Positions 1-28,571 of a DNA stretch of 28,571 nt are shown piece after piece. Source of the DNA: Clostridia bacterium (lineage in GTDB: Bacteria > Bacillota > Clostridia > Christensenellales > UBA1242); the NCBI GenBank assembly GCA_046881945.1, contig JBKSMT010000074.1, forward strand, positions 1 through 28,571, written 5' to 3'. The translations under genes were made by a program, and so were the position numbers. Numbering within the stretch: position 1 is the stretch's first letter; the number at the start of each line of letters is the position of its first letter. The notes beneath the pieces were generated by a model. It worked only from the letters and a program-made list of their open reading frames with translations. It was not told the origin of the DNA and did no database searches.

Positions 1-32
1 ATGTGTTTTAAAAGATATTATATAGTATAAAA

Positions 33-66
33 AAGAAGTCCTGATACAAATCAGGGCTTTTTTCTT
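33..66. terminator. Bidirectional intrinsic terminator hairpin
   Basis: AAGTCCTGAT (36-45) / ATCAGGGCTT (50-59) stem with one G-U pair, flanked by A-run and T-run. Confidence 0.7.
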
Positions 67-154
67 TTCACTTTAAATTCCAAACTACTACAATATTTAA
101 AACAAAGAAAAACCAAATATGCTTGAAATGGAGATTAAATACTATGTTTAATCT

Positions 155-311
155 ATTTATTCCATGGTGTTCTTGACACGAGCCTCCTCGAAATGGTAAT
201 TTCAGGGCATGCGGTCAAGGGAAAGAAATTGCAAGCAATTATCTTTTCTTGCCCTTGGCAACAAGCCTATACCATTTCTACTCATGTCAAGAACCTTTCA
301 CGGCATAAAGG
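155..311 (-). ncRNA. Candidate structured RNA or palindromic element (long imperfect rod)
   Basis: Nested pairings GTTCTTGACACGAG/CTCATGTCAAGAAC, GAAATGGTA/TACCATTTC, CAAGGG/CCCTTG, AATTG/CAATT; on the minus strand the loop is G(CUUG)C and two + strand A.C mismatches become G-U; strand not certain. Confidence 0.4.
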
Positions 312-316
312 CAAAT

Positions 317-354
317 AAAAAAGAATTAGGACTTTTTGAGTCCTAATTCTTTTT
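317..354 (-). terminator. Intrinsic terminator after radC (bidirectional)
   Basis: Perfect 12-bp stem AGAATTAGGACT (322-333) / AGTCCTAATTCT (339-350) with A/T runs on both sides. Confidence 0.85.
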
Positions 355-403
355 CCCCAATAACACTAGTTTCAATTTAACTAGGTCTTACGTGATTTTT
401 TTA

Positions 404-1129
404 TTATTTATAAATATCCGGAGCAACTAATTTCTTTAGATTATCCATTAACAACGAACCCGCAAATGAATAATATTGATTGTGTGTAACTATTATATGG
501 TCAGCAATATCAACTCCTATTGTAACTAATGAAGAAATTAATTTTTTAGTTGCATCAATATCCAAATCGGTTGGCTGACATATTCCGCTAGGATGTGTAT
601 GCAAAATTACAACACGTTTACAGTCAGTTGCCAAAATCTTTTTAGCAACCGAAGATGTTGAAATGTTTACACTTGATGAAAATTCACTGTCAAATTTAAG
701 AGTCTTTGCAAGTTTCTTTTGACCATTTAAACAAAATACATAAAATCTTTCAGTGCCACGCACCCTGTCAATACTTCTAAAATATTCCACAACTTTATTT
801 GGAGCATCCATAAGTATACTGTCAACATTTTTAGAAGCAGTATATTTCAACATTATATCAGGAAGCAATGTTAAAAATAATGCAGTTTCATGCCCAATAC
901 CATCAATCTTTTTTAATTGCTCATATCCCGCATCAATAACATTGCCAAGCGATCCAAAAGTATTAATCAATTCGTGTGCAAGAGGATTAACATCTTTATA
1001 TGGAATTGTGTAAGTCAATAATAATTCTAGCACTTCATGATGTGGCCAATGTTCAATGCCAGCCTCTAGCGCCTTAAGTTTTAGACGTTGTCTATGTCCA
1101 TTATGCGAATGTTTCTTTTGCTCTTTCAT
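404..1129 (-). CDS. radC: RadC family protein (HhH + JAB domain)
   Basis: N-terminal GHRQRLK and HhH motif LKKIDGIG; JAB motif HTHPSG..PT..D...T..L....DHII. Confidence 0.92.
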   Translation of the reverse strand: MKEQKKHSHNGHRQRLKLKALEAGIEHWPHHEVLELLLTYTIPYKDVNPLAHELINTFGSLGNVIDAGYEQLKKIDGIGHETALFLTLLPDIMLKYTASKNVDSILMDAPNKVVEYFRSIDRVRGTERFYVFCLNGQKKLAKTLKFDSEFSSSVNISTSSVAKKILATDCKRVVILHTHPSGICQPTDLDIDATKKLISSLVTIGVDIADHIIVTHNQYYSFAGSLLMDNLKKLVAPDIYK

Positions 1130-1132
1130 ATA

Positions 1133-3622
1133 TTACTCGCTTACTTCAGTATTTTCAACTTCCACTACTTCCTCGTCCTCATCTTCCTGACGTGCAACTA
1201 TTGAAATACCCACAATCTTACATCCTGAGGTATTCATAAGTCTTACACCTAATGCTGTACGACCAACCTCGTTAATTTGTTCAGCATGAGTACGAATAAC
1301 AATTCCATTTGAAGTAATTGCAAGTATATCTTGCCCCTCTTCAATAGGACTGATTGCAACAATATCTCCCGTCTTATCGTTAAATCGACCAGCCTTAGTA
1401 CCTTTACCTCTACGTGACTGCAATCTATAATCTTCAACTTTAGTACGTTTAGCATAACCAAGTTCAGTAACAGTCAAGATATCCTTGCTAGGTTCAAGCA
1501 CTATCATATCAATAATCTTTTCGCCCGCATCAATCTTCATACCCTTAACACCGCGTGAACTACGCCCTAGGATACGAACATCTTTTTCGCTAAATCTTAC
1601 ACATTTACCATTATTAGAAGCAATTAATAGTTCGTCATTTTCATTAACAGCCTTAACACTTACCAATTGGTCTTCTTCCATTAATTTAATTGCGATTTTG
1701 CCATTTTTACGAACTAAATCAAATTCACTCATCTTAGTCTTTTTGATATATCCCTGCTCTGTTGCCATAAATAATGATGCCTTATCTTGTGCGTCTGCAA
1801 CGATTGCAGTAATCTTTTCATCACCTTGCAACATCATTAGGTTGACAATTGCTCTACCCTTAGATGTCTTTGTTGCTTCAGGAATATTGTAAGCTTTCAT
1901 ACGATACACTTTACCAATATTAGTAAAGAACAATAAATCATCATGACTATTACAACTTATCATATTAACAACTACATCTGTATCTTTAGCTTTATGTCCA
2001 ACAACACCCTTTCCGCCACGATTTTGGCTCTTATATTCATTTGCAGGCATACGTTTAATATATCCTTCATCAGTTAAAGATATAACTACTTCGTGCTTAG
2101 CAATCAAATCACCAATATCAATATCATCATAATCAAGGCTTACTTCACTCTTACGAGGCTTAGCATATTTATCCTTAATTTGCAATATTTCCTCACGAAT
2201 AATACCTGCTATACGCGCTTCAGATGCCAAGATATCACTCAGTTCCTTAATAGTTGCACAAAGTTCTGTTAATTCGGCATTAAGTTTTTCAACTTCCAAA
2301 CCTGTTAGTCTTGACAATTTCATTTCAAGAATAGCATTGCCTTGCTTTTCGCTTAATTCGAACTTAGTTTGCAATTTTTCAATCGCATCTGCTTTGTCTT
2401 TAGATTTTTTGATAATTGCAATTACTTCATCAATGTTTCTAACTGCAATTACAAGACCTTCAATTATGTGCTCACGTTCCTTAGCCTTTTCAAGATCATA
2501 AGATGTACGACGAGTAATAACTTCCTTTTGGAAATCTAAATATTCTTCTAATATTTGCTTTAAATTTAATAATTGAGGCTTATTATGTGATAAACACAAC
2601 AAAATTATACCATTAGAAACTTGAAGTTGTGACATCTTGTATAATTGGTTTAACACAATTTGAGCATTAGCATCTTTCTTAATTTCAACCACAATACGCA
2701 AGCCGTCTTTATCACTTTCATCGCGAATATCACTAATACCTTCAATACGCTTATCTTTTACAAGGTCGGCAATTTGCATAATAAGTTTAGCCTTGTTTAC
2801 TTGATAAGGAATTTCGGTAACCACTATACGATAACGTTTGCCATCACCATAAGTTTCGATTTCAGCCTTTGAACGAATAATATATCCACCACGGCCAGTA
2901 CGATACGCTTCCTTAATTGCACCCAAGCCTAATACTTGACCACCTGTAGGAAAATCTGGTGCAGGGATTATTTGCATAAGTTCATCAATAGTAATTTCAG
3001 GGTTATCAATAATCGCAACCACACCATCAATAACTTCACCTAAATTGTGTGGAGGTATATTAGTTGCCATACCTACCGCAATACCGTCACTACCATTTAC
3101 TAATAGGTTAGGGAAACGACTAGGTATAACAACTGGTTGCATACGAGTATTATCAAAGTTTGGATAAAAATCAACAGTATCCTTATCAATATCACGAAGT
3201 AATTCGTTCGAAATCTTACTTAAACGCGCCTCAGTATAACGATATGCTGCGGCCTTATCTCCGTCCACCGAACCAAAGTTACCGTGACCATCAACCAACA
3301 ATTCGTTAATTGAAAAGTTTTGAGCCAAACGCACTAATGCATCATACACCGAACTATCGCCATGAGGGTGATAACGTCCTAATACATCACCGACGATTTT
3401 AGCACATTTTCTAAAAGGTTTGTCACTCCACAACCCTTCCTCACTCATGGCATACAAAATACGACGATGTACAGGCTTTAAACCGTCACGCACATCAGGG
3501 ATAGCACGTGACACGTTAACCGCCATAGCGTAATCCATAAATGACTCTTTCATTTCGTGTTCAAGATTACGCTCTAAATATCTAGTATTATCAATTTTTT
3601 CAAATATTTCACTTTTTTTCAT
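1133..3622 (-). CDS. gyrA: DNA gyrase subunit A
   Basis: [20 protein letters not shown], catalytic AAAYRYTE; C-terminal pinwheel repeats with GyrA-box-like SQNRGGKG. Confidence 0.9.
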
Positions 3623-3633
3623 AACTTACTTTC

Positions 3634-5589
3634 CTATATATCAAGATTTTTAACTTTATCAGCATTTTCATTGATAAAATCACGTCTTAGTTCTGGACGT
3701 TCGCCCATTAGCATATCAAATATTTCATTTGCCTCAATTGCATCATCAATTTTAACTTGAAGCAGTGTACGCGTTTGAGGATCCATAGTGGTTTCCCAAA
3801 GTTGATCTGGGTCCATTTCGCCTAGACCTTTGTAACGTTGAATTTCTGCCCCCTTGCTTCCATTAAGTTCCAAATCTCTATTTAATTCGTCATCACTATA
3901 ACAATATGTCGACTTTTTACCACGTTGAACCTTGTATAGAGGTGGTTGAGCAATATAAATGTGTCCACCCTCTACTAATGGACGCATAAAGCGGAAGAAG
4001 AATGTTAATAATAATATTCTAATATGCGCACCGTCCACGTCCGCATCGGTCATACATACTATTTTATCATATCTAAGTTTGCTCAAATCACAAGTTTGAC
4101 CAATACCACAACCAAATGCTGTAATCATTGCTTGGATTTCGGCATTTTCAAGCGCTTTGGCTTCACGAACCTTTTCAACGTTTAATATCTTACCGCGTAG
4201 TGGCAAAATTGCTTGGAAACGACGGTCGCGACCTTGCTTAGCGCTTCCGCCTGCCGAGTCCCCCTCGACTATGAATATTTCACACACGCTAGGGTCTTTT
4301 TCGCTACAATCAGCAAGTTTGCCAGGTAGCGCTGTATTTTCAAGCACTGACTTACGTCTTGTCGCTTCCCTAGCATTACGTGCTGCCTCACGTGCCTTTT
4401 GGCTAAGCAAACATTTATTAATCAATTCCTTGGCTTGACGTGGGTGTTCTTCCAAATATATTTCAAGCGCCTCACTTACCGCCTTAGTGGTGTATGTTCT
4501 AATTTCGTCATTACCCAACTTGGTTTTTGTTTGACCTTCAAATTGAGGTTCCTCAACCTTAACACTAACAACAGCTACAAGACCTTCGCGAGTGTCCTCA
4601 CCGCTTAACTTTTGAGTGTCCTTTACAAGTTTGTTAGCAATAGCATAATCATTAACAGTTTTAGCAACGGCAGTCTTAAATCCTTCAAAGTGCTTGCCAC
4701 CCTCCTCAGTACGAATATTGTTAGCGTAGGTGTGGATATTTTCGCTATAACTATCAATGTATTGGAAACTTGCCTCAATTTCACATTGTGCTGGCACCAT
4801 TTCACCATTTTCGTTTTTACGCTTGTATGAATAAATCTTGTCCACGTAAATAGGTGCATCAAACACACGTTCCTTAGTCGCAGTTAATTCTTGCACAAAT
4901 TCGTTAATACCGCCTTCAAACACGTAGTTATCAACCTGCTCTTGACCTTCACGCATATCTTCAATACGAATCTTCAAACCTTTGTTTAGGAACGCAAGTT
5001 CACGAAGACGGACTTTAAGTGTATCGTAGTTAAATATGGTTGTATCAAAGATTTGGTCATCTGGCATAAATGTTACACTTGTACCAGTTTTTTCAATCTT
5101 GCCAACCACTTCAAGACGTCCAGTAGGTCTACCGCGATGATATTCTTGATGATAGTGTTCGCCCTTTTGGAAGATATCAAGTAATAGTGTACTAGACAAT
5201 GCATTAACAACTGACAAACCAACACCATGCAATCCACCAGATATCTTATATCCGCCACCGCCAAACTTACCACCAGCGTGCAATTTGGTTAGTACCAGTT
5301 CTGCCGCACTAACACCTTCCTTAGGGTGAATACCTGTTGGGATTCCACGACCATTATCAATTACTTGCACTGAACCATCTTTAAGGATTGTAACACTAAT
5401 CTCGGTACAGTATCCAGCCAATGCCTCGTCAATACTGTTATCCACAATTTCGGTTACCAAATGATGAAGTCCACGTTCATCAGTAGAACCAATATACATA
5501 CCAGGACGCTTACGTACTGGTTCAAGCCCTTCCAATACTTGAATGTTACTTTCATCATAACTAGTAACTTTACTTAATTCTTCTGCCAT
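3634..5589 (-). CDS. gyrB: DNA gyrase subunit B
   Basis: GHKL motifs EIVDNSIDE, DNGRGIP, GGLHGVG; TOPRIM EGDSAGG, PLRGKILNV, MTDADVDG; RYKGLGEM. Confidence 0.92.
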   Translation of the reverse strand: MAEELSKVTSYDESNIQVLEGLEPVRKRPGMYIGSTDERGLHHLVTEIVDNSIDEALAGYCTEISVTILKDGSVQVIDNGRGIPTGIHPKEGVSAAELVLTKLHAGGKFGGGGYKISGGLHGVGLSVVNALSSTLLLDIFQKGEHYHQEYHRGRPTGRLEVVGKIEKTGTSVTFMPDDQIFDTTIFNYDTLKVRLRELAFLNKGLKIRIEDMREGQEQVDNYVFEGGINEFVQELTATKERVFDAPIYVDKIYSYKRKNENGEMVPAQCEIEASFQYIDSYSENIHTYANNIRTEEGGKHFEGFKTAVAKTVNDYAIANKLVKDTQKLSGEDTREGLVAVVSVKVEEPQFEGQTKTKLGNDEIRTYTTKAVSEALEIYLEEHPRQAKELINKCLLSQKAREAARNAREATRRKSVLENTALPGKLADCSEKDPSVCEIFIVEGDSAGGSAKQGRDRRFQAILPLRGKILNVEKVREAKALENAEIQAMITAFGCGIGQTCDLSKLRYDKIVCMTDADVDGAHIRILLLTFFFRFMRPLVEGGHIYIAQPPLYKVQRGKKSTYCYSDDELNRDLELNGSKGAEIQRYKGLGEMDPDQLWETTMDPQTRTLLQVKIDDAIEANEIFDMLMGERPELRRDFINENADKVKNLDI

Positions 5590-5695
5590 AATTTACTCCT
5601 AAAAATATCAAGATAAACATTTCAAATTTAATCTTATCTTATATTATTCCCTAATCAATTAAAACTTAAAACAATTTATCTATAGTATATAATAT

Positions 5696-5704
5696 ATTAT
5701 AGCA
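5696..5704 (-). promoter_or_regulatory. Extended -10 promoter (TG-C-TATAAT) upstream of gyrB
   Basis: Minus strand TGCTATAAT in AT-rich intergenic DNA; -35 weak. Confidence 0.55.
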
Positions 5705-5761
5705 TATTTATTAATATAAAGAAAGTATTTTACGCCAAAAAGTTTTCAAATTATCAACAAA

Positions 5762-5793
5762 AAATCCACAAATCTTTTACAATTTGTGGATAA
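5762..5793 (-). promoter_or_regulatory. DnaA-box dyad A / terminator hairpin
   Basis: Minus strand TTATCCACA-N14-TGTGGATTT followed by T-run, 9 nt after the stop of 5803..6531; extra TTATCAACA at 5751-5759. Confidence 0.75.
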
Positions 5794-5802
5794 CTTATTT
5801 CA

Positions 5803-6531
5803 CTATTGCATATCACCATGCATAGGCGCAGATTTATAATTCAAGAATCTATCTCCTATTCCCTTTTGGCGTTGTTCAAGTTCAATCATCTTTTTATTAC
5901 TAACATACATTTTGCAACCCAACTCATCAACAATTTGCTTTAATTGCGATTTGGTATAACTTATTAGTTTTAACATTTCCTCAATTTCATCATTTGTTTG
6001 AACTGATTTAAGTTGTTTCAAAATTTTTTGCAATTTCAACAAATAATAATATGTATCCAGTACATCCTTTGCAGTAAGTTTGTTTTCAAATATATTATTA
6101 TTTAATTTTTTTATTAATTCTACTTTTACACTCTCCAAATCAATCCTTGACAACTCATTAGGAAAGCTCTTTGCTTTATCATAAACAATTGATAATGTAT
6201 ATTGTCTTATAATAAATTCCATTATATCGTGATCAAAGTTCATTAGATGCTGATATATTATTCCGTTCAAATCATCAATTTCTTCCTTTAATTTCTCAGC
6301 GCCATCTTCATTCAACTGCAATACCCCACAATGCTTATACCAAATTGGTGGAACTTTATAATTTTCAAACCATGTGTGACGTGACAATTTAATTGCACGA
6401 TTATAAGTTTCATATAATTTTGATAACTTATAATACAATTCAGGCTTGTCAGCTCTATCTTCCCAATGTTCAATAAAGCCTATTACATTGTGCCACTCAG
6501 CATCTTTAATTTTTACACTAATTTCTTCCAT
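5803..6531 (-). CDS. Hypothetical protein (242 aa, largely helical)
   Basis: Long ORF with AAGGAG RBS, consensus promoter and downstream terminator; no family recognised. Confidence 0.8.
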   Translation of the reverse strand: MEEISVKIKDAEWHNVIGFIEHWEDRADKPELYYKLSKLYETYNRAIKLSRHTWFENYKVPPIWYKHCGVLQLNEDGAEKLKEEIDDLNGIIYQHLMNFDHDIMEFIIRQYTLSIVYDKAKSFPNELSRIDLESVKVELIKKLNNNIFENKLTAKDVLDTYYYLLKLQKILKQLKSVQTNDEIEEMLKLISYTKSQLKQIVDELGCKMYVSNKKMIELEQRQKGIGDRFLNYKSAPMHGDMQ

Positions 6532-6557
6532 ACAAACTCTCCTTAAAACTTAATTTC

Positions 6558-6585
6558 ATTATATCACATATCCACATTTTGTCAA
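6558..6585 (-). promoter_or_regulatory. sigmaA promoter TTGACA-16-(TG)TATAAT with DnaA box in spacer
   Basis: -35 at 6580-6585, -10 at 6558-6563, TGTGGATAT (1 mismatch) at 6568-6576. Confidence 0.8.
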
Positions 6586-6599
6586 TATCTAAATAAAAA

Positions 6600-6631
6600 A
6601 AATCCACAAAATATTGCTACTTTGTGGATAA
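6600..6631 (-). promoter_or_regulatory. DnaA-box dyad B / terminator hairpin
   Basis: Minus strand TTATCCACA-N14-TGTGGATTT followed by T-run, 19 nt after the stop of 6651..7061. Confidence 0.75.
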
Positions 6632-6650
6632 CTATAATCACATTTCAAAT

Positions 6651-7061
6651 TTATAGTACTTGTCTGCGATTGTCAATAAATTCCATTATTTGTGTATCTA
6701 TCTCTTCAAGGCATTCAACATGCTCTTTTGCAGTTATTAAACCCGATACAAATTTAACTTGTAAGTCCTTAATTCTATCTAAAATACCTATAATAATCTC
6801 ATCATTAAAAGTCGAAGGTCTTGTATCTCTAGCAAATTTAATATGATACATAATTTGCGCTAACACTTCATCACTCTTAATCATACAGCCAAGACATTCT
6901 ATTTCATCATCAATATTATCCTTAGTTATTCCGCCTACACGGTCGGCAATAATGCGCTTACTTAATGATTTTTTACCACCAAATTGACTTTTATTTTGAC
7001 TACGATTGAATTGTTCACGCCTTAATTGTGCTTTACCCTCAAACGAATTTCTAAATTTCAT
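6651..7061 (-). CDS. Hypothetical protein (136 aa; basic N-terminus, acidic helical C-terminus)
   Basis: ORF with own promoter, AAGGA RBS and terminator; no family recognised. Confidence 0.75.
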   Translation of the reverse strand: MKFRNSFEGKAQLRREQFNRSQNKSQFGGKKSLSKRIIADRVGGITKDNIDDEIECLGCMIKSDEVLAQIMYHIKFARDTRPSTFNDEIIIGILDRIKDLQVKFVSGLITAKEHVECLEEIDTQIMEFIDNRRQVL

Positions 7062-7083
7062 ATTTTTATCCTTTTATAATTGT

Positions 7084-7112
7084 ATTATATTGAACATTTA
7101 TCCACTTGTAAA
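7084..7112 (-). promoter_or_regulatory. sigmaA promoter TTTACA-17-TATAAT with DnaA box in spacer
   Basis: -35 at 7107-7112, -10 at 7084-7089, AGTGGATAA (1 mismatch) at 7098-7106. Confidence 0.75.
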
Positions 7113-7116
7113 TATG

Positions 7117-7156
7117 AAATATCCACAAATTGTAATCAACTTGTGGATAAATTATT
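7117..7156. repeat. 40-bp direct repeat copy 1, containing DnaA-box dyad C
   Basis: AAATATCCACAAATTGTAATCAACTTGTGGATAAATTATT identical to 8513-8552. Confidence 0.95.
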
Positions 7157-7892
7157 AATTGAATTTAAATGGTTCAACATTATTTAATTCTTCGAAATAT
7201 TTTTGAATTAAAACATCTTCATTTTCGCCTTGCTGAATACGTTTAACCATTTCTGCAATTTTCTCATTAACTTTAGTTAGTCGATTAAATTTATCTTCGC
7301 CAAAATCTTTTTTAGTTCTATCTAAGTGCTCTTTCCAAATTTTGTCAATTTCTTGCTTTGTTTTAGCAGGTTTATTTAAATCTAAAACATAATTATAGTC
7401 ACCATCGTCATCATATCCAACATAGTCAAATCCATTTTTTACCATTGCTTTATATGAGCCATAATTTTCAATATCCGCACCGCCATTTATTTTGTTCACA
7501 CCACGAGATTTTGCAATCTCAATAATCTTATTTACCATTTCAACGCCATAACCTTTAAACCAGTGTTTTAATAAAACATTGAATCCAAAATCCCAAAAAT
7601 CTGCAGTTTTTGAATGATAATATTTGCCAAATCTACAAGTACCAACCACTTCGCCAGTTGACTTTAAAAACGCTACTCTGAAATACATGCAATCATCATA
7701 ATCTTCAAGATTTTTAAATGTTGGCTCTGCCTGTTTTGATAATCCCTCTACACTTCCATATGCATCACGCATTGCGTTGTATCTTGCATTAAACGGATTT
7801 GACCAACTATCGCCAACAATTTGTTTTTCTTCGTCAGTTAACATACTAAATGGCTTTAAAATTAATCTTTCGCTTTCAAAAATTTCTGTCAT
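7155..7892 (-). CDS. GNAT family N-acetyltransferase (RimJ/RimL-like)
   Basis: FESERLILKP N-terminus; acetyl-CoA motif HWFKGYGVEMV; N..S..AMVKNGF. Confidence 0.85.
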   Translation of the reverse strand: MTEIFESERLILKPFSMLTDEEKQIVGDSWSNPFNARYNAMRDAYGSVEGLSKQAEPTFKNLEDYDDCMYFRVAFLKSTGEVVGTCRFGKYYHSKTADFWDFGFNVLLKHWFKGYGVEMVNKIIEIAKSRGVNKINGGADIENYGSYKAMVKNGFDYVGYDDDGDYNYVLDLNKPAKTKQEIDKIWKEHLDRTKKDFGEDKFNRLTKVNEKIAEMVKRIQQGENEDVLIQKYFEELNNVEPFKFN

Positions 7893-7904
7893 ATCGCTCT
7901 CCTT

Positions 7905-8498
7905 TTATTTATCCAAATTATGACTTTGTATCCACGAACGAAAATGTTTTTTATTAGGTGTGGTATAGTTATAATCTAGCAATGTTTTTGTATTATCTAT
8001 TAAATTTATTGCTTCATTTAACACCTCTTGCTTATTTTTGCCACAAACATCTATAACAACTTCATTTGGCAATAATGGTCTGTTCTTTATAACTTCATTA
8101 GACTTACTATCGCCTTCTGGTATATAAAGTCCTTGACCAGTTTTATGCCTTTCTTCCATTTGATTTTTAATTTGTTGATAGTTTGATGAAATTAGTCTTA
8201 AAATTATATAATCATAACCCTTAAATAGTTTAGGAAAACTTCTTACCCTTAAATCATCGAAATCTAATGCAATAATATTTCTATAGCCCTTTTTATAAAA
8301 CCATTTCATTTGCATCAATGTATTTTTAAAACACAAATCTTCCTCATAAATTCCAACATCTTTAACCCCTTCCGGAATTACAAATTCAGGTACCATACTT
8401 TGTTCAATATATACGCCATTATAATGTTGATATAACTCTTTTGCTAACGTTGTTTTACCAACCGCACTAGGTCCTATAATAAATATAAAATCTTTCAT
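7905..8498 (-). CDS. P-loop NTPase / nucleotide-kinase-like protein
   Basis: N-terminal Walker A IIGPSAVGKTT; kinase-like length. Confidence 0.8.
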   Translation of the reverse strand: MKDFIFIIGPSAVGKTTLAKELYQHYNGVYIEQSMVPEFVIPEGVKDVGIYEEDLCFKNTLMQMKWFYKKGYRNIIALDFDDLRVRSFPKLFKGYDYIILRLISSNYQQIKNQMEERHKTGQGLYIPEGDSKSNEVIKNRPLLPNEVVIDVCGKNKQEVLNEAINLIDNTKTLLDYNYTTPNKKHFRSWIQSHNLDK

Positions 8499-8512
8499 AC
8501 TTTCTCCTTATT

Positions 8513-8552
8513 AAATATCCACAAATTGTAATCAACTTGTGGATAAATTATT
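8513..8552. repeat. 40-bp direct repeat copy 2, containing DnaA-box dyad D
   Basis: Identical to 7117-7156; box begins 12 nt after the metG stop. Confidence 0.95.
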
Positions 8553-8558
8553 TTTGTA

Positions 8559-10565
8559 TTAACAACATTCGCTTCCGTCGGCGATAATGTCTTTTTCAGG
8601 GCTAAGTAGTGAAATGTTTCCAATTTCATCTTCAGCGCAAACTATCATACCTTCACTCAAATATCCCTTCATCTCTCTTGGTGGAAGATTAGTCACCACT
8701 ACTACTTTTTTGCCAACCATTTGCTCTGGAGTGTACGCCTTTGCAATACCACTTAGTATTGAAAGCGTTTTAGTTCCAATCCTTACAGTTGAGTGAAGTA
8801 GTTTAGACTTTGGCACTGCTTCACATGCTAGCACAACACCTATTTTCATTTGCACTTTTGCAAAATCATCAATAGTAATAGGTTCAACTTCTTTAAACTC
8901 AATCACTGGCGCATTTTCAGCCTTTTGTTTAGCCACAATCTCATCAATAGTTGGCTTAATGTCATCAAATTTAATACGATTAAATAGTATTTGAGGAGCA
9001 TTTGTAATATTAAATTCTTGTGTTAATCCAAAGTTTGCAATATCATTAAATTTACGCGCATTTACACCCAATTCATTAAAGATTTTATTTGCAGTTTCTG
9101 GCATAAATGGAGAAAGTAAATTTGCGCCAATATTAATAGTTTCAAGAAGATTAAATAGTACTGTTGCAAGACGTTCATGCTTACTTTCGTCTTTATTTAA
9201 ATTCCAAGGTTCTGTTTCATCAATATACTTATTTGCACGTCTAAACAAGATCCACAATTCTTCAAGCGCATCAGCAATTTTGTATTCATTAATCTTATTA
9301 AACACTTTTTCTTTTGCACCTATAACAATCGCTTTTAAATCTTCGTCCATTATGTCGGTGATATTATAATTTTTAACCTTTCCGTCAAAGTATTGATTAC
9401 TCATGCTTAAAGTGCGTCTAACTAGGTTGCCCATTACATTGCTTAAATCTGCATTGTTCTTTTCAGTCAATAATTCCCATGTAATTGTTCCGTCTGACAC
9501 AAAAGGCATTTCACGTAACACATAATAACGTACACTATCAACGCCAAAAATTGACGCTAAATCATCAAAATAAAGTACATTACCCTTTGATTTACTCATC
9601 TTTTCGCCACCTTGAAGTAGCCATGGATGACCTAATACTTGCTTAGGCAATTCTTCGCCCAACGCCATTAGGAAAATAGGCCAATAAATAGTGTGAAAAC
9701 GTACAATATCCTTACCCACCACATGCACATCTGCCGGCCATAATTTATTGTATAATTCGCTTGGATTTTCAATATCATAACCGATGCCAGTAATATAGTT
9801 ATTTAATGCATCTAGCCACACATACACAACGTGTTTGTTGTCAAATTCAACAGGAATACCCCATTTAAACGTACTACGACTTACACATAAATCTTGAAGT
9901 TTAGTCTTGATTGTTCCATTTTCAATAGCGGTCAACAATTCCTCATCACTTTTGCCCACAAACTCGTCAGCAAGAATAAAGTTATTTAACATTTCATTTT
10001 TACGGCTAGTAGGTGTCATAAATTCAGGGTGAGTAATAATATGCTTTAATAATCTGTTTGCATAGTTGCTCATTTTAAAGAAATATGCTTCCTCTTGACT
10101 AGGTTTCACTTCACGGCCACAATCTGGGCACTTACCATCAACTAATTGACTTTCAGTCCAAAAACTTTCACATGGAGTACAATAAAGCCCTTCATAATGA
10201 CCTTTGTAAATATCTCCTTGCTCATAGAACTTTTTAAATATCTTTTGAACGCATTTTTCGTGATCCGCGTCTGTGGTACGAATAAATTTATCGTATGAAA
10301 TATTCATAAAGTCCCAAAGGTCCTTTATATCTCCCGCAATATTGTCAACAAAAGCCTTAGGTGTCAACCCTTTTTCTTTAGCTTTCATTTCAATTTTTTC
10401 GCCATGTTCATCTGTTCCTGTCATAAAGAAAACATCATATCCCTGCATTCGCTTAGCACGCGCTATAACGTCCGACAAAATAATCTCGTAAGTATTTCCA
10501 ATATGAGGCTTGCCCGAAGTATAGGCAATAGCAGTTGTAATATAAAATTTTTCTTTATTTTCCAT
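8559..10565 (-). CDS. metG: Methionine--tRNA ligase with C-terminal tRNA-binding domain
   Basis: YTSGKPHIGN (HIGH), GTDEHG, CTPC/CPDC Zn knuckle, KMSKS, C-terminal Trbp111-like domain. Confidence 0.95.
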   Translation of the reverse strand: MENKEKFYITTAIAYTSGKPHIGNTYEIILSDVIARAKRMQGYDVFFMTGTDEHGEKIEMKAKEKGLTPKAFVDNIAGDIKDLWDFMNISYDKFIRTTDADHEKCVQKIFKKFYEQGDIYKGHYEGLYCTPCESFWTESQLVDGKCPDCGREVKPSQEEAYFFKMSNYANRLLKHIITHPEFMTPTSRKNEMLNNFILADEFVGKSDEELLTAIENGTIKTKLQDLCVSRSTFKWGIPVEFDNKHVVYVWLDALNNYITGIGYDIENPSELYNKLWPADVHVVGKDIVRFHTIYWPIFLMALGEELPKQVLGHPWLLQGGEKMSKSKGNVLYFDDLASIFGVDSVRYYVLREMPFVSDGTITWELLTEKNNADLSNVMGNLVRRTLSMSNQYFDGKVKNYNITDIMDEDLKAIVIGAKEKVFNKINEYKIADALEELWILFRRANKYIDETEPWNLNKDESKHERLATVLFNLLETINIGANLLSPFMPETANKIFNELGVNARKFNDIANFGLTQEFNITNAPQILFNRIKFDDIKPTIDEIVAKQKAENAPVIEFKEVEPITIDDFAKVQMKIGVVLACEAVPKSKLLHSTVRIGTKTLSILSGIAKAYTPEQMVGKKVVVVTNLPPREMKGYLSEGMIVCAEDEIGNISLLSPEKDIIADGSECC

Positions 10566-10577
10566 AAATTTTTCTCC

Positions 10578-11351
10578 TTATAACTTTTTATCAAGTTCAA
10601 CAGCACATTCAAATGCTAGTGATATAATTTTCTTTTTACTATCGTTGAGTTCGTTAACCGCAAGACTACGAACATCATATTCTTCCGCACCAAGATTATC
10701 GGCCGCATAAAAGAATTGTCCAAAATTAACACCCCTAAATTTAGCCACGGAAGCCATTGCTGAACATTCCATATCCACAGTAATAGCACCTTGTTTTTTA
10801 CGCATTTCAACCTTATCTTTAGTTTCACGATATAATGCGTCAGTTGTCCAAGTTTTACCTTTACGATAATTAATGTTTTTTAATTTCATAAAATCTTCAA
10901 TAATATTAACACACTTTTTATTAATTTCAACCTCGTCACTAGCAGGCAAATAATGGTAACTTGCACCTTCATCACGTAACGCGCTTGTTGGTATTATTAT
11001 TGAATAATCCTCAATCTCTGCATCCAAACAACCACAACAACCAACCAAAAGCAAGCTCTTAACTCCCATTACTATCATTTCCTCAAAATTGCCTACTGCA
11101 GCCGCAGCCCCAACAGGCGTTTGATAAAAAGCGATATCCGTGCCACCAACATTAATTTTATACACAGGATAATCTTTAGTCATGCTTTTGATAATCCCTA
11201 TTTGTTTAGCATTGTATTTTTGCTCAATTTCTTTTACTAACTCTTTATCAAAAATAGACATTGCTATTTTAGGAAATCCTTCAACTTTGCTTTGAAATAC
11301 ATCAGGATTTAAAACCGCTAATTTATTGGTATCAAATTGTTCTAATAACAT
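10578..11351 (-). CDS. Nucleoside phosphorylase (PNP/UDP family)
   Basis: GCCGCL, ALRDEGASYHY, TWTTDALYRET, VDMECSA; start moved to ATG 11351 behind AAAGGAG. Confidence 0.85.
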   Translation of the reverse strand: MLLEQFDTNKLAVLNPDVFQSKVEGFPKIAMSIFDKELVKEIEQKYNAKQIGIIKSMTKDYPVYKINVGGTDIAFYQTPVGAAAAVGNFEEMIVMGVKSLLLVGCCGCLDAEIEDYSIIIPTSALRDEGASYHYLPASDEVEINKKCVNIIEDFMKLKNINYRKGKTWTTDALYRETKDKVEMRKKQGAITVDMECSAMASVAKFRGVNFGQFFYAADNLGAEEYDVRSLAVNELNDSKKKIISLAFECAVELDKKL

Positions 11352-11374
11352 ATACACTCCTTTATATTTCAAAC

Positions 11375-11818
11375 TTAATATTCTTGAACCAGATTAATTG
11401 GACCATCAAGCACTGTGTAAATTTCCATGTGTTCAGCAAAGCGTCCCATTTTAACGGTCAAACCATATTCGTTAATAAGTTCAGTTTGAAGTGCCTGATA
11501 TAATTCAATTGCTTTATCTTTTGGTGCACTTAATGTAAAGTCAGGTCGTGCTCCACCTCCGCCTTTGCGGTCACACAATGTGAAATTCGATACCAATAAC
11601 ACTTCGCCACCAACTTGGGCAATATTGTTGTTTAGTTTTTCATTTTCATCCTTAAAAAGTCGCACCGTTGCAATACGTCTAGCCACACGCTTAACATTAT
11701 CCATTGTATCATCACGCGTAACGCCTACAAACACATTATATCCATGTCCTATTTCGCTTACAATCTCGTTATCCACTTCCAATCTTGACTTATGAACCCT
11801 TTGAATTACTATTCTCAT
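11375..11818 (-). CDS. dtd: D-aminoacyl-tRNA deacylase
   Basis: MRIVIQRV, R.F.DE..KLN, SNFTL (SQFTL variant), DGP motif. Confidence 0.88.
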   Translation of the reverse strand: MRIVIQRVHKSRLEVDNEIVSEIGHGYNVFVGVTRDDTMDNVKRVARRIATVRLFKDENEKLNNNIAQVGGEVLLVSNFTLCDRKGGGGARPDFTLSAPKDKAIELYQALQTELINEYGLTVKMGRFAEHMEIYTVLDGPINLVQEY

Positions 11819-11828
11819 AATTTATCCT

Positions 11829-12077
11829 TTATTTGTTTAAACTTTCAATTTCTTGCAACTCAAATCTATCCTCTTGCTTAACATTAGGATATTTAACCCT
11901 ATCCACACGACTAGCAAACATATCATAATGACGCACATATCTTTTGCCATCTCCGTATAATGCACGGTATAGCACCATTTTATCTTTAGTTTCTGAATCT
12001 AATACGATATCTTCAACTAAATAGTAGTCGCCTTTAAAATGCCTATAAATTCTACCAACCTTAATTTCTTTTGTCAT
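11829..12077 (-). CDS. DUF1653 domain protein
   Basis: YRHFKG.YY, VLYRALYG, YVRHYDMF, Q..RF pattern. Confidence 0.85.
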   Translation of the reverse strand: MTKEIKVGRIYRHFKGDYYLVEDIVLDSETKDKMVLYRALYGDGKRYVRHYDMFASRVDRVKYPNVKQEDRFELQEIESLNK

Positions 12078-12098
12078 ACTATTCTCCTTTAATATGTG

Positions 12099-12614
12099 TT
12101 ATTGTTTTAAGATAAATCTTAATTTCGCATTTTTGTCATTTGGTAAAGCATAATCAATGCCAACACGTGTGGCAGTTGTGTACTTATACTTATCACCATC
12201 GTCAATAATACAAATTTTAGAGTTGTTTACTATGCTTTCCCCATTTAACGATTTGTCAATATTTAATAGTTTAGTCGCTTTTGCTGGACCGTTTGCTCCT
12301 ACCACACCACGAATTAGCACCGCTTCTGGCACACCCTCATCACAACTTACAATATTCAGCAAATAATGTAATCCATAGCACAAATAAATATAAATTGTTC
12401 CGCCATCTTGCCACATAGGATCAACACGCTTAGTTCGCCTTCCCTTATAGGTATGACACGCACTATCGTTAACGCCTAAATACGCCTCAGTTTCGCAAAT
12501 TTGCGCCTTAACTTCCGCGCCATTAATATTGGTAACAATCCACTTACCAATCAAACTTTTAGCAAGTGTAATTGTATCCATTTTAAAAAACTGTAAATCA
12601 TCAATTGTTTTCAT
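12099..12614 (-). CDS. DNA-3-methyladenine glycosylase (MPG/AAG family)
   Basis: LAKSLIGK, ICETEAY, YIYLCYGLHYLLNIV, AVLIRG, GPAK, RVGI; start likely ATG 12614. Confidence 0.9.
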   Translation of the reverse strand: MKTIDDLQFFKMDTITLAKSLIGKWIVTNINGAEVKAQICETEAYLGVNDSACHTYKGRRTKRVDPMWQDGGTIYIYLCYGLHYLLNIVSCDEGVPEAVLIRGVVGANGPAKATKLLNIDKSLNGESIVNNSKICIIDDGDKYKYTTATRVGIDYALPNDKNAKLRFILKQ

Positions 12615-12619
12615 ACTAT

Positions 12620-13018
12620 TTATAGAAATTTTATCAACCTTTCTTTCAATTCTTGCTTGTCGCCATACCACTCTATAAACTTTATAAACTCATCAAGGTC
12701 GCACCACTTATAATCAATACTTTCTTCATTTAATTTAATTTTGTCATTATCTGCAAATGATACAAATGCATGCTCAACACAATGTTCACCCAATGACTCA
12801 TACTCAAAAGTCCAATTTAAGTTTATAATCTTATTTAAAGTTAAACCCGTTTCTTCCAAAACCTCACGTTTAACTGTATCTTCTAGCGAACTATCTTCCT
12901 TTTCACAACCACCAGTTACCACATACCAAAATGATTTGTGATATTGCGGGTCTTGGTCACTACCTAATAATAGCAATAACTTGTTATCTCTAACAATAAA
13001 TGTTAATATCTTTTCCAT
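12620..13018 (-). CDS. NUDIX hydrolase
   Basis: Nudix box GGCEKEDSSLEDTVKREVLEETGL; start likely ATG 13018. Confidence 0.88.
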   Translation of the reverse strand: MEKILTFIVRDNKLLLLLGSDQDPQYHKSFWYVVTGGCEKEDSSLEDTVKREVLEETGLTLNKIINLNWTFEYESLGEHCVEHAFVSFADNDKIKLNEESIDYKWCDLDEFIKFIEWYGDKQELKERLIKFL

Positions 13019-13037
13019 ACAGTTCCCGTTTACTAAA

Positions 13038-13457
13038 TTATCCACGTGCAATTTTGTTAACAAGTTGCATATCTACTTTGCCAGCATAATTTGCTTTAAA
13101 GTGTTTCATTACGCTTGGAATAGATTTATCTTCCAAAGAATTAATAACCGCCTTGATTTCGTCTTCGCTCATCATTTGAGGAAGATATTTTTCAAGCATT
13201 GACTTTTGAGTTTTAATTTCTTGCTCTTGTTCAGTTTTGCCTACTTTTGCATAGTTTTCGGCTTCCTCATTTAGCTCTTTAATAGTCTTTTGAAGTATTG
13301 CAATCATATCAGCGTCAGTCATTTCAGCACCAGTTTTACGCTTTTCAATACTTAATGCTAAGTGCTTACTAATTGCAACACCTAAAATTGCACGTGCAAC
13401 CATATTTTTGTCCTTAATTGCTTGCACATTATCCTTTTTAATTTCATCAATAATCAT
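13038..13457 (-). CDS. GatB/YqeY domain protein
   Basis: IK.D...AIK.K, E...E...LEKYLPQ.MSEDEI, AGKVD pattern. Confidence 0.88.
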   Translation of the reverse strand: MIIDEIKKDNVQAIKDKNMVARAILGVAISKHLALSIEKRKTGAEMTDADMIAILQKTIKELNEEAENYAKVGKTEQEQEIKTQKSMLEKYLPQMMSEDEIKAVINSLEDKSIPSVMKHFKANYAGKVDMQLVNKIARG

Positions 13458-13481
13458 AATTATTCTCCTTTGATTTTTATA

Positions 13482-14930
13482 TTAAAACGAACCATCAAAA
13501 TCGTCATTTGCCACTGGTATCAACTCAGTTGTGTCATTTGATACATTGTGCACTGGAGCTTCAGATAGGCGATTTGCCTTTGGTTCTTCAAACCTTGTAT
13601 ATTGGCCATACCATTTAAGCAGTATTGAACCAAGCGAACCATTACGGTGTTTTGCAATAATAAGTTTACAATTTTCGCCATCATCAGCGCTTGGCTCAGC
13701 ACTAACATCTTCGCTGTCAAGGTCTTGATTTGCTTCATTAACGCGGTCAATAAACATAACTATATCCGCGTCTTGCTCGATTGCGCCTGATTCACGCAAG
13801 TCGCTAAGTTGAGGTTTATGGTCAGTACGCTTTTCGATATCACGTGATAATTGCGATAGCACGATAATAGGACATTCAAGTTCACGTGCAGCAATCTTTA
13901 GGCTACGTGTTAAATCCGCCACTTCTTGTTGACGATTGCCACTATCTTTAGTTGTATCACTTTTCATAAGTTGAAGATAGTCAATCATAACCATATCCAA
14001 CCCCTTTTCAGCCTTTAATCTACGGCATTTAGATAAAATTTGTGTAGGAGTAGTAAGTGATGAATCATCTACATATAGTTGAGCATTACTTAATTCTTCC
14101 TTAGTTTGCATAACAGTTTCCCAAACTCGAGAATTAGTTGTACCACTAGTAGCATTGTCCATAGTAATATTACCAACACTACACATAGTTCTTTGTGCAA
14201 TTTGGCTAATAGGCATTTCAAGTGAGAAAATTGCAACAGTGGCACCGCCATAAAGGGCGGCATTACTACAAATATTAAGCGCAAGTGAAGTTTTACCAAT
14301 ACCCGGACGGGCAGCCAACAATATTAAATCGCCCTTATGGAAACCTTTGGTATAATTATCAAGCGTAGGAAATCCTGTTTTAATACCGCGAAATGCATTT
14401 TTGTCAATTGACAATTTTTCCATACGGTCAATAACTTGATTAACACCCTCGTTTATTTGCACAAGTTCACTAATATCCTTTTCCTTAGACAAATCAAAAA
14501 TTTGTTTTTCTAAATGCTGTAAAGCGGTTTTTGAATTAGTATTGGCAAAACAATAATTGATACCATCTTGACATAGTTCAATAAGTCTTCGCATTGTTGC
14601 ATCATTTTGAACAATTTCCATATAATTTTTGAAATTTGATGCACTAGGTACTGCATTCGTCAAGTCAGCAACATACTCAATACCCCCAACATCCTCAAGT
14701 TCACCTTTACTATCAAGATTTTTAGCAACAGTTACATAGTCAACCCCTTTGTTGCCAATATAACTTTCGTACATCGCTTTAAAAATCTTTTGATGACCTG
14801 TTGAATAAAAGTCATTAGGTTGCATTTTGGCAAAACACTCACTTTGAGCGTCTTGGCTTAAAAACAAACTACCTAACAAACTTTGTTCAACCTCCAAATT
14901 ATGCGGTAAAATTCTTGGTGCTTTTTCCAT
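13482..14930 (-). CDS. dnaB: Replicative DNA helicase (DnaB; DnaC in Bacillus nomenclature)
   Basis: PHNLEVEQ, AARPGIGKT, FSLEM, IDYLQL, LSQLSR, SDLRESGAIEQDAD, IAKHRNG. Confidence 0.95.
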   Translation of the reverse strand: MEKAPRILPHNLEVEQSLLGSLFLSQDAQSECFAKMQPNDFYSTGHQKIFKAMYESYIGNKGVDYVTVAKNLDSKGELEDVGGIEYVADLTNAVPSASNFKNYMEIVQNDATMRRLIELCQDGINYCFANTNSKTALQHLEKQIFDLSKEKDISELVQINEGVNQVIDRMEKLSIDKNAFRGIKTGFPTLDNYTKGFHKGDLILLAARPGIGKTSLALNICSNAALYGGATVAIFSLEMPISQIAQRTMCSVGNITMDNATSGTTNSRVWETVMQTKEELSNAQLYVDDSSLTTPTQILSKCRRLKAEKGLDMVMIDYLQLMKSDTTKDSGNRQQEVADLTRSLKIAARELECPIIVLSQLSRDIEKRTDHKPQLSDLRESGAIEQDADIVMFIDRVNEANQDLDSEDVSAEPSADDGENCKLIIAKHRNGSLGSILLKWYGQYTRFEEPKANRLSEAPVHNVSNDTTELIPVANDDFDGSF

Positions 14931-14958
14931 AATTTTCTCCTTTAAATTTTAACATTTA

Positions 14959-15213
14959 TTATTTAAACACATCTTCGTTTTTGTGTAATAATGTATTTTT
15001 TAATTGACGTTTAGTTGCTACTTTGATGTGTATATATTCCTCAATTGCAATTACCACTAACATAACTAACGTAAATACTGCAATAGTAGCAACACTATTT
15101 AATCCTTGTAACCAATATCCAATCAATATTAGCGCAGGCACACAACAAAGTACTGTAATCCCCAGTCGCTTGATTGCACCTCTTAATATTTGATTTTGTT
15201 GTTGTTTATTCAT
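14959..15213 (-). CDS. Small two-TM membrane protein
   Basis: Two hydrophobic segments; start overlaps the typA stop (TAATG). Confidence 0.7.
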   Translation of the reverse strand: MNKQQQNQILRGAIKRLGITVLCCVPALILIGYWLQGLNSVATIAVFTLVMLVVIAIEEYIHIKVATKRQLKNTLLHKNEDVFK

Positions 15214-17033
15214 TAATCCACCACCACAGGTTTATGACTTTTAGCACGTAATTGATGGTCAAGTATTGCTTTACGTATACGAATACTTTTAGGTGTAACT
15301 TCTACGTATTCGTCATCTGCAATAAATTCAATAGCCATTTCCAAACTCATATCTTGTATAGGCGTTAGACGTAACGCTTCGTCACTAGCTGATGTGCGCA
15401 TATTAGTAAGTTGCTTTTTCTTACATACGTTAACAACAATATCGTCGCCCTTAGGGTTTGCACCTACCACCATACCCATATACACAGGGTCACCAGCACG
15501 AACAAGCAACCTTCCGCGACCTTGAGCATTGTATAACCCGTAAGTAATTGCGTCGCCAGTTTCGTAAGCAATAAGCGAACCAAATGTACGACTAGAAATA
15601 TCTCCCTTATATGGTTGATATTCGTGGAATACCGAACTCATAATGCCTTCACCACGAGTATCAGTAAGCATTTGTGACTTGTATCCAAATAATCCACGTG
15701 ATGGAATTAAAAATTCTAATCTCATACGGCTACCAATTGGGTGCATACTAACCAATTCACCTTTGCGGTTGCCCATAGCAGTCATAATATTACCAACAGC
15801 ATCTTCAGGCACGTCAAGAATTACTTTATCAATAGGCTCACACTTTACACCATCAATTTCTCTATACAATACACGTGGACGACTTACTTGGAATTCGTAA
15901 CCATCACGACGCATATTTTCAATCAAAATACTTAAGTGCATTTCCCCACGGCCACTAACCTTAAAACTTTCAGCAGTATCGCCATCACGTACTTTAAGTG
16001 AAAGGTCTTTCATTGCTTCCTTATACAATCTATCACGTATATGACGGCTGGTCACAAACTTACCCTCCTTGCCAGCAAATGGGCTATCATTAACCATAAA
16101 TGTCATTTCAACGCTAGGCTCACTAATCTTTACAAAAGGTATCGCTTGCATATCGGCACTTTCGCTAATTGTATCACCAATAGTAATATCTGGTATCCCC
16201 GCAATAAGTACAACATCACCAGCAGTACCCTCAGTTATTGTATTACGCTTTAAGCCCTCAAAGTTAAATATGTTAACCACCTTGCCGGTATAAGACTTAG
16301 TTTCGTCAAAATAGTTTTTAATATAAACAGTTTGGTTAGCCCTTACCACACCATTTTCAATTTTACCAACTGCAAGTTTGCCAAGATAATCACTATGCTC
16401 AACTGACGACACAAGCATTTGGAAAGGCTTATTATCTTCACCCTTAGGTGGGTCAATATGTTCAATAATTGCGTCAAACAATGGGTTCATATTTTCAGCA
16501 GGTATATTAGGGTCTTTGGTACAAATACCATTACGAGCCGAACAGTATAGTACAGGGCTATCAAGTTGCTCGTCATTTGCATTAAGGTCAAACAATAATT
16601 CCAACACCTCATCTGGCACTTCTTTTAGTCGTGCATCTGGGCGGTCAATCTTATTAATAACCACAATAACCTTAAGATTCAGCTCAAGCGCCTTTTCAAG
16701 TACAAAACGCGTTTGAGGCATTGGACCTTCGTAGGCGTCAACTACCAACAAAACACCGTCTACCATTTTTAGCACACGTTCTACTTCGCCACCAAAATCT
16801 GCGTGTCCAGGCGTATCAACGATATTAATTTTAGTATCCTTGTACATTGCCGAACAGTTCTTTGACAAAATCGTAATACCGCGTTCACGTTCCAACGCAT
16901 TACTATCCATAACACGGTCTTGAACTTCTTGATTTTCTCTAAACACACCACCTTGAACCAATAAAGCATTAACCAATGATGTTTTGCCATGGTCAACGTG
17001 AGCAATAATTGCAATATTTCTAATGTTTTTCAT
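15213..17033 (-). CDS. typA: Translational GTPase TypA/BipA
   Basis: AHVDHGKT, ERERGITI, DTPGHADFGGEVER, NKID, GRGEMHL, BipA C-terminus KQLTNMR. Confidence 0.96.
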   Translation of the reverse strand: MKNIRNIAIIAHVDHGKTSLVNALLVQGGVFRENQEVQDRVMDSNALERERGITILSKNCSAMYKDTKINIVDTPGHADFGGEVERVLKMVDGVLLVVDAYEGPMPQTRFVLEKALELNLKVIVVINKIDRPDARLKEVPDEVLELLFDLNANDEQLDSPVLYCSARNGICTKDPNIPAENMNPLFDAIIEHIDPPKGEDNKPFQMLVSSVEHSDYLGKLAVGKIENGVVRANQTVYIKNYFDETKSYTGKVVNIFNFEGLKRNTITEGTAGDVVLIAGIPDITIGDTISESADMQAIPFVKISEPSVEMTFMVNDSPFAGKEGKFVTSRHIRDRLYKEAMKDLSLKVRDGDTAESFKVSGRGEMHLSILIENMRRDGYEFQVSRPRVLYREIDGVKCEPIDKVILDVPEDAVGNIMTAMGNRKGELVSMHPIGSRMRLEFLIPSRGLFGYKSQMLTDTRGEGIMSSVFHEYQPYKGDISSRTFGSLIAYETGDAITYGLYNAQGRGRLLVRAGDPVYMGMVVGANPKGDDIVVNVCKKKQLTNMRTSASDEALRLTPIQDMSLEMAIEFIADDEYVEVTPKSIRIRKAILDHQLRAKSHKPVVVD

Positions 17034-17307
17034 AAATTTTTACCTCTTTTATATATAAATTAATTTAAGTATGTTATATAATAACATATATTTGCCAAAA
17101 ATGATAGAGGTTTTTCAAAACTTTTTTAAATTTTTACACATTAATAACAAATTTATTTTAAATTATTCGATTTGAAAATTACATCTTTTTAAAAAATTTA
17201 AGGTTAAAATTTTCAATTACGGGCATATTGAATAGTATAAAAGTGTATAAATACACTATAAATAGGCTATAAATAAGCAGAAATTTCAAAATTTATGTAA
17301 AAATTAG

Positions 17308-17337
17308 TTGACTTTTATAAAAAAAGTTTGATACACT
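17308..17337 (+). promoter_or_regulatory. sigmaA promoter of HU gene
   Basis: TTGACT (17308-17313)-18-TACACT (17332-17337) with TG extended -10. Confidence 0.65.
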
Positions 17338-17384
17338 TTTAATAGTTATAGCAAAGGCTATTACAAGAAAAGGAGAAAATGTTT

Positions 17385-17666
17385 ATGAAAACTATGAACG
17401 CAGGCGATTTTTACAGAGCAGTTGCTGAAGAAACAGGTGTTTCTATTGCTCAAACTAAGGCTATCTTTACCGCAGGTTTAGATGTTCTTAAAGCAGCTTT
17501 GAAAAAGGGCGACAAAGTTCAATTCATCGGCTTCGGCACATTTGATGTTAAGAAGAAAGCTGGTGGCACCAAGATTAACCCATTCACTGGTAAGAAGATG
17601 GTAGTTAAGGCTTGTAAAGTTCCTACTTTCAAGATGAGTGCAACACTTAAGACATTGTTAAAATAG
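17385..17666 (+). CDS. HU family DNA-binding protein (atypical Lys-rich arm)
   Basis: GDKVQFIGFGTF, INPFTG, KVPTFK; ATG 17385 best spaced from AGGAG. Confidence 0.88.
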   Translation: MKTMNAGDFYRAVAEETGVSIAQTKAIFTAGLDVLKAALKKGDKVQFIGFGTFDVKKKAGGTKINPFTGKKMVVKACKVPTFKMSATLKTLLK

Positions 17667-17693
17667 TCTTTACGATTTGTATTTCAAATCATT

Positions 17694-17723
17694 AAAAAGA
17701 ACAACATTAGTTGTTCTTTTTTT
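17694..17723 (+). terminator. Terminator of HU gene
   Basis: AAAAAGAACAAC-ATTA-GTTGTTCTTTTT plus T-run. Confidence 0.85.
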
Positions 17724-17751
17724 GTTTTTTTATTTATATTCCGAATAACAA

Positions 17752-17788
17752 AAATACAACTTGAACTAAATTTGCTCAAGTTGTATTT
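17752..17788 (-). terminator. Terminator of DUF975 gene
   Basis: AAATACAACTTGA / TCAAGTTGTATTT stem. Confidence 0.75.
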
Positions 17789-17793
17789 ATTTA

Positions 17794-18459
17794 TTATTTT
17801 TCTTCAATTTCCTTTACTTCTTCAATAACGACTTCATCATTACTAGAAACAGTCTCATCCGCACTCATGTTTGCTTGTTGATAATTATTATACACTTCCT
17901 CCATAAATGCAATTTCCGTAGCATCCATATATGGTATTAAGAATATAAATCCTATACCGCATGTAAGCACACTTAGTATAATCCAGCCTATAAAACTAAA
18001 TTGTAAACACGCCAAATCCCACTTATGTCCGTCCATCATTTTTTCAGATAATTTAATAGCTTCGTTTGCCTTAAGTTCAGGGTTTCGTGATTTTAAGTAC
18101 AATGTCATTGAATATGCAAAGTTCTTAACTATTCCAGGGATAATAAATAACAATAGCCACAAAAATGTATAAACCATCTTTAGTATATATGCACCGCAAT
18201 TTTTTAACCAGTTCTTGTCAAAATCGGTTAGTATAGCACCAACTCTAGGATTTTCCTTACGATTAAGTTTAGTAAAATAAATTATTTCTCCCACCATTAA
18301 TTGACCGCTTAAAAGAATTGTAATCACAGTCCCCGCTACAGGAATAAATCCTAACAATGTTGATACTGCCGATACTACAAGACATACTAAAATTGCAGTT
18401 CCCCAATTACCTTTAAGATTTTCTCTTCCCAAACTTCTATATTCAGCACAAGTTTTCAT
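17794..18459 (-). CDS. DUF975 family membrane protein
   Basis: A...LKGNW, LWLLLFIIPGIVKNFAYS, S..MM.GHKW.L..LQFSFIGW, PY. Confidence 0.88.
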   Translation of the reverse strand: MKTCAEYRSLGRENLKGNWGTAILVCLVVSAVSTLLGFIPVAGTVITILLSGQLMVGEIIYFTKLNRKENPRVGAILTDFDKNWLKNCGAYILKMVYTFLWLLLFIIPGIVKNFAYSMTLYLKSRNPELKANEAIKLSEKMMDGHKWDLACLQFSFIGWIILSVLTCGIGFIFLIPYMDATEIAFMEEVYNNYQQANMSADETVSSNDEVVIEEVKEIEEK

Positions 18460-18538
18460 AAATTTTCTCCTTATTTAAATATGATAACATATTTTAAAAT
18501 ATTTTTCAAACAATATAATAAATATTTGTTAATAAATT

Positions 18539-19324
18539 TTAATCCACATTTACACCTTTGCTAAATTCATTTTTGGCAAGAACGTAAAACATCACACTAA
18601 TCGCCGAATAAACCACTATTCCTGTTATAATAACACTCATAAACGCAGAACTCGATAATATTAATGTACTACTTGTTAGTTTTACTCCATTAATTGCAAG
18701 TACAATTATCATAGCAATCGAGAGTATTGTTATTGCTATAAATGCCATTAATGTAGTTAGTAAAAAGGTTTTTAATACTCGTTTTTCTTTTGCTCTGTAA
18801 GCAATAACAATTGAAAAATATATAATGCTAATAAACATCAAAAATTCTACAACCACCAGCACAACAAAAAGCGTAATTGCCCAAAATAATGAAAATTTTC
18901 CTGAAATCACTAATGATAATATTAGCCTTAATTTATCAAATACTGTTGGAGAAAAGAACATAATAAACAACGACACCACCAAACTAATGAAGCCTAAAGC
19001 CATTTCAATTACCGCGGTTATAAACTTGGAAGTAATTAATTGACTTTTAGTTGCTGGCAAGGTGTGAGTTAAATACGACTCATCTCCATAAAATGATTTG
19101 CTAAAATTTAAAAAGTTCCTCAAAAACGGTTGTAAAATTACATTTACCAACAACGAATAAAACACCGAATCAAAGAAAATTCCAAGAACCTTAAAAAATA
19201 ATATATCTTCGCCCAGTTCTTTAAATCCGCGGGTTACTATCGCAACCAAGATTGTGGAAACAAATAAAATCCACATCCAACGCATATTTCTTTTCAGGTC
19301 TTTTTTTAATAATTTACCTAACAT
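18539..19324 (-). CDS. ABC-2 type permease
   Basis: MLGKLLK.DLK start, ESYLTHTLP motif, multiple TM segments; overlaps the ATPase stop. Confidence 0.8.
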   Translation of the reverse strand: MLGKLLKKDLKRNMRWMWILFVSTILVAIVTRGFKELGEDILFFKVLGIFFDSVFYSLLVNVILQPFLRNFLNFSKSFYGDESYLTHTLPATKSQLITSKFITAVIEMALGFISLVVSLFIMFFSPTVFDKLRLILSLVISGKFSLFWAITLFVVLVVVEFLMFISIIYFSIVIAYRAKEKRVLKTFLLTTLMAFIAITILSIAMIIVLAINGVKLTSSTLILSSSAFMSVIITGIVVYSAISVMFYVLAKNEFSKGVNVD

Positions 19325-20015
19325 AAAATTTCCTCCTAAACACTTCATCAATCGAACATTTTTCTTTCTTACGAAGTTTTTCGGCGTTTTCCTTAAGCAC
19401 TATTTTACCATCATCAATAAATACAACCTCATCCAAGATTTTTTCAATATCTGCAATCATATGCGTTGAAATAAAAAGGGTGGCATTTTTGTCAAAATTC
19501 TTTAATATGGTTTGCAAAATATAATCTCTACTTGCAGGGTCAACTCCACCCAATGGCTCGTCCAAAATATAAATCTTTGCATTTCGACTCATCACAAGCA
19601 CTAGTTGAACTTTTTCTTTCATGCCCTTACTCATTTTTGATAAACACATATTTTTATCCAACTGCAAATCTTCAATTAACTTTTCAGCCTTGAATTTATC
19701 AAAATCTTCATAAAAAGTATCAAATAATTGTATCGTTTCACAAACTTTTAAACTAGTATCCAAATATGTTCGTTCAGGAAGATACGAAACAACCTTTTTA
19801 CTTTCAACCGAAACAGGCTTTCCATCAATCAGAATTTCACCACTTGTAATAGTAAGCAAATCATTTGCCAATTTAAAAAGCGTTGACTTACCACTACCGT
19901 TTTTACCCAAAAGTCCAACAATCTTGCCTGAATCAATTTTTAAATCAATATCTTTTAAAACTTGTTTTTCACCAAAACTTTTATTTACAGCCCTATATTC
20001 CAAAATCACACCCAT
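19314..20015 (-). CDS. ABC transporter ATP-binding protein
   Basis: GKNGSGKST, MSKGM signature variant, ILDEPLGGVDP, ISTH. Confidence 0.92.
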   Translation of the reverse strand: MGVILEYRAVNKSFGEKQVLKDIDLKIDSGKIVGLLGKNGSGKSTLFKLANDLLTITSGEILIDGKPVSVESKKVVSYLPERTYLDTSLKVCETIQLFDTFYEDFDKFKAEKLIEDLQLDKNMCLSKMSKGMKEKVQLVLVMSRNAKIYILDEPLGGVDPASRDYILQTILKNFDKNATLFISTHMIADIEKILDEVVFIDDGKIVLKENAEKLRKKEKCSIDEVFRRKFYVR

Positions 20016-20080
20016 ACTTATCTCCTATTTAATTTTTTATTTGATATAAAACATTTATCAATAACAATATTGACCAACTT

Positions 20081-20302
20081 TTACTTATTATCCTTATTCC
20101 CTTTATCAAAAATCTCTTCCATAAAGGCTAGATAATTGTCGTATTTACTAATAGCAATACCTTTTTTGATATCTCCAAACAATATCAAACTATCCCCACT
20201 ATTAATATTAAATATTTCTCTTGCCTCTTTAGGTATAACAATTTGTCCTTTATCTCCAACCTTTGCGGTCCAAATAAATTTTTCCTTTTTCTCACTTTTC
20301 AT
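20081..20302 (-). CDS. AbrB/MazE/SpoVT family DNA-binding protein
   Basis: AKVGDKGQIVIPKEAREIFNI..GD; start ATG 20302; promoter TTGACG-17-TAACAT upstream. Confidence 0.88.
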   Translation of the reverse strand: MKSEKKEKFIWTAKVGDKGQIVIPKEAREIFNINSGDSLILFGDIKKGIAISKYDNYLAFMEEIFDKGNKDNK

Positions 20303-20366
20303 ACTTTCCCCACCTTTACAACAATATGTTATCACAAAAAAACACGCACGTCAACCAATTTTAAAT

Positions 20367-20400
20367 AAAAAAACACCTTTGTCAAAATAGACAAAAGTGC
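20367..20400 (-). terminator. Terminator after DUF378 gene
   Basis: CAC..TTTGTC / GACAAA.GTG stem with minus-strand T-run. Confidence 0.6.
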
Positions 20401-20422
20401 TTGTAATTAGTTTTATACAATT

Positions 20423-20641
20423 TTACTTATCGCCGTTTCTAACATATATTGCATGTTTTGTTAAAACAGTAAAAATTAGCCAAATGGTTGCTAGTAGAAC
20501 TAAAATATAGATAATGATTGACCCTGCATTATGTCCGCCAAAAATCCAGTCTACAAGGTTAAAATTAAATATTCCAACTAATCCCCAATTTAACCCACCA
20601 ATAAACAAAACAATTAAACTGATAATGTTTGCAATAATCAT
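20423..20641 (-). CDS. DUF378 family small membrane protein
   Basis: IGGLNWGLVGIFNFNLV..IFG, IIYILV; GGGAGGGAG RBS before ATG 20641. Confidence 0.88.
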   Translation of the reverse strand: MIIANIISLIVLFIGGLNWGLVGIFNFNLVDWIFGGHNAGSIIIYILVLLATIWLIFTVLTKHAIYVRNGDK

Positions 20642-20738
20642 ATCTCCCTCCCTAATGTTATTATTTTCAATTGTAATAAATTTATTCAACTCAAAACATT
20701 AGTTTTGTTAGAGATTTATTAGAACAATCCAACAGTTT

Positions 20739-21125
20739 TTATGAATTGTAGTCGTATGGAATTTTATTTTTCTTGTCGCCTTTTAAATTCATAATAAAAC
20801 CGTCTTTAACTTTACACCACCATTCTGGATTATTTCCAGGAAGCGATTCTAATAATTCTTCATCTGTAAAACCATTATCTTTTACCAATTCTAAATCCTT
20901 AATTTTAATTTCGCAAAAGATATCATCTTTAATTTCATTATAATGTATCCTAAACCAGTCATTATCATCTTTGTGTTTTTCAAAGTTTTCATCAATAAAA
21001 CATACTAAAAAGCAGTCCGACCTAATTTCAGGCATAACAATATATCCAATCATGCCCTTATACACTCCCTCTTTTTCATATTTTTCATTATCATTAATAA
21101 CTTTTACATCATCATATATTTTCAT
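20739..21125 (-). CDS. Putative immunity protein (DUF4926-like N-terminus)
   Basis: D.VKV.......GVYKGMIGYIV......FLVCF pattern; translationally coupled (TAATG) to the upstream toxin-like ORF. Confidence 0.5.
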   Translation of the reverse strand: MKIYDDVKVINDNEKYEKEGVYKGMIGYIVMPEIRSDCFLVCFIDENFEKHKDDNDWFRIHYNEIKDDIFCEIKIKDLELVKDNGFTDEELLESLPGNNPEWWCKVKDGFIMNLKGDKKNKIPYDYNS

Positions 21126-21739
21126 TAATCTCCTCCTGCAAATATAGTTGCTATTTTTAATTTTCCATTAGGATAAATAAATAATCCCGTTCTAAACTTA
21201 TGTATTATGTTTTTAAACTCATTTTTACCTGCAACTGAAATTGTGATATTTATTTGAAACCCATATTCCCAATGTTTATATAGAGAATAATTTCCACTTC
21301 TATAAGCATTTTTAACTTCATCTATATAAAAGTTAATTATCTCCTCTTCATCCTTATATGTATAACCTATACCATAGAAAATCCCCTTTTTTCTTTTGAA
21401 AAAATCATTAAATTTTGAACGAGCCTCTAAGACATTGATTTCTTTAAGTCTTGGTACATTAATCGATTTTTCTTCACAATGGCAAAAGAAATGATACAAG
21501 CCCTTATTGGGCACTAATTTATAATCGGAATAATCAAACTTTTTAGGTTTCTTTTCTTCTTCATTTTTAAACCAACAATGATTTACTGTTACACACTTCC
21601 AACAATGGTCGCCAACCCCATTTTTAGGCACTCCATTCGGGAAATTTTCTATTGTAAGTCCAGATTCATCATCATTAATTTTTATCCAGTCGCTAAAATA
21701 TACACTGAATTGGCTTTTGTACGCATCAAGCAATCCCAT
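21125..21739 (-). CDS. Putative MuF-like Cys/His domain fused to DUF6883-like toxin domain
   Basis: HCWKC ... LYHFFCHC resembles MuF C..C/HP.C.C; C-terminal YG..I.I...GKN...RT....NG...IAT resembles DUF6883; AGGAGG RBS. Confidence 0.5.
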   Translation of the reverse strand: MGLLDAYKSQFSVYFSDWIKINDDESGLTIENFPNGVPKNGVGDHCWKCVTVNHCWFKNEEEKKPKKFDYSDYKLVPNKGLYHFFCHCEEKSINVPRLKEINVLEARSKFNDFFKRKKGIFYGIGYTYKDEEEIINFYIDEVKNAYRSGNYSLYKHWEYGFQINITISVAGKNEFKNIIHKFRTGLFIYPNGKLKIATIFAGGD

Positions 21740-21871
21740 AAATTCCTCCTTGTTTTGAGATTTTATGGAATTATATCATACAAAAACTAAAAAACGAACA
21801 CCTAGTGCCATTTATTTAAGTATAACATATATTTATATAATTTACATTACTTTTCATAAAATTCTCTCAAT

Positions 21872-21895
21872 AAAAAAGAAGTGGGTGTCCCACTT
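21872..21895 (-). terminator. Terminator-like hairpin
   Basis: AAGTGGG-TGT-CCCACTT with minus-strand T6. Confidence 0.65.
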
Positions 21896-21903
21896 GCTTT
21901 AAA

Positions 21904-22019
21904 GATATGGGGAGTGATTCAAAATGTATCTCGGGGTGTGTTCAACTGAACCACCAAAACCTACCTATTTCATAGGGGTTTTTAGAGTTAAAATTTGAAT
22001 TTTGAATCCGCTCCTTATC
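21904..22019. other. Structured intergenic element (three-way junction)
   Basis: Outer stem GGAGTGATTCAAAAT/ATTTTGAATCCGCTCC enclosing two hairpins (21935-21955, 21956-21982). Confidence 0.45.
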
Positions 22020-22039
22020 CTGCTCCCTAAAATTCTATT

Positions 22040-22072
22040 AAAAAACACCCAAACTTTTACTATTTGAGTGTT
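22040..22072 (-). terminator. Terminator of 142-aa gene
   Basis: Minus strand AACACTCAAA / TTTGGGTGTT stem followed by T-run. Confidence 0.65.
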
Positions 22073-22077
22073 AATTT

Positions 22078-22506
22078 TTATTTTTCTAAAACGCTATCAT
22101 TCTCTTGCAAATAGTCAGCATTAATTCTATCTTCAATTGATTTAATAGTATCTAGATCCATATTAAAAGATAGTCGTTTGCGTATTAAGTAATCACACAA
22201 CTCTTCTTCTTTAACTGTTAATTTTTCAAGACTTTCTGGAATTATAACTTCATGTCCACCAGAACATTGATCAGCCTTATAATAAGGATTTCCAGTTAAA
22301 ATATGTTTATATGCAGTTGTAAATCCAATATATAATGGAACTTTAATAAATAATCCATAACGAGCATCATTATCATATTCCCAGGTGTGATTTGTTTGCA
22401 CTTTATAATCTTGACCTAGGAATCTCACATTGTTAACTTCTGAACTAACTTCTGATTGTTTTGCAATTTTACCAACGTATATTTTTCTAATATCTACTTT
22501 TTTCAT
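22078..22506 (-). CDS. Hypothetical protein (142 aa)
   Basis: AAGGAG RBS and downstream terminator; no family recognised. Confidence 0.7.
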   Translation of the reverse strand: MKKVDIRKIYVGKIAKQSEVSSEVNNVRFLGQDYKVQTNHTWEYDNDARYGLFIKVPLYIGFTTAYKHILTGNPYYKADQCSGGHEVIIPESLEKLTVKEEELCDYLIRKRLSFNMDLDTIKSIEDRINADYLQENDSVLEK

Positions 22507-22564
22507 TATGTCTCCTTATTTCAATTTAATATTATCATATTCTTAAAAACTTTTCAATACCAAT

Positions 22565-22682
22565 TCTAAAAATTTTCTAAAATTTGTCTAATGTTTTGTC
22601 TAAAATTTTCTAACAAATTTCATTAGACACGAAAAAAGTGTGATTTTTCTGTTAGAAATCGTGTTAGACATGATTTGTTAGT
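22565..22682. repeat. Helically phased TCTAA/TTAGA micro-repeat array
   Basis: TCTAA at 22565, 22576, 22587, 22599, 22609; inverted TTAGA at 22623, 22652, 22664; TTAGT at 22678. Confidence 0.7.
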
Positions 22683-22763
22683 GCTAAAAACCGTTGATGT
22701 AAATGTTAGTTTTATTTAAGTTTAAACTTGATAATATATTGTATAAATTATAAAAAGGAAAAG

Positions 22764-22790
22764 AAAAAAACCACCATATTTAGTGGTTTT
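22764..22790 (-). terminator. Terminator after the duplicated tRNA 3' end
   Basis: Minus strand AAAACCAC-TAAATATG-GTGGTTTT plus T-run. Confidence 0.7.
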
Positions 22791-22796
22791 AAGTTC

Positions 22797-22812
22797 TGGC
22801 GGAGAGTTAGGG
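22797..22812 (-). repeat. 16-bp duplication of the tRNA-Ser 3' end (att-like)
   Basis: TGGCGGAGAGTTAGGG identical to 22978-22993, includes CCA. Confidence 0.92.
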
Positions 22813-22925
22813 GCGACTGCGTTAGGAAAAGTTGCCCTTTGGCAAGTTTTTAGCACAAAGCGGGAGCAACTTGTTGCGGTCCGGGTCGACAGACCGAACC
22901 CTTTACGGGTCGAATCCCGTCCTAA

Positions 22926-22972
22926 AATAAAAAAATAAACCTAATCAAAACACACAGTGTTCGGATTAGGTT
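22926..22972 (-). terminator. Terminator of tRNA-Ser
   Basis: AACCTAATC (22938-22946) / GATTAGGTT (22964-22972) stem with minus-strand T-runs. Confidence 0.8.
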
Positions 22973-22977
22973 ATGCT

Positions 22978-23065
22978 TGGCGGAGAGTTAGGGATTCGAA
23001 CCCCAGGAAGCTCGCACTTCAACGGTTTTCAAGACCGCCGCTTTCGACCGCTCAGCCAACTCTCC
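22978..23065 (-). tRNA. tRNA-Ser (anticodon UGA), CCA encoded
   Basis: GGAGAGTTGGCTGAGCGGTCGAAAGCGGCGGTCTTGAAAACCGTTGAAGTGCGAGCTTCCTGGGGTTCGAATCCCTAACTCTCCGCCA; long variable arm, canonical T-loop. Confidence 0.97.
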
Positions 23066-23103
23066 ACACAATATTAAGTTGTGTTGATTTTTACAACATA
23101 TTT

Positions 23104-23132
23104 ATTATATCTAATTTATTTGTTAGTGTCAA
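23104..23132 (-). promoter_or_regulatory. Consensus sigmaA promoter of tRNA-Ser
   Basis: TTGACA-17-TATAAT exact. Confidence 0.9.
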
Positions 23133-23162
23133 GTACTTTTTAAAATATTTTTTACCAAATTT

Positions 23163-23192
23163 AAAAAAGATAGAATTTTTATATCTATCTTT
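23163..23192 (-). terminator. Terminator after spoIVB
   Basis: AAAGATAGA / TCTATCTTT stem with minus-strand T-run. Confidence 0.7.
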
Positions 23193-23220
23193 ATATACTA
23201 ATCATGTCTATTAAACATTA

Positions 23221-24438
23221 TTAATTATCATACATCCAGTCTACGTAAACGCCGAAGCCTTTAGTTGGATCATTGATAAATACGTGAGTTACTGCACCTA
23301 CAAGTTTGTTGTTTTGAATAATTGGGCAACCACTCATACCTTGAATAATTCCGCCCGTTTTTTCAATTAATTCTTTATCAGTTACTCTAAATACAATACT
23401 CTTATCATCAGCATTATCTTGATGATTTGTTTTAATTATTTTAATATCATAAGCCTTAACACCCTCATCATCAAGGCAAGCATAAATTTGCGCCTTGCCA
23501 GGTTTAATACTCATACGTCCGCCCAAACAATAATCATCAATAAGATTAAGTTTATTTACATTTAATATATTGCCATAAACTCCATATTTACAGTTAGTAT
23601 CTGCCACACCAATGCTATCATCTGATATCTTCATACTGCTACGAATTTCGCCAGGCGAATTTTTGCTCCCCTTTTTAATACCAAGCAAATTACACAAATA
23701 CACTTCGCCTTGCGATACTTTATAATCATCACCTAGTGTTGCGTCAGTAAGCGAATGTCCTACTGCTCCAAAGCGGTTATTATCCTTTTTTACATAAGTA
23801 AGCGTTCCAACTCCGCTAGTACTATTCTTAACCCATAGCCCCAACTTGTATTTTTGCGTAAAAATATCTAACGCTGGTGTAATACTGCACTTAAATTCTT
23901 CATCATCTCTACTAACAACAATCTCCACATCTTTGCCAGCATGCTCAACACTGTTTAAAACCTCGTCAATATCATAAATAGACGTAATCTCATGTCCTTC
24001 AATCGCCTTGATACTGTCCCCTTCTTTTAGTCCAGACGCCACAATCGGTTCGCGACTGCCTTCACGTGTAAACACTGCATTTGAGCCAACAATTACAACA
24101 CCTTCGGTATTTAAACTAAACCCTACAATATTGCCACCGACATACACTTCAGGTGAATTAATCAACTTAACTTTAACCTTTTTAAGCGGTAAAAATCCAA
24201 ACAATTTAATGCGCATAGTAGTAGCAGTTACTTCTTCACCATTAACCGCCATAGTGTCAGCAAGATTAAACTTAATAAATGGTGCAAAATCACTACTCTC
24301 ATTTGCAAAAGCAATGTCATCAGTGGTTACATACATATTATTAGGATAATCAATCGCATTATATATAGGTTGTACTACATAAAAATATCCCATTACAAAA
24401 AAAGATATGATAAATAAACCGAATACAACTTTCTTCAT
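23221..24438 (-). CDS. spoIVB: SpoIVB peptidase (S55, PDZ)
   Basis: GLWVKNSTSGVGTLT, AVGH, TGGIIQGMSGCPIIQ..KLVGAVTHVFINDP.KGFG. Confidence 0.93.
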   Translation of the reverse strand: MKKVVFGLFIISFFVMGYFYVVQPIYNAIDYPNNMYVTTDDIAFANESSDFAPFIKFNLADTMAVNGEEVTATTMRIKLFGFLPLKKVKVKLINSPEVYVGGNIVGFSLNTEGVVIVGSNAVFTREGSREPIVASGLKEGDSIKAIEGHEITSIYDIDEVLNSVEHAGKDVEIVVSRDDEEFKCSITPALDIFTQKYKLGLWVKNSTSGVGTLTYVKKDNNRFGAVGHSLTDATLGDDYKVSQGEVYLCNLLGIKKGSKNSPGEIRSSMKISDDSIGVADTNCKYGVYGNILNVNKLNLIDDYCLGGRMSIKPGKAQIYACLDDEGVKAYDIKIIKTNHQDNADDKSIVFRVTDKELIEKTGGIIQGMSGCPIIQNNKLVGAVTHVFINDPTKGFGVYVDWMYDN

Positions 24439-24486
24439 ATTTACTCCATATCTTTTAGTATAAATCGTATGTTGAATTTTATTCTT

Positions 24487-25497
24487 TTACAACTCCAAAT
24501 TTGCTTTTGGTGCAAGACTTCCATCGGCAAAAGCTTTTCCTAGTAGGACATCAAAGTATGCACTACTTCCTATCATTGCTGCATTATCGGTACAATATTT
24601 TAAGTCTGGAAGATAACACTTTATCCCTTTTTGTGCACACTTTGTGGATAACTCTTGTCGTAAAAGTTTATTTGCTGACACACCACCGGCAACTACAACC
24701 TTATCAAGCCCACTTTCAAGTGTAGCACGTATAGTTTTATCCACAAGTTCATCAACTGCACACTTTTGAAAACTTGCACAAATATCGTTAACAGGAATAG
24801 TTAAATTCTTTTGTTCAAGGTTATGAATATAGTTAATAACTGCCGTCTTTTTACCACTAAAACTAAAATTGTAACCCAAACTATCATTTGGTTTTACAAA
24901 CACAATATTATCCTTTCCCTGTTCTGCTGCCTTTGACACTTTTGGTCCACCAGGATAACCCAAACCCATCACACGTGCAACTTTGTCAAAACTTTCACCT
25001 ACTGCGTCATCAAGAGTGTTACCTATTACAGTATGTTGGTTATATTCGTCTACCCTAATAATTGCTGTATGTCCACCGCTAACCAGCAAACACATAAAAG
25101 GTGGCTTTAAATCAGGATAAGTAATATAGTTAGACGCAATATGACCATTAATATGATTAACTGCAATTAGTGGTTTGCCAGTTGCAAACGACAATGCCTT
25201 AGCATAACTAATACCAACCAACAAGCAACCAACAAGTCCTGCACCATAGGTTACCGCAATAGCGTCAATATCGTCAAGAGTCTTATCGGCTTCCTTAAGT
25301 GCTTGATTAACCACGTTGTCAATAGCAGTTATGTGGTTACGTGACGCAACCTCAGGCACAACGCCACCAAATAATGTATGAATATCAATTTGACTAGACA
25401 CCACGTTGGAAAGAACTGTGCGACCATCAACTACCACCGCACAACTTGTTTCATCACAACTACTTTCAATTGCTAAAATTGTATAATTATTTTTCAT
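24487..25497 (-). CDS. tsaD: tRNA N6-adenosine threonylcarbamoyltransferase TsaD
   Basis: [60 protein letters not shown]; start ATG 25497. Confidence 0.96.
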
Positions 25498-25503
25498 ACC
25501 ATT

Positions 25504-25532
25504 ATTATATCTCAATCCCAAATAAAAATCAA
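25504..25532 (-). promoter_or_regulatory. sigmaA promoter placing +1 at the tsaD ATG (leaderless)
   Basis: TTGATT-17-TATAAT-6 nt-ATG, no SD. Confidence 0.7.
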
Positions 25533-25605
25533 GCCCTAATCCAAAACTCAATTATCTTATATATCATCTTCACTATTCTTCTATATGTATTTTGTTTATC
25601 ATATT

Positions 25606-25636
25606 AAAAAATAGCAACTTTTACATTGCTATTTTT
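25606..25636 (-). terminator. Terminator of lipoprotein gene
   Basis: AAAAATAGCAA / TTGCTATTTTT stem. Confidence 0.75.
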
Positions 25637-25643
25637 ATTATAT

Positions 25644-27059
25644 TTATTGAGCACTACTTTCCAAAGCCTTAATTTCTGCTGGCACTTCTAATACAACATT
25701 AGTTTTATTGTATGTATAATATCCCATATGTTGACCATCACATTTGACATCTATTCTAGCGATTTCTTCATTATTAAATATATATTTATATTCCCAAACA
25801 TCATTATCACCGTCTTCTTCAAAGGAAATAATAAGTTCATAATATTGCCCATCTTCGCTAATGTTTGCGGAACATTCTTCACTATAAAAATCTATTTCAC
25901 CAAACATACATTCTTCAACCCAGCCTTTCCAGCCACTTAAATCAAATTTTTGTATATCTCTATCATTTTCTTTAGAATAATAATTTTGTCCACTAACCCA
26001 GTTCCATTCAGTAAACCTCTCAACATCTTCAATATAGAAAATATTTTTATCAGCATCGTATCTCGTTGTCCCAAAAATATCGCCTATAGATGCATCGAAT
26101 ATATTCATCTCAAAATCGCTTTCAAGATAACTCTCTATTACGCCCCATTTTAAATCATCAATTGAGTTTTCAACATCAACTGTTGCACTGCTTTCTAATG
26201 CTTTGATATCTGCTGGAACTTCTAGATTTAAGATTGAATAATTATAATTTGAAATATATGTATGTCCGCCGTCTATTTCTTCAACCTTATACATAAAATC
26301 TTCATTAAAATAGTATTTATATTGACAATCTCCTCCTTGTGTTGCTGTTAAAATATAGTTTAAACCATCTTTTTCAATCCCTTCAATAGTCCAAGCAACA
26401 CCATCTTCATCAACCCCATTAAGTATATCAAATACAGACATCATATAATCATCGCGTGACCAATCATCAAAATCACTAGCCAAACTTTTATCTATACCTT
26501 CTCCAGTTTCATAATTATAACAAATATTATTGTTTAACCATAACCAACTTACATAACCATCATTATCGCTATAGTATGTAACTTTATTTTCCCAATCAAC
26601 TTTCATAATTTCATCATCATATGTAATTGACACATCTTTATCAAGATTTGCTTCAACAATTTCCTTAAGCAAATACCTTTCATCGACAACGTTTGCATAT
26701 ATTGTAGCAGTTTTTCCACCATGGTTTACAGTTAGGTTATATTGACCAATATTTTTTAATTTTGCCTTATCCGTATCATTAAACATACTTTCAGTAACAT
26801 CTAAAACAGCTGTAGAACCATCTTCGTATGTTGCAGTCATAGTAATATTAGTACGAGCAAAATGCCCTCTAATAATATAACTAGGCAAAGTTGAATTATT
26901 AATAACTAATGATGTTACAACCTTAGTTTGTTCCTGAGTTTGCTCATTTTGAGTTTTATCACTATCTTGAGTGATATCACAACCGCTTAACATAAATCCA
27001 CCAGTTAATGCACTTGCACCCGCTAAACCAAGTGCTAAAAATTTGTTTAATTTTTTCAT
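25644..27059 (-). CDS. Acidic lipoprotein with Ig-like domain and two tandem repeat domains
   Basis: Signal peptide with lipobox LSGC; Big_3-like segment (ATYEDGS...GQYNLTVNHGG); duplicated LEVPA(D/E)IKALESSA; AAAGGAG RBS before ATG 27059. Confidence 0.8.
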   Translation of the reverse strand: MKKLNKFLALGLAGASALTGGFMLSGCDITQDSDKTQNEQTQEQTKVVTSLVINNSTLPSYIIRGHFARTNITMTATYEDGSTAVLDVTESMFNDTDKAKLKNIGQYNLTVNHGGKTATIYANVVDERYLLKEIVEANLDKDVSITYDDEIMKVDWENKVTYYSDNDGYVSWLWLNNNICYNYETGEGIDKSLASDFDDWSRDDYMMSVFDILNGVDEDGVAWTIEGIEKDGLNYILTATQGGDCQYKYYFNEDFMYKVEEIDGGHTYISNYNYSILNLEVPADIKALESSATVDVENSIDDLKWGVIESYLESDFEMNIFDASIGDIFGTTRYDADKNIFYIEDVERFTEWNWVSGQNYYSKENDRDIQKFDLSGWKGWVEECMFGEIDFYSEECSANISEDGQYYELIISFEEDGDNDVWEYKYIFNNEEIARIDVKCDGQHMGYYTYNKTNVVLEVPAEIKALESSAQ

Positions 27060-27090
27060 AAATACTTTTCTCCTTTCTGTAATATCAATC

Positions 27091-27143
27091 ATTATACTTC
27101 CCATTATACTGGAAAGTCAAGTATTTTTCCCAGTTTTGTGGAA
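27091..27143. promoter_or_regulatory. Divergent promoter region with two 17-bp operator-like sites
   Basis: Minus strand TTGACT-18-TATAAT; TTCCCA-N6-TGGAA at 27098-27114 and 27127-27143. Confidence 0.6.
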
Positions 27144-27153
27144 TAATTGTTAT

Positions 27154-27357
27154 ATGGAAACATTTGGAGATATCTTAAAGCGATTGCGACAAGAAAGGCA
27201 TATAGGACAAATTGAATTAGCAAAACAAATAGGTGTTGGCAAATCCATAATCAGTTTGTGGGAATTAAATACTTGCGAGCCAACTTTATCCAAACTAATT
27301 GCATTGTCTAAATTTTTTAATGTTTCCATCGACTATTTAGCTGGATTAGAAATTTAA
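27154..27357 (+). CDS. XRE family helix-turn-helix regulator (67 aa)
   Basis: FGDILKRLR.ER...Q.ELAKQIGV.KS.IS.WE....EP.L..L..LSKFFNVSIDYL. Confidence 0.92.
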   Translation: METFGDILKRLRQERHIGQIELAKQIGVGKSIISLWELNTCEPTLSKLIALSKFFNVSIDYLAGLEI

Positions 27358-27359
27358 AT

Positions 27360-27397
27360 TTATCCACACCAACATCGTATTTAGTGGATAATTTTTT
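27360..27397 (+). promoter_or_regulatory. DnaA-box dyad E / terminator hairpin
   Basis: TTATCCACA-N14-AGTGGATAA followed by T6, 2 nt after the XRE stop. Confidence 0.75.
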
Positions 27398-27419
27398 ATT
27401 ACCTACACATACTAACATT

Positions 27420-27551
27420 ATGAAAAAAGTAAAGAAAATCAAAACAAAATCATTTGGTAATCCTAGTAAATTTGATATTAATGGCTCGTATACGGGAACA
27501 TCTAGTTTGGTTTCGGATTTAAACCCCGTACAAGATGCAGATGATTTATAA
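27420..27551 (+). CDS. Small protein (43 aa) ending GSYTG...PVQDADDL, not in ORF track
   Basis: Hand translation MKKVKKIKTKSFGNPSKFDINGSYTGTSSLVSDLNPVQDADDL; sigmaG-like CATACTA upstream; motif recalled from small clostridial hypothetical proteins. Confidence 0.6.
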   Translation: MKKVKKIKTKSFGNPSKFDINGSYTGTSSLVSDLNPVQDADDL

Positions 27552-27579
27552 AAATTACAAAGTTTAGTCAATTTTCTCC

Positions 27580-27607
27580 TTGACAAATACATAATATATG
27601 ATATAAT
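27580..27607 (+). promoter_or_regulatory. sigmaA promoter TTGACA-16-(TG)TATAAT
   Basis: Exact -35 and -10 followed by AGGAG RBS. Confidence 0.85.
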
Positions 27608-27625
27608 AAGGCTAGGAGAATTTTT

Positions 27626-28141
27626 ATGAACAATAGTATTAATATAACCCTTGACGATGTTAAGGACTTTTTATCAGCTGTGGGTCACACTTGGAATGGC
27701 AACGTTATTATTAATGACGAAACTACTAAAGCTACTAGTTTAAATGATTTTAAGTACGCCCGCACTTTAACTGCAATGAAATTACATAACAATCAAGATG
27801 AAAAGGAAATTAAGGATGTAGTTATAACTCCAACATCTTTTATATTTTATCAACAAACGTTTGACCATAGCGACATTGACGCAACTTTTGAATACGAAGT
27901 TGAAACTGACTATACTGAACTGTGGGTAAAATTTTTACTTAAAAAATATGGCAATAATTATAAAGATTATGTTAAAAAATTATGTAAGATAATGCGCCAA
28001 CAAGAAGTCAATAAGGCTAAATATGAGTTTGATAGAATTAAGGAAATTAAAAAAGACATAATCCGTAAATTAAAAGTAAAATTAAACTTTTATCAAAAAC
28101 TTGAAGACTTGGTTGACAATGTTTACGAATTAAAAAAATAA
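27626..28141 (+). CDS. Hypothetical protein (171 aa, C-terminal coiled coil)
   Basis: Consensus promoter, RBS and terminator; no family recognised. Confidence 0.78.
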   Translation: MNNSINITLDDVKDFLSAVGHTWNGNVIINDETTKATSLNDFKYARTLTAMKLHNNQDEKEIKDVVITPTSFIFYQQTFDHSDIDATFEYEVETDYTELWVKFLLKKYGNNYKDYVKKLCKIMRQQEVNKAKYEFDRIKEIKKDIIRKLKVKLNFYQKLEDLVDNVYELKK

Positions 28142-28166
28142 GATGGATTTAACTCCATCTTTTTTT
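28141..28166. terminator. Bidirectional terminator between convergent genes
   Basis: AGATGGA-TTTAAC-TCCATCT plus T-run. Confidence 0.75.
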
Positions 28167-28562
28167 CTAAAATTTTTGATTAATCCAGTCACTTAACTGA
28201 TGCATATCTTTATCAAGGTTAATATAAAAACATCTACCATCATAAATACCCTTGTTACCTCTAACAATATTAAATCCACCAAACTCGGAATTTACCTCTA
28301 TTAACAATTCATCAAATTGCATACCATCAACTTCACAAGGTTGAGGATATTGTAATTTAATCCAAACCCCATGTTGCACCGCTTGTAATATTTCCGCGTG
28401 AATACTTACTCCAAGCGCTGGCATTGTATGGCTATCAATTAACATATTTTCAATTACATTATTCAACTCATTTAAATCGTGTACGGGATTATAATTTCCA
28501 TCAACAATAGCATACGCATGAGTGCTACTTGTTAAATAATGTTGAATAGTTTTATTTTCCAT
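28167..28562 (-). CDS. Hypothetical protein (131 aa)
   Basis: GGAGGG RBS at the window end; no family recognised. Confidence 0.72.
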   Translation of the reverse strand: MENKTIQHYLTSSTHAYAIVDGNYNPVHDLNELNNVIENMLIDSHTMPALGVSIHAEILQAVQHGVWIKLQYPQPCEVDGMQFDELLIEVNSEFGGFNIVRGNKGIYDGRCFYINLDKDMHQLSDWINQKF

Positions 28563-28571
28563 ATTCCCTCC

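What the first reader, a model, noticed from the sequence alone, without database searches (positions are those of the whole stretch)
5751..8552. Family of fixed-spacing inverted DnaA-box dyads punctuating an accessory gene array between metG and gyrB
Seen: dyads at 5762-5793, 6600-6631, 7119-7150 and 8515-8546, plus a fifth at 27360-27391. In the sense of the upstream gene each reads perfect TTATCCACA, exactly 14 nt of variable sequence, then a degenerate reverse box. Each starts 2-19 nt after a stop codon; A, B and E end in a T-run like an intrinsic terminator. The spacer of A begins AATTGTAA on the minus strand and that of C/D begins AATTGTAA on the plus strand, so the family occurs in both orientations, yet the perfect box is always gene-proximal. 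Established: TTATCCACA is the DnaA consensus; DnaA is titrated by datA (E. coli) and DnaA-box clusters (B. subtilis) and can block transcription. Inference: a constant spacer length with free sequence fits a protein complex bridging two boxes better than a plain hairpin. These may be dual terminator/DnaA-binding modules that gate read-through into gyrase and two unknown genes, or dispersed DnaA titration sites.
Basis: partly seen in the sequence, partly recalled or inferred. Interest (0 to 1): 0.82.

Follow-up and report, generated by a model that had tools for sequence, protein, structure and literature searches.

The report
DnaA-box terminator hairpins bounding gene cassettes
The repeated dyads are real: they are transcription-terminator hairpins whose unchanging lower stem is a perfect DnaA box, and they close each unit of a variable accessory-gene array between metG and gyrB in one clade of the uncultured gut genus Candidatus Onthoplasma.

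Summary
Observation confirmed: none of 100 shuffles of the window gave a match. The reading needs correction.

- **Hairpins.** Dyads A-D (5762-5793, 6600-6631, 7119-7150, 8515-8546) are sense-strand RNA hairpins. Each has an 11-13 bp stem, a 4-6 nt loop and a T-rich tail, 4-19 nt after a stop codon.
- **Spacer.** The 14-nt "spacer" is not free. It is upper stem plus loop, and it covaries across 32 copies from 12 genomes. The distal box looks degenerate because the U-tract starts there.
- **Array.** In 13 arrays from close relatives, metG-gyrB holds 0 to at least 3 accessory units. Nearly all end in such a hairpin, all in one orientation. In four arrays a unit is bracketed by identical or nearly identical copies.
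- **DnaA box.** The outer stem, TTATCCACAA/TTGTGGAT, and two mostly unpaired T's hardly ever vary. Other terminators in the genus are diverse.
- **Elsewhere.** Symmetric DnaA-box dyads with 13-15 nt spacing follow dnaN and precede a dnaB/dnaI-like operon across the genus. E belongs to this class.

Best reading: intrinsic terminators built on a DnaA box, probably also bound by DnaA, forming an origin-proximal box cluster that grows as cassettes are added. DnaA binding and the insertion mechanism are inferred, not shown. This is a new variant of known kinds, of moderate interest.

The parts
8515..8546 (-). Dyad D. Hairpin 12 nt after the metG stop: 13-bp stem, 4-nt loop, no clean U-tract, Shine-Dalgarno sequence AAGGAG straight after it. 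Probably a leaky terminator ahead of the promoterless P-loop/GNAT unit. Part of the 40-nt repeat 8513-8552.
   Evidence: (-16.2 kcal/mol, z -5.5)
7119..7150 (-). Dyad C. Identical copy of D, 4 nt after the GNAT stop, followed by the orf136 promoter. Part of the 40-nt repeat 7117-7156.
   Evidence: (-16.2 kcal/mol)
6600..6631 (-). Dyad B (gamma type). 12-bp stem, GCAA tetraloop, 8 T's. Terminator of orf136.
   Evidence: (-13.9 kcal/mol, z -6.7)
5762..5793 (-). Dyad A (alpha type). 11-bp stem, 6-nt loop, T-run. Terminator of orf242 and the last insulator before the gyrB promoter.
   Evidence: -16.1 kcal/mol, z -5.3
27360..27391 (+). Dyad E. Symmetric class (TTATCCACA-N14-AGTGGATAA), 2 nt after an XRE-type HTH gene, weak hairpin plus T-run. 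Orthologous dyads exist in G045 and G048.
8559..10565 (-). metG, the conserved left anchor of the array.
7905..8498 (-). Cassette gene: 197-aa P-loop protein with weak AAA_18/kinase-like matches. No promoter of its own.
7155..7892 (-). Cassette gene: 245-aa GNAT acetyltransferase. An 84% homologue sits directly after metG in another array (L185).
6651..7061 (-). Cassette gene orf136. Clade-restricted family with no Pfam match, present in 11 of the 12 arrays compared, always followed by the gamma dyad.
5803..6531 (-). Cassette gene orf242. No Pfam match. A 59% homologue occupies the same position in G048.
7084..7112 (-). orf136 promoter (TTTACA-17-TATAAT), directly after dyad C. The box-like AGTGGATAA in its spacer is not conserved in orthologues.
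6558..6585 (-). orf242 promoter (TTGACA-16-TGnTATAAT, 12/12 match), directly after dyad B. The box-like TGTGGATAT in its spacer is not conserved in G048.
5696..5704 (-). Extended -10 (TGCTATAAT) of gyrB's own promoter, in a leader conserved in all 8 close species whichever dyad type precedes it.
   Evidence: read directly
3634..5589 (-). gyrB, the conserved right anchor of the array.

Best explanation
**What the dyads are.** A-D are Rho-independent terminators, acting as insulators. On the sense (window minus) strand each reads 5'-TTATCCACAA, then 4-5 variable stem bases, a 4-6 nt loop, the complement, TTGTGGAT and a T-rich tail. The nascent RNA folds into an 11-13 bp hairpin. A, B and C end transcription of the unit upstream. 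D lacks a clean U-tract and probably lets some metG transcripts read into the promoterless P-loop/GNAT pair.

**The array.** The units are accessory genes that have piled up between metG and gyrB in one clade of Ca. Onthoplasma. Most have their own promoter. The array appears to grow by insertion at the resident hairpin, or by its duplication.

**The DnaA box.** The lower 8 bp of the stem plus the two T's 5' of it form a perfect DnaA box. It stays fixed while the upper stem covaries, so something reads the sequence. The most likely reader is DnaA on duplex DNA. That would make the array an origin-proximal DnaA-box cluster built into terminators, of the same design as the genus-wide DnaA-box terminator behind dnaN.

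**Shown:** the hairpins, the covariation, the invariance of the box, the modular array, and the genus-wide loci.
**Inferred:** termination in vivo (about 0.9), DnaA occupancy (about 0.5), and insertion or duplication at the hairpin (about 0.35).
For: **Hairpin and terminator.**
- Sense-strand folds are -13.9 to -16.2 kcal/mol (z -5.3 to -6.7) and stronger than the antisense folds (-9.6 to -13.1).
- The terminator scan picks A, B and C; the region has 6 terminator-like sites against 0.8 expected.
- Across 32 copies from 12 genomes, 92% of cells pair. The covariation score is 0.218 against 0.120 in shuffles (0 of 500 reach it), and sliding the partner columns collapses the pairing.
- The inner pairs show AU/GU/GC/UA exchanges. 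Gamma loops are GCAA, GAGA, GUGA, GCGA and GUAA.

**Box invariance.**
- The outer 8 pairs show 2 changes in 32 copies, both keeping a wobble pair. T7 and T8 are invariant although T8 is unpaired in 21 of 32 copies and T7 lies outside the modelled stem, while the next base upstream varies freely.
- Of about 504 crude terminators in this genome, only A, B and one box palindrome on contig C28 (G000:C28) use this stem.
- More distant species have ordinary, diverse metG terminators.

**Array.** There are 13 architectures with 0 to at least 3 units and 9 gene families in the 12 arrays compared. The homology downstream of the last dyad is shared whatever its type.

**Link to DnaA.**
- Symmetric 13-15 nt dyads lie right after dnaN in 15 of 18 sampled loci, and upstream of a DnaB_2/DnaI-like operon.
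- The same kind of dyad follows dnaN in other Clostridia, and follows gyrB in another MAG.
- dnaA lies 32-36 kb from the array in two relatives.
- Origin-proximal DnaA-box clusters are established in B. subtilis (PMC3245932).
Against: - There is no binding or transcript-end data.
- E. coli ChIP-seq shows DnaA needs tandem boxes 2-3 bp apart; only 13 of the 32 consensus single boxes lay in a bound region (PMC11317965). Each array dyad has one perfect box and a 7/9 inverted box 14 nt away.
- More distant species of the genus have no boxes upstream of gyrB, so any DnaA role here is specific to this clade.
- One cassette family (orf226/orf203) ends in an unrelated hairpin, so the box hairpin is not obligatory.
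- Box-like motifs inside the cassette promoters are not conserved.
- All copies are homologous, so part of the constant 14 nt could simply be inherited.
Confidence: 0.6

Rival explanations
1. Plain intrinsic terminators only. The box sequence is a historical accident of one ancestral hairpin, perhaps a copy of the dnaN terminator. It is kept uniform by common descent and by gene conversion between neighbouring copies, and DnaA plays no part.
For: - The hairpin, U-tract and covariation are all present.
- Identical neighbouring copies in 4 arrays show that duplication or homogenisation happens.
- There are no boxes upstream of gyrB in distant species.
- E. coli DnaA seldom occupies lone boxes (PMC11317965).
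Against: - The alpha, beta and gamma classes differ at most of the 14 inner positions, yet share 18 outer positions in 12 genomes. Conversion tracts would not spare only the inner part.
- Two invariant T's complete the 9-mer, though one is mostly unpaired and the other lies outside the stem.
- The same 9-mer dyad recurs at dnaN, dnaB/dnaI and gyrB loci across deep divergence.
- Other terminators in the genus drift freely.
Confidence: 0.25
2. The hairpins are recombination joints. New cassettes enter at the resident beta hairpin, which is duplicated in the process. This works like attC sites of integrons or like a long target-site duplication, but without a linked integrase. Possible routes are template switching at the hairpin or short-homology recombination on the invariant arms. 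This does not exclude the terminator role.
For: - Four different inserts are bracketed by identical or nearly identical beta dyads whose inner sequence is lineage-specific: the P-loop+GNAT245 pair in G000 (40/40 nt), GNAT170 in L178 (37 nt), orf190 in L185 (1 difference) and GNAT171 in L176 (2 differences).
- Cassette borders abut the dyads within 4-12 nt.
- The same gene family sits at different array positions.
- G020 has a cassette between dnaN and its dyad, with box remnants on the dnaN side.
- Six MAG contigs break just after metG.
Against: - No recombinase lies next to the array. The two tyrosine recombinases are on other contigs, and no Y1 or serine enzymes were found, though the genome is only 80% complete.
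- No attC signature is present.
- Accessory genes also vary upstream of metG without any dyads.
- Gene conversion between 40-nt direct repeats could produce the identical pairs.
- No cassette was seen at a second locus with its dyad.
Confidence: 0.3
3. One reading: on duplex DNA a DnaA complex bridges two inverted boxes held exactly 14 bp apart, and this geometry, not a hairpin, is what is selected.
For: - Spacing is 14 nt in 35 of 36 array copies across different stem and loop layouts, and 13-15 nt in the symmetric dyads, whose spacers do not pair.
- Outside this genus, 14 nt is the outer spacing of a common three-box module (box, 2-3 nt, box, 3 nt, inverted box), seen in 39 of 72 hits.
Against: - In the array the spacer is paired and covaries, with sense-strand G-U wobbles.
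- The distal box is never perfect.
- No DnaA complex bridging inverted boxes 14 bp apart came up in the papers read. Those describe pairs 2-3 bp apart and head-to-head contacts between neighbouring boxes of the DARS core (PMC11317965, PMC5742627).
Confidence: 0.08
4. The hairpins act as single-stranded DNA. On the lagging-strand template they fold, present a duplex DnaA box, and recruit DnaA and the helicase loaders for priming or restart, like the A-site of the ABC primosome.
For: - The stem carries a complete DnaA box.
- The sense strand is the G-rich strand (plus-strand GC skew -0.21 to -0.27), and transcription points away from dnaA in relatives. So the sense strand should be the lagging-strand template.
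- The A-site is a precedent: a hairpin with one DnaA box loads DnaB (PMC6127211).
Against: - G-U wobbles (weak G-T pairs in DNA) and GNRA loops point to selection on RNA, not DNA.
- The position straight after stop codons and the U-tracts fit termination.
- There is no evidence of such priming sites on Firmicute chromosomes.
Confidence: 0.07

Closest known systems
Rho-independent (intrinsic) terminators
   Same: Stem-loop plus U-tract a few bases after a stop codon. The stem covaries, tetraloops are stable, and the hairpin is stronger on the sense strand.
   Different: All copies share one invariant lower-stem sequence, which is a protein-binding consensus. The base of the stem is A-U rich. 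One copy (D) lacks a proper U-tract.
Origin-proximal DnaA-box clusters of Bacillus subtilis and datA of E. coli (PMC3245932, PMC5742627)
   Same: Dense consensus DnaA boxes in intergenic DNA a few tens of kb from dnaA. The B. subtilis clusters sit beside different genes in different species.
   Different: The boxes here are embedded in terminator stems as inverted pairs 14 nt apart rather than as tandem arrays. The number of boxes varies with cassette number. Binding is untested.
DnaA/dnaA-box block to transcription downstream of asnC in E. coli (Schaefer and Messer, recalled from memory, not checked here) and the proposed DnaA-dependent his attenuator (PMC10989985)
   Same: A DnaA box placed where transcripts end. 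In the his case, box-like sequences lie inside an attenuator stem-loop.
   Different: Those cases involve a single locus. Here a family of full intrinsic terminators carries the box. Nothing shows DnaA dependence.
ABC-primosome A-site (PMC6127211)
   Same: A hairpin whose stem contains a DnaA box.
   Different: The A-site acts as ssDNA on plasmid or phage templates. Here the wobble pairs, loops and U-tracts point to an RNA role.
Integron gene cassettes and attC sites
   Same: An ordered array of small, often promoterless accessory genes (including acetyltransferases). Each is followed by an imperfect palindrome of conserved structure and variable core, all in one orientation.
   Different: There is no intI, attI or Pc. 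There is no R''-L''/L'-R' (GTTRRRY) signature. The palindrome is 32 nt, not 57-141 nt. Most units carry their own promoter. The array lies between two housekeeping genes.
Neisseria minimal mobile elements and DUS-pair terminators (recalled from memory)
   Same: Variable genes between conserved core genes. A specific 9-10-mer occurs as an inverted pair inside terminators.
   Different: The 9-mer is not dispersed through the genome (41 perfect copies in 922 kb). Nothing links it to DNA uptake.

Membership tests
Intrinsic terminator | Stable RNA stem-loop immediately downstream of a coding region | tested here: met
   11-13 bp stems, -13.9 to -16.2 kcal/mol, 4-19 nt after stop codons.
Intrinsic terminator | U-tract directly after the stem | tested here: met
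   A has TTTTTTG, B has 8 T's, C has 7 T in the 10 nt after the stem. D is not picked by the terminator scan: its tail is TTTAATAAGG, so it is probably leaky.
Intrinsic terminator | Structure conserved through compensatory change | tested here: met
   3 pairs change on both sides (25 cells). No shuffle out of 500 reaches the observed score.
Intrinsic terminator | Transcript 3' ends at the site | not testable with these tools
DnaA-box cluster / DnaA binding site | Consensus 9-mer TTATCCACA, enriched over chance | tested here: met
   In 5400-8600 there are 5 perfect boxes and 7 with one mismatch.
DnaA-box cluster / DnaA binding site | Location near the replication origin | tested here: met
   dnaA is 32-36 kb away in G051 and G022. 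In G000 itself dnaA is not assembled.
DnaA-box cluster / DnaA binding site | Closely spaced (2-3 bp) box pairs, as needed for binding in vivo in E. coli (PMC11317965) | tested here: not met
   Array boxes are inverted and 14 nt apart. Only the separate cluster at G000:C28:5067-5098 has 2-3 nt spacing.
DnaA-box cluster / DnaA binding site | DnaA occupancy | not testable with these tools
   Needs ChIP, DAP-seq or EMSA.
Integron (attC cassette array) | Adjacent intI integrase with attI and Pc | tested here: not met
   The flanks are metG and gyrB. The two tyrosine recombinases are on contigs C72 and C164.
Integron (attC cassette array) | attC architecture: R''/L''-L'/R' with GTTRRRY, 57-141 bp | tested here: not met
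   Read directly from alignment A2: a 32-nt palindrome with no GTTRRRY core.
REP / MITE-type dispersed palindromes | Many copies scattered through the genome | tested here: not met
   hairpin-type copies occur only in this locus. The related symmetric-type dyads lie at 2 further places in the 922-kb assembly (two on contig C55) and at E in the window.
ABC-primosome A-site-like ssDNA signal | Hairpin stem containing a DnaA box on the lagging-strand template | tested here: inconclusive
   The box in the stem is met. The strand assignment is inferred from GC skew and from the position of dnaA. Activity is untestable here.

The most novel reading that the evidence does not exclude
The DnaA-box hairpins are the insertion and duplication sites of a gene-cassette system that has no integrase. 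Accessory genes are captured at a hairpin on the lagging-strand template beside the origin, each event copies the hairpin, and the hairpin then serves as both terminator and DnaA site. The cell's DnaA-box load near oriC would then change with every cassette gained or lost.
Probability: 0.15. Interest if true: 0.85.

Novelty: new variant of a known kind. Interest (0 to 1): 0.55.

Why it matters
If DnaA does bind these stems, terminators and DnaA-box clusters are merged into one element. The same design is conserved behind dnaN across a genus and in other Clostridia. That would couple replication status to transcript ends, or to DnaA titration, in very small Firmicute genomes.

The array also gives a clean natural series of 0 to at least 3 cassettes with duplicated hairpins. 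It can be used to ask how accessory genes enter a fixed chromosomal hotspot without a dedicated recombinase.

If DnaA does not bind, the finding reduces to a locally duplicated terminator family. That would be ordinary.

Tried and rejected
- **Integron:** rejected. No intI and no attC signature.
- **REP/MITE or uptake-sequence repeat:** rejected. Not dispersed.
- **CRISPR-like array:** rejected. The units are 0.5-1.4 kb and hold genes with promoters.
- **Known RNA family:** no Rfam match at E <= 1.
- **DnaA-box operators inside the orf136 and orf242 promoters:** present in this genome, but not conserved in orthologous promoters of 5 relatives.
- **Conserved DnaA control of gyrB:** no boxes upstream of gyrB in 13 more distant species.
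- **XRE-family HTH next to E as the dyad binder:** it does not fit the array copies or the dnaN copies.
- **Cassette protein function:**
  - orf136, orf242 and orf314 have no Pfam match; orf136 has no PADLOC match, and orf242 and orf314 have only weak ones.
  - Atlas hits are below the level at which they mean anything.
- **Metagenome scan with the orf136 alignment:** no relatives found.


Full report
**Setting.**
- The window is contig C74 of a 922-kb assembly: 168 contigs, 80% complete, 31.8% GC.
- Records of close relatives are named Candidatus Onthoplasma, in Christensenellales, Clostridia.
- Genes in the region all run on the minus strand:
  - metG 8559-10565
  - a 197-aa P-loop protein 7905-8498
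  - a 245-aa GNAT 7155-7892
  - orf136 6651-7061
  - orf242 5803-6531
  - gyrB 3634-5589
  - gyrA 1133-3622

- TTATCCACA-N14-TGTGGAT with up to one mismatch occurs at five places. None of 100 shuffles gave a match.
- Across the whole assembly, convergent box pairs peak at 14 nt: 8 pairs, of which 7 are real dyads. Five of these are in this window. Other spacings have 0-2 pairs.
- C and D are identical over 40 nt.

**What the four array dyads are.**
- On the sense strand each folds into an 11-13 bp hairpin with a 4-6 nt loop, at -13.9 to -16.2 kcal/mol (z -5.3 to -6.7). The antisense folds are weaker, because the sense strand uses G-U pairs.
- A simple terminator scan picks A, B and C. D has the hairpin but only a poor U-tract, and is followed at once by a ribosome-binding site. 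It is probably leaky, feeding the promoterless P-loop/GNAT pair.
- Near-consensus promoters follow C and B, for orf136 and orf242.
- gyrB has its own extended -10 in a leader conserved in all eight close species.

**Comparative data: the spacer is not free.**
- I collected 32 copies from 12 genomes, and three more from a thirteenth array.
- With the structure of 13 pairs and a 4-nt loop, 92% of cells pair. The covariation score beats all 500 shuffles and every slid control.
- The four inner pairs exchange AU, GU, GC and UA. The gamma copies behind orf136 carry GCAA, GAGA, GUGA, GCGA or GUAA loops.
- So the 14 nt are upper stem plus loop, laid out as 5+4+5 or 4+6+4.
- The distal box looks degenerate because TGTGGAT runs straight into the T-tract.
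- All copies have the same orientation relative to transcription.

**Something also reads the sequence.**
- The outer eight pairs show only two changes in 32 copies, and both keep a wobble pair.
- The two T's that complete the 9-mer are invariant, although T8 is unpaired in 21 of 32 copies and T7 lies outside the modelled stem. The base just upstream varies freely.
- The three hairpin classes differ at most inner positions but share the outer 18.
- Among about 504 crude terminators in this genome, only A, B and one box palindrome on contig C28 (G000:C28) use this stem.
- More distant species of the genus end metG with ordinary, unrelated hairpins.
- A hairpin requirement alone would allow the covariation seen in the inner stem. 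So the lower stem is constrained as a sequence, and that sequence is exactly the DnaA box.

**The box dyad is a design found across the genus.**
- In 64 species, perfect inverted boxes fall into two spacing classes, about 3 nt and 13-15 nt.
- The 13-15 nt class lies directly behind dnaN in 15 of 18 sampled loci, in the form (A)AG-TTATCCACA-N13-14-TGTGGATAA-CTTTTT. That is a long-stem terminator with both boxes perfect.
- It also lies upstream of a DnaB_2/DnaI-like operon. In this genome that copy is G000:C55:8973.
- It also lies upstream of the 486-aa/tsaD operon. That copy is dyad E, with orthologues in G045 and G048.
- Other Clostridia have the dnaN copy too. An unrelated MAG has a perfect hairpin-type copy right after gyrB.
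- Outside the genus, 39 of 72 N14 pairs contain a third box in the middle. So 14 nt is the outer spacing of a common three-box module.

**The array itself.**
- Between metG and gyrB the close relatives (the eight closest species have metG at least 91% identical) carry 0 to at least 3 units. G045 has none. G022 and L177 have one. G000 has three. G048 has at least three.
- Nine gene families occur in the 12 arrays compared:
  - orf136, in 11 of those 12 arrays
  - a small GNAT, in 4
  - an 82-87 aa partner of orf136, in 3
  - orf242, orf314 and orf226/203, in 2 each
  - the P-loop protein, GNAT245 and a MarR-family regulator, once each
- L185 adds a further gene, orf190.
- Almost every unit ends in a box hairpin. 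G053 keeps a half-remnant, and the orf226/203 unit uses an unrelated terminator.
- Four different inserts are bracketed by identical or nearly identical beta hairpins whose inner sequence is lineage-specific: G000, L178, L185 and L176. This means either that the resident hairpin is duplicated at each insertion, or that gene conversion acts between neighbours.
- No recombinase lies nearby.
- orf136 is 39-85% identical between genomes whose gyrB is 96-99% identical.
- Several MAG contigs break right after metG.

**Position.** dnaA lies 32-36 kb from the array in G051 and G022, and metG-gyrB is transcribed away from it. The window's plus-strand GC skew is -0.21 to -0.27 throughout, which fits transcription running with replication.

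**Limits on the DnaA reading.**
- There are no binding or transcript data.
- E. coli DnaA prefers tandem boxes 2-3 bp apart; only 13 of the 32 consensus single boxes lay in a bound region (PMC11317965).
- More distant species have no boxes upstream of gyrB.
- The box-like motifs in the two cassette promoters are not conserved.
- Precedents exist for each proposed role:
  - origin-proximal box clusters in B. subtilis (PMC3245932)
  - a hairpin with a DnaA box loading helicase (PMC6127211)
  - a proposed DnaA-dependent attenuator (PMC10989985)

**Verdict.** The dyads are intrinsic terminators built on a DnaA box, and they punctuate a modular accessory-gene array. DnaA binding is likely but unproven. 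The hairpin probably also marks where the array grows.

Noticed in passing
G000:C28:5067-5098 (L184): Three-box cluster TTATCCACA-cag-TTATCCACA-ttt-TGTGGATAA between an Amidase_3 gene and a DHH/DHHA1 gene. Similar clusters occur in most species of the genus, 13-19 kb from the dnaN dyad. Two direct boxes plus one inverted box recalls the DARS core of E. coli (PMC5742627).
   Followed up: partly
L020, L026, L029 and others; L076, L082, L101: A DnaA-box dyad (AG-TTATCCACA-N13-14-TGTGGATAA-CTTTTT) sits right after dnaN in 15 of 18 sampled Onthoplasma loci. It is also found in three other Clostridia MAGs.
   Followed up: partly
L111:5317-5348: In an unrelated Clostridia MAG a perfect 13-bp hairpin with a DnaA-box stem, a T-run and an extra box follows gyrB. 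After it come accessory genes, including a protein with a TraC/VirB4-like P-loop.
   Followed up: partly
window 10578-13457: The block between the replicative helicase gene (13482-14930, 482 aa; assigned by position, since the homologous gene in relatives L178 and L181 has DnaB/DnaB_C domains) and metG also differs between relatives. Genes that come and go include NUDIX, GNAT, SUKH/SMI1, DUF1653 and a purine DNA glycosylase. No dyads lie between them.
   Followed up: no
window 6651-7061: The orf136 family is confined to this clade (43 clusters, no Pfam match). It has a conserved basic N-terminal segment. It diverges to 39-85% identity between genomes whose gyrB is 96-99% identical.
   Followed up: partly
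window 27420-27551: A small lysine-rich ORF starts about 30 nt after dyad E. It is conserved at the same place in G045 and G048.
   Followed up: partly
L037, L039, L043, L044, L048, L049: Six MAG contigs end within 0.05-2.6 kb after metG. This suggests the array is hard to assemble, because of repeated hairpins or strain differences.
   Followed up: no
window 24643-24651 and 24737-24745: Two perfect DnaA boxes lie inside the 3' part of tsaD. B. subtilis has a DnaA-box cluster at gcp(tsaD)-ydiF (PMC3245932).
   Followed up: no
L033 (G051) and L181, upstream of orf226/orf203: This cassette carries two copies of a palindrome, TTGTTGACAAATCAACAAG, over its promoter. In G051 a MarR-family gene follows. 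It has its own terminator without a DnaA box.
   Followed up: no

Follow-up and report, generated by a model that had tools for sequence, protein, structure and literature searches.

The window, a stretch of 28,571 nucleotides, belongs to a fragmented metagenome-assembled genome of Candidatus Onthoplasma (Christensenellales) (921,973 bp, 0.92 Mb; 168 contigs; 80% complete; hereafter G000). Between metG and gyrB lies a series of small genes that all run in one direction and are separated by short inverted repeats (dyads); in the relatives G022 and G068, dnaA is about 33 kb away. We considered a replication origin within the window and dropped it, because GC skew is negative throughout, the genes are unidirectional, and dnaA lies some 33 kb away in the relatives. 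The features, in the direction of transcription, are as follows.

8559 to 10565, minus strand: metG, methionyl-tRNA synthetase, the conserved upstream flank (Pfam tRNA-synt_1g, E 3e-103)
8513 to 8552, minus strand: repeat copy 1, with dyad Da at 8517 to 8544, a hairpin right after the metG stop
7905 to 8498, minus strand: P-loop kinase-like gene, 197 aa, with a Walker-A P-loop and a weak AAA_18 match; promoterless
7155 to 7892, minus strand: GNAT N-acetyltransferase (GNAT245), 245 aa, matching Acetyltransf_3/Acetyltransf_1, of the Acetyltransf_3 type
7117 to 7156, minus strand: repeat copy 2, with dyad Da at 7121 to 7148, a terminator-like hairpin between the GNAT gene and the orf136 promoter
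7084 to 7112, minus strand: predicted orf136 promoter, sigma-70 type, TTTACA-17-TATAAT (scan 11/12), its spacer containing an 8/9 DnaA box
6651 to 7061, minus strand: orf136, resident array gene for a clade-specific, fast-evolving helical protein
6602 to 6629, minus strand: dyad Db, predicted terminator hairpin after orf136, whose 12-bp stem carries a GCAA tetraloop and is followed by 8 T in a row
6558 to 6585, minus strand: predicted orf242 promoter, TTGACA-16-TATAAT with an extended -10 (scan 12/12) and an 8/9 DnaA box in the spacer
5803 to 6531, minus strand: orf242, an ORF and the second cassette gene, found in only 3 of 13 alleles
5764 to 5791, minus strand: dyad Dc, predicted terminator hairpin ahead of the gyrB leader
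3634 to 5589, minus strand: gyrB, the conserved downstream flank (Pfam)

The positions 7117 to 7156 and 8513 to 8552 are identical over 40 bp and lie 1396 bp apart from start to start, as the sequence-only reading had noted and as both the sequence and a repeat finder confirmed. Identity stops at 7116/8512 on one side and at 7157/8553 on the other. The 1356 bp between the copies hold exactly two genes, the minus-strand P-loop kinase and GNAT ORFs, also as described; GNAT245 starts 12 nt past the kinase stop, and 2 nt of its own stop codon lie within the repeat. The kinase belongs to the NMP/shikimate-kinase-like superfamily, with PDB profile matches to shikimate, NMP, and nicotinamide-riboside kinases (E 1e-3 to 1e-2) and 574 homologues; within the genus it was found in G000 only, plus one pseudogene remnant, and in other genomes its family often adjoins GNATs. 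GNAT245 occurs in 3 of 64 genus genomes. Homologues of either gene at other loci have no dyads alongside. The proposal that the pair modifies antibiotics is still a guess, since the matches are generic P-loop kinase and GNAT ones: no significant match to resistance kinase or acetyltransferase families was obtained (the best, NCBIfam ArsN1a, scored 16 bits against a cut-off of 170), and PADLOC returned noise-level matches only and no defence-system assignment for the four array genes.

The orf136 family has 94 members, all of the Candidatus Onthoplasma clade, and is present in 11 of the 13 alleles described below. The protein gave no Pfam or NCBIfam match and no structural match at E<1, and its AlphaFold model (pLDDT 82) consists of five helices. 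We therefore rejected the idea that orf136 is a recombinase or adopts a known DNA-binding fold, since the model is a simple bundle of helices that shows neither the fold nor a motif of a recombinase. No integrase was visible to the sequence-only reading, and the Pfam/NCBIfam scan of the window ORFs likewise found no recombinase, no integrase, no PF00589, and no IS or transposon.

The core dyad, ATCCACAA-N12-TTGTGGAT, has four matches in the window compared with 0.00 expected from 100 shuffles, and the same number in the whole 921,973-bp assembly, all between metG and gyrB. Looser matches fall in the array, at position 27362, and on contig C28, and nowhere else. A generic REP-like or genome-wide repeat was accordingly rejected, the dyad being confined to the array locus. 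Each genome carries two to four elements, all at one locus. The outer arms are invariant in 19 distinct dyads. Among the G000 elements only the Da pair shares 40 bp; exact sharing between unlike dyads is limited to arms of 10 + 8 nt, the remainder being about 70% identical and AT-rich, and homology past the arms between unlike modules is not significant.

Each dyad is predicted to form an RNA-level hairpin with a stem of 10 to 12 bp. Folding energies on the sense strand range from -11 to -15 kcal/mol, and most dyads are followed by a T-run. By sequence, the elements look like intrinsic terminators: they lie 3' of genes and combine a stable hairpin with a U-tract behind it, which is weak in copy 1. 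The terminator scan of the gene strand flagged three of the four dyads (0.8 expected), including copy 2, where 13 pairs enclose a 4-nt loop and the tail is rich in T; the exception was copy 1, despite a gene-strand fold of -14.6 kcal/mol. The variation among dyads points in the same direction. At inner stem pairs 9 to 11 of the 19 distinct dyads, the gene strand has 19 G-T wobbles and 4 mismatches, whereas the opposite strand has 23 mismatches, and the gene-strand fold is the more stable in 17 of the 19. In relatives the spacer type of Db is kept, with the GNRA loops GAGA, GUGA, and GCGA. This pattern suggests that the inner stem evolves by RNA-type G-U pairing rules and not as a protein-binding or crossover core. 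The other terminators in the window have stems unrelated to each other, and thus a common stem is not the norm.

The stems are also DnaA boxes. The invariant outer stem together with a conserved 5' TT makes a perfect DnaA box (TTATCCACAA / TTGTGGAT), and the TT, which the hairpin itself does not need, precedes 33 of 35 dyads, giving a perfect TTATCCACA. Perfect boxes number 41 in the genome, where about 12 are expected; the source contig has 8 of the 41, and four dyads and two promoter boxes fall within 2.8 kb of G000, so that the locus has the makeup of a DnaA-box cluster, with several consensus TTATCCACA boxes in intergenic positions near oriC. In G022, a similar box hairpin with a T-run follows dnaN, beside the box-rich dnaA-dnaN spacer. 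DnaA may bind the dyad stems. The description of the repeat as a DnaA dyad therefore holds for its stems, but the elements appear to be intrinsic terminator hairpins in the first place, under selection as RNA, with DnaA boxes for stems.

A hairpin with a T-run followed by a sigma-70 promoter is the layout common to all relatives. Near-consensus promoters of their own precede orf136, orf242, orf314, and orf190, and only the cassettes that come first after metG lack one. The TATTTACA promoter of orf136 is kept in relatives; the DnaA box in its spacer, like the DnaA boxes within promoter spacers in general, is not. The weak T-run in the tail of copy 1 leads directly into the ribosome-binding site of the kinase, leaving no space for a promoter. 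Copy 1 probably acts as a leaky terminator, the insert being transcribed by read-through from metG.

Comparing the metG-gyrB interval across relatives, as the sequence-only reading had proposed, yielded both empty single-dyad alleles and alleles with different genes between the dyads. Thirteen alleles from relatives hold 11 gene families in varying combinations, and the order and neighbours of the cassettes differ between alleles. All alleles derive from metagenome assemblies, in which repeats can give chimeric joins; an orf136 profile search of JGI metagenome contigs added no further alleles. The flanks are conserved, metG being 92 to 94% and gyrB 96 to 99% identical in relatives; the neighbouring dtd-metG interval is variable too, and dyads are absent there. 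The metG-gyrB interval of the Candidatus Onthoplasma clade is thus a small hypervariable cassette array near oriC, and because different genes lie between the dyads in 13 alleles, the suspicion that the dyads may be hotspots of gene acquisition is borne out, with genes both gained and lost there.

A precise empty site with one dyad is present in two species and in one 98%-identical metagenome contig. In G065 and G022, the lone dyad can be aligned with either of the G000 copies, and the 40-bp repeat is exactly where homology ends. Among gut metagenomes, a contig of run X3 goes from 7116 straight to 8513, skipping precisely 1396 bp; it carries the 40-mer (40 nt shared), and its flanks match at about 98% identity. 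Together these alleles support the earlier claim that the kinase-GNAT segment is an insertion at a dyad. Two further joints, 5790 to 7147 in the X1 contig and 6632 to 8572 in the X4 contig, also fall at dyads. In all alleles the gene flanks abut the dyad arms directly, and the gyrB leader abuts the 3' arm of whichever dyad precedes it. Some cassette borders have no dyad (kinase|GNAT, orf82|orf136, and GNAT169|GNAT245).

Two further parts of the sequence-only reading fared less well. In L034 the kinase is accompanied by a different GNAT, and L082 and L084 have GNAT245 but lack the kinase; because each is found apart, the two are not an obligate pair, and we abandoned the idea of a single functional unit or conserved operon. 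The identical repeat had been taken as a recent duplication. Dyad pairs, however, bracket other cassettes in L034 (28 bp), L066 (41 bp with 2 mismatches), and L084 (31 bp), identical or near-identical within a pair and with lineage-specific spacers, and since such pairs occur in three other lineages, one pair alone is no proof of a one-off recent duplication. Between G000 and L082, the spacers of two dyads are swapped and the flanks remain collinear. The bracketing pairs and the swapped spacers may be signs of excision and re-entry.

Because different small genes are swapped at the same hairpins in related gut bacteria, the hairpins are likely to act as recombination joints. We consider it probable that the cassettes are shuffled by recombination in the hairpin arms, without a dedicated integrase, and that the repeat represents two copies of one terminator hairpin. 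This explanation builds on how the array is laid out, on the RNA-level signature of the hairpins and the varying gene content, and on the findings that breakpoints fall at dyads and that empty sites occur. Small accessory genes, mostly with their own sigma-70 promoters, would be kept apart by the hairpins, and genes would be gained, lost, and reordered via crossovers inside the conserved arms. The promoterless kinase-GNAT245 insert has the metG terminator on one side and the orf136 promoter on the other. Recombination between the 40-bp copies would delete it and restore the single-dyad allele of the relatives, presumably freeing a 1396-bp circle that carries one dyad and could re-enter at any dyad. 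Between identical dyads, host recombination is the most likely route, and between unlike dyads, hairpin-promoted, RecA-independent template switching. The metagenome evidence on junctions comes from assembled Logan contigs of other samples, in which assembly drops rare variants, and they showed neither a circle nor an excision junction inside a single population.

Through misassembly, the kinase-GNAT segment could have been joined wrongly at a 40-mer common to co-occurring strains, given that the genome is incomplete and in many contigs, that dyads are common to several strains, and that no run with the exact sequence was found, the best sharing 0.18 of words. We judge this very improbable. 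The 40-bp repeat is shorter than ordinary reads, the insertion is clean relative to the empty alleles, and each of the three kinds of junction turns up again in relatives assembled independently: metG|dyad|kinase in the L034 to L036 assemblies, kinase|GNAT245 in the X1 and X2 run contigs, and GNAT245|dyad|orf136 in L082/L083. The dyads might instead be passive, one terminator per gene, with segments replaced by homologous recombination in the metG and gyrB flanks after DNA uptake and the repeat an incidental terminator duplication. Flanks that are 92 to 99% identical among relatives are adequate for allelic replacement, the dtd-metG interval varies without dyads, and some cassette borders lack them. 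The breakpoints, however, lie at the 28- to 40-bp dyads and not in the flanking genes, one cassette is found in differing orders and beside differing neighbours, and spacers have been swapped while the flanks stayed collinear. In addition, bracketing dyads are repeatedly identical with lineage-specific spacers, while the window's other terminator stems are mutually unrelated, and passive dyads are accordingly a distinctly unlikely account.

Recombination in the arms has a further competitor in a dedicated site-specific system, in which an unlinked recombinase or factor (orf136, or DnaA-assisted pairing) would recognize the 28-bp dyad and move one-dyad circles. Junctions lie precisely within dyads in all alleles, identical pairs occur in four lineages, and the outer arms do not vary across the 19 distinct dyads. 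RecA cannot recombine efficiently over the 10 + 8 nt that unlike dyads have in common, which leaves room for a dedicated factor, and candidates are at hand: orf136 is the resident gene (11 of the 13 alleles), tyrosine recombinases were found in all six genomes searched (two in G000, on contigs other than that of the array), and large serine recombinases in three of five. Nevertheless, no recombinase lies in or near the array, and orf136 is modelled as a helical bundle without recombinase features. Tyrosine and serine recombinases require matching central regions, but unlike spacers have been exchanged here, and the inner stem follows RNA G-U pairing, unlike a crossover core. Hairpin-dependent transposition of the IS200/IS605 or REP/RAYT type would call for a Y1 HUH transposase (PF01797), and none was found in the five genomes searched (G000, G022, G068, G069, and G065, of which G000 and G065 are incomplete). 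We therefore regard a dedicated system as unlikely. The bolder form of the idea, that the DnaA-box hairpins are attachment sites of an undescribed integrase-less capture platform by the origin, with DnaA or orf136 promoting exchange in the arms, seems to us equally doubtful; if true, one 28-bp element would be terminator, initiator-binding site, and recombination site at once.

The closest known counterparts of the array are the promoter-early stem-loops (PeSLs), mobile regulatory cassettes of T4-type phages in which a terminator stem-loop and a strong sigma-70 promoter are repeated between small ORFans in a hyperplastic region, and for which a mini-circle carrying one chimeric element has been proposed (Arbiol et al. 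2010, PMC2839356; Comeau et al. 2014, PMC4122927). The array shares with them a composite of terminator stem-loop and sigma-70 promoter between small genes (promoters scoring 12/12 and 11/12 here), indel breakpoints of close relatives at the elements, with an ORF between two elements in one and a single element in the other, and a proposed circle with one element. By contrast, about 100 bp are conserved in PeSLs compared with the 10 + 8-nt arms here, and the present array lies in a bacterial chromosome beside gyrB near oriC and not in a phage, with DnaA boxes as stems, two to four elements per genome at one locus, and no phage recombination system. The best reading by analogy is that the array is a chromosomal counterpart of phage PeSL modules.

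The proposed label of an integron-like array is apt as an analogy. Like an integron or CALIN, the array has unidirectional small accessory genes with imperfectly conserved hairpin sites between them, first cassettes that are promoterless and read from upstream, and a cassette content that varies among close relatives. Unlike an integron, it has no adjoining IntI, and most cassettes have their own promoter in place of a common Pc. An attC site spans 57 to 141 bp, with R''-L''...L'-R' boxes and an imperfect bottom-strand hairpin with extrahelical bases; the sites here are, by architecture, 28-bp hairpins with 10 to 12 perfect or G-U pairs, DnaA-box arms, a T-run, and sense-strand pairing. The array is therefore not an integron, as it has neither integrase nor attC.

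Other systems resemble the array in single respects. In the minimal mobile elements of Neisseria and comparable chromosomal islets, alternative small cassettes lie between housekeeping genes, and their exchange is ascribed to homologous recombination in the flanks. The array likewise has alternative small cassettes at one site between conserved genes and no mobility genes, but its junctions are in internal repeated hairpins and its cassettes are reordered within the site. The oriC-proximal DnaA-box clusters of Bacillus subtilis and datA of E. coli consist of intergenic consensus boxes, and the array similarly places such boxes within tens of kb of oriC; here, however, the box pairs are also predicted terminator hairpins and recombination joints, and box number varies with cassette number between species. 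In the pdif modules of Acinetobacter plasmids, gene modules are flanked by Xer sites of 11-6-11 architecture. Small gene modules bracketed by 28-bp dyad-symmetric sites in varying contexts are common to both, but the sites here are unlike Xer sites, chromosomal, and predicted RNA terminators.

Gene-shuffling terminator/promoter modules are already known from T4-type phages; those described here are chromosomal and origin-proximal and have DnaA-box stems. Repeated DnaA-box dyads outside oriC can thus be terminators or recombination scars and not origins, which is a warning for annotation. The array also provides a natural system in which to ask whether structured terminators generally attract gene gain. 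DnaA-box number near oriC shifts with every cassette, and a possible feedback on replication control is a question that can now be asked. For an uncultured gut bacterium with a genome of about 1 Mb, the metG-gyrB interval would offer one dedicated, safe slot in which to try accessory genes, where a single short element would serve as transcription terminator, DnaA box, and mark of the recombination joint.

A repeat search of the window returned two identical copies of a 40-bp repeat, at 8513-8552 (copy 1) and 7117-7156 (copy 2), 1396 bp apart, and the open reading frames show that the sequence-only reading had correctly placed two genes between them.

7155-7892, minus strand: GNAT acetyltransferase of 245 aa (GNAT245), between the repeat copies
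7905-8498, minus strand: P-loop protein of 197 aa with a Walker-A motif (the kinase), between the repeat copies

Each copy contains a dyad (Da), that is, a hairpin-forming inverted repeat. In gene direction, the array of the window's own genome (G000) runs metG, Da copy 1, kinase, GNAT245, Da copy 2, promoter, orf136, Db, promoter, orf242, Dc, gyrB leader, gyrB, and gyrA. The dyad core ATCCACAA-N12-TTGTGGAT has four matches in the window (0.00 expected from shuffles) and none in the remainder of the 921,973-bp assembly. The two top sigma-70 matches of the region lie after copy 2 (11/12) and after Db (12/12); copy 1 leads directly into the kinase ribosome-binding site, with no space for a promoter. 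The insert would most simply be expressed by read-through from metG across copy 1, which has a weak U-tract. Every gene of the region is encoded on the minus strand, and the window shows negative GC skew from end to end, which rules out a replication origin inside it.

On the gene strand, each of the four dyads folds into a stem of 10 to 12 bp with a loop of 4 to 8 nt (−11 to −15 kcal/mol), and in several species Db has a GNRA tetraloop. A T-run follows three of the four, which are called as intrinsic terminators, against 0.8 expected; the stems of the window's other terminators are unrelated. Among 19 distinct dyads from 11 alleles, inner stem positions vary while pairing is kept. At pairs 9 to 11 of these dyads, the sense strand shows 19 G-T wobbles with 4 mismatches, compared with 23 mismatches on the antisense strand. 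Such asymmetry is characteristic of selection for an RNA hairpin and speaks against a cruciform in DNA, or a simple palindrome for protein binding, as the selected form.

The outer 8 bp of the 19 dyads are invariant, and TT precedes 33 of 35 dyads on the 5' side, completing a perfect DnaA box, TTATCCACA, although this TT is superfluous for the hairpin. G000 has 41 perfect boxes (approximately 12 expected), eight of them on the window contig. In G022, another species genome of the genus, the dnaA-dnaN spacer is rich in DnaA boxes. Given the RNA-type pairing, the conserved TT and outer arms, the box enrichment, and the box hairpins found elsewhere, we read the dyads as dual-constraint elements, predicted RNA terminators made of putative DnaA boxes. 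The palindrome TTATCCACAA-N12-TTGTGGATAA (20 bases) is widespread over many phyla and usually lacks a T-run, as origin-type box pairs would; it occurs at at least 120 loci, in hosts including Lachnospiraceae, Christensenellaceae, Prevotella, Gammaproteobacteria, Treponema, and Ktedonobacter. The 80 loci examined (L085-L164) contain 138 matches, of which 110 are palindromic throughout and often have a third box within the spacer. Inverted DnaA boxes may favor this spacing.

Further boxes lie outside the four dyads. A fifth DnaA-box hairpin (27362-27389), with a slightly different right arm and a T-run, stands outside the array, directly 3' of a small plus-strand XRE-type HTH ORF ending near 27350. 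The box in the orf242-promoter spacer (6558-6585) is kept among relatives by locus L082 alone, and that in the orf136-promoter spacer (7084-7112) by none; both promoters are conserved. The tsaD (gcp) coding region carries two perfect inverted boxes (24643-24651 and 24737-24745); in B. subtilis, a DnaA-box cluster adjoins gcp. Four perfect boxes just upstream of a near-consensus promoter in G000 (contig C28:5020-5120) could be part of oriC or of a DnaA-regulated gene. In G022 (L060:6386-6416), dnaA, the box-rich spacer, and dnaN are followed by a DnaA-box hairpin with a T-run, a promoter, and rpmH, an unusual placement of rpmH. All data are metagenome assemblies, and the G000 assembly (80% complete) lacks the dnaA region, including dnaA, dnaN, and rpmH.

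The genus, Candidatus Onthoplasma (Christensenellales), has genomes of approximately 1 Mb. Within it, a subclade represented by 7 of 64 species genomes and many metagenome contigs carries the dyad array and the orf136 family, and the array lies approximately 33 kb from dnaA in G022 and G068. Comparison of the metG-gyrB interval gave 13 alleles, 12 from relatives and that of G000, which differ in content and comprise 11 gene families by clustering.

Gene and dyad order, in gene direction, in alleles of relatives (G, species genomes; L, loci; D with or without a letter, dyads)
G022: metG, Da, orf135, Db, gyrB
G065: metG, Da, orf143, Db, orf242, Dc
G003 / L062: metG, Dc, GNAT171, Da, orf82-orf136, Db, gyrB
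G069: metG, Da, GNAT171, decayed Dc, orf314, Dc, orf87-orf136, Db, gyrB
G031: metG, Db-like, orf314, Da, orf136, gyrB
G068: metG, Dc, orf226-orf158, D, orf139, D, gyrB
L034: metG, Dx, kinase-GNAT163, Dx, orf135
L066: metG, Dy, GNAT171, Dy, orf136, Db
L067: metG, Dc, orf84-orf135, Db
L068: dtd, D, orf136, Dc, gyrB (without metG)
L082: dtd, GNAT169, GNAT245, Da, orf136, Dc-like, orf238, Db, gyrB
L084: metG, Db-like, GNAT245, Dz, orf190, Dz, orf84

Clearly, the relatives do not all carry the same genes and both repeat copies, and empty single-dyad alleles exist (G065 and G022). The dtd-metG interval (10578-11372 in the window) also varies, without involvement of dyads, as compared in L062, L066, L067, and L068: it holds PNP in the window and Peptidase_S51, a GNAT plus an SMI1/SUKH gene, or nothing in relatives. 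metG is missing from its usual place in L068 and L082.

Against the two empty alleles, homology to G000 breaks off where copy 1 ends and picks up again where copy 2 begins. Their single dyad aligns with both G000 copies, which makes the structure a clean insertion with a 40-bp duplicated target and supports the proposed entry of the cassette at a dyad. The dyad arms meet the neighboring genes directly in all alleles: the left arm follows the 3' end of the gene before it, and the right arm leads into the T-run, promoter, or leader of the gene after it. Assembled contigs from four gut metagenomes, placed on 5400-8900, showed joints at dyads. One contig (X3) joins 7116 to 8513, a 1396-bp skip in which 40 nt fit both sides and the flanks have 2 mismatches in 121 nt; another (X1) joins 5790 to 7147, linking GNAT245 to the gyrB leader through one dyad; and a third (X4) joins 6632 to 8572, uniting metG, Db, and orf242. 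Identical or near-identical bracketing dyads recur in three more lineages, each with its own spacer: L034 (28 bp), L066 (41 bp, including 2 mismatches, the extent seen in G000), and L084 (31 bp). G000 and L082 align collinearly for 2.2 kb (80% identity), except that the two dyads around the orf242 cassette have exchanged their 12-nt spacers. Exit of a cassette as a putative circle with one dyad and re-entry at a dyad, with crossover in either conserved arm, would explain both the identical pairs and the swapped spacers.

The kinase sequence includes a GxxxxGKT loop together with conserved Asp and Arg residues. Profile comparison with solved structures gave weak, generic matches to shikimate, adenylyl-sulfate, and nicotinamide-riboside kinases; GNAT245 matches Acetyltransf_3 alone. 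Of the 64 species genomes, three carry GNAT245, and G000 is the only one with the kinase, apart from one pseudogene. A remnant of the kinase family in another species of the genus, L070 (G084:C1:54557-54913), shows 45% identity and is interrupted by two in-frame TAA codons. The kinase and GNAT245 can be separated: L082 and L084 have GNAT245 without the kinase, and the kinase partner in L034 is an unrelated GNAT. Antibiotic modification by the pair, as had been suggested, is unsupported. Since the kinase family in other genomes often adjoins GNATs and once an APH-family gene, a shared small-molecule theme is possible. The clade-restricted orf136 family (6651-7061 in the window) comprises 94 proteins of approximately 135 aa and evolves fast (36-85% identity versus 92-99% for neighboring genes), with an invariant basic N-terminal motif, LRR...GKKSL..RII. 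Its AlphaFold model has five helices (pLDDT 82) and no match among known folds.

The 40-bp identity of the Da pair could support ordinary homologous deletion. Unlike dyads have only 10 + 8 nt in common, which makes RecA-type recombination between them unlikely. Palindromes stimulate deletion between short repeats, and the most economical idea for unlike dyads is hairpin-promoted, RecA-independent template switching at stalled forks. Less probably, a dedicated site-specific factor recombines the dyads; tyrosine and large serine recombinases are present elsewhere in these genomes. However, a search of the window's genes found no recombinase or transposase, and five genomes searched contained no Y1 transposase. 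Moreover, tyrosine and serine recombinases require matching cores, whereas the dyads exchange unlike spacers; the core of the site obeys RNA-type pairing rules; and orf136 is modeled as a plain five-helix protein.

The feature is real, and the structural inference of the sequence-only reading is largely right. Its integron-like description holds as an analogy; the array is not an integron proper, since it lacks IntI and attC sites and has cassettes that carry promoters of their own. Among described systems, the nearest is PeSL of T4-type phages, in which composite terminator/promoter modules lie beside ORFans in hyperplastic regions, indel breakpoints fall at modules, and proposed mini-circles carry one chimeric module (PMC2839356; PMC4122927). 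The array shares this logic, but it is chromosomal, origin-proximal, and confined to one locus, with DnaA-box stems and very short conserved arms. It is best filed as a new form of terminator/promoter-module-mediated cassette shuffling, with a possibly unusual recombination mechanism.

Follow-up and report, generated by a model that had tools for sequence, protein, structure and literature searches.

What is the block of 181 bases that separates a tRNA-Ser gene from a second copy of that gene's 3′ end, and how did it come to lie there? The original prediction, made from the letters of this stretch of DNA (hereafter the window; 28,571 nt of contig JBKSMT010000074.1 from a Clostridia bacterium), took it for a minimal tRNA-targeting element or a tRNA mimic. 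We find that the 181 bases behind tRNA-Ser are one copy of a family of tiny, folded inserts without open reading frames, as the comparisons below confirm, and that this family is apparently undescribed so far, full-text literature searching having turned up no published description of it.

Parts of the tRNA-Ser unit

All parts of the locus are read on the minus strand and are taken here in the direction of the tRNA. A sigma-70-type promoter matching the consensus at 12 of 12 positions (TTGACA-17-TATAAT, 23104–23132) precedes an intact tRNA-Ser(UGA) gene (22978–23065; ARAGORN, and 56.9 bits with the Rfam tRNA model), whose last 16 nt (nt 61–76; 22978–22993) recur exactly at 22797–22812, at a spacing of 181. 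The distal copy, R, holds the 3′ strand of the T-stem, the 3′ strand of the acceptor stem and CCA, and these are the only 2 copies of the 16-nt repeat in the whole window at ≤3 mismatches, with 0.07 expected by chance. As predicted, each copy is followed by a terminator of its own, a hairpin and T-run in the direction of the tRNA: T1 (22926–22977), an inverted repeat with a hairpin at 22938–22972 whose arms (22938–22953 and 22957–22972) are 88% complementary, now serves tRNA-Ser, while T2 and its flank (22757–22790; hairpin and T-run called by the terminator scan at 22767–22790) are native to tRNA-Ser and common to the empty sites of congeners. The unit thus sits between two terminators, without a promoter of its own in the promoter and terminator scan, and no recombinase domain was found among its neighbours.

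T1 is followed by an inverted arm (22907–22925), which is the reverse complement of the T-arm of tRNA-Ser and the first bases of R and consists of TTAGG, ACG, GGATTCGA and CCC; the inverted T-arm copy that had been predicted corresponds to 12 nt (22907–22918 against 22991–23002; 92% complementary), and the imperfect terminal inverted repeats to a 5-bp TTAGG/CCTAA end pairing. A turn of 5 nt (GTAAA, 22902–22906), where most family copies have 0–3, joins this arm to L′ (GGGTTCG, 22895–22901), a direct copy of tRNA nt 51–57 comprising the 5′ strand of the T-stem and the first half of the T-loop. T-loop nt 58–60 are then replaced by a conserved core of 82 nt (22813–22894), delimited by a covariance model and as GC-rich as had been supposed (55% G+C against 33% in the window), and R completes the unit. 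The specificity of the window's own arm for its cognate tRNA is weak (rank 18 of 84).

A family of folded cores at tRNA genes

The covariance model of the 82–85-nt GC-rich core, R1, finds a single match in the window (88.6 bits, E 6e-18) and ∼115 core copies in the genus (Ca. Onthoplasma-like, Christensenellales), spread over 44 of its 64 genomes, the other 20 having none, as well as 7 and 3 copies in two sister genera. The window's core is 99% identical to that of copy 2 at G003:C35. Core copies with an identical layout are also present in gut MAGs and metagenome contigs, and in a GTDB-wide pattern scan, the first pattern of which was too loose, 27 of the 80 scanned loci were true, every one in MAGs of gut Clostridia/Christensenellales. 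A pattern scan of IMG/VR phages gave 10 chance matches, none of which matched the model, and there was no match in INPHARED phages by blastn, in PLSDB plasmids or in E. coli genomes, including their tyrT repeats. Rfam reported tRNA only, both at E≤10 across 22500–23300 and at gathering thresholds for six other copies, with no match to an intron or retron at the locus; tmRNA, SRP RNA, group II intron domain V and self-cleaving ribozymes were dropped by eye for want of a model match and because of their wrong lengths. No public run contains the window's strain, and contigs of four runs gave only tRNA-Ser genes of other organisms and fragments of related cores, with neither a transcript nor a circular or excised form of the unit among them. 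Two related forms came to light: a second family, F2, whose scaffold is the same but holds a related hairpin the other way round, and, in a 2.6-Mb relative, modules related to the P4–P6 part of the core, which lie in intergenic mosaic repeats away from tRNAs.

At least 20 tRNA species adjoin copies of the core. Among 80 distinct copies, 39 lie 3′ of a tRNA and are co-oriented with it, and 11 lie 5′ of a tRNA and are antisense to it. The usual order is an intact tRNA, its terminator, an inverted copy of tRNA nt ∼53–69, a turn of 0–3 nt, a direct copy of nt ∼53–57, the core, and a direct copy of nt 61–76. The junctions are sharply placed: of 47 copies, the great majority have an L′ that stops at nt 57 and 36 have an R that starts at nt 61, usually running 16 nt to CCA and often extending through a duplicated terminator or promoter, up to 45–70 nt. 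The arms are the reverse complement of the local tRNA from nt ∼50/53 to 62/70, with a median match score of 12 for the cognate tRNA against 7.7 for other tRNAs, and the cognate ranked first among about 100 tRNAs in 17 of 39 copies. The arm can pair with both L′ (53–57) and R (61–69), leaving nt 58–60 unpaired opposite the core. Recurrence beside other tRNAs, the check that the original prediction had proposed, was thus observed, each time with the direct 3′ end and inverted T-arm of that tRNA, and the target is the source of the 16-nt repeat, of the short T-loop piece in direct orientation and of the inverted arm. Cores are known from T, anticodon and variable loops and in both orientations, one metagenome contig having its core in the anticodon loop of a partial tRNA-Leu, and units also occur in tandem arrays with no island between them. 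The core occupies a loop of a partial, non-functional tRNA copy, with the intact tRNA and terminator kept immediately upstream; in most copies, the window's among them, this is the T-loop between nt 57 and 61. The further proposal of a tRNA mimic, whose read-through RNA would pair with its own tRNA, found no support: about one fifth of placed copies are antisense and upstream of the tRNA, where such an RNA would have the opposite polarity.

The core folds into three hairpin units: P3 (GTC-TGTC-GAC, 22885–22894), P4 with a GGA/TCC extension (22863–22882), and P5 (about 22827–22851) enclosed by P6, in which 22853–22861 pair with 22813–22820. The single-sequence fold of the window's copy is no better than that of shuffled sequences (z −1.08 and −0.96), so the structural support comes from the family and not from this copy. 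Across the family alignment 86.7% of cells are paired, compared to 70.9% in shuffles, with 267 double-change cells against 70 and a covariation score of 0.379 against 0.109, a value that none of 500 shuffles reached, while slid controls stayed at ≤0.074. All four core helices covary strongly, including P6 even though it was absent from the search model, and the first position of P3 shows four Watson-Crick pair types. These pairs were drawn from a model-based alignment with manual pairing; RNAalifold on the first MAFFT alignment, in which P3 was out of register, recovered P4, one doubtful stem and no more for that reason. Among the hairpins originally proposed, TTGCC..GGCAA (22832–22845) and GCAA..TTGC (22866–22877) covary across the family, but GGTC..GACC does not, the covarying stem being instead the GTC/GAC around a TGTC loop at 22885–22894.

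Insertion, mobility and the origin of the unit

The search for empty sites that had been suggested was productive: four congeners have unoccupied tRNA-Ser sites (G031:C56, G002:C9, G027:C11 and G036:C21), in which CCA is directly followed by a T2-like flank. T1 is absent from these sites and is thus part of the inserted block; a terminator resembling T1 stands behind a partial tRNA-Ser at island ends (G031:C79, G002:C9) and behind the complete tRNA-Ser in G007. A clean insertion into a partial tRNA-Ser is seen when copy 2 of G003:C35 is compared with its orthologues in G031:C79 and G002:C9, an insert of 81 nt standing in place of T-loop AAT; this core-only insertion has no duplication, whereas the standard form has direct and inverted target copies. 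Cores 93–98% identical occur at different tRNAs, with flanks that always match the local tRNA. Those at Arg-tct (co-oriented) and Leu-aag (antisense) are 98% identical, as are those at Arg-acg and Ser, and when the Arg-tct and Leu-aag copies are read directly their similarity is confined to the core, border to border; one genome has cores 95–96% identical at three different tRNAs. Most copies are just 65–85% alike, same-target copies being the most similar, and typical core identity is 0.75 in the same genome at a different target and 0.80 in a different genome at the same target. Such low typical identities argue against wholesale homogenisation, and concerted evolution as the sole cause of the near-identical cores is disfavoured by the low identities within genomes. 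Most copies look old and vertically inherited. We infer mobility from a few near-identical pairs and from presence and absence, a pattern that deletion between direct repeats could also produce.

Proteins that might move the family were sought in the genus. IS110 transposase (PF01548, with positive controls included) and TnpB (PF07282) were found in 0 of 64 genomes, and IS200-type TnpA (Y1_Tnp) in 8 of 64, uncorrelated with copies and absent from G000, G003, G019, G022 and G062; a resident 710-bp IS200-like element has no similarity to the core. Reverse transcriptase (RVT_1) is present in one of the five copy-richest genomes, in none of which does a tyrosine or serine recombinase lie within 5 kb of any copy. 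The sole adjacency to a recombinase is at G003:C35, where the end of a gene for a large serine recombinase abuts a CTCCGCCA remnant beside the copy. A single XerS-like recombinase is encoded in G000 and in five copy-rich genomes, and it is the only recombinase of G062, which has 5 copies.

We judge it rather probable that 22797–22977 represents a single copy of an insertion element of tRNA-gene loops that is present in many copies, has no ORF and depends on its structure, a reading for which we draw on the family membership of the block, its target-matched flanks, the conserved fold, the filled and empty sites, the clean core-only insertion and the near-identical cores at different targets. 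The original idea of a minimal tRNA-targeting element is supported to this extent, although the conserved and apparently mobile part is only the 82-nt core (22813–22894) and not the 181-bp unit. Under such a scheme, a trans-acting activity would now and then place a copy of the core in a loop of tRNA-gene DNA, and persistence would be limited to products in which an intact tRNA retains its terminator or promoter, presumably because genomes of ∼1 Mb need each tRNA. The unit strand reads as if a hairpin turn linked the two strands of an "insertion heteroduplex", an arrangement that could have arisen through a fold-back (snap-back or hairpin-capped) step at insertion or through a single-stranded recombination site whose fold imitates the duplex of the T-arm and leaves the core as a loop. 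Three other schemes were considered: rolling-circle priming from a T-loop nick should put the disrupted copy first and crossover at the inverted arm should leave the tRNA truncated, and neither fits; an integron-like cassette circle fits the arrays and the foreign T1 but not the retargeting to new tRNAs. With its foreign terminator, the window's block probably came ready-made via recombination within tRNA-Ser/R and not as a fresh insertion.

The duplicated tRNA 3′ end is also the classic signature of integration, and one could envision a simple att scar, the leftover attR or attL arm of a prophage or island that a site-specific recombinase had placed at tRNA-Ser and that was later deleted, with the core as its conserved attP arm. 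The T1-like terminators beside partial tRNA-Ser at island ends in G031:C79 and G002:C9 fit such an origin, as does the serine recombinase gene abutting the CTCCGCCA remnant in G003, and tRNA-Ser is evidently an integration hot spot. However, the same core stands at at least 20 tRNAs in both orientations and three kinds of loop, its tandem arrays contain no islands, recombinases are absent within 5 kb in the five richest genomes, and a protein-binding duplex arm would not have four covarying helices; moreover, the clean insertion inside a partial tRNA at an island end makes the core a passenger of such sites rather than their arm. The distribution over many tRNAs already largely refutes this explanation, which we hold to be very improbable. 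The original prediction had described the mark of such a scar as a unique core, never tRNA-associated elsewhere, that aligns to the end of an integrase-bearing island; the core found here is neither unique nor free of tRNAs, nor is it generally the end of such an island. A guide-bearing programmable element, akin to those with bridge RNA or omega RNA, in which the arm and R would direct a recombinase or nuclease to both target strands, is scarcely credible. Across the insertion point the arm is complementary to the top strand, and R, in sense orientation, would pair with the bottom strand, which recalls the two-strand logic of IS110 bridge RNAs, and R, 16 nt long, stands 3′-terminal to a structured scaffold as in TnpB guide RNAs. 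On the other hand, neither IS110 DEDD transposase nor TnpB occurs in any of the 64 genomes, and R often runs on into the duplicated terminator in the manner of a duplication and unlike a guide; near-identical cores with wholly different flanks fit flanks copied from the target better than guides mutating in concert.

Alternatively, the unit could be a functional small RNA gene (a regulator, decoy or processing element) read through from the strongly transcribed tRNA, with its tRNA-matched ends pairing with that tRNA or its precursor. The covariation is strong and shows that a single-stranded fold is under selection, three quarters of the placed copies closely follow, in its own orientation, a tRNA with a consensus promoter, and same-target copies are conserved across species; yet in 11 of 51 placed copies, antisense and upstream, the transcribed strand and the sense of the tRNA pieces are reversed, F2 has its related hairpin inverted in the same scaffold, and G-U and A-C mismatches number 33 and 39, with no strand preference. 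As the unit also lies between two terminators without a promoter, lacks an Rfam match, and is missing in 20 of 64 genomes and at many orthologous sites, we regard this as unlikely. Decidedly unlikely, in our view, are immobile ancient repeats with one origin per tRNA (for example, by local duplication and fold-back errors at T-arm hairpins), kept as neutral or structural DNA like REP/BIME and made near-identical by occasional gene conversion. The limited identity of most copies, the closeness of same-target copies, the empty searches for a mover and the P4–P6 modules off tRNAs in the 2.6-Mb relative are all in keeping with that explanation. Nevertheless, without copying, one and the same 82-nt sequence cannot have arisen independently at 20 or more sites, the similarity of the directly read pair stops at the core borders, unlike conversion tracts between diverged flanks, the insertion polymorphism at an orthologous site is clean, and the window's unit carries a foreign terminator.

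If the insertion-element reading holds, the family would be bacterial mobile DNA outside all established classes, having neither a gene nor constant terminal repeats, with a fold under strong conservation and flanks that are made out of the target. The family does well in ∼1-Mb genomes from which almost all other mobile elements have been lost, which prompts the questions of what enzyme is responsible for its movement and whether its fold directs it to tRNA loops. More tentatively, and less probably than not, the core could be the active ∼82-nt folded nucleic acid of a new mobile-element class that enters T, anticodon and variable loops of tRNA genes on either strand, its insertion building an inverted and a direct copy of the site from the target so as to leave a hairpin-joined heteroduplex and spare the tRNA; F2, the same scaffold with unrelated cargo, would then be a product of one widespread and so far undescribed mechanism, which might use a housekeeping enzyme (such as the single Xer-type recombinase or a replication or repair activity). 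The defined core and exact junctions (after nt 57 and before nt 61) make these ideas testable in vitro. In practical terms, the family marks tRNA genes as recurrent sites of rearrangement, and its pseudo-tRNA fragments confuse annotation. Judging by the many copies that lie at contig ends, the family also breaks MAG assemblies at tRNA loci.

Comparison with known systems

Several classes of element share individual features with the family. Miniature inverted-repeat elements would be expected to have terminal inverted repeats constant across the family, but here the arm and R are target-derived and vary by copy, visual inspection of the near-identical pair read directly shows no complementarity between the two ends of the core, and instead of a short target-site duplication of fixed length there is a repeat of 16 nt, often 45–70. 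A retroelement (retron, group II intron or SINE-like) requires an available reverse transcriptase, which only one of five copy-rich genomes has. The E. coli tyrT-rtT 178-bp repeats are similar in unit size, lie behind a tRNA, are tied to a repeat of the tRNA 3′ end and form arrays; they differ in being confined to a single locus with no inverted T-arm, no family at multiple tRNAs and no sequence similarity to the unit. The transposing tRNA introns of archaea (Thermoproteales), which Fujishima and colleagues reportedly described in 2010, are likewise related short sequences in several loops (anticodon 37/38, T-loop and others) of many tRNA genes, but the genes that they interrupt are functional and the archaeal endonuclease splices them out, whereas here a dead fragment lies beside an intact gene. 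To our knowledge, bacteria lack the archaeal tRNA-splicing endonuclease system.

The PATEs of IS200/IS605 elements, mobilised by a Y1 HUH TnpA, are also small and ORF-less and carry subterminal hairpins, to which P3 at the 5′ edge of the core and P6, which closes exactly at the 3′ edge, may correspond, and a single-stranded logic is plausible for the family. In contrast to what such a relationship would predict, TnpA occurs in few of the 64 genomes and not in the copy-rich ones, and the resident IS200-like element is dissimilar to the core. IS200/IS605 elements make no target duplication, and we know of none that makes an inverted target copy. The bridge (seek) RNAs of IS110/IS1111 elements, which Durrant and colleagues are said to have described in 2024, resemble the unit in having a structured non-coding part with segments that match both target strands; the matched segments here are much longer and behave as target copies, and none of the 64 genomes has an IS110-family recombinase.

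Integrative elements at tRNA genes, reportedly treated by Williams in 2002, are said to use P4-type tyrosine integrases with crossover in the T-loop or anticodon loop, and the att duplications that they leave are similar in several ways: a direct tRNA repeat runs from the loop to the 3′ end, an intact tRNA is kept, the incoming DNA provides the terminator, and arrays occur. The unit has that direct repeat of the tRNA 3′ end, but it has no integrase within it or nearby, one 82-nt core serves at least 20 tRNAs, in three kinds of loop and irrespective of strand, rather than one or a few target tRNAs, and the extra inverted target copy and RNA-like covariation set it further apart. Integron attC sites and attP(+) of CTX phage (an IMEX) differ in that the target is attI or dif and not a tRNA gene, while here the arms vary with the target, IntI was not found, the one universal recombinase is XerS-like, no dif-like site is evident, and the sequence-conserved branch formed by the core has no counterpart there. 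These sites share with the family a structure more conserved than sequence, serial insertion at one point that produces arrays, and a unit that would be contiguous in a circular form; and the hallmark of such folded single-stranded sites, two halves that pair into a target-like duplex with a bulge or branch and so imitate the partner site, is what the unit behind tRNA-Ser displays.

Insertion at the tRNA-Ser(UGA) locus

Every feature named in the original prediction was found at the tRNA-Ser(UGA) locus, all on the minus strand. The tRNA gene (22978-23065) is preceded by a promoter matching the consensus at 12 of 12 positions (TTGACA-17-TATAAT, 23132-23104), and the first feature after it is a terminator, T1, composed of a hairpin (22972-22938) and a T-run. 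There follow a T-arm copy in inverted orientation (22925-22907), a turn of 5 nt, the direct piece GGGTTCG (L', tRNA nt 51-57; 22901-22895), an 82-nt core (22894-22813) with 55% G+C as compared to 33% for the window, a perfect repeat of the tRNA's final 16 nt (R; 22812-22797) and, beyond this distal copy, a second terminator, T2. The 16-mer occurs only twice in the window, even at 3 mismatches (0.07 expected). The DNA block after tRNA-Ser may be accessory DNA; a third 16-mer copy bounding this putative block was not found. Downstream of the unit lie three ORFs (142, 204, and 128 aa; 20739-22506, minus strand) with no Pfam match, and upstream of tRNA-Ser lie SpoIVB peptidase and TsaD.

Because four congeners (G031, G002, G027, and G036) have empty tRNA-Ser sites, carrying a T2-type flank directly after the gene, the 181 bp in the window represent extra DNA. 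T1 is not native at the window's tRNA-Ser and has an island origin: terminators like it are found behind a complete tRNA-Ser in genome G007 and, at an island end in G031 (contig C79), behind a partial tRNA-Ser spanning the anticodon arm to CCA. The same island-end partial gene is present in G002 (contig C9, locus L203, around 29.6 kb), and its ortholog in G003 (contig C35, copy 2), the most telling of these loci, has itself been struck: here an 81-nt core, 99% identical to that of the window, exactly substitutes the T-loop AAT (nt 58-60), with neither arm nor duplication. A plain insertion also occurs in a metagenome contig, with the core within the anticodon loop of a partial tRNA-Leu.

At all three loci (L207 in G031:C79, L203 in G002:C9, and L022:2930-3260), the partial tRNA-Ser and its terminator, T1-like in G031 and G003, adjoin a DUF378 gene, and this partial gene is the attP-derived end of an element whose integration site is the tRNA-Ser anticodon loop. 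In G003 (L022, G003:C35:19500-23700, and L208, G003:C41), a gene for a large serine recombinase (Recombinase and Zn_ribbon_recom) ends directly at a CTCCGCCA remnant preceding T1 and a unit, and the intact tRNA-Ser of this genome is on a different contig from the recombinase-adjoining unit, with a third terminator type. The G003 arrangement has the appearance of an island inserted at the 3' end of tRNA-Ser.

A family of cores at tRNA genes

In a BLAST search with the locus, the GC-rich stretch recurs at many other loci in relatives. A covariance model (R1) with 21 copies as input matches about 115 core copies in 44 of the 64 genus genomes surveyed (1-7 each). The genus belongs to the order Christensenellales, and its members carry the labels Candidatus Onthoplasma or uncultured Clostridia/Christensenella. 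The host genome, a 0.92-Mb MAG that is 80% complete, has its second copy at a contig start (C28:47-129), with flanks that match the tRNA-Arg(ACG)-type copies of relatives. Two sister genera have 7 and 3 core copies. A pattern scan across GTDB gave true matches solely in gut Clostridia, and 11 metagenome contigs likewise come from gut Clostridia, all with identical layout. No core match was obtained in IMG/VR, INPHARED, PLSDB, E. coli genomes, or Rfam, and a literature search found no description of the family.

Among 80 distinct copies, 39 follow a co-oriented tRNA at a distance of 45-90 nt and 11 are antisense, upstream of a tRNA (tRNA-Lys UUU, tRNA-Leu AAG), the remainder being mostly at contig ends or inner units of the tandem arrays that we observed; at least 20 tRNA species bear copies. 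Co-oriented copies (n = 47) follow a strict rule, in which L' corresponds to tRNA nt ~51/53-57 and is followed by the core, and R starts at nt 61 in 36 of the 47 and is usually 16 nt long, to CCA. R often runs on into a duplicate of the local terminator, for a total of 45-70 nt. The inverted arm, separated from L' by 0-3 nt, reads as tRNA nt ~50/53 to 62/70 in reverse complement. The cognate tRNA is the best arm match among ~100 tRNAs in 17 of 39 copies (median score 12 for cognates versus 7.7 for other tRNAs), and the matching extends to tRNAs with the rarer TTCAAGT T-loop; the window's own arm, with a 3-nt insertion and a 1-nt deletion, ranks its cognate 18th of 84. Antisense copies have the equivalent layout on the other strand, the duplicated part beginning in the anticodon/variable region and extending past the 5' end into the promoter flank. 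Besides T-loop 57/61, the observed insertion points are the beginning of the variable loop, the vicinity of nt 65-67 (tRNA-Tyr, tRNA-Leu(CAA)), and the anticodon loop, where two tRNA-Leu(UAA) copies lie close to the canonical 37/38 intron site. A few copies (L042, G022:C9; L054, G019:C6; L067, G070:C17) have neither a tRNA gene nor an Rfam RNA gene beside them. Upstream they have a GCTGATTTGC motif in common, and downstream a CCCTTCAAA..TTTGTAGGG hairpin found near other copies too; they may represent a further repeat family or target type.

A covarying core that has probably changed targets

The fold of the core is real. In the R1 alignment (79 copies, 73 distinct), 86.7% of cells over P4 (with its GGA/TCC extension), P5, and P6 are paired as compared to 70.9% in shuffles, double-change cells over P4-P6 number 267 versus 70, and the covariation score of 0.379 (versus 0.109) was reached by none of 500 shuffles, with slid controls at most 0.074. 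P6 lies outside the search model, and one of its pairs is UA in 26, CG in 21, GC in 15, and AU in 3; P3, a 3-bp stem with a TGTC loop, shows four Watson-Crick types at its first pair. The core's 5' border is where P3 opens, and its 3' border coincides exactly with the closing of P6. For the GGTC..GACC pairing of the original prediction, comparison supports a different pairing. The P5 hairpin (22832-22845 in the window) with its flanking A-run and T-run scores as terminator-like on both strands and is enclosed by the covarying P6. Weaker P4-P6-like modules occur in other families of Christensenellales, including a complete 2.6-Mb genome (G177:C1, L230-L233), where one of several short repeat modules within intergenic mosaics of 150-700 bp resembles P4-P6; these mosaics have neither tRNA linkage nor an accompanying repeated ORF.

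Typical core identities are 0.72 where both genome and target differ, 0.75 between targets within a genome, and 0.80 for one target in different genomes, which implies that most copies are old and inherited in place, with no general homogenisation. Certain cores at different targets are nonetheless nearly identical: a core co-oriented with tRNA-Arg(UCU) and one antisense to tRNA-Leu(AAG) (98%), an Arg(ACG) copy and a Ser copy (98%), and three copies within a single genome, at Tyr, at Gly-UCC, and in the Leu-UAA anticodon loop (95-96%). Direct reading of the Arg(UCU)/Leu(AAG) pair shows that similarity spans the first base of P3 to the last base of P6, while arms, L', R, and spacer are dissimilar, each matching the local tRNA. 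Because similarity stops at the core borders, the core is the unit of copying and the flanks are built from the target, and such identities indicate that the core has moved between tRNA targets.

The covariation requires a single-stranded fold; mismatch counts (G-T 33 versus A-C 39) show no preference for either strand. A conserved RNA product is argued against on three grounds: the unit sits between two terminators without its own promoter; any transcription of antisense copies would run on the opposite strand; and in a second family, F2, the hairpin is inverted. F2 lies behind tRNA-Gly(UCC) and tRNA-Leu(UAG) (L246 and L043, G074:C2; L250, G070:C60; L055, G012:C40) and has the scaffold of the main family (terminator, inverted T-arm, nt 61-76 repeat), its cargo being a P6/P5-like long hairpin in inverted orientation and then two further small hairpins, without direct L'. 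For these same reasons, we favour folding of the core as single-stranded DNA during insertion.

Possible mechanism and known systems

Most likely, a copy of the core enters tRNA-gene DNA at an exposed loop position. Insertion into the sole gene for a tRNA would be lethal in these minimal genomes, and survivors would be either plain forms, in which a spare partial copy was struck, or standard forms that keep an intact gene and, with it, a terminator or promoter. The order of the standard form (reverse complement of nt 53-69, two bases, nt 53-57, core, nt 61-76) would then read as the untouched and insert-bearing strands of one site joined by a hairpin turn. This could arise by fold-back, through snap-back synthesis or a hairpin-capped end, at insertion or repair. 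Alternatively, the unit might be a folded recombination site like attC and CTX attP, in which the arm would pair with L' and R, imitating the T-arm duplex with the core branched out; a ready-made R-T1-arm-L'-core recombining at R would account for arrays and for the window's foreign T1. A recombination site does not by itself explain retargeting to new tRNAs.

No mover was found for the family, and the reach of these negatives is limited by incomplete MAGs and by unbinned plasmids and phages. IS110 transposase and TnpB are each found in 0 of 64 genus genomes; IS200-type TnpA is found in 8 of 64 and is missing from the copy-rich ones. An IS200-like element of ~710 bp with a Y1 transposase (L256-L259: G008:C3, G035:C8, G083:C57, G016:C36), occurring in 8 of the 64 and 98.6% identical between two species, has no similarity to the core. 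The five copy-rich genomes have 1-3 tyrosine and 0-2 serine recombinases each, none within 5 kb of any copy, and one of the five has a reverse transcriptase. One conserved tyrosine recombinase of ~351-360 aa is orthologous in all five (G019, G009, G062, G067, and G129); its XerS-like counterpart in genome G000 (G000:C72, L254:1429-2490) is closest to XerS (181.9 bits, under the model cut-off). In G062, which has 5 copies, the ~351-360-aa enzyme is the sole tyrosine recombinase, and the genus may therefore use a one-recombinase chromosome-dimer system.

Each known class of mobile element or repeat that we considered is at odds with the family in at least one defining test, and a reading of the core as a self-acting ribozyme or guide is not adopted. 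New here are the strict nt 57/61 geometry, helix P6, the statistics on covariation, the plain insertion that is polymorphic between orthologous sites, the restriction of identity across targets to the core, the exclusion of IS110, TnpB, and IS200 enzymes throughout the genus, the island origin of T1, and family F2. The known systems with the most similar working logic are the att duplications of tRNA genes and sites that fold as single strands.
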